Assembly: GCF_003351905.1 (NCBI RefSeq)
Contig: NZ_CP022339.1
Coordinates: 600,001-632,000 of the forward strand
Source: Candidatus Saccharimonadota bacterium
Lineage (GTDB): Bacteria; Bacteroidota; Bacteroidia; Cytophagales; Amoebophilaceae
DNA length: 32,000 nt
Reading direction: 5' to 3'
This document shows, piece by piece, positions 1 to 32,000 of the stretch; positions within the stretch are counted from its first letter, which is position 1; every line of letters starts with the position of its first letter. The notes beneath the pieces were generated by a model that was not told where the DNA came from, did no database searches, and worked only from the letters and a program-made list of their open reading frames with translations. Position numbers and translations under genes: made by a program.

Positions 1-8249: not shown

Positions 8250-9551
8250 CTATAAACCGCTCATATAAACCAATAAGAATCCGATGCCGATTGCGCCAGC
8301 TATTGAGACCAAACCTGGCAACATAAAACTATGGTTAAAAAGGAACTTACCAATTCGTGTAGTGCCTGTAGTATCTAAATGCATAGCCGCTAACATAGTT
8401 GGATAAATCGGAATAATAAAAACCCCATTAACAGCTGCTGCAGAAGCCAGTAATATTTTAGGCGGAATTCCTAAGGCAATACCTAGTGGAAATACCGCTT
8501 TAATAGTAGCCGCAGAACTGCCCATAATGGAAGCCATGCAGAGTAAGATAATAGAAAATTGCCAAGGTTCAGAAAGGTAAGTGGATATAAACTCTAGTAA
8601 AACCGGTTGGTTGCTCTGCACGAATGTACTGCTTAGCCAAGCAATACCTAGAATCGCAAACATGCCTTGTACGCCAGCCGTAAATGCTTTGCCCTGGGTA
8701 ATGGATTGTGGTGCAATCCGGCATAACAACATAATAGATGCCGCAGTGGATAACATTACCAGTGGCATAATATAGGCAGATGGCAAGCATACCTTTAGGC
8801 CATTTACCTCCCACGAAGGGCGTAAAAATGGCATGGCGTCTATTAAAACCGTAGCTAAACTACCCAGTAAGAAGCAAATAATCGAAAGTTTGGCTACCCT
8901 AGCCCCACGGGGCAGTAGGGTGGCAGCCTGGTTTGTTGTAGCTTTTCCTGGAACCGTTGCAGTCGCTGGCATCTTTTTATTCAATAAACTGGTTACAAAT
9001 GTTGCGATTAATAATCCTCCCAGTGTTGAGGGAATGACAATCTTAAAAATGGTGACCATCTCTATGCCAGCATTCCTTAAAAACCCGCTTAAGATAACCA
9101 TTATAGAAGAAATAGGACTGGCCAGTGCACCGTGCAAAGCGGCAATAACAGAAAGCGATAAAGGCCGTTCCGGGCGAATGCCTACTTCTTTAGATACCTC
9201 TGCAATAACAGGCAGAATAGAATAGGCGATGTGATTGGTACCACCCAAAAAAGTAATTGCATAGGTGACCACAGGGCTGATGTAGATGATGCTACGTGGA
9301 TGTTTGCGGATACATAGCTCAGCCAGTTGAACCAAATAACTCAAGCCACCTGCAGTCTCTATGGTGCCCACTGCAGCAACCACTGCGGCAATACAAAGCA
9401 TGATTTGAAAAGGAGGATCTGCTGGCGTTGCATTTAAAACCACCATAAACAGCCATACACCCAGCCCACCCAGCATACTAAGGCTTAGACCTTGCAACCG
9501 GGCACCCAAGAAAGAAGCAAGCAAAAGTATCGCTAAACCTATCAGAAGCAT
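8250..9551 (-). CDS. Anaerobic C4-dicarboxylate transporter, DcuA/DcuB family
   Basis: 433 aa. FLGARLQGLSLSMLGGLGV, ETAGGLSYLVQLAE, ISPVVTYAITFLGGTNHIAYSILPVIAEVSKEVGIRPERPLS and C-terminal HLDTTGTTRIGKFLFNHSF all match E. coli DcuA closely. Confidence 0.9.
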   Translation of the reverse strand: MLLIGLAILLLASFLGARLQGLSLSMLGGLGVWLFMVVLNATPADPPFQIMLCIAAVVAAVGTIETAGGLSYLVQLAELCIRKHPRSIIYISPVVTYAITFLGGTNHIAYSILPVIAEVSKEVGIRPERPLSLSVIAALHGALASPISSIMVILSGFLRNAGIEMVTIFKIVIPSTLGGLLIATFVTSLLNKKMPATATVPGKATTNQAATLLPRGARVAKLSIICFLLGSLATVLIDAMPFLRPSWEVNGLKVCLPSAYIMPLVMLSTAASIMLLCRIAPQSITQGKAFTAGVQGMFAILGIAWLSSTFVQSNQPVLLEFISTYLSEPWQFSIILLCMASIMGSSAATIKAVFPLGIALGIPPKILLASAAAVNGVFIIPIYPTMLAAMHLDTTGTTRIGKFLFNHSFMLPGLVSIAGAIGIGFLLVYMSGL

Positions 9552-9784
9552 TTGTCTTCGTTCGTTTATATTTTAATAATGAAAATCCGCTACAACCCGT
9601 TTAGGGCTTTGTGGTTGCACTTGAACCGATAAAATAAAATTAGACCAATATACATAAAAAACATTACAAACAATATACTATTTACATCAATTGATTTTGC
9701 ATAGTAGGACTATGGTTATGCTGCAAAAAGCACCCCTAGGAAAAAGTTGTGCGCAACAAGCGTAGCCAGATAGATGCATAGAAA

Positions 9785-9818
9785 AATAGCTGCCGTCAAG
9801 GCTCCAACGGCAGCTATT
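9785..9818. terminator. 12-bp stem hairpin (aatagctgccgt / acggcagctatt, 10-nt loop) flanked by an A-run upstream and a T-run downstream; bidirectional intrinsic-terminator-like
   Basis: Read directly: gaaaaATAGCTGCCGTcaaggctccaACGGCAGCTATtgttttt. It sits in the 418-bp gap between divergent genes, so no annotated gene ends there. Confidence 0.4.
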
Positions 9819-9969
9819 GTTTTTCCAGCTGCAAGCTGTGATTGCGGTAATTGTAGACCTTTTTGCTTACTGATTTTATCAAGATAAGAAGTAAGGCTAC
9901 ATATGCCTTATGGGCATACATTCAACCCGCCTATTTGTTTAATGGTAGTATTTTTTATAACTTGAAGTT

Positions 9970-11919
9970 ATGTGCAAAAATAATAAACAGTTCCGCTTCA
10001 TAGCGCCTATTTACATAGGAAGCCTATTATTATGGACTATATCCTGTAGTAGACATCTTCCTGTTACTGCAAGCCATTCTGGTGGTGAATGGATAGGAGG
10101 ATGTTGCCATCTGGATGATCCGTGTAGGGTAAAAGATCTAGGTAACCGTGTAGATCAGTTGGATTGGTCTAACGTTGATCTGTGTAAGGTTACAAACCAG
10201 AAGACTGTCTTTTGTGAAACAATAGACAGCTATGATATAGATCAGTTAAACGCACTGCTTACATACCTTAAACGTGACCCTGTAAAATACCCTTATGATA
10301 AGGTCATATATTTAATAGCTGGTTGTGGAAGCAAAAAAATAAAAGGGATGCGCATGTCTCTGTTGTTTAGGAGTGTGTTTAAACAGGATCTAGATATAAT
10401 AGATCTATTGTTTGAAACACTATCTTATTATGACTTAAACGCATGTGCGCAAGCTTTTTTCATACCATTTGGTGCTGGAAAATACACCATGTTGCATCAA
10501 GCGGTAGAATCATCCAACTTAGAAACAGTAATGTGCTTAATAGCGCATTATATCGAAACTAAAAAAAAGCAAGGGGTTGAGCCTTCTGTTCTATCAAATA
10601 GTCTAATAGAGGTTTTAAATATCAAAAATGCAATCAACGAAACACCACTGGATCTCGCATTTGGTACCTATCATTTAAGTTTTGTAGAAAATTCAGCTAT
10701 GATACAATATTTGGCAGCGTATGGGGATCCTTTGTCTCAAATAGACTTGGGGGATAAGTCTGCGTTGTATGCTGCTGCCAAGCGTGGTAATGGCACCCAG
10801 TTACCAATTATGATCGATGCCATAAGAGCCGGATCAAAAAAGATGTATGACCGAAAAGATATAGATATGGTGCGCAAGATTGTCAATTGCGTAGATAAAG
10901 ATGGCCGCACCTTGTTATATTATACGGTGCTAAACCGCAACTATGATGCAGTCGCGTACCTCATGGCACTAGGTGCCAACTGCACATGGTTCGATAAAAA
11001 TGGGGTCTCTCCGCTTTTTATAGCTATTGTGTATGGGGATCTACATATGGTACAATTGTTATTGGATAAAAAATTTCCCGCGAATGCATCGCTACAGGTG
11101 GATATAAATAACAAAGGTAGAGATGGGTTAACACCGCTGAATTTTTCCATTAAGCCTAAACAAAGTGTAGTGCTCATGCCAATACTGCTGTTGCGCAATA
11201 AGCATCGAAGATATAAGGTATTAAAAAATAATATGGATGATGGATGGGATCATGTTGCTATAGGGCATAGCAATGCTCAGATTGTTGCTGCTTTGTTGGA
11301 TGCTGGTGCGCATCCTTTGATACCCAATAATTTGGGTCAGACGCCCCTGCATCTAGCCGTGGAGTCGAACAGCGTATGTTTGGTAGAGCTGCTTCTAGAG
11401 GCTGGGAGCAGTGCGTTATTAAGAGATTGTAAAGGCTATACGCCTTTAGATATAGCCGTGCGGCAGATCCGTGTGCGCGCTTCGAAAGCTTATGATAAGG
11501 GCCATATGCTTAGTATAATTGTAAAAATGTTAGGTGCAGCTATACGTATAAAAAACGTTGGGGTAGATCAAAGTTGTTTGATGCGTATATACAAAGAGGT
11601 TATGTCGGCTTACCAACATGATAACCACAAACGTTCGCGGCATGTATGGGAAGCATCAATGGCGGATCTGTTCCAAAGATATGGCCTCTCAACGTACACC
11701 ACCACGCAACTTAAGGGTACAAAAAGGCGATGCGATGCGCATCCAGGGCTTATTGACCCTACTAAAAGGCGTAAGCGAAACAGTGTTCAGGCCTCTGATG
11801 GTTCATCAAGTGGACGTATGCAGGGAGCGAAGCGGCCTAAGCAATCTCAGTCAAATGCAGTTTCTTTTTTAGATATGCCCCATGCTGTAAGTGTGGACGG
11901 AACAGATCTACTGCCTTAG
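9970..11919 (+). CDS. Ankyrin-repeat protein with a lipoprotein-type signal peptide and a C-terminal basic, NLS-like tail
   Basis: 649 aa. Signal peptide plus Cys (IYIGSLLLWTISCS). ANK repeats include DGRTLLYYTVLNRNYDAVAYLMALGANC, NGVSPLFIAIVYGDLHMVQLLLD, GQTPLHLAVESNSVCLVELLLEAGSSA and KGYTPLDIAV. The tail reads TKRRCDAHPGLIDPTKRRKRN...GAKRPKQ. Confidence 0.85.
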   Translation: MCKNNKQFRFIAPIYIGSLLLWTISCSRHLPVTASHSGGEWIGGCCHLDDPCRVKDLGNRVDQLDWSNVDLCKVTNQKTVFCETIDSYDIDQLNALLTYLKRDPVKYPYDKVIYLIAGCGSKKIKGMRMSLLFRSVFKQDLDIIDLLFETLSYYDLNACAQAFFIPFGAGKYTMLHQAVESSNLETVMCLIAHYIETKKKQGVEPSVLSNSLIEVLNIKNAINETPLDLAFGTYHLSFVENSAMIQYLAAYGDPLSQIDLGDKSALYAAAKRGNGTQLPIMIDAIRAGSKKMYDRKDIDMVRKIVNCVDKDGRTLLYYTVLNRNYDAVAYLMALGANCTWFDKNGVSPLFIAIVYGDLHMVQLLLDKKFPANASLQVDINNKGRDGLTPLNFSIKPKQSVVLMPILLLRNKHRRYKVLKNNMDDGWDHVAIGHSNAQIVAALLDAGAHPLIPNNLGQTPLHLAVESNSVCLVELLLEAGSSALLRDCKGYTPLDIAVRQIRVRASKAYDKGHMLSIIVKMLGAAIRIKNVGVDQSCLMRIYKEVMSAYQHDNHKRSRHVWEASMADLFQRYGLSTYTTTQLKGTKRRCDAHPGLIDPTKRRKRNSVQASDGSSSGRMQGAKRPKQSQSNAVSFLDMPHAVSVDGTDLLP

Positions 11920-11996
11920 ATGTTTTTTATATTAAAAAATATTTTATTATAATTCCTTACTTCTCAGATAACCGCCGGGATTTTGTATAAAATATC

Positions 11997-13088
11997 ATGC
12001 GTAACAATAGATTTTCCCGCTTAATAATAGTCATGTGTGTAGCATGTTTGTTATTTACTACTGCTTGTAGTAGGTATACTACATCTATTTTGGTTAACCA
12101 CAACGGGTATCTTGACTTGCAAGAAGCAGTATGTTATCATTCAGATGGTCAGCTAGAGGTGCAGTGTAAAACGAATGGCATGTGTCATGATCACTTTGAC
12201 TGGTCTACATCTAATTTGTGTAAAGTGTATGATAAGAAGACTACACTTTGTCAAGTAATAGAAATGGGTGATATAGATCTGTTGGATCGGTTGCTGGGCT
12301 ACATCGAGCGCGACCTTATAAAGTACCCTCCTGAAAAGGTAATATACTTAATAACTGGCTGTGGAAATGCAACAATAACAGGCATGAAAATACCTCTATT
12401 GACTCGGGCAGTGGTTAAAGGCGACCTGGATATACTAAAATTATTATTTGCAAAGCTGCATAATTATGTTGATTTTTTGGAACGTTCCCGTGGTGTTGAC
12501 GTAGAGGCATTATATCAGGAGGTTTTTTGCAGCAGGTTCGGTCCTGGAAAATTCACCCTTATCCAAGAAGCGGTGAACGCATGTGACTTAGCGCCAGAAA
12601 TGGTAGCCTACTTAATAGACACGTATACGTTTCTTATAACTGGCACTGCAAGGCAACAAAATCAAGTGGCAGCATGGAATCGTGTGTTCGGTTATCTGTT
12701 AGAATTTTTAAGTATAAAAAATAAAGCAGGCGCTACACCGTTGGATATGGCACGTGAATACTATGTTTATGAAATGCCAGAAAGTGCAGCTCCACTGACC
12801 TGTTTGGCACAGTATGGGGATCCTACGCATCCAACATACGTGAAGCAGAGAGGCATTCTTTTTGCTAAAGCCGCACTGGGCAATAGCAATAATTTTAGGG
12901 CTATTGTACCCAAGGCGTCACAACAAATACAGTGTTGGTGTGCATCCGTGCAGCACCTCATGGCATCACACGCTATGCACCTATGTGAGGGATCTCCGCT
13001 CGGTAGGCCTATTGCGTGGGGCGATGTACCCATAAATAGATGCAAGCAACAGTCTGATGATTCAGGTGGTAAAATCCAGGGTGGTTAA
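11997..13088 (+). CDS. Paralog of the N-terminal half of the preceding gene (lipoprotein signal plus shared domain), lacking the ANK/NLS C-terminal half
   Basis: 363 aa. Signal VMCVACLLFTTACS. Blocks are collinear with the upstream gene: DWS..LCKV, DID.L..LL.Y..RD..KYP..KVIYLI.GCG, GM...LL, DLDI..LLF, FG.GK.T....AV, L.IKN....TPLD.A, YGDP. Confidence 0.75.
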   Translation: MRNNRFSRLIIVMCVACLLFTTACSRYTTSILVNHNGYLDLQEAVCYHSDGQLEVQCKTNGMCHDHFDWSTSNLCKVYDKKTTLCQVIEMGDIDLLDRLLGYIERDLIKYPPEKVIYLITGCGNATITGMKIPLLTRAVVKGDLDILKLLFAKLHNYVDFLERSRGVDVEALYQEVFCSRFGPGKFTLIQEAVNACDLAPEMVAYLIDTYTFLITGTARQQNQVAAWNRVFGYLLEFLSIKNKAGATPLDMAREYYVYEMPESAAPLTCLAQYGDPTHPTYVKQRGILFAKAALGNSNNFRAIVPKASQQIQCWCASVQHLMASHAMHLCEGSPLGRPIAWGDVPINRCKQQSDDSGGKIQGG

Positions 13089-13161
13089 TGATAGGTTTTA
13101 ATAGAAAGGTTCATGGAACTTGCGGCTTCCGTGCGTAAAGTGCATTCAACTATATTGCGTT

Positions 13162-14616
13162 ATGTTATTTGATCTTCCATTACTTATAGTAATTGTTTTT
13201 TTATTAGCTACTTCAGCAGTAGCGTGTTATGCTACTAGAGGAAGCGGTACTACCTTTCGTGCCTATGCTGTAGGCAATAGGGTGTTTTCTACTGCTAATT
13301 TAGTGGCTACTATATTGGCCACTTATTATGGCGGGGCTACGCTGATGAGTTATGTAACCCAATTCTCTGATGGACTCTTCTGGGTCAGTTGGCGGATTTT
13401 TGGTGTTATGGCTGCTTTTTTTACGCTTAGTTGGCTCGGTATGCATATGTCCAAGTTTATCTATCATATCTCAATGCCAGAGACCATGGGGCGGGTATAT
13501 GGCAAGTATCCAAGGATGATTACCGCTTTATTGAGTCTGTGTTACTCTACTGTTGTGATTGCGATGCAAATTCGTATTATGTGCCGGGGGATAAATATAT
13601 GCATCGATTCAGCTAGTCCATTAGCTATTACCCTCTTGGCTACTTTTATGTTGGTGACCTATGCACTATTTGGTGGTATTCGTGCCGTTGTCTTAACGGA
13701 TATATGGCAGTTTATCACCTTTTCTACGGTTATTGCCCTCTTAGCATGGTTTATGTTTATACAAACAGATGCTTCATTTGGTGAAACCATTACTTTTGCA
13801 GCCACTCAAAAAAATTTTGGCTTGGGTCATTTGTTCCTTTATAACAGAAAGTCAGTAGCTATATTGCGCTATCTAGCTACTATGGTCAACTGTATAGAAC
13901 CTGCTTATATACAAAATGTCTATATGGCTTCTAGTCCTCCCCAAGCAAAAAAAATGTTCTTATATGCGGGTATAGCTGGTTTTGTTATAATGATATGTTT
14001 CTCATTAGTTGGTTTGTTTGTTTTTGCATGGGTGCCACAAAATCTATCAGGGATGGAGATTTGGCATTACATCATTGCACATACTTCTCCTTGGTTAAAA
14101 GGAATCATTTGTACTTGTTTACTAGCTGTTACGATGTCCACAGCTGACTCTAGGCTCCATATCTGTTCGATTATGATCAGCTATGATATATTCCCTAATA
14201 TATTGCCGGTGCGTTTTAGAAAAAAAATTTCTTCTGTGCATCATTATAGGATAGCGCATGTAGCGATCTTGGTTGTGGCGATCTTGGCCATTCCGTTGGC
14301 CCTTAGTAGTAGCTATTATATCGTAGAAAAGGTAGCGCTATGGTATAACCGTTGGTATGTGCCTGTAGTCGTGGCGCCATTTGTTTTAGCTGTTTTAGGC
14401 TTTCGTAGTGCGTCACATACTGCTTTAGCCGGTATGGTTGCAGGTGCGCTATCTGTTTTGGCTTGGCGGAAGTGGATTTTTCCCCTATTGGGTACCAATG
14501 ATGGCGTCTTTCCTTGTATGGTGGTCAATGGTTTAGTTATGTTAGTGGTACACCGGTTATGGCCCCGGTCAAAGGAGGTTGAAGAGCCAGGTGATGGTGT
14601 ATGCAAATCAATGTAA
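13162..14616 (+). CDS. Sodium:solute symporter family (SSF) transporter
   Basis: The ORF track begins at TTG 13120. I prefer ATG 13162 (MLFDLPLLIVIVFLL...), which starts directly at TM1. It is polytopic and carries the SSF hallmark GGIRAVVLTDIWQF. Confidence 0.8.
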   Translation: MLFDLPLLIVIVFLLATSAVACYATRGSGTTFRAYAVGNRVFSTANLVATILATYYGGATLMSYVTQFSDGLFWVSWRIFGVMAAFFTLSWLGMHMSKFIYHISMPETMGRVYGKYPRMITALLSLCYSTVVIAMQIRIMCRGINICIDSASPLAITLLATFMLVTYALFGGIRAVVLTDIWQFITFSTVIALLAWFMFIQTDASFGETITFAATQKNFGLGHLFLYNRKSVAILRYLATMVNCIEPAYIQNVYMASSPPQAKKMFLYAGIAGFVIMICFSLVGLFVFAWVPQNLSGMEIWHYIIAHTSPWLKGIICTCLLAVTMSTADSRLHICSIMISYDIFPNILPVRFRKKISSVHHYRIAHVAILVVAILAIPLALSSSYYIVEKVALWYNRWYVPVVVAPFVLAVLGFRSASHTALAGMVAGALSVLAWRKWIFPLLGTNDGVFPCMVVNGLVMLVVHRLWPRSKEVEEPGDGVCKSM

Positions 14617-14633
14617 TCCTATTGGGTGCGTGC

Positions 14634-15989
14634 TTATTTCCCAATGCAGAATTTAGAGAAAATGTCTCCTAAAATCTCTTCTGTGGTAATCTCTCCTGTA
14701 ATTTCACCCAGTGCATATAGTGCCTGGTTGATATCTACAACCAGTAATTCATTGGATCGTTGTTGCGCAAGTCCTGCCATTACAGCTTCTAAAGCTGCTC
14801 TACTTTTTTGTAATCGATCGTAATGGCGTGCATTGACCACAATAGTGGCTAACCCATCGGCAGGTTTTTGTGTGACCAATTGCAAAAGCTGCCCTTTAAG
14901 TTGATTGAGCCCTTTACCAGTTTGTGCAGCCATGCACAAATAATCTTTAAAATCTTCTAGCGCAGCAGGTGGTGCAAGGTCCATTTTATTGCCAATTTTC
15001 AGTAGGGGTACCTCTCCTAAGGCAACCAGATCAGCCTCTGCTTGTTGAAAGGTCATATGGCATAGATCCACCAAGTAGAGTACGATACAAGCTTTGTTGA
15101 GTTGCGCTTTGGTCCGTTCGATGCCTATGGCTTCTATGGCATCCGAAGGCTTTTCGCGTAAACCAGCAGTATCTACAAACCTAAACCGTATGCCTCCTAA
15201 GTGTAATGTGCCCTCAATGGTGTCGCGCGTAGTACCTGCTATAGGCGAAACAATGGCCCGTTCTTCTTGTAATAATGCATTCAATAGGGTTGATTTGCCT
15301 ACATTGGGTCTGCCCACAATCACAACGGAAATACCTTGTTTAATCACGTTACCTAATTGAAAGCTATCGATCAGGCGTGTTAAAGTTTGCATCAGTTTAT
15401 CCGCTAATGTTTGTAATTCCTTGCGCTCTAAAAAGGTGACATCTTCTTCGGAAAAATCTAGTTCTAATGCCAACATTGCTGCAAAATGGCGCAAGTCTTT
15501 ACGTAATGCTTGTAAATCTGTCGAAAACCCCCCACGCATTTGATGAAGGGCCGTTTGGTGGGCCAACATGCTATCGGCTGCAATCAAATCTGCTACCGCT
15601 TCTGCTTGGGCTAAGTCAAAGCGGCCATTTAAAAAAGCCCTTTTGGTGAATTCACCCGGTTCAGCTATGCGCACACCTTGGTCTACCAACAGCTCTATTA
15701 ATTGTGTGACAATGAAAGGCGCACCATGGCAAGAGATTTCTACTGCCTCTTCCCTGGTAAAGGAATGGGGCGCAATAAAAATGGAAACTAGGACTTCATC
15801 AATTTGGGTATCCCCTTTTTTTAGGATGCCAAAATGAACCGTATGAGAGGCTTTTTGGGTCAAGTTACTGCCATGAAACAGCTGGTTCACGATGTTAATT
15901 ACACCCTTTCCAGATAGGCGCACGACTGCAATGGCGCTCATGCCTTGTGGCGTGGCGAGTGCCACAATAGGATCTTGGTTAGGATACAT
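14634..15989 (-). CDS. mnmE: tRNA modification GTPase MnmE (TrmE)
   Basis: 451 aa. N-terminal DPIVALATPQG.SAIAVVRLSG, G-domain GRPNVGKSTLLNAL...DTAG, and the invariant C-terminal FCIGK. Confidence 0.95.
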   Translation of the reverse strand: MYPNQDPIVALATPQGMSAIAVVRLSGKGVINIVNQLFHGSNLTQKASHTVHFGILKKGDTQIDEVLVSIFIAPHSFTREEAVEISCHGAPFIVTQLIELLVDQGVRIAEPGEFTKRAFLNGRFDLAQAEAVADLIAADSMLAHQTALHQMRGGFSTDLQALRKDLRHFAAMLALELDFSEEDVTFLERKELQTLADKLMQTLTRLIDSFQLGNVIKQGISVVIVGRPNVGKSTLLNALLQEERAIVSPIAGTTRDTIEGTLHLGGIRFRFVDTAGLREKPSDAIEAIGIERTKAQLNKACIVLYLVDLCHMTFQQAEADLVALGEVPLLKIGNKMDLAPPAALEDFKDYLCMAAQTGKGLNQLKGQLLQLVTQKPADGLATIVVNARHYDRLQKSRAALEAVMAGLAQQRSNELLVVDINQALYALGEITGEITTEEILGDIFSKFCIGK

Positions 15990-16740
15990 TTTCTTTTATA
16001 AATAAAGTTTCTGGATAACCTACCTCCACTAATGTTAAGCCGTGTGGTGGCATTAAGGTAAGTATAGGACGTGTGCTGGGTTTTTGTCGAATCAGTTGGG
16101 CTACTGTAGTGCTATCCATTTTACCAGTCGCTACTTTAAGGATGGTACCGACAATCGTTCGAACCATACCCCTTAAAAAGCGATTGGCTTGTATGTAAAA
16201 AACAAGCTTGTTGTCCATTGCTACCCAAGTAGCTTCTTTTATGTTGCAGATAAAACTCTTGGTTGCATCAGTTGTCTTGCTAAAAAATTCAAAATCAGCC
16301 TGTACAGAAAATAAACCAGCAATCTGGTTTAATAAGGCAAGCGGTGGCGTGTGGTGCAGCCAAACTGCGCGATCTCTATAAAAAGGATCTTTTTGTGTAA
16401 TGATGGTATAGGCATATCTACGATGGCATGCGTCGAAACGCGCATGTGCACCCTCTACTACTGGACGAATGGCCGTAATGCTGATATCAGATGGCAAAAT
16501 CCTATTGAGCCTATAGATCAAATGTAGCGGGTCTATAGGCGTTATGGAATCAAAATGGGCCACCTGTTGTGTGGCATGCACCCCTTTATCCGTTCGACTG
16601 CTGCCTGAGATCGCAATCGTCCTGGATAAGAGTTTACCAAGTGCTTCTTCGATCACTTGTTGTACAGCACATCCATTTTTTTGAATCTGCCAACCACTAT
16701 AGCCCTTGCCCAGATAGGATATATAGATGAAATAACGCAT
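15979..16740 (-). CDS. truA: tRNA pseudouridine(38-40) synthase TruA
   Basis: 253 aa. MRYFIYISYLGKGYSGWQIQ and catalytic GSSRTDKGVHA. It overlaps the mnmE start by 11 nt. Confidence 0.92.
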   Translation of the reverse strand: MRYFIYISYLGKGYSGWQIQKNGCAVQQVIEEALGKLLSRTIAISGSSRTDKGVHATQQVAHFDSITPIDPLHLIYRLNRILPSDISITAIRPVVEGAHARFDACHRRYAYTIITQKDPFYRDRAVWLHHTPPLALLNQIAGLFSVQADFEFFSKTTDATKSFICNIKEATWVAMDNKLVFYIQANRFLRGMVRTIVGTILKVATGKMDSTTVAQLIRQKPSTRPILTLMPPHGLTLVEVGYPETLFIKENVS

Positions 16741-16959
16741 GAGATGGTTTGGCCTAGTGGATAAAGCGCGCTATTTTATATAGCTAAGCATAAAAACGAC
16801 TATAAAGTTAAGCATAGTTAAGTTATTTATCCATAATGGAGCATTTTTGGGTAGGATGCAGTTAATTTTTACTTAAATTTAATGTATTGGCCATTATACA
16901 GTCCACCTATGTCAGTTGTGCCCTTTAGCCTTGTATCTTATTATTAAGTATAAAAATCC

Positions 16960-18447
16960 ATGCATTTAGTTCCAGAAAGCTTGCTTATTGCCGGTTCTTT
17001 TTTACTCTTCTTGAGCATTGTCATTACCAAGCTATCTACCCGGTTAGGCATTCCAGCGTTGATTATTTTTTTATTAGTAGGCATGGCGGCAGGCCATGAA
17101 CAGTTGGGCGGTATTGATTTTCATAATCCTATAGCCGCTCAGTTGCTCGGCGCTATTACCTTGAGTTTGATTCTTTTTACAGGGGGTATAGAAACCGAGT
17201 ACAAACATATACGGCCCATTCTTTGGAATGGTATACTACTGGCAACTGTAGGTATTCTCATTACCACGTTTAGTGTGGGCCTATTTGTTTGGGGCATGAC
17301 AACCCTCTGGGGAGGTAGCATGCAATTTACCCTGTTGGAAGGTCTGTTGATGGGTTCAATTGTGGCTTCTACAGATGCAGCTGCTGTTTTTGCAATCATT
17401 CGGGCGAAGAACATGCATCTTAAGGCCAATCTGAGTCCCATGCTAGAACTGGAGTCGGGTAGCAATGATACCATGGCTTGGTTTTTGATGTTTTTATTTA
17501 GAACGCTGCTGCTTACCAACCAAGTCATTAGCCCTATGGAGGCCATTTGGATCTTTATTCAAGAGATGGTTGTAGGTGGCGTAGCTGGCCTTTTAGTTGG
17601 TAAAATCATGTTGGTATTGCTGGACAACCTTCGTTTGGCTAACCGTTCCCTTTACCCTGGTTTGATGCTAGCTGTGGTTATTTTTACCTATTCAGCGACC
17701 CATTTTTTCCATGGCAATGCCTTTCTTGCTGTTTACCTGGTTGGATTGATCTTAGGCAATAAGGATTTCCCACATAAAAAAAGCATCATTCAATTCTGCC
17801 AAGGCGTTTCTTGGTTGATGCAGATCATAATGTTTATTATGCTTGGGCTATTGGTTTACCCTGGTAAACTCATACCTATAGCTGGTATTGGCCTATTGCT
17901 TTCCATCTTTTTAATGTTCATAGCTCGTCCATTGAGTGTATTTATTTCATTGTTTTTTTCTAAAACATTACATTTAAAACATAAGATTTTTATTTCTTGG
18001 GTAGGCCTTAGAGGGGCTGTTCCGATTGTATTTGCTACCTATCCGTTGTTAGATAACATTCACCAAGCAGATGTGATCTACCATATTGTTTTTTTTGTTG
18101 TGCTCACCTCTATCTTGTTTCAAGGCACGACGCTTTCGCCACTTGCCAAGTGGCTACAATTAGAAGCCCCAAAGTTGGAACCTCATGAACCTACCATTCA
18201 ATTATCCAAAGATGTGGACAGTGCATTAATAGAAGTCATTGTTCCCCAAGACTCTCCTGCTATTGGTAAAAAAATAGTTCAGTTGAGCTTTCCAGAAAAT
18301 GTATTGATTGTCCTTATAAAACGCAATGGCGTCTATGTTATTCCCAGAGGTGATACCGTCATTATTGCCTTTGACTTGCTGATGATTATGGCAGAAAAAA
18401 AACAGGCCATTCATCTTATAAAGGAGCAGTTGGGTATAGTACATTAG
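16960..18447 (+). CDS. nhaP2: K+/H+ antiporter, NhaP2/CvrA type (CPA1) with a C-terminal RCK_C/TrkA-C-like domain
   Basis: 495 aa. RLGIPALIIFLLVGMAAG, GSIVASTDAAAVFAI and LELESGSNDTMAWFL align closely with E. coli CvrA. It has a soluble ~90-aa C-terminal tail. Confidence 0.85.
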   Translation: MHLVPESLLIAGSFLLFLSIVITKLSTRLGIPALIIFLLVGMAAGHEQLGGIDFHNPIAAQLLGAITLSLILFTGGIETEYKHIRPILWNGILLATVGILITTFSVGLFVWGMTTLWGGSMQFTLLEGLLMGSIVASTDAAAVFAIIRAKNMHLKANLSPMLELESGSNDTMAWFLMFLFRTLLLTNQVISPMEAIWIFIQEMVVGGVAGLLVGKIMLVLLDNLRLANRSLYPGLMLAVVIFTYSATHFFHGNAFLAVYLVGLILGNKDFPHKKSIIQFCQGVSWLMQIIMFIMLGLLVYPGKLIPIAGIGLLLSIFLMFIARPLSVFISLFFSKTLHLKHKIFISWVGLRGAVPIVFATYPLLDNIHQADVIYHIVFFVVLTSILFQGTTLSPLAKWLQLEAPKLEPHEPTIQLSKDVDSALIEVIVPQDSPAIGKKIVQLSFPENVLIVLIKRNGVYVIPRGDTVIIAFDLLMIMAEKKQAIHLIKEQLGIVH

Positions 18448-18522
18448 CTGATTTTAACTATAATTGTCTGCCATACTAGCAGCTATCATTTTTTCATATG
18501 TACCGAAAGTAAACAACTCATT

Positions 18523-19917
18523 ATGTCTCAGGAATATGATCTTATTGTAATCGGAAGTGGGCCAGGTGGTTATGTAGCCGCTATTAGAGCCGCTCAGTTG
18601 GGGATGCATGTTGCGGTTGTAGAGCAAGAAGCACTTGGTGGTGTTTGTCTCAACTGGGGTTGTATTCCTACAAAAGCATTATTAAAAAGCGCTCAGGTCT
18701 TTGACTATGTGCACCATGCGGCAGCTTATGGTATTGAGGTAACTCATGCCAATCCCAACTTTGAGGCTATTATGCAGCGGAGCCGTACCGTGTCGGCTAC
18801 TATGAGCCAAGGCATCCATCATCTTTTTAAAAAGCATAAAATCACCATTTTAGCAGGGCGTGGCAAATTACTGCCTCATGGCACCGTTTCTGTTACCACA
18901 TCGGCAGGTACAACCCCTCTCTACCGTGCGCCACATATCATCTTAGCAACGGGTGCAAGAAGTCGTCAGTTGCCCCAACTGCCTATCGATGGCGTCCATG
19001 TTATGGGCTATAGAGAAGCATTGGCACGTACGACGCAACCCGCCTCTATAGTGATTGTAGGCGGGGGGGCTATTGGTTGTGAATTCGCTTATTTTTACCA
19101 TACGATAGGCACAAAAGTTACTCTGGTGGAATATAGCCCCTATCTATTGCCTTTAGAAGATGAAGCCGTATCCAAACAAGTGATTAAATCTTTTACAAAA
19201 AAAGGTATGGAAGTCTATACGGCTACAGAGGTTACCAAAGTGGAAGTGATGCAAGCCTCTTCTAGAGTACATATGGCTACCCAATCAGGCCTTTTACAGA
19301 TAGAAAGTGACTTGGTGCTTGCTGCTGTTGGCGTGCAGCCTAATATAGAAAACATCGGCTTAGAGGAAAATGGCATTCTTATGGAAGGAGGGAAAGTTGT
19401 AGTAGATCCCTATTATAGGACCAGTTGTAATGGGGTTTATGCGATTGGCGATCTCGTCAAAGGGCCCGCTTTAGCTCATGTAGCATCGGCAGAAGGCATT
19501 GTTTGTGTAGAAAAAATCGCAGGTCTTACACCAGATCCATTGGATTACAATAATCTACCCTCTTGCACCTACCTACAACCTGAAGTAGCTTCTGTAGGTT
19601 ATACAGAAAAAGCTGCAAAAGAGGCTGGTTATAAGGTTAAAGTAGGTACTTTTCCATTTTCTGCCTCTGGCAAAGCACATGCAGCTGGTGCACCAGAAGG
19701 CTTTGTAAAAGTGATTTTTGATGCCGAGTATGGAGAATGGTTGGGTGCACATATGGTTGGGGCCCATGTTACAGAAATGATTGCAGAGGTGGTGGTCGCA
19801 CGTAAACTGGAAACAACTGCCTATGAGATCCAAAATAGTACCCATCCCCATCCGACTATGTCCGAAGCCATTATGGAAGCAGTAGCTGCTGCCTATGGAG
19901 AAGTGATTCATCTTTGA
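18523..19917 (+). CDS. lpdA: Dihydrolipoyl dehydrogenase (E3)
   Basis: 464 aa. FAD motif YDLIVIGSGPGGYVAAIRAAQLG, redox-active GGVCLNWGCIPTK, and C-terminal HPHPTMSEA. Confidence 0.93.
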   Translation: MSQEYDLIVIGSGPGGYVAAIRAAQLGMHVAVVEQEALGGVCLNWGCIPTKALLKSAQVFDYVHHAAAYGIEVTHANPNFEAIMQRSRTVSATMSQGIHHLFKKHKITILAGRGKLLPHGTVSVTTSAGTTPLYRAPHIILATGARSRQLPQLPIDGVHVMGYREALARTTQPASIVIVGGGAIGCEFAYFYHTIGTKVTLVEYSPYLLPLEDEAVSKQVIKSFTKKGMEVYTATEVTKVEVMQASSRVHMATQSGLLQIESDLVLAAVGVQPNIENIGLEENGILMEGGKVVVDPYYRTSCNGVYAIGDLVKGPALAHVASAEGIVCVEKIAGLTPDPLDYNNLPSCTYLQPEVASVGYTEKAAKEAGYKVKVGTFPFSASGKAHAAGAPEGFVKVIFDAEYGEWLGAHMVGAHVTEMIAEVVVARKLETTAYEIQNSTHPHPTMSEAIMEAVAAAYGEVIHL

Positions 19918-20039
19918 TACATGGATCTGTTATGTATGGGTACGATAAGATGCAGGTTATGCAAAACATGATTGAACTATTTAAATATCCTGTATATTTG
20001 GGTAGTATGGTTTTTAGCTTTGGTATAAAATGGAATAAG

Positions 20040-20177
20040 TAGACTTCTTTTAAGGCTTGCTTATGCTGAGGAATTTATAAGCGAAACGGTGTGCAAAGCC
20101 ACAGCGTACTAGATGGCTATCAGCACCGGACCGACGTGCAAATAACCAGCAGTAGTTAGAGCTTTGAAAGAAGTCTA
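20040..20177 (+). other. 138-nt element closed by an 11-bp inverted repeat (tagacttcttt / aaagaagtcta) with internal hairpins. Candidate structured RNA or MITE-like remnant.
   Basis: Read directly. An inner 6-bp hairpin gcttat..ataagc lies at 20059-20082, and further short complementary segments follow (cggtg/caccg, agcca/tggct). An 8-bp hairpin atgcaatg-ttgcc-cattgcat follows at 20199-20219. Confidence 0.25.
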
Positions 20178-20261
20178 TTGAATTGCTTAGATAGAAAAAT
20201 GCAATGTTGCCCATTGCATACTGTTTGGTTAATTAAGCTATAAAACAAATTTGCGTTCAGC

Positions 20262-21038
20262 ATGGAAAAAACAGAATCATTACAAAGTAATCTAGAAGAT
20301 GGTATTTTAACCATTACCTTTAAGGCTAGCTCCTTTACTTTAACAGATAAAAGGCTTACTGAATTGCGTAATGTTATTCAAGATGTCTATGACGATGACA
20401 CTATAGAGGGCGTAATTATTACTGGGGAAGGAGAAGAGATCTTTTCCTTAGGAACAGAGGTTGCTGAACTACTCAAGTTAAGTGAATTGAATGCAAGAAA
20501 GTTTGCAGAACATGGTCAAGAGGTATTGGCTTTTATAGAAAATTGTCCTAAGCCTATTTTAGCTGCTATTAATGGATATGCTTTCGGTGCTGGATTTGAG
20601 TTGGCATTGGCTTGCCATTTTCGGTTTGCTTCTGAGAATGCTGTTTTTGCCTTCCCAGAAATTGCTTGTGGGGTTATTCCTGGTTTTGGCGGTACACAGC
20701 GACTGACCCAATTATTGGGTAAGACGAAAGCATTGGAGTACCTCATGACCGGTAAGCGTATGGGAGCAGAAGATGCAGAGCGCATGGGCTTGGTGAGTGA
20801 GGTGGTAAGTTATAAGGAAGAGATGCTTAAAAAGGCTAAAAAATGGCTTACCGCTATTGTCAATAATGCAGATTTGGCACTGGGCATGTTGGTAACTTGT
20901 GTAAACGCCGCTGAAAACCCAGATGAAAATGGTTTTCAAACAGAAGCCAATGGCTTTGCCAACTGTTTTAAAGCAGCAGATATTAAAGAACAACTCATGA
21001 AGATTGCAGATAAAAAAGTGCTGCTAGAAATCAAATAA
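20262..21038 (+). CDS. Enoyl-CoA hydratase/isomerase (crotonase) family protein
   Basis: 258 aa. The crotonase oxyanion-hole region is present: ILAAINGYAFGAGFELALACHFRFASENAVFAFPEIACGVIPGFGGTQRL. Confidence 0.88.
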   Translation: MEKTESLQSNLEDGILTITFKASSFTLTDKRLTELRNVIQDVYDDDTIEGVIITGEGEEIFSLGTEVAELLKLSELNARKFAEHGQEVLAFIENCPKPILAAINGYAFGAGFELALACHFRFASENAVFAFPEIACGVIPGFGGTQRLTQLLGKTKALEYLMTGKRMGAEDAERMGLVSEVVSYKEEMLKKAKKWLTAIVNNADLALGMLVTCVNAAENPDENGFQTEANGFANCFKAADIKEQLMKIADKKVLLEIK

Positions 21039-21457
21039 CCTAACTTACCTTAACCGAACCACCATTGGGTAGGTGCATTTGATGGGGCGATAGTCATCTA
21101 TATTTGCCCATCTAGTGGTTCGTGCACTTTGCTTTCTATCTTTTTTGTAGTCAAAGTAGGTTGAGTTTCTCACGCGTACGCTGTAATGTTATGTACACCT
21201 TTTTTGATGATGGTAAAGTAAATAAAGAGCGTCGGGTAATCAATCTGCTAGGGAAAATAGTCAATAGCAGCTGATTGGTCTTCATAATTTTTTTTGTAAC
21301 TTTATAAGCTGTAGGGCACTTTTAGCTACACCAAGCTGTTGCTTTTACATAGAAGTCGGTATATTTAATTTCATTTTTTAATCACGTAAAACAGCATAAA
21401 ACGCATCGTTTCGTATCACTGTTTTCAAGTAATCATAAAAGACAATATCATCCCCTT

Positions 21458-23224
21458 ATGAGTGCAACAGAAGGCGTTTTCAACTGGGATCAATATGACA
21501 AAGTTGGTAAATTAGGTAGTGCATATACAGATCAAGAAAGAGAAGATATGGCTGCCACATATGGAGCTACTTTAAGCGCTATTAATCAGTATGAAGTAGT
21601 AACAGGATCCGTGATAAGCCTCACCAATAAAGATGTGGTTGTAGGTGTGGGATACAAATCAGATGGGTTAATTGCTGCTTCTGAGTTTAGGGATCTGCCT
21701 GAATTACAGCCAGGTGATGAGGTTGAGGTCTATATAGAAGAGACAGAAAATGCAAAAGGTCAATTGATACTTTCTCGTAAAAAAGCAAAATTGGTCAGAG
21801 CCTGGGAGAAGATTCAACATGCCATGGAACATGGAGAGGTATTAGAAGGGCTTGTTAAGCGCAGAACGAAAGGAGGATTGATTGTAGATATTTTTGATAT
21901 TGAAACCTTTTTACCTGGCTCCCAAATTGATATCAGGCCTGTATTAGACTTTGATGTCTTTGTAGGTAAAACCATTGATGTGGTGGTTATTAAAATCAAC
22001 CATACCAATGATAATGTGGTTGTTTCCCATAAAGCATTAACCGAGAAGAAGCTAGAAGGGCAGAAGCTCGAAATCATGAGTAAGCTTGAAAAGGGGCAAA
22101 TCCTAGAGGGTTATGTGAAAAATATAACCAAGTTTGGTGCGTTTATTGATTTAGGAGGGGTAGATGGTTTGCTTCATAAATTAGATATGGCCTGGAGTAG
22201 GGTCAACCATCCAGAGGAGCTCTTCACCCTTGGCCAAAAAGTACGTGTAGTGGTTATTGGCTTTAATGAGGATAAGAAACGTATTTCTTTGGGTATGAAG
22301 CAACTCCAGGACCACCCATGGGATGCGCTGCCAGAAACGGTTCAGGTAGGATCTACCATTAAGGGTACCATCACCAATATTGCCGATTATGGTCTTTTTA
22401 TAGAATTGATGCCTGGTGTCGAGGGCTTTGTCTATGTTTTAGATATTTCATGGTCGCAGTATTTGCGTGACATCAATGAGCACTATGCAATAGGCGATAC
22501 CATTGAAACCTGTATATTATCTTTGGATCGGAAGAATCATAAAATATCCTTGGGGATTAAGCAATTAACTGGAGATCCGTGGGAGCAGGATGCATTTTTA
22601 TCTGCTTATGCAGTGGGGGCCACCCATGAAGGTATTGTGCGCAATCTAACCCATTTTGGTGCCTTTATAGAGTTAGAGCCTGGTATTGAAGGTTTGCTAC
22701 ACGTTTCGCGTCTTTCCGGTACCAAGCGCGTGGCACACCCTGGTGACGTGTTGAAGTTGGGCGAAAAGGTAGAAGTGATCGTGTTGGGTATTAATCGGGA
22801 AAATAGGCGCCTTTCACTTGGCCTCAAGCAGGAAAATCCATGGGATGCTTGTGAGAAGATTTTCCAAATAGGTACCTTACATAAAGGTACGATTTTGAAA
22901 AAGACCCTAGGTCGTGGTGCCATTGTTGAGCTAGCCCATGGTATAGAAGGTCATGTGCCTCAGCAACATTTAATTAAAGTAGATGGGGAGGAACCAGCAG
23001 TTGGCGAAGAGTTAGACTTTCAAGTGTTGAAATTTGCTAAAGCAGATAAAAAAATAATTTTATCGCATCAAATTATTTTTAATCCAGCAGTAGAGGATAA
23101 AAGTGAGGGTAAAGTGAAAGCGGAGCCAAAAGTCAAAACAGAGAAAGCGCCTAGAGGGTTTGAAGCTTTTGCTGACCTGAAGGAAAAATTAGAACAAAAC
23201 ACACAAGGAGAAGATAAGGCATAG
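21458..23224 (+). CDS. rpsA: 30S ribosomal protein S1
   Basis: 588 aa with six S1/OB repeats (G.V...T..GAFI.L..G..G..H.S), for example GYVKNITKFGAFIDLGGVDGLLH and GIVRNLTHFGAFIELEPGIEGLLHVS. Confidence 0.95.
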   Translation: MSATEGVFNWDQYDKVGKLGSAYTDQEREDMAATYGATLSAINQYEVVTGSVISLTNKDVVVGVGYKSDGLIAASEFRDLPELQPGDEVEVYIEETENAKGQLILSRKKAKLVRAWEKIQHAMEHGEVLEGLVKRRTKGGLIVDIFDIETFLPGSQIDIRPVLDFDVFVGKTIDVVVIKINHTNDNVVVSHKALTEKKLEGQKLEIMSKLEKGQILEGYVKNITKFGAFIDLGGVDGLLHKLDMAWSRVNHPEELFTLGQKVRVVVIGFNEDKKRISLGMKQLQDHPWDALPETVQVGSTIKGTITNIADYGLFIELMPGVEGFVYVLDISWSQYLRDINEHYAIGDTIETCILSLDRKNHKISLGIKQLTGDPWEQDAFLSAYAVGATHEGIVRNLTHFGAFIELEPGIEGLLHVSRLSGTKRVAHPGDVLKLGEKVEVIVLGINRENRRLSLGLKQENPWDACEKIFQIGTLHKGTILKKTLGRGAIVELAHGIEGHVPQQHLIKVDGEEPAVGEELDFQVLKFAKADKKIILSHQIIFNPAVEDKSEGKVKAEPKVKTEKAPRGFEAFADLKEKLEQNTQGEDKA

Positions 23225-23235
23225 GCATATCTTTG

Positions 23236-23306
23236 GGTCGCGTGGCCGAGTGGTTAGGCAGAGGTCTGCAAAACCTCTTACGGTGGTTCGAACCCACTCG
23301 CGACCT
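23236..23306 (+). tRNA. tRNA-Cys (anticodon GCA), CCA not encoded
   Basis: Manual fold: acceptor GGTCGCG/CGCGACC, D arm GCC..GGC, anticodon stem GAGGT/ACCTC with loop CTGCAAA, 4-nt variable loop, T arm GGTGG-TTCGAAC-CCACT, discriminator T. Confidence 0.85.
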
Positions 23307-23379
23307 CTACTATCCATTTTGGATGGATTCAGTAGTTTGAAAAAAACTATTCCTATTCGGTAGTCCCCGTGTTTTTTTT

Positions 23380-23466
23380 GCCTGGGTGGCGGAATTGGTA
23401 GACGCGTTGGTCTCAAAAACCAATGATAGTGATATTGTGCCGGTTCGATTCCGGCCTCAGGTACCA
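23380..23466 (+). tRNA. tRNA-Leu (anticodon CAA), class II long variable arm, CCA encoded
   Basis: Manual fold: acceptor GCCTGGG/CTCAGGT (two G-U pairs), D arm GCG-GAATTGGTAGA-CGC, anticodon stem TTGGT/ACCAA with loop CTCAAAA, 15-nt variable arm, T arm GCCGG-TTCGATT-CCGGC, then A-CCA. Confidence 0.85.
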
Positions 23467-23802
23467 TGCTATATGCCTACTATTAAAGCGTAAACAGTAG
23501 TTTTTTACACTTTAAGCAAGGTAAAGGTAGCCATATGGTGGTGTGCTAGCTGTGCACAGGTTATCTAAAAGCATAAAAATACCGAACTTGTTTTTTGATT
23601 TTAGTATACTTTATTTAAAATTATAGTTCATTCGTTTTAGAGGGGTCTCAAACTTGAAGCATTTCTTCTTCTATTGTGTGCCATACAAATGTATAAAGTT
23701 GTAACTTTGAAGCGAAGTAATAAACTTTATTTGAAGGGAGTCATGAACCAAAGTCTATATATGGAGTTGGTTTATGTAGGAAACTTTTGATTGTGTAGAG
23801 CC

Positions 23803-24918
23803 ATGAAAAAACATGAAATGCTTGATTTAAATGATTGGAATTTGCATCAGCTTGTAAGGGCAGTTTCTGAAACGCCAAAAGATATGAAGCGCACCTGGTC
23901 CAGTATACAGGAAGCGTGTTCATGGACAGAAAGCTTTGCAGAGCAGGCCCATTCAAAAATGTTTAAGCACGCCTTAAGGGAATCTATCCAGATAGCTGTT
24001 ATTGCTGCTACGGAGATGTCTTTGGGGCTTTCTACAGTTATTGCTGCGATCTTAGCACCACCTTTCTTAAAAGGGTTAGTCCGGAAAGAAGCCATTCAAA
24101 GGCGGTTTGGCTTAAAAATAGCTTCTATATTGGTAGAACTGAATCGATTAAAGCGTTGCAAATTGTGTCGTAGCTCCATTTTGAACGGTCGTAGTGCCCC
24201 TGATGCAGCTGCACCTCGTATTTTAGCCATCTTGTTACAAATTTGTGACATCATCCGTGTAAACTATAGTGGCGTATCGTTGGAGAATCTGCAGTCAGAA
24301 TTGCTCTATTGCACTAGTACGAAGCTTTTACTGGATCTGAAGTGTTTTTATATTCCACTTGCCCATAGAATGCGGTTATATAATATTCAAGCTAAGTTAG
24401 CAGATTTTTGGTTAAAGCATACCGATAGCTTGAGTTATTACTCTATTACTGCTAAGCTCGGCATGACCAAGCTTCAAAGGCAGCAGAAGTTAAACCTTAT
24501 TTCTGAAGAGGTGTATTCAGCCGTGCAAGCACATGGAATTAATTTTATCTTAAAGAAGCGTATTAAATCTATTTATTCTATTTGGCATAAAATTCAAAGA
24601 TTAAAGGTTAATGTCGATCAAATACATGATCTTGCTGCGATTAGAGTCATTTTAACAGGTATGGATGGGAAAACCCTACAAGAAGAAAAGATAGCTTGTT
24701 GGCGTGTGCTTAGCATTGTCAGTGATCTGTATAGCCCGATTTGTAATATTATGAGAGATTGGATCAGTATACCAAGAGATAGCAGTTATGAGTCGCTCCA
24801 TCTTACCTTTGAAACCTATCAATATGGAAGGCTAGAAATGCAAGTACGTACAGAACGAATGGATTATATAGCAGAACATGGCGAGGCAGCGCATTGGAAA
24901 TATAAACATTTGGATTAG
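23803..24918 (+). CDS. RelA/SpoT homolog (RSH) reduced to the N-terminal half: degenerate HD (hydrolase) region plus an intact-looking (p)ppGpp synthetase domain; no TGS/ACT C-terminal region
   Basis: Synthetase motifs are present: KKRIKSIYSIWHKIQR, IHDLAAIRVIL, YESLHLTFE, LEMQVRTERMDYIAEHGEAAHWKYK. Where long RSHs carry ..LLHDv.EDT.. this protein reads AAILAPPFLKGL. ATG 23803 is preferred over the TTG at 23791. The ORF stops 21 nt before the convergent hflX. Confidence 0.8.
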   Translation: MKKHEMLDLNDWNLHQLVRAVSETPKDMKRTWSSIQEACSWTESFAEQAHSKMFKHALRESIQIAVIAATEMSLGLSTVIAAILAPPFLKGLVRKEAIQRRFGLKIASILVELNRLKRCKLCRSSILNGRSAPDAAAPRILAILLQICDIIRVNYSGVSLENLQSELLYCTSTKLLLDLKCFYIPLAHRMRLYNIQAKLADFWLKHTDSLSYYSITAKLGMTKLQRQQKLNLISEEVYSAVQAHGINFILKKRIKSIYSIWHKIQRLKVNVDQIHDLAAIRVILTGMDGKTLQEEKIACWRVLSIVSDLYSPICNIMRDWISIPRDSSYESLHLTFETYQYGRLEMQVRTERMDYIAEHGEAAHWKYKHLD

Positions 24919-24939
24919 GTCTATAAGGCTGAGTAGTTG

Positions 24940-26145
24940 TTAATAACCAGCTTTGACATATCTGGTTACCTGAATCCGTTCTATTGCTTCTGTAATTGCT
25001 TGTTTTAGCAGGTCGATATGTAGATTTTTTGTTGCAGAGATCAAAACGGAAGGGTAACCATCAATGGTGCCGTGGCAGGTTGTGCTGTTTAAAGCCGTTG
25101 CGCTATCTATTGCGTGTGTACTGCTGGGTATGCTTTCCTGCTTGATGGCGTCCATCTTGTTGAATACTAAAACCCTTGGCAGATCTACCGCCCCTATTTC
25201 TGCTAAGGTTTGATTGACGATGTCTATTTGTTCTTCAAAACCCGCATGTGAGGCATCTATGATATGCAGCAGCAAATCTGCTTCTTTAATTTCTGATAAG
25301 GTAGACTTAAAACATTCCACCAGGGTATGGGGTAATTTACGGATAAAGCCTACTGTATCTGTTAACAAGAATGGGTATCCATTGCATACTACCCGGCGCA
25401 CGGTAGCATCTACTGTAGCAAATAATTTATTGTCAGCCAAGGCATCTGACCTGGATAGCAGTTGCATTAAGGTAGACTTTCCTACATTGGTATACCCAAC
25501 CAATGCCACACGAACCAAATCACTCCGGCCTTTACGCCTGGTTATACATTGTTGTGCAATGCTGTTTAATTTTTCGCGCAATTTAGTGATTTTGTGTTGA
25601 ATAATTCTTTTATCTGTCTCCAATTCTTTTTCCCCAGGGCCACGCATACCTGCACTACCCCCTTTTTGACTGGAAAGGTGGGTCCACATTCTGGTAAGTC
25701 GTGGTAATAAATATTGATACTGTGCTAATTCCACCTGTGTTTTTGCCTGTTTGGTTTGGGCACGCATAGAGAAGATATTCAGGATCAACAAACTTCTATC
25801 CAATATCTGACAGGATAGTAATTTTTCCAGATTGCGCACTTGTGAGGGAGAAAGCTCATCGTCAAAGATAGCATAACCAACCTTTTCTGCTTTTATACAA
25901 GCAGCTATTTCTTCTAGTTTACCCTTACCTACAAAAGTAGCACCGTGTGGATGGTCTAGTTTTTGTATAAATCTTTTAACCACTTTTAATCCCCAAGTAT
26001 CTGCCAAAAAGGTGAGTTCTGCGAGATATTCTTCTGTTTTAGCTAAAGGTTGCTGGGGCGTAACAAGGGCGATGAGGATGGCGGTTTTGTCCGCCTCATG
26101 GGCTACCAGGTTCGTTTGATTGTGCCTGTGCGTTAACATGATCAT
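24940..26145 (-). CDS. hflX: GTPase HflX
   Basis: 401 aa. HflX N-domain (ELAQYQYLLPRLTRMWTHLS..GG.G.RGPGEKELETDKR) and G-domain VALVGYTNVGKSTLMQLL..DTVGF..NKMD. Confidence 0.93.
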   Translation of the reverse strand: MIMLTHRHNQTNLVAHEADKTAILIALVTPQQPLAKTEEYLAELTFLADTWGLKVVKRFIQKLDHPHGATFVGKGKLEEIAACIKAEKVGYAIFDDELSPSQVRNLEKLLSCQILDRSLLILNIFSMRAQTKQAKTQVELAQYQYLLPRLTRMWTHLSSQKGGSAGMRGPGEKELETDKRIIQHKITKLREKLNSIAQQCITRRKGRSDLVRVALVGYTNVGKSTLMQLLSRSDALADNKLFATVDATVRRVVCNGYPFLLTDTVGFIRKLPHTLVECFKSTLSEIKEADLLLHIIDASHAGFEEQIDIVNQTLAEIGAVDLPRVLVFNKMDAIKQESIPSSTHAIDSATALNSTTCHGTIDGYPSVLISATKNLHIDLLKQAITEAIERIQVTRYVKAGY

Positions 26146-26404
26146 TACAATAAATTATAAAAGAAAAATACGAATCACAATTTTATAAAAAAAATTACAA
26201 AAACCAATTTAACCTTACTAATTTTGTAGACTGTTGTACTATATTTTATCAGCCTCAGTTATTATTTCACATGTATATACTAGGTCATATCCGGTGGGTG
26301 ATACTTTTTTATAGTAGCTTATCCGTGCGCTTTTTATATACATTGCACATAGGACCAGGCAAAATAACTGGTCGGGTGGGCTGGTTGTAAAAAGTGCAAA
26401 TAGG

Positions 26405-27334
26405 GTGTTTCACTCTAGCAAATCATATTACAAAAATCTAATGCGTTTACTTTTTAATTCAGCATCTTCTGTAGTGTCTATGCCCCTGCGTACGCTATCA
26501 GATCTCTTGTGTCAAGCGCTAGCATTGCCTATACCCAACCTATTAGAATGTCGTGCTATAGTGCAGCAGTTGTTGGGTGCCTATTTACAGGTTGAGCTGG
26601 AAGATTATATTATCAATCCATTGTGTACCATTTCACCTACCCTTCAAAAGAAGTTTTTAGATGCAGTCAGTAGGCTAAACAAGCATGAGCCTATTCAATA
26701 CGTTATTGGTGCTACTTATTTTGCAGGCAATCGCTTGAAAGTAACGCCTGCTGTACTTATTCCACGACCAGAAACAGAGGAATGGGTCACATTTTTAATG
26801 CATCAACTTGCGCCTCCCACCTCTATCCTAGACATAGGAACCGGCAGTGGTTGTATTGCCATTACCCTCAAGCAGCACTTCCCACAGGCAGCAGTAGATG
26901 CCATTGATATCAGCAAAGAAGCACTAGCCATTGCTGCTTATAATGCAGCGCAGTTAGGTGTAGCTGTGCATTTTATAGAAATGGATATTCTAAACGAGCC
27001 ACTTCCTGCCACGCATTGGTCTTTAATCGTTAGCAATCCTCCCTATGTGCGTATGCAGGAGCAGTCCTTTATGCATGCAAATGTGCTAGACTATGAGCCC
27101 CATTTAGCTTTGTTTGTGCATGATGGATTGCTATTTTATAGGCGGATTATCCAACTTGCGGTGCGTCATTTGCGTCTCAATGGCATACTCTGTTTAGAAA
27201 TCAATGAAGCATTAGGCGAAAAGATTGTAGATTTGCTATATCGTGCAAATTTTAAGCAAATATGCTTATATAAGGATATGCATCAAAAAGAAAGATGGGT
27301 GATAGCCGTGCTCGAAGGTAGGCATGGTAGCTGA
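26405..27334 (+). CDS. prmC: Peptide chain release factor N5-glutamine methyltransferase (PrmC/HemK)
   Basis: PIQYVIGATYFAGNRLKVTPAVLIPRPETE, SAM motif ILDIGTGSGCIAI, catalytic VSNPPY. The N-terminal start is uncertain: GTG 26405, or downstream ATG 26441 or ATG 26480. Confidence 0.88.
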   Translation: MFHSSKSYYKNLMRLLFNSASSVVSMPLRTLSDLLCQALALPIPNLLECRAIVQQLLGAYLQVELEDYIINPLCTISPTLQKKFLDAVSRLNKHEPIQYVIGATYFAGNRLKVTPAVLIPRPETEEWVTFLMHQLAPPTSILDIGTGSGCIAITLKQHFPQAAVDAIDISKEALAIAAYNAAQLGVAVHFIEMDILNEPLPATHWSLIVSNPPYVRMQEQSFMHANVLDYEPHLALFVHDGLLFYRRIIQLAVRHLRLNGILCLEINEALGEKIVDLLYRANFKQICLYKDMHQKERWVIAVLEGRHGS

Positions 27335-27365
27335 GTATACATTTCAATATTGGTATTTAATAACT

Positions 27366-28223
27366 ATGCGATCCCTATTAAAAATACGAAACTTATTCCT
27401 GATCATTGCCCATGCATGGTTTAACGTTGCCCCAGTTGGGGCCAATCCCAGTAATCAGGTGCCAGGTAGCAGGTATGCTTGGTCCCCTGAAAAAGCAGAT
27501 CCTCCGCTGGAAGTAGCCAATAGACCTGAAGGCCATCTGCCTATAGAAGACAAGGCGGGTTTGCCCTTGGTCAAAGGGGGCCATAGCAATGTAATGGATC
27601 TTTTAGACCGATTTTTGGTTGCTAAGCCCATGCAGATACCTAGCTACATTCCTCTTGTACAGCAGATTGGGCTGAGGATAAATTGGTTGACCTTCCTACG
27701 GAACTTGTGGCCCAATGGACAGAGACGTTATGGGGGAGGGGTTGATCTCCATTTCCGTGGTCCCATACAGTTGTCGATTGATTTTGGCTATTTGTCTGAT
27801 CAGCCCAAAGAGATAAGTTATACCAACACATTAAGCTATCGGTCAAAAGGTGGATATGGTTTAGGCGCCCTGTTGTATGTCTTCCATCTTAATCGTCTGA
27901 GTAATGCTTATTTTGGTATTGCCTATGGGCAGAGTCGCTTTGACCTGATTACCTTTTTTAATGATCATACCTCTAGCGTTAAGTCCTTTGTAGCAGGTTG
28001 GATAAAGTGCATGGGCGTCTCTGAACTTAGATTAGCAGCGCAACTCTATGGCGGTATACAGTTTAGCATAGCCCACTTTTTGCATGGCAAACAAAATGAT
28101 GATCCGCGTGTATCGAACTATGCTATTCCAGGCTATGGCCAAGTAGTACATAAAATCATGCCCGATATGGTATTGTATCTTAAATGGCGTATTTCTTTCT
28201 TAGAAAAGAAAATCGTTATTTAG
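27366..28223 (+). CDS. Hypothetical secreted or outer-membrane protein (possible beta-barrel)
   Basis: ATG 27366 gives the signal-like N-terminus MRSLLKIRNLFLIIAHAWFNVAPVGA. The C-terminal two-thirds show alternating hydrophobic patterns with Gly/Tyr-rich turns (YGLGALLYVFHL, YFGIAYGQSRFDL, LYGGIQFSIAHF). I recognised no family. Confidence 0.5.
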   Translation: MRSLLKIRNLFLIIAHAWFNVAPVGANPSNQVPGSRYAWSPEKADPPLEVANRPEGHLPIEDKAGLPLVKGGHSNVMDLLDRFLVAKPMQIPSYIPLVQQIGLRINWLTFLRNLWPNGQRRYGGGVDLHFRGPIQLSIDFGYLSDQPKEISYTNTLSYRSKGGYGLGALLYVFHLNRLSNAYFGIAYGQSRFDLITFFNDHTSSVKSFVAGWIKCMGVSELRLAAQLYGGIQFSIAHFLHGKQNDDPRVSNYAIPGYGQVVHKIMPDMVLYLKWRISFLEKKIVI

Positions 28224-28278
28224 ATATATGGTGTGCCACACCATAAAAACCATAGAACAGCTTTTTAATTTTAATAAC

Positions 28279-29229
28279 ATGTCCAAACTAGCTGTTATTG
28301 ATTTAGGTACGAATGTTATAAATGTATTGGTAGGAGTAGTGGATCAAGAAACATATACCATACTCTACGAAGAAAAAATTACAAGAGCAATGGTACAGCA
28401 TCCCTTGTACGGGATGCATATCTCATTAGAAGAGCAAAACAATATCGTAGCTACCTTAGTAGCGATTAAAAGAAAGTTAGATATAGATGGCGTTCGTTGT
28501 ATTGTTGCCAAGGCGACCAGCCTCTTACGTGATGCACCTAATGCAGCTGAGGTCATTGAAGCGATTCGTCTTGAAACAGATATTCAAGTAGAAGTTATTT
28601 CCGGTATAGAGGAGGCTACGTTAATTTATCATGGTATTAATTCTTGCTTTACCTTAACAGATGCACACGGCTTGATTATTGATATAGGCGGTGGGAGTGT
28701 GGAGTCTATTATCTTTAACCATTTCGAACCATTATGGGAAAGAAGCTTTGAACTCGGCATACGTCGTGTTGCTGCTCAGTTTGCTTATAGCGACCCTATT
28801 ACCCCTCCTCAAGTAGCCCTTTTAGAAAACTATTATCGTACAGCTTTGGCCCCTTTGTTTGTGGCCACTAAGCGCTATAGGCCCAGTCAACTCATTGGCA
28901 GTTCTGGTGCTTTCCGTACATTGTTGATGTTGTACAAATGCCACTATAACTTTTTACCTATTCAAACAAAAAATAGTAGTATAAAAAGGGTGTCGGCAGA
29001 GCAGTTTTTTAACATTTATCATGTTATACAAACCACACCTGTGCATATTTGGCAAAAACAGCTTGCTATTGAACCCGTTTTTTTAAAACTAATCCCCTTA
29101 TCAGCTATCCTTATTAAGGTGATTCTGACCACATGTAAGCTACAAGAGATCATTATTTCAGACACTTCTCTAAGAACAGGTTTATTTATACGAGAGTGGG
29201 GCCGCTTAAAACAAGAAAAGCTGATTTAA
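28279..29229 (+). CDS. Ppx/GppA family phosphatase, short form (actin-like ATPase domains only)
   Basis: ATG 28279 gives MSKLAVIDLGTNVINVLV (the phosphate-1 motif DxGxN). DIGGGSVE is the phosphate-2 motif. At ~317 aa it lacks the C-terminal extension of E. coli Ppx. Confidence 0.8.
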   Translation: MSKLAVIDLGTNVINVLVGVVDQETYTILYEEKITRAMVQHPLYGMHISLEEQNNIVATLVAIKRKLDIDGVRCIVAKATSLLRDAPNAAEVIEAIRLETDIQVEVISGIEEATLIYHGINSCFTLTDAHGLIIDIGGGSVESIIFNHFEPLWERSFELGIRRVAAQFAYSDPITPPQVALLENYYRTALAPLFVATKRYRPSQLIGSSGAFRTLLMLYKCHYNFLPIQTKNSSIKRVSAEQFFNIYHVIQTTPVHIWQKQLAIEPVFLKLIPLSAILIKVILTTCKLQEIIISDTSLRTGLFIREWGRLKQEKLI

Positions 29230-29640
29230 AGGGTTACAACAACCATTTAGCTCCTGTAGATATAGGTGCAATGTGATCGTCCGCAATGCAACTTATCTGA
29301 CACGCACCTTATGGAGCCTAATATAATGCAGTTTGCTACAAACTTTTTGGATTGTTTCGATAATAACTGTAGATTAATGATGTTTTTTCTATTATGCTCT
29401 ATTGTTTTGTTTTTTGTTTATGATATCTTTTAAAACTGGTTTTGCCATTGCGATCGCATTATACATGATTACAATGAATTATTTGTTGTTTCATTACGTA
29501 CGGGACAAATACTTTCGTAAGTAAGGTTAAGATAGCATGTGTAGCTATGGTTTTGTGCACGTATGCCCTTTTTTCATCAGCGCTTGATTTTTGTATACTG
29601 TTTTATCAAGAAAGAAGTGCAATATAAATGTCTTATTGTT

Positions 29641-29870
29641 TGTTGCATTTTTCTATGTTATTTTATATTTATCTCCTAGTTTAGGGTATGGATATTACCA
29701 CAGCAAGGCGTTTAGTTAAGTCGTGTTTTAACGGTGTAGGGGCTACACCTATAGCTGAGAAAAGCATGAAACATAGGTATATTTTTATATTGTGGTTACT
29801 CCTATTAAGTAGTTGCCATACGGGCATTAGGCAAGGTGTGCATCCTGTGGATCCCTCTTTTACTGCGGGT
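29641..29870 (+). repeat. Copy 1 of the conserved upstream/5'UTR/signal-peptide cassette of the lipoprotein family
   Basis: It aligns by eye with 30301-30530 and 31781-32000. The block 29781-29870 is nearly identical to 30441-30530. Confidence 0.8.
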
Positions 29871-30143
29871 GCTGATGGTTTTGTTGGTGTTGAGGCGTGC
29901 GCAGAAAGACCTATTGATGCTTATCCACAAACTCATGGTGCTGTTTATTTGATGACTGCTCCTCGTCCTGTTACGCCCGCTGCTGCTGTTGTTGCCGCGG
30001 TGGATACTGCTATTACTCGTTGGGTTAGGTCTATCTCTACGTCTGTCTCTACGTTTATCTTTAGGCCTATCTCTCGTGCTATTAATTATCTTGTGCCTTT
30101 TGTGCCTTGTTATCGTGTGCGTGATCCTGCTGCTCAAGCCTAA
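29766..30143 (+). CDS. Small lipoprotein, family member 1 (MKHRYIFILWLLLLSSC...)
   Basis: Internal ATG 29766 is preferred over the track start at 29688 because it aligns with the starts of the paralogs. Lipobox LLSSC. The body is rich in NNT codons and contains a 12-nt tandem repeat. Confidence 0.65.
   Translation: MKHRYIFILWLLLLSSCHTGIRQGVHPVDPSFTAGADGFVGVEACAERPIDAYPQTHGAVYLMTAPRPVTPAAAVVAAVDTAITRWVRSISTSVSTFIFRPISRAINYLVPFVPCYRVRDPAAQA
30030..30077 (+). repeat. Four imperfect tandem 12-nt units (tctatctctacg / tctgtctctacg / tttatctttagg / cctatctctcgt)
   Basis: Read directly. The units are in frame and encode SIST-SVST-FIFR-PISR. Confidence 0.85.
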
Positions 30144-30300
30144 GCAAAATAGTTCTACTATGTGCTTCGTATAGATTGTTATATTTCCTTTTATACCTTT
30201 TTTTACTAGTTTTTCAAATATACTTTCTTCAACTCAACCCTTGCGCTGCAAAAGGTTTACCCACTAAAACTTTTGTACTATACCTTTATAATAAAATTTA

Positions 30301-30530
30301 TTTCCATCTATATAGTTGTATTTTTCTTATATTTTTTTAAATAATCTATTGATATGCAAATTTAGATAGTAAGCCATTGCGTAAAATTGTTTTTTAGCGG
30401 TGTAATGTTAAACGTATAACTCGGTATGGAACATGGACGCATTTTTATATTGTGGTTACTCCTATTAAGTGGTTGCCATACGGACATTAAGCAGGATGTG
30501 CATCCTGGGGATCCCTCTTTTGTTGCGGGT
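30301..30530 (+). repeat. Copy 2 of the conserved upstream/5'UTR/signal-peptide cassette
   Basis: See copy 1. Shared strings include ttttta(a/g)cggtgta, atttttatattgtggttactcctattaagt and gtgcatcctg.ggatccctctttt. Confidence 0.8.
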
Positions 30531-31637
30531 CCCATGTATCTTACGCATGCTTCTGGTGCTGCTGATTTTGATTCTTCTGTTGCTTCTGCTTTTATGACTG
30601 CTGCGGCTGCTCGTGTGGATGCGGCTGATGCGGATGCGGCTGCTCGTGCTGCGGCTGCTCGTGCCAATACTGCTCTTGCGCGTGCTTTCCCTCTTGATGG
30701 TGGTACGCCTGTTCGGGCTACTATTTCTGGGTCTGCTGTTTTTGCTTGTACTAATGCTGCCGCTGCTTATATGCGTGTTGCTGCATCTGCTGCTGCAGCA
30801 GCAGATGCGTATCTAGTTGCTGCGCGTGCTGCGTATGATGTTGGCCATCCGGTTGCTTATGCCCATGCTTCTGGCTATGCTGATGCATATACTTGTACTT
30901 CTGTTTCTGCTTTGACTGCTGCGGCGTCTTTTGATGCTGCTGCTAAGGCTGCTGCTGTTTCGCATGTGGTTGCTGCTAAGGCTGCTGTTGCTGTTTCGCA
31001 TGCCGGTGATCATGCTGCTGTTTTTGCTGCTGCTGCTAGGGCTGCTGCTACTAAGGCTGCTACCTATGCTACTTCTGTGGCTCGTTCTGCTAATTTGTCT
31101 ACTACAGTTGGCTGTATACGTATGGTTTCTGCTCATGTTGCTTCTATTGCTTCTGCTGCCCGTGCTGCTCATACGGCTCGTGTTGAGGCTGATTCTGCAA
31201 CTCATTCTGCAGATTGTGCTAGGGTTTATGCATATACTGCTCATGCTGCTGTTTCTGCTGCTGCTGCTATTTGTGCACATGCTGATGCTGTGTTTGCGAC
31301 TACTGATGCTGTATTTGCTTATGACCGTGTGGTTGAGGTTGCTGATGCACATATTAATAATGCACGTAAAATTGCTTCTATTAGGGTCCATAATGATACG
31401 GCTTCTGCTGCTTATGAGCGTGCCAGTTCTGCTTCTGTTGATGCTGCTACTGCTGCTGCTGGAGCTACTAAAGCAGCAGCAGCAGTGAGTCGTTTTGCTG
31501 CTGTAGCTGATGTTTCGTCTGTTGAGTCTTCTGTTTCGGATCTATTTGCTGCTGCTGCTCGTGCTGCTGCTGTTGTTGTTGACGCTATTCGTCTGCATGC
31601 TGCTACTGCTGCGAATGCTGTTGCTGCTGCCATATAA
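30426..31637 (+). CDS. Alanine-rich low-complexity lipoprotein, family member 2
   Basis: 403 aa. Signal MEHGRIFILWLLLLSGC with lipobox LLSGC. The mature part is dominated by Ala with Ser/Val/Asp/His/Tyr/Thr/Arg, and codons mostly end in T. The frame was chosen for continuity with the conserved signal peptide and the position-3 T periodicity. Confidence 0.65.
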   Translation: MEHGRIFILWLLLLSGCHTDIKQDVHPGDPSFVAGPMYLTHASGAADFDSSVASAFMTAAAARVDAADADAAARAAAARANTALARAFPLDGGTPVRATISGSAVFACTNAAAAYMRVAASAAAAADAYLVAARAAYDVGHPVAYAHASGYADAYTCTSVSALTAAASFDAAAKAAAVSHVVAAKAAVAVSHAGDHAAVFAAAARAAATKAATYATSVARSANLSTTVGCIRMVSAHVASIASAARAAHTARVEADSATHSADCARVYAYTAHAAVSAAAAICAHADAVFATTDAVFAYDRVVEVADAHINNARKIASIRVHNDTASAAYERASSASVDAATAAAGATKAAAAVSRFAAVADVSSVESSVSDLFAAAARAAAVVVDAIRLHAATAANAVAAAI

Positions 31638-31780
31638 AAGCAGCCTGTATAGATGCTGCTCCGGGAATGGTGGCTATTTAAGGATAGCCCCATTGTAAAA
31701 TTTACGTCATAAGGTGCTTTTTTTCAGTACATTCTATTGCATTACCCATGCATGCATAGCGTAATCGACTTCCATGCATC

Positions 31781-32000
31781 TGGTTGTATATTTCTATGTT
31801 TATTTATATAATAACTTATGGTATGAATAATAATTACCCAATGCCCAGGCAGGTTGCTTAAGGTGTTTTTAACGATGTAATGCAAAACGCATAGCTAAGG
31901 AAAACATGGAACATAAAAAAGTTTTTGTACTGTGGTTATTAACGTTAGGTGGATGTAATGCGCTGGTGAAGCACCATATGCATGCTGTAAGTGAATCCTG
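31781..32000 (+). repeat. Copy 3 (more diverged) of the conserved cassette, running off the window
   Basis: tttctatgtttatttatata, ggtatgaataataattaccc and gtgtttttaacgatgtaatg are collinear with copies 1 and 2. Confidence 0.7.
31906..32000 (+). CDS. Lipoprotein family member 3, 5' end only (MEHKKVFVLWLLTLGGCNALVKHHMHAVSES...)
   Basis: An ATG at 31906 lies in the same cassette context, with lipobox LTLGGC. The frame is open to the window end. Confidence 0.6.
   Translation, partial: MEHKKVFVLWLLTLGGCNALVKHHMHAVSES

Follow-up and report, generated by a model that had tools for sequence, protein, structure and literature searches.

The window analysed here, a 32,000-nt stretch of DNA, derives from Cardinium cSfur, the strain of the planthopper Sogatella furcifera, and ends in three co-oriented genes on the + strand with ATGs at positions 29766, 30426 and 31906. 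The first gene, LP1 (29766–30143), encodes a putative lipoprotein of 125 amino acids (aa), the second, LP2 (30426–31637), encodes an alanine-rich putative lipoprotein of 403 aa, and the third family member, LP3 (31906–32000), is cut by the end of the window after its first 31 codons. The LP3 body and everything 3' of position 32000 lie outside the window, and the copy number in cSfur is given as at least three. An earlier, sequence-only reading of this DNA had assigned lengths of 126, 403 and more than 31 aa to the three products, of which the first requires correction, and had placed the genes in an intracellular Bacteroidota symbiont, in agreement with LP1 being 100% identical to a protein annotated as hypothetical in the Cardinium endosymbiont of Sogatella furcifera. 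In public protein collections LP1 is represented as a 151-aa product with its start called at ATG 29688; alignment of the paralogues supports ATG 29766 as the likely true start. Of the three copies, LP1 alone appears in the public protein collections that were searched, LP2 and LP3 being absent from them.

The locus is chromosomal and is flanked by housekeeping genes. Its upstream neighbours in cSfur are ppx and a conserved small ORF of 34 codons, while the downstream neighbours, as judged by synteny with other strains, are predicted to be an atpC-like gene and a contractile-injection-system cluster. In strain TP and the Nabis strain, the DNA downstream of the locus contains atpC-like and injection-system genes and no recombinase.

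The shared 5' module

Each of the three ATGs is preceded by approximately 125 nt of homologous DNA (29642–29765, i.e. −124 to −1, for copy 1; 30302–30425 for copy 2; 31782–31905 for copy 3; all on the + strand). The homologous upstream DNA of 120–130 nt that had been described is thus real, although the likeness is uneven between pairs. When the 150 nt preceding each ATG were aligned locally, with z-scores derived from 1000 shuffles, the outcome was z=13 for copies 1 and 3, z=12 for copies 2 and 3 and z=4.3 for copies 1 and 2, while BLASTN aligned copy 3 with copy 1 at 69% identity over 164 nt (E 1.5e-9) and with copy 2 at 66% identity over 221 nt (E 1e-4). This block, which includes a conserved stretch at −45 to −12, is probably a promoter and leader. 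The 5' block matched no Rfam family above threshold and displayed no conserved RNA structure (−0.56 kcal/mol); additionally, a sigma-70 scan identified no site at homologous positions among the copies, and no convincing placement of a Bacteroidota −33/−7 promoter was found by eye.

The presence of lipoprotein signal peptides was assessed with a PROSITE PS51257-style rule, which demands [LVI][ASTVI][GAS]C with the cysteine at residue 15–35, an h-region without charged residues, and K/R in the n-region. LP1 (MKHRYIFILWLLLLSS before Cys17, the latter at 29814–29816), LP2 and LP3 (MEHKKVFVLWLLTLGG before the cysteine) pass this rule with Cys17, and the icPhiSpin1 homologue P0003 passes it with Cys19; by way of background, the rule accepts 5 of the 305 Met starts of the window, LP1 and LP2 among them. 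The LP proteins may be expressed, lipidated and located in the envelope, and the most likely course would be Sec-dependent export, lipidation at Cys17 and anchoring in the envelope. Surface lipoproteins of Bacteroidota carry an acidic export signal directly after the lipidated cysteine. In the present family the residues at this position (HTGIRQ, HTDIKQ, NALVKH and NTGVKH) contain, by inspection, no acidic motif of the K/Q-(D/E)2 type, and the surface location proposed in the earlier reading is accordingly not upheld.

The module continues into the coding region, where LP1 and LP2 share a 105-nt direct repeat (29766–29870 and 30426–30530) of 87% identity. The core of this repeat (29781–29870 and 30441–30530, both on the + strand) is 91% identical with 8 mismatches, in keeping with the block of about 90 nt noted previously, and encodes the signal-peptide h-region, the lipobox and the first 18 mature residues. 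As determined by BLASTP and hhalign, homology between LP1 and LP2 is confined to residues 1–35/36 and stops at codon 35–36, and the collapse of similarity after the block is therefore genuine. Within the 35-codon module, 9 of the 10 codons that differ between copies 1 and 2 do so nonsynonymously (by inspection), with an NG86 omega of 1.0. A DNA pattern for the signal peptide, derived from the three copies (which match it by construction), had no further match in the 32 kb with up to three mismatches allowed (0.14 expected by chance).

Because the coding tract is 91% identical yet the upstream regions of copies 1 and 2 are barely alignable, recombination or gene conversion appears to have acted at the module, as previously suspected. 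The core would then represent the likely conversion or crossover tract, the shared module acting as a substrate for homologous recombination and a conversion tract of 90–105 nt keeping copies 1 and 2 alike.

Homologues in other Cardinium strains

A phmmer search with LP2 against 1.84 billion representative proteins returned three matches: a fragment from TP (6e-20), LP1 (through its cassette only) and P0003 (3e-4). Alanine-rich candidates overwhelmed a word-indexed search for LP2 homologues, and no family member had a match in Pfam, NCBIfam or PDB sequence searches. Related genomes hold further members, in TP and icPhiSpin1. Exact-pattern scans for the cassette were empty in GTDB representative genomes and JGI metagenomes (the first pattern being too strict even for TP), and plasmid searches and a cassette alignment search likewise found no match.

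In icPhiSpin1, the P0003/P0004 coding region lies between lpxA and oppA, a locus differing from that of cSfur, and its products are collinear with LP2 through motifs such as TVGCIR, VYAYTAHAA, AYDRV, IHxDxAxAA and RLxAAxAAxAV. The ORFs are intact in both cases (403 codons for LP2 and 427 codons for icPhiSpin1). The icPhiSpin1 homologue furthermore shares the proximal 5' block, the best match to its upstream region being the copy-2 proximal block (−34 to −8; z=4.9, reached by 3 of 1000 shuffles), and possesses a lipobox in which LTLGG precedes the cysteine; the N-terminus of LP3 looks most like that of this homologue (LTLGGCN..VKH). The LP1 body was found only in cSfur, with no homologue in TP or at other loci. 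While the bodies of LP1 and LP2 show no homology to each other, in line with the earlier reading, its description of them as unrelated low-complexity regions holds only in part, since the LP2 body is a conserved domain and that of LP1 is not of low complexity.

The mite strain TP carries an ortholog of LP2 that is frameshifted. This gene is a chimera in which the copy-1 upstream block (approximately 85–88% identical to the region before the TP ortholog) is followed by a cassette and an LP2-type body, while the LP1 body and the LP1–LP2 spacer are missing, and it adds to the evidence for recombination at the cassette. Two separate TP-type assemblies contain identical cassette frameshifts (T5 to T4 followed by +4), which enclose a stop codon, and differ from one another by a 1-nt indel near the 3' end and by a GCT indel; in-frame indels are also present between LP2 and TP. 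We infer that a crossover between the copy-1 and copy-2 cassettes could have generated the single chimeric TP gene, which would have been frameshifted afterwards. An insertion in cSfur, in place of a deletion in TP, is a possible alternative history. In the Nabis strain no gene of the family lies at the locus, and the family accordingly ranges from none (Nabis) through one pseudogene (TP) to at least three copies (cSfur). Its absence at Nabis and its pseudogene state in TP show the family to be dispensable.

Codon usage, divergence and reading frame

LP2 consists of 35% alanine, and GCT represents 75% of its Ala codons. The frequency of T at codon position 3 (T3) is 67–76% in LP1, LP2 (76%), the TP body and the icPhiSpin1 gene, as opposed to 34–39% in all neighbours. 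LP1 thus displays the NNT codon style of the family even though its body is not of low complexity, and its T3 periodicity remains in phase with the signal-peptide frame until the stop codon and is lost beyond it. NNY-coded residues dominate LP2, with 25 D versus 5 E and 17 H versus 1 Q.

Omega was 1.1 for LP2 versus TP and 1.16 for LP2 versus icPhiSpin1, compared with 0.12–0.26 for flanking genes. Positive selection was rejected as the explanation for omega values above 1, since dS is deflated by the constraint on T3 positions and the TP gene is a pseudogene. Structure prediction, which had been suggested for the bodies, proved unproductive: the AlphaFold model of LP2 is all-helical with a pLDDT of 36, that of LP1 has a pLDDT of 57, and both are too poor for a fold search. 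Omega values of about 1 and models of such low confidence are equally expected of non-functional DNA.

It is possible, though in our opinion rather unlikely, that these genes are decaying remnants of (GCT)n-type trinucleotide expansion on an old lipoprotein leader, open because NNT codons never stop and drifting neutrally toward loss. This explanation would accommodate the omega of about 1 in both body and cassette, the observation that divergence between LP2 and TP is lowest at codon position 3 (22% at position 1, 20% at position 2 and 13% at position 3), and a composition that fits residues whose codons lie one or two steps from GCT (A, V, S, D, T, R and H), with its excess of NNY-coded residues. 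The pseudogene in TP, the lack of a gene in the Nabis strain, the absence of LP2 and LP3 from public protein sets and the lack of a fold or of a Pfam, NCBIfam or PDB match are compatible with it as well. Conversely, two divergent lineages retain an intact ORF, lipobox and proximal 5' block at different loci, and the non-alanine motifs are conserved and collinear. Furthermore, the T3 bias still amounts to 72–76% in LP2 and the icPhiSpin1 gene although 38% of the aligned codons differ at position 3, and therefore looks like a maintained equilibrium and not a fading relic. ORF length is in itself weak evidence of coding, because NNT periodicity removes in-frame stop codons. Four indels of non-3n length arose quickly in TP, with none observed in LP2 or P0003, and the survival of intact ORFs of 403 and 427 codons in two divergent lineages, beside these indels in TP, therefore argues for selection on frame.

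We consider it probable, with considerable reserve, that the genes constitute a small, Cardinium-specific family of fast-evolving, alanine-rich putative lipoproteins with a recombining 5' module. As far as the sequence searches reach, the family is small, fast-evolving, alanine-rich and found only in Cardinium, and this orphan lipoprotein family is new. A member gene combines a 5' module (approximately 125 nt upstream, a lipobox-bearing signal peptide of type II and the first 18 or so mature residues) with a body written nearly throughout in NNT codons. The architecture recognised earlier, a constant module joined to differing bodies, is borne out as that of a paralogous family. The amino-acid sequence would be loosely constrained, while the reading frame would be kept in cSfur and icPhiSpin1.

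Relation to known lipoprotein systems

The sequence-only reading had likened the locus to the Vlp/Vsa/Vsp systems, as a possible variable surface-lipoprotein (contingency) locus. In such a phase- or antigen-variable locus, frequent switching or reshuffling of the copies would proceed via the shared cassette or homopolymer slippage. A contingency function is not supported, and we regard it as improbable. In Mycoplasma, the Vsp family of M. bovis, the Vpma family of M. agalactiae and the Vsa family of M. pulmonis are clustered paralogues with a conserved 5' UTR and signal peptide and no likeness past the N-terminus (PMC2268961). A tyrosine recombinase (xer1, mbr, hvsR) is encoded next to these genes; recombination sites lie within the 5' UTR, there is only one promoter, inversions occur, and the coding regions contain repeated units (PMC2268961). 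The Cardinium copies are similarly clustered, with a common 5' region and signal peptide and signs of recombination in the 5' region. In contrast to the Mycoplasma loci, each copy has its own upstream block, all copies are co-oriented, and no inverted repeats surround the 5' blocks. Additionally, no recombinase was found among 23 ORFs scanned with Pfam or NCBIfam in the 32 kb, a scan that left out two ORFs of at least 100 aa (5301–5609 and 15979–16740), and the bodies contain no true in-frame tandem repeats, the TRF arrays being weak (2–4 copies, 70–90% match, scores of at most 68). A Pfam search revealed no sequence similarity to the Vsp/Vpma/Vsa lipoproteins.

Slippage may appear plausible, since the TP frameshift lies exactly in a T-run of the signal-peptide region and codons 4–6 of the icPhiSpin1 gene contain an A9 tract, and the strain-dependent copy number, the fast amino-acid change and the GCT indel between the TP-type assemblies would also suit a variable locus. 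However, homopolymer tracts in cSfur do not exceed 7 nt, those of at least 6 nt lie at non-homologous positions in the three copies, and, unlike in the M. hyorhinis Vlp promoter-tract switch, no hypermutable tract occupies a fixed promoter position. In the two pairs of closely related assemblies compared (L001 with L004, L003 with L005), the tracts have the same lengths, and the within-gene excess of differences between near-identical strains is weak (5 events in 840 nt versus approximately 1.7 expected for TP, and none for icPhiSpin1). The lack of an acidic surface-export motif after the cysteine, by inspection, further weakens a surface-antigen role, as does the arthropod host, since arthropods possess no adaptive immunity.

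The closest analogue of the Cardinium gene architecture is the Erp family of Borrelia, in which leader peptides are held in common, mature parts are divergent and recombination at the leader is documented. The Erp (OspE/F-related) paralogues of Borrelia burgdorferi also share promoter sequences, the 'upstream homology box' or UHB (PMC7002432). The Erp genes, however, reside on cp32 prophage plasmids of a spirochete and their products are experimentally surface-exposed and bind host factors, whereas the Cardinium genes are chromosomal, belong to a Bacteroidota endosymbiont and are known from sequence; with regard to homology to UHB/Erp, no Pfam or NCBIfam match was obtained. The mycobacterial PE_PGRS proteins likewise combine a constant N-terminal export module with a fast-evolving, Gly/Ala-rich low-complexity body prone to in-frame indels, a plan that the Cardinium family resembles in its constant export module and fast-evolving alanine-rich body, but their PE domain is ESX-exported and is not a lipoprotein signal, their genes are of high GC and contain genuine repeats, and the two families are not homologous. 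Borrelia Vlp/VlsE are alanine-rich helical lipoproteins, predicted or known to be all-alpha; LP2 is similarly an alanine-rich putative lipoprotein predicted to be all-alpha, although its pLDDT of 36 is too poor to compare folds. Unlike Vlp/VlsE, the Cardinium family has no cassette-donor system, and no Pfam match to Borrelia lipoprotein families was found at E <= 1.

Cardinium manipulates the reproduction of many arthropods, and to our knowledge almost nothing is known of its envelope proteins. A bolder proposal, which we consider doubtful, is that the family forms a host-interface coat of this cytoplasmic-incompatibility-inducing endosymbiont, self-diversified by 5'-cassette recombination and an NNT/GCT 'codon dialect'. 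If this were true, the dialect would keep frame-preserving mutations readable and fuel in-frame indels, and such a self-diversifying lipoprotein gene design would be new to Bacteroidota and arthropod symbionts. As for the favoured reading of a Cardinium-specific family of putative lipoproteins, comparative studies that use public protein sets miss LP2 and LP3 because two of the three copies are absent there. The extreme NNT usage, kept across divergent strains while amino acids drift, represents an unusual nucleotide-level constraint that needs explanation. Finally, synteny with TP and the Nabis strain places the locus next to the contractile injection system cluster, and its lineage-specific nature, rapid change and strain-variable copy number make the family a candidate for host-specific interaction.

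Three genes with a common 5' module

The three putative lipoprotein genes at the 3' end of the window, all on the + strand, comprise LP1 (29766–30143, 125 aa), LP2 (30426–31637, 403 aa) and LP3, which begins at 31906 and is open for 31 codons up to the window end; the length previously given for LP2 (403 aa) was upheld, while that for LP1 (126 aa) required correction. LP1 and LP2 start with a 105-nt direct repeat (29766–29870 and 30426–30530; 87% identity) containing a core of 91% identity (29781–29870 and 30441–30530), and the similarity of their products is confined to residues 1–35/36 as assessed by BLASTP and hhalign. Upstream homology, scored by local alignment of the 150 nt preceding each ATG against 1000 shuffles, was genuine but uneven, with z-values of 13 (copies 1 and 3), 12 (copies 2 and 3) and 4.3 (copies 1 and 2). 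A degenerate signal-peptide DNA pattern, which was derived from the three copies and thus matches them by construction, was found nowhere else in the 32 kb with up to three mismatches allowed (0.14 chance matches expected). All three N-termini satisfy a PROSITE-style lipobox rule (Cys17), which only 5 of the 305 Met starts in the window pass, including those of LP1 and LP2. The repeat, the upstream z-values and the lipobox rule thereby bear out the shared module and the lipoprotein signals that the sequence-only reading had proposed for these co-oriented genes. Two adjacent ORFs elsewhere in the window also satisfy the rule: a 649-aa ankyrin-repeat ORF (9970–11919, +; LLLWTIS-C) and a 363-aa ORF with no Pfam match (11997–13088, +; LLFTTA-C), which have 40 nt in common (10710–10749 and 12803–12842, 75% identity). 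A lipoprotein signal on an ankyrin-repeat protein is unusual.

The sequence of LP1 matches, at 100% identity, a public 'hypothetical protein' (151 aa) from strain cSfur, the Cardinium endosymbiont of Sogatella furcifera. This public version begins at ATG 29688, 26 residues ahead of the signal peptide, which would thus be buried, and it fails the lipobox rule; when five 5' regions of the family are aligned, the start falls at ATG 29766. LP2 and LP3 are absent from a 15-billion-protein collection and are evidently missing from public protein sets. The proximal 5' block of LP1 contains a perfect 7-bp hairpin (GGTGTAG-GGG-CTACACC, 29726–29751), which is weaker in Cardinium TP and absent in copies 2 and 3 and in Cardinium icPhiSpin1; covariation support for it was not found, and the 5' block matched no Rfam family and showed no conserved RNA fold. 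Structure models were of low confidence: LP2 (pLDDT 36) was predicted to be all-helical, and LP1 (pLDDT 57) to have a single long helix joined to its signal helix by a disordered linker.

Homologues in other Cardinium and evidence for recombination at the cassette

An HMMER pass with LP2 over 1.84 billion representative proteins returned three matches, i.e. P0002, a piece of a TP gene (6e-20), LP1, via the cassette (signal peptide and first mature residues) only, and the 427-aa P0003 (3e-4) from a Logan assembly. P0003 has a near-identical relative, P0004, from OZ034918.1, which is Cardinium icPhiSpin1 of the beetle Philonthus spinipes (PMC12342168); both genes sit between lpxA and oppA, a locus other than that of LP1–LP3. 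The icPhiSpin1 gene has a lipobox resembling that of LP3 (LTLGG-C), also carries the proximal 5' block TTTTAGCTGTGTAACGCTAAACGTATA, and its upstream region best matches that of copy 2 (z = 4.9). Its product aligns collinearly with LP2 via non-alanine motifs (LP2/icPhiSpin1: TVGCIR/TIDCIR and VYAYTAHAA/VYAHVAHAA; also AYDRV, IHxDxAxAA and the C-terminal RLxAAxAAxAV). Because of this collinearity, the LP2 body (the remainder of the mature protein) is regarded as a conserved family domain rather than unrelated filler. No additional copies were detected in ~122 kb of Cardinium DNA by an nhmmer profile of the upstream block and cassette, nor was the family found in JGI metagenomes, plasmids or the PDB.

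Cardinium TP, a strain name that agrees with the mite Tyrophagus putrescentiae of the Cardinium literature, has one gene only between ppx and an atpC-like gene. The region upstream of this gene is copy-1-like (85% over 267 nt; 88% for the ppx–LP1 spacer), its body is LP2-like, and the interval holds no counterpart of the LP1 body or the LP1–LP2 spacer; by its sequence, the gene is what a crossover between cassettes 1 and 2 would be expected to yield. In icPhiSpin1, the proximal block ahead of the LP2-like body is copy-2-like, which suggests that this combination is the older one and that a deletion occurred in TP, the alternative history being an insertion in cSfur. Within cSfur, the coding tract of copies 1 and 2 (91%) is far closer than their upstream regions, and its codon changes were by inspection 1 synonymous versus 9 nonsynonymous (omega 1.0). 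Since synonymous differences are nearly absent and the tract outscores the upstream regions, recent gene conversion would fit better than long-term purifying selection. Recombination at the cassette, as originally proposed, is accordingly corroborated by the TP chimera and the tract identity.

The TP gene itself is, judged from its reading frame, a pseudogene: T5 is shortened to T4 in the signal-peptide region, followed by a stop codon, the frame is regained by a +4 insertion 90 nt later, and it shifts again, by -2, towards the 3' end. The cassette frameshifts are common to two separate TP-type assemblies; the differences between these are a GCT indel and, close to the 3' end, a single 1-nt indel. 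The Cardinium strain of Nabis limbatus has no gene at the LP1–LP3 position.

Codon style and integrity of the reading frames

The bodies called unrelated share a nucleotide-level signature, as T occupies the third codon position (T3) in 67% (LP1), 76% (LP2), 68% (TP) and 72–74% (icPhiSpin1 gene) of codons versus 34–39% in all neighbouring genes. Across LP1, this periodicity keeps its phase throughout cassette and body and is gone beyond the stop codon. LP2 is 35% Ala, with GCT representing 75% of Ala codons, and NNY-encoded residues prevail (D 25 versus E 5; H 17 versus Q 1). High T3 looks like a maintained state. Its maintenance could be due to continuing GCT-type slippage, proposed because of in-frame indels relative to TP (including 3, 24, 48, 51 and 51 nt) and the GCT indel between the TP-type assemblies, selection being the other possibility. 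The composition would be accounted for if a (GCT)n expansion were decaying neutrally under GC-to-AT pressure; however, T3 is still 72–76% in two lineages that differ in the third position of 38% of aligned codons. Divergence between cSfur and TP was 22%, 20% and 13% at codon positions 1, 2 and 3, and NG86 omega was 1.1 (LP2 versus TP) and 1.16 (LP2 versus icPhiSpin1), compared to 0.12–0.26 in flanking genes; positive selection was rejected since constrained T3 deflates dS and the TP gene is a pseudogene. The LP2 interior also contains a perfect 26-nt palindrome (30783–30808, GCATCTGCTGCTGC/GCAGCAGCAGATGC) and a second inverted pair (31447–31485; GCT-run/AGC-run, 11 nt apart). Patches of GCA codons occur at both sites in an otherwise GCT-coded gene and look like template-switch (quasi-palindrome) mutations.

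ORF length alone is weak proof of coding, because NNT codons cannot be stops. Three lines of evidence nevertheless favour functional genes in cSfur and icPhiSpin1: two divergent lineages have each kept their ORF (403 and 427 codons) unbroken and in phase, lipobox included; TP has rapidly gathered non-3n indels; and the 5' block, itself non-coding, has stayed conserved between paralogues with only 38% protein identity.

Genomic setting and relation to known systems

The locus has housekeeping neighbours (lpdA, enoyl-CoA hydratase, rpsA, relA/spoT-like, hflX, prmC, an OMP-like ORF and ppx), the ppx-like protein being 96% identical to that of Cardinium sp. TP and 83% to that of the Nabis strain. 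In these strains, an atpC-like gene and a contractile-injection-system cluster (Pvc16_N, sheath, gp19-like, CIS tube; L001 12615–19504 and L004 9787–16676 in TP-type contigs, L002 11908–18667 in the Nabis strain) directly follow the lipoprotein locus (TP) or the empty site (Nabis strain). By synteny, the cSfur array probably abuts such a cluster just past the window. Between ppx and LP1 lies a 34-codon ORF (29420–29524, +; MISFKTGFAIAIALYMITMNYLLFHYVRDKYFRK) with one hydrophobic helix, identical in TP and with one residue changed in the Nabis strain despite a ppx dS of 0.79 between cSfur and that strain; no gene is called at its position on L004. The ORF is probably a genuine gene for a small membrane protein. 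Elsewhere, an ankyrin-repeat ORF (2428–3441, +) has a Thr/Lys/Pro-rich, low-complexity N-terminal half with imperfect 21–30-nt repeats (TTTKKPS-like), and an ORF at 977–1735 (-) has a match to the mitochondrial carrier family of eukaryotes (Mito_carr, E 1.5e-9) and may be a carrier gene acquired from a host.

The suggestion of a contingency locus found no evidence. No recombinase was present among the 23 ORFs run through Pfam or NCBIfam, a set excluding two ORFs of at least 100 aa (5301–5609 and 15979–16740). No inverted repeats flank the 5' blocks, and TRF revealed weak short arrays only. Homopolymers reach 7 nt at most, at non-homologous positions in the three copies, and the icPhiSpin1 A9 and TP T4 tracts are unchanged in length between paired assemblies. 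An acidic motif after the lipidated Cys is a rule for surface export; none was seen by inspection. Mycoplasma systems are defined (PMC2268961) by conservation of the 5' UTR and signal peptide, a recombinase encoded next to the genes, 5' UTR recombination sites, one promoter combined with inversions, and coding units that are repeated; LP1–LP3 have only the first of these in common with them. In architecture, LP1–LP3 come nearest to the Borrelia 'upstream homology box' (Erp) family (PMC7002432). The Cardinium literature examined makes no mention of such a family, which works like shared-leader lipoprotein families and belongs to none. On present sequence grounds, LP1–LP3 represent a new family of putative lipoproteins, very small and restricted to Cardinium, characterised by a recombining 5' module, extreme NNT codons, fast sequence turnover and strain-specific gain and loss.

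Follow-up and report, generated by a model that had tools for sequence, protein, structure and literature searches.

The Vlp, Vsp, and Vsa lipoproteins of Mycoplasma are encoded by clustered genes in which a conserved 5′ region and a lipoprotein signal precede divergent bodies of low complexity or repeats, and their size varies through in-frame gain and loss of repeats. We found the same layout of 5′ region, signal, and body, together with in-frame size variation, in a gene family of Cardinium cSfur, a symbiont of the planthopper Sogatella furcifera, in a 32,000-nucleotide stretch of DNA (referred to as the window here), which exact matches of its Ppx and bS1 proteins assign to cSfur. The Cardinium family shows no sequence homology to the Mycoplasma genes in Pfam and NCBIfam searches; its repeats are short and imperfect, whereas the Mycoplasma units are long and identical, and, Cardinium being an intracellular insect symbiont, antibody evasion is not the obvious driver. 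A second parallel is offered by the type I antifreeze proteins of fishes, which are likewise Ala-rich and helical, show a gene-specific bias for a single Ala codon unlike the rest of the genome (GCT makes up >70% of the Ala codons in the cunner protein), and have coding sequences far more mutable than their flanks. These proteins are, however, eukaryotic, secreted, short, and ice-binding and have no sequence similarity to the cSfur gene, whose bias spans nearly all codons (NNT) and not Ala alone and whose product is a putative bacterial lipoprotein.

The gene in question, paralogue P2, is a complete open reading frame (ORF) of 403 codons plus TAA on the + strand (30426 to 31637). Judging from its sequence features, it is probably a real, unannotated protein-coding gene of Cardinium cSfur that is read in its Ala-rich frame, and our best reading is that of a lineage-specific, quickly evolving, putative envelope lipoprotein. 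Neither its exact product nor those of nine alternative ORFs of the same region have an entry in a collection of 15 billion proteins. Searches of Pfam, NCBIfam, and PDB sequences and plasmid tblastn searches gave 0 matches for the family, and literature searches did not find a description of it. Cardinium, a genus studied for reproductive manipulation, thus gains an unannotated gene and a previously unrecognized Cardinium-specific lipoprotein family. The case also carries a warning for annotation, given that the cSfur gene has no public product on record, that gene callers, when applied to TP-like strains, recorded no more than a truncated ORF lacking its signal peptide, and that low complexity defeated word-indexed homology searches: those with the full protein, P1, and the family alignment returned nothing new, as Ala-rich words swamped the candidates. 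Relatives were recovered by exhaustive HMMER search only (phmmer E values of 3e-4 for P0014 and 6e-20 for the TP-like ORF), and even there the 469-amino-acid Philonthus gene was missed.

P1, P2, and P3 are three tandem genes with a common 5′ cassette. P1 (29766 to 30143, + strand) joins the cassette of P2 to a short product of 125 amino acids (frequency of T at codon position 3 [T3], 0.57 to 0.63) and forms the inner part of the annotated WP_114910081.1, while P3 (MEHKKVFVLWLLTLGGC..., 31907 to 32000, + strand) continues past the end of the window. The upstream part of the cassette, a putative promoter and 5′ UTR (30300 to 30425, + strand), can be aligned with the sequences that precede both neighboring paralogues and the gene in strain TP. 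It holds the conserved motif TTTAGCGGTGTA (30393 to 30404, + strand) 22 nt ahead of the ATG; the family 5′ motif can also be given as TTTWRCNRTGTA. The string TTTWRCGRTGTA occurs exactly three times in the window (29727, 30393, and 31868), each time 22 to 28 nt 5′ of a family ATG, against a chance expectation of 0.03. This motif also precedes the TP-like genes and, in the Cardinium strain of Philonthus spinipes, a family gene located between lpxA and oppA; the syntenic gene of that strain has the family N terminus, with the exact upstream motif absent. A Mycoplasma-type on/off switch, in the form of a long promoter homopolymer or of an invertible element between inverted repeats, was sought and not found: the T runs beside the motif span just 3 to 6 nt, flanking inverted repeats are absent, and such inverted repeats as occur are low-complexity GCT/GCA pairs confined to the body.

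In bacterial lipoproteins, a positively charged n-region leads into a hydrophobic h-region, and a lipobox of the form [LVI][ASTVI][GAS]C falls inside roughly the first 35 residues. The N terminus of P2, MEHGR-IFILWLLLL-SG-C17, reads as such an SPase II substrate, with a putative signal peptide MEHGRIFILWLLLLSG directly before C (30426 to 30476, + strand; lipobox L-S-G-C, Cys17). P1, P3, and the two Philonthus homologues share this architecture, and the equivalent lipoboxes are LSSC (P1), LGGC (P3), CSC (L006), and LGGC (L005). The product would therefore be lipid anchored, and one may speculate that it sits at the symbiont envelope, facing the host; envelope proteins that evolve fast are natural candidates for host interaction. 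The conserved N-terminal cassette (30426 to 30530, + strand) is of normal composition (T3 of 0.37) and forms a 105-nt direct repeat, 87% identical to 29766 to 29870. A target of a diversity-generating retroelement, for which one would expect a template and a variable repeat differing at adenines and a reverse transcriptase close by, was considered and set aside: the body has no long direct repeat, and no reverse transcriptase was matched in Pfam among 20 scanned ORFs of the window (18 of at least 100 amino acids), with ORFs 15979 to 16740 and 16960 to 18447 lying outside the scan.

The composition changes directly behind this cassette. The sequence-only reading had described the following 1.1 kb as poor in A and enriched in T, G, and C, with most codons of the signal-peptide frame ending in T, and the counts bear this out. 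Positions 30531 to 31637 contain 13.0% A, 37.0% T, 26.8% G, and 23.1% C (A in the window, 28.4%), which is the minimum A fraction among all 1,107-nt stretches in the window, about 4 standard deviations under the mean. In the signal-peptide frame, position 1 is 58% G, position 2 is 54% C, and position 3 is 76% T, 6.8% A, and 4.3% C. Both the T3 and the A depletion are thus unusual against the window background: the 20 other long ORFs have T3 values of 0.26 to 0.41, and the value expected for P2 from its own amino acid composition and background codon usage is 0.40. The mature domain (30531 to 31634, + strand; 368 codons, 76% of them NNT, 13% A) contains 141 Ala residues (38%, in line with the estimate of a third or more), of which 106 are encoded by GCT, and its (GCT)n runs are indeed short, the longest having 4 units. 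As described, Lys, Glu, Gln, and Met are scarce (K, E, Q, M, and W together account for 3.5% versus 17.8% in the background), Pro is rare (4 residues), and Trp is absent; Gln, noted as rare only, is absent as well. The gene is a clean bacterial case of an NNT codon structure that visibly dictates protein composition.

A strand-specific mutational process associated with transcription or replication, which depletes A and enriches T on the sense strand, had been put forward as one possible origin and would agree with the AT skew of −0.57 to −0.39 across the gene. We consider it extremely improbable, as the skew lies almost wholly at codon position 3, with A (14 to 17%) and T (16 to 19%) equally frequent at positions 1 and 2. 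The fine-scale profile also has sharp edges: the anomaly sets in at about 30516 to 30530, inside one ORF and transcription unit directly after the signal-peptide cassette, and ends at the stop codon (31637). The neighbors on that strand have a normal composition, and the signature recurs at a different locus in another strain. Two further explanations were dropped. Acquisition by horizontal transfer from a donor whose codon usage differs does not fit with the absence of homologues outside Cardinium and the native composition of the 5′ cassette, and a structured RNA is not supported by Rfam, which has no family above the gathering score, or by mRNA folding, which is ordinary (z = +0.55).

The same composition bears on the reading frame. 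The sequence-only reading held that all six frames are open, and long overlapping Leu-rich, Ser-rich, and antisense Ala-rich ORFs are indeed present, but only three frames are nearly free of stops: from 30531 to 31637, we counted 1 stop in frame +0 (the terminator), 5 in +1, 34 in +2, 2 in −0, 12 in −1, and 27 in −2. The caution that ORF length cannot identify the frame holds insofar as the probability of finding no stop in 368 codons under position-specific shuffling is 0.08, so that intactness alone is weak evidence; the frame can nevertheless be identified otherwise. Frame +0, which runs on from the lipobox signal peptide and encodes non-Ala motifs that the homologues conserve, is the only one that is stop-free in all three intact genes, whereas the alternative frames hold 3 to 57 stops in each homologue, and on these grounds an overlapping or antisense gene was rejected.

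The other two intact genes come from the Cardinium of Philonthus spinipes, at the syntenic locus (469 codons; T3 of 0.78, 33% Ala) and at a second locus between lpxA and oppA (427 codons; T3 of 0.72, GCT at 94 of 122 Ala codons), where the neighboring genes have T3 values of 0.36 to 0.41. Both homologues carry the compositional signature (T3 of 72 to 78%, 28 to 33% Ala), and they and the cSfur gene share only 29 to 36% identity while keeping the non-Ala motifs CIR, AYDRV, NNAR(K/R)(I/L)AS, and RL. All three show the K/E/Q/M/W deficit (3.5 to 5.1%), with D exceeding E and R exceeding K. We defined the family by the shared 5′ motif with the MEHxx/MGYKK-hydrophobic-lipobox N terminus and by a mature domain with at least 28% Ala, a T3 of at least 0.7, and the C-terminal motifs AYDRV, NNARK/R-I/L-AS, and RL; P2 shows all of these. 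No homologue was found outside Cardinium, and the family is not universal in the genus: it is absent from the syntenic site of the Nabis strain, and the TP ortholog is frameshifted in three independent TP-lineage assemblies, with its signal peptide destroyed and its 3′ end shifted. The frameshifts mark the family gene as pseudogenized in TP-lineage strains, from which it follows that it is dispensable. TP also shows a 660-nt P1/P2 deletion, which is read as recombination between the cassettes.

These losses, the lack of annotation of the region in public protein sets, the stop-free probability of 0.08, and a dN/dS of at least 1 would agree with a nonfunctional cSfur copy, i.e., a decaying remnant or a noncoding triplet-repeat tract that stays open as A-poor sequence seldom forms stops. 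We regard such a copy as improbable. The frame runs on without a break from an intact lipobox signal and has a conserved motif upstream, the homologues of 427 and 469 codons in another strain are open in the Ala frame only, and non-Ala motifs are conserved despite the low identity. Moreover, every body indel against TP is a multiple of 3, and the Pro codon CCT (2) and the Gly codon GGT (4) are rare next to the remaining one-step neighbors of GCT (17 to 29).

Returning to P2 as a gene, the sequence-only reading had predicted size variation in frame. All six body indels that separate cSfur from TP (3, 3, 48, 51, 24, and 51 nt) accord with this, and they accrued at a divergence of Ppx dS = 0.12. 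The body contains local tandem duplications with periods of 9, 12, 15, 18, and 33/36 nt. Tandem Repeats Finder located an array of period 15 nt (AAAAR-like pentapeptide, 4.2 copies) at 30599 to 30664 and a period-18 repeat at 31237 to 31284, and a second period-15 repeat (31026 to 31061) overlaps the 24-nt indel (all on the + strand). A 33/36-nt tandem duplication (AAKAAAVSHVV/AAKAAVAVSHAG) is read at 30939 to 31007 (+ strand), and TP lacks 30932 to 30982, a 51-nt indel of about one copy's worth. Inverted-repeat searches further revealed a palindromic junction of (GCT)n to (GCA)n, CTGCTGCAGCAG (30786 to 30806), which looks like a hairpin or template-switch footprint typical of CTG/CAG tracts, as well as a second quasi-palindrome, CTACTGCTGCTGCT ... 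AGCAGCAGCAGCAG (31447 to 31485; arm spacing, 11 nt; pairs I9 and I14). Given that (GCT)n and (CTG)n are one repeat read in different phases, the in-phase indels and the hairpin-type quasi-palindromes at GCT/GCA junctions resemble CTG/CAG repeat instability. In contrast to that system, the cSfur and Philonthus tracts are short, with no more than 4 and 6 pure units, respectively, and heavily interrupted, so that present-day slippage must proceed mostly via longer imperfect units of 9 to 51 nt.

We infer from this pattern an origin in GCT repeats, as had been proposed. The body would derive from CTG/CAG-class (GCT)n codon arrays that may still be turning over in frame by slipped-strand or unequal recombination, with the family growing and shrinking via GCT-type triplet slippage. 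Most later change would have come from point substitutions in the first and second codon positions, either without purifying constraint or under diversifying selection. Descent from such arrays and their turnover would account for the period-3 signature, while change mainly at positions 1 and 2 would leave non-Ala residues that are mainly NNT-reachable (V, S, D, T, R as CGT, H, and Y) and nearly none of those that no NNT codon encodes (K, E, Q, M, and W). The mature codon spectrum fits this ancestry: GCT accounts for 106 codons, its six one-step NNT neighbors for 99, nine two-step NNT codons for 75, and GCA/GCC/GCG for 35. However, CGT, two rare transversions away from GCT, is used 16 times and outnumbers the one-step codons CCT and GGT, and in each of the three genes it fills the four invariant Arg columns, so that pure neutral decay from GCT cannot be the full explanation.

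A doubtful but possible alternative is that the NNT signature is no relic and that selection, or some biased process, actively maintains it at third positions, in which case the amino acid repertoire would follow from the codon constraint and the assignment of gene and family would be unchanged. Candidate causes are the decoding supply for a protein with 30 to 40% Ala, the avoidance of A in the mRNA, and the preferential re-expansion of pure GCT tracts; to our knowledge, no mechanism for active T3 maintenance has been described. In its favor, the three genes keep T3 values of 0.72 to 0.83 at 29 to 36% identity, with a housekeeping dS of 0.6 to 0.9 between the same strains, and a neutral model of 4-fold sites demands an ancestor with ∼95% T3 at the cSfur/Philonthus split, which hints at active maintenance. 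By sequence count, T3 is ∼70 to 74% even in the most conserved, nonrepetitive region of C-terminal motifs, CGT encodes all 12 of the invariant Arg residues (in the background, 27% of Arg codons end in T), and the usual helix formers E and K are replaced by D, R, H, and Y. On the other hand, the share of aligned codons with T in both genes (0.60 to 0.64) equals the product of their T3 frequencies (0.58 to 0.63), as is also expected from an all-T ancestor decaying independently; the highly expressed bS1 has an ordinary T3 (0.34), making strong translational selection unlikely in the cSfur genome; and the unremarkable mRNA folding likewise gives no support. A broader proposition, that either the amino acid alphabet is set by an actively maintained rule of T at every third base or a CTG/CAG microsatellite was captured behind the signal cassette and gave rise to the family, is one we hold only tentatively and think rather unlikely. 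Microsatellite capture, if true, would mean the de novo birth of a protein body and a new family under diversifying selection at the symbiont-host interface. The family offers a tractable system for the birth of coding sequence from triplet repeats and for the question of whether signatures of this kind persist as relics or through maintenance.

The dN/dS of the gene is 1.46 against the TP ortholog and ∼1.2 against Philonthus, compared with 0.07 to 0.12 in flanking genes. A decaying sequence likewise gives a dN/dS of at least 1. The 368-residue Ala-rich, low-complexity mature domain is predicted to be helical, with only the secondary structure noted from a single-sequence AlphaFold model that is itself unreliable (pLDDT of 41). 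A lipobox at the N terminus with an Ala-rich, predicted all-helical mature part behind it recalls Braun lipoprotein Lpp and other Ala-rich helical lipoproteins, Borrelia Vlp/VlsE among them. Unlike these, which are rich in Lys and Glu, the cSfur protein nearly lacks both and has no significant heptad or amphipathic (3.6-residue) periodicity (hydrophobicity power at periods of 3.5, 3.6, and 7 not significant), and it matches no Pfam model and, by PDB sequence search, no solved structure.

Finally, we scanned nine Cardinium stretches for a T3 of at least 0.6 (the sample being the window plus L001 to L007, of which L003/L005 and L001/L004/L007 are near-duplicate strains). The scan picked out the family genes; the other matches lay at the margins of two further low-complexity genes, where T3 was 0.60 to 0.63.

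To gain a better understanding of the anomaly at 30531-31637, we focused on P2, the Ala-rich lipoprotein ORF at 30426-31637 (+), whose N terminus (MEHGRIFILWLLLLSG, followed by the lipobox C) is a lipoprotein signal; the body that follows is rich in Ala, of low complexity, and poor in Pro and Gly. The Ppx and bS1 proteins encoded beside it exactly match those of cSfur, the Cardinium endosymbiont of Sogatella furcifera, which identifies the window as part of the cSfur chromosome. Both the 403-aa product and nine alternative ORFs of the region are absent from a 15-billion-protein collection that holds these neighbors, showing that no product of the region is on record. Searches of Pfam, NCBIfam, and PDB sequences found no relative of the P2 family, and the Cardinium literature that we searched contained no description of it. 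We rate the family as real, unannotated, and lineage specific, with an unusually pure structure of codons ending in T (NNT).

The + strand of 30531-31637 contains 13.0% A, 37.0% T, 26.8% G, and 23.1% C, compared with 28.4% A in the whole window; this A fraction is the lowest among all 1,107-nt stretches in the window, ∼4 standard deviations below the mean. Read from the ATG at 30426, the body shows G at 58% of first positions, C at 54% of second positions, and T at 76% of third positions (A, 6.8%; C, 4.3%). This third-position T fraction (T3) ranges from 0.26 to 0.41 across the other 20 long ORFs in the window, and 0.40 would be expected for P2 from its own amino acid composition and background codon usage. 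The T-ending share reaches 74 to 100% for V, S, T, R, I, D, H, Y, N, and C (background, 24 to 82%), and K, E, Q, M, and W, which lack an NNT codon, total 3.5% versus 17.8%. Ala accounts for 141 of the 368 mature residues, 106 of them encoded by GCT; the longest uninterrupted (GCT)n run has 4 units. The sequence-only reading had called this composition extreme, and the comparison with the rest of the window bears it out. Its impression that all six frames are open has to be reduced to three nearly open ones, with stop counts of 1 (the terminator), 5, and 34 for the + frames and 2, 12, and 27 for the - frames. The anomaly sets in sharply past the signal-peptide cassette (T3, 0.37) and extends as far as the TAA codon (31635-31637).

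P2 is flanked by two tandem paralogues, P1 (start, 29766; ORF end, 30143) and P3 (start, 31907; running off the window), which share its type of N terminus (MKHRYIFILWLLLLSSC and MEHKKVFVLWLLTLGGC, respectively) and its upstream region. The motif TTTWRCGRTGTA lies 22 to 28 nt 5' of each of the three ATGs (29727-29738, 30393-30404, and 31868-31879), and these are its 3 occurrences in 32 kb, versus 0.03 expected. The T run directly 5' of the motif varies between copies (T4 in P1, T6 in P2, T5 in P3, T3 in strain TP, and T4 in the Philonthus lpxA-oppA gene) but stays below classical phase-variation length. The P1 body is rich in T3 (0.57 to 0.63) with only ∼13% Ala and carries a 12-nt tandem repeat at 30029-30074 (GTCTATCTCTAC, 3.8 copies, encoding SISTSVST...).

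Word-indexed homology searches found no relatives, whereas an exhaustive HMMER search retrieved three proteins, namely, P1, a TP-like ORF, and a product of 427 aa that maps between lpxA and oppA in the Cardinium of Philonthus spinipes. The gene for the latter encodes a signal peptide similar to that of P2 and is preceded by the P2 upstream motif; it has 28.5% Ala, a T3 of 0.72 (neighboring genes, 0.36 to 0.41), and GCT in 94 of 122 Ala codons. A second Philonthus gene (469 aa; 33% Ala; T3, 0.78; A, 13.9%), with an MEHKKV... lipobox signal, occupies the syntenic ppx-atpC site. No gene separates ppx from atpC in the Nabis limbatus strain. Identity among the three intact genes is only 29 to 36%, yet they have the non-Ala motifs CIR, AYDRV, NNAR(K/R)(I/L)AS, and a C-terminal RL in common, and the Ala frame is the sole stop-free frame in each of them (3 to 57 stops in the other five). 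Given the position-specific composition, a frame open over 368 codons has a probability of 0.08, so the earlier caution that ORF length cannot identify the coding frame stands; the frame is identified instead by conservation of the Ala frame across the three genes. We scanned nine Cardinium stretches (the window plus L001 to L007, of which L003/L005 and L001/L004/L007 are near-duplicate strains) for 450-nt windows with a T3 of ≥0.6, and outside the P2 family the hits were limited to the margins of two other low-complexity genes (0.60 to 0.63). In a protein of an Afp-like contractile-injection cluster, the low-complexity Gly/Ser/Ala tract (L002 17791-18480) also reaches a T3 of 0.63, suggesting that small-residue low-complexity tracts in Cardinium tend toward NNT codons. 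The Philonthus strain also has three extra Pfam-less lipoprotein genes with moderately raised T3 (0.53, 0.51, and 0.44) between the enoyl-CoA hydratase and bS1 genes (L006 6204-9826), an interval of only ∼420 bp in cSfur.

Codon counts in the P2 body fall with distance from GCT (106 GCT, 99 for the six one-step NNT neighbors, and 75 for the nine two-step ones) while T3 is kept, and GCA, GCC, and GCG together make up 35 codons. This supports descent from GCT, as in the repeat expansion and divergence put forward earlier. The body would have derived from GCT, with first-position G and second-position C then decaying by strand-symmetric, AT-biased change. Such decay predicts an equal rise of A and T at positions 1 and 2, which is what we observed (A, 14 to 17%; T, 16 to 19%). 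This argues against the strand-specific mutational process offered as the other origin, as do the sharp cassette boundary and the normal neighboring genes. Protein composition follows the codon structure in all three intact members, with D exceeding E (22 versus 4 in P2), R exceeding K (20 versus 5), H and Y common, and Q absent. The counts also point to some filtering at the protein level: CCT (2) and GGT (4) are scarce compared with GTT, TCT, GAT, and ACT (17 to 29), CGT (16) is far above what mutational distance from GCT predicts, and four invariant Arg columns use CGT in every one of the three genes.

Strain TP, whose Ppx is 96% identical to that of cSfur, has one gene at the site, with an upstream region matching P1 and a body matching P2 (L001 11400-11620 and window 29766-30143). 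The simplest explanation would be removal of 660 nt by recombination between the P1 and P2 signal-peptide cassettes, which are 87% identical; alternatively, cSfur may have undergone a duplication. The TP gene carries a -1 change in a T5 run of the signal peptide that creates a TAG stop, a +4 insertion 5' of the body, and an additional frameshift close to the 3' end. An independent Logan assembly has the same upstream lesions and premature C-terminal end, and a third, TP-like MAG has the same 228-aa truncated ORF, indicating that the lesions are real. Over the ∼730 nt of body that align well between cSfur and TP (182 gap-free codons), all six indels (3, 3, 48, 51, 24, and 51 nt) are multiples of 3, as anticipated for in-frame slippage, and several of them fall on local tandem duplications. 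Two quasi-palindromes (30786-30806 and 31447-31485) mark the points at which (GCT)n gives way to (GCA)n and resemble the footprints left by hairpins or template switching in CTG/CAG-type tracts. Substitutions at codon positions 1, 2, and 3 number 38, 35, and 22 (dN, 0.218; dS, 0.149; omega, 1.46), compared with an omega of 0.12 at a dS of 0.122 for the adjacent Ppx. Between P2 and the Philonthus gene, omega is ∼1.2, versus 0.07 to 0.12 for housekeeping genes at a dS of 0.6 to 0.9.

From 1,076 four-fold sites in eight housekeeping genes, we estimated T retention since the split of cSfur and the Philonthus strain at 0.81 per lineage, so that the present T3 of 0.76 to 0.78 needs an ancestor with a T3 of ∼0.95, an extreme though possible value. 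Either the family arose recently, as sequence that was almost entirely NNT, or T3 is subject to maintenance, which could be due to selection or to the purest tracts re-expanding more readily. Aligned codons with T in both genes (0.60 to 0.64, versus 0.58 to 0.63 expected) do not separate relic from maintenance. Ordinary translational selection is unlikely, given that bS1 shows no T3 preference, and mRNA folding is unremarkable (z = +0.55).

P2 is predicted, with low confidence (pLDDT 41), to be all helical with ∼10 helices; we found no amphipathic or heptad periodicity. Its sequence suggests a lipid-anchored envelope protein of the symbiont. The family appears to be copy-number variable, fast evolving, and dispensable, the last because it has been lost or pseudogenized in some strains, a pattern that would fit a surface component that faces the host or is otherwise under weak constraint. 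In Mycoplasma-type variable lipoprotein clusters, the genes have their 5' cassette and signal peptide in common, and their bodies, which derive from repeats, diverge and differ in size. The P2 family resembles these clusters in architecture but is not a member, and we found no switch element. It is likewise not a member of, but behaves at the DNA level like, the fish type I antifreeze genes, which encode helices rich in Ala, favor one Ala codon in a gene-specific manner (GCT at >70% in cunner), and have a hypermutable coding region attributed to unequal recombination (PMC3855684).

In other strains (L001 12615 onward; L006 20282 onward), atpC lies next to the locus, with Afp/T6SS-iv-like contractile injection genes (Pvc16_N, sheath, gp19, and CIS_tube) after it; the cSfur window stops before this point. 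The cSfur Ppx/GppA at 28228-29229 (+) is annotated with 333 aa, but its orthologues from three other strains (315 to 316 aa) begin at the conserved MSKLAV, 17 codons farther in, so the cSfur start is probably overextended. Tandem DcuA/DcuB C4-dicarboxylate transporter paralogues lie at 7081-8223 (-) and 8250-9551 (-); the former may be diverging or degenerating, since its match is far weaker (E values of 5e-21 versus 7e-98). Two ankyrin-repeat proteins, typical eukaryote-like effector candidates of intracellular symbionts, are encoded at 2428-3441 (+) and 9970-11919 (+). Additionally, a 252-aa ORF at 977-1735 (-) matches the Pfam mitochondrial carrier model Mito_carr above its gathering score (E value, 1.5e-9); it is a solute carrier of eukaryotic type, here encoded by an endosymbiotic bacterium.
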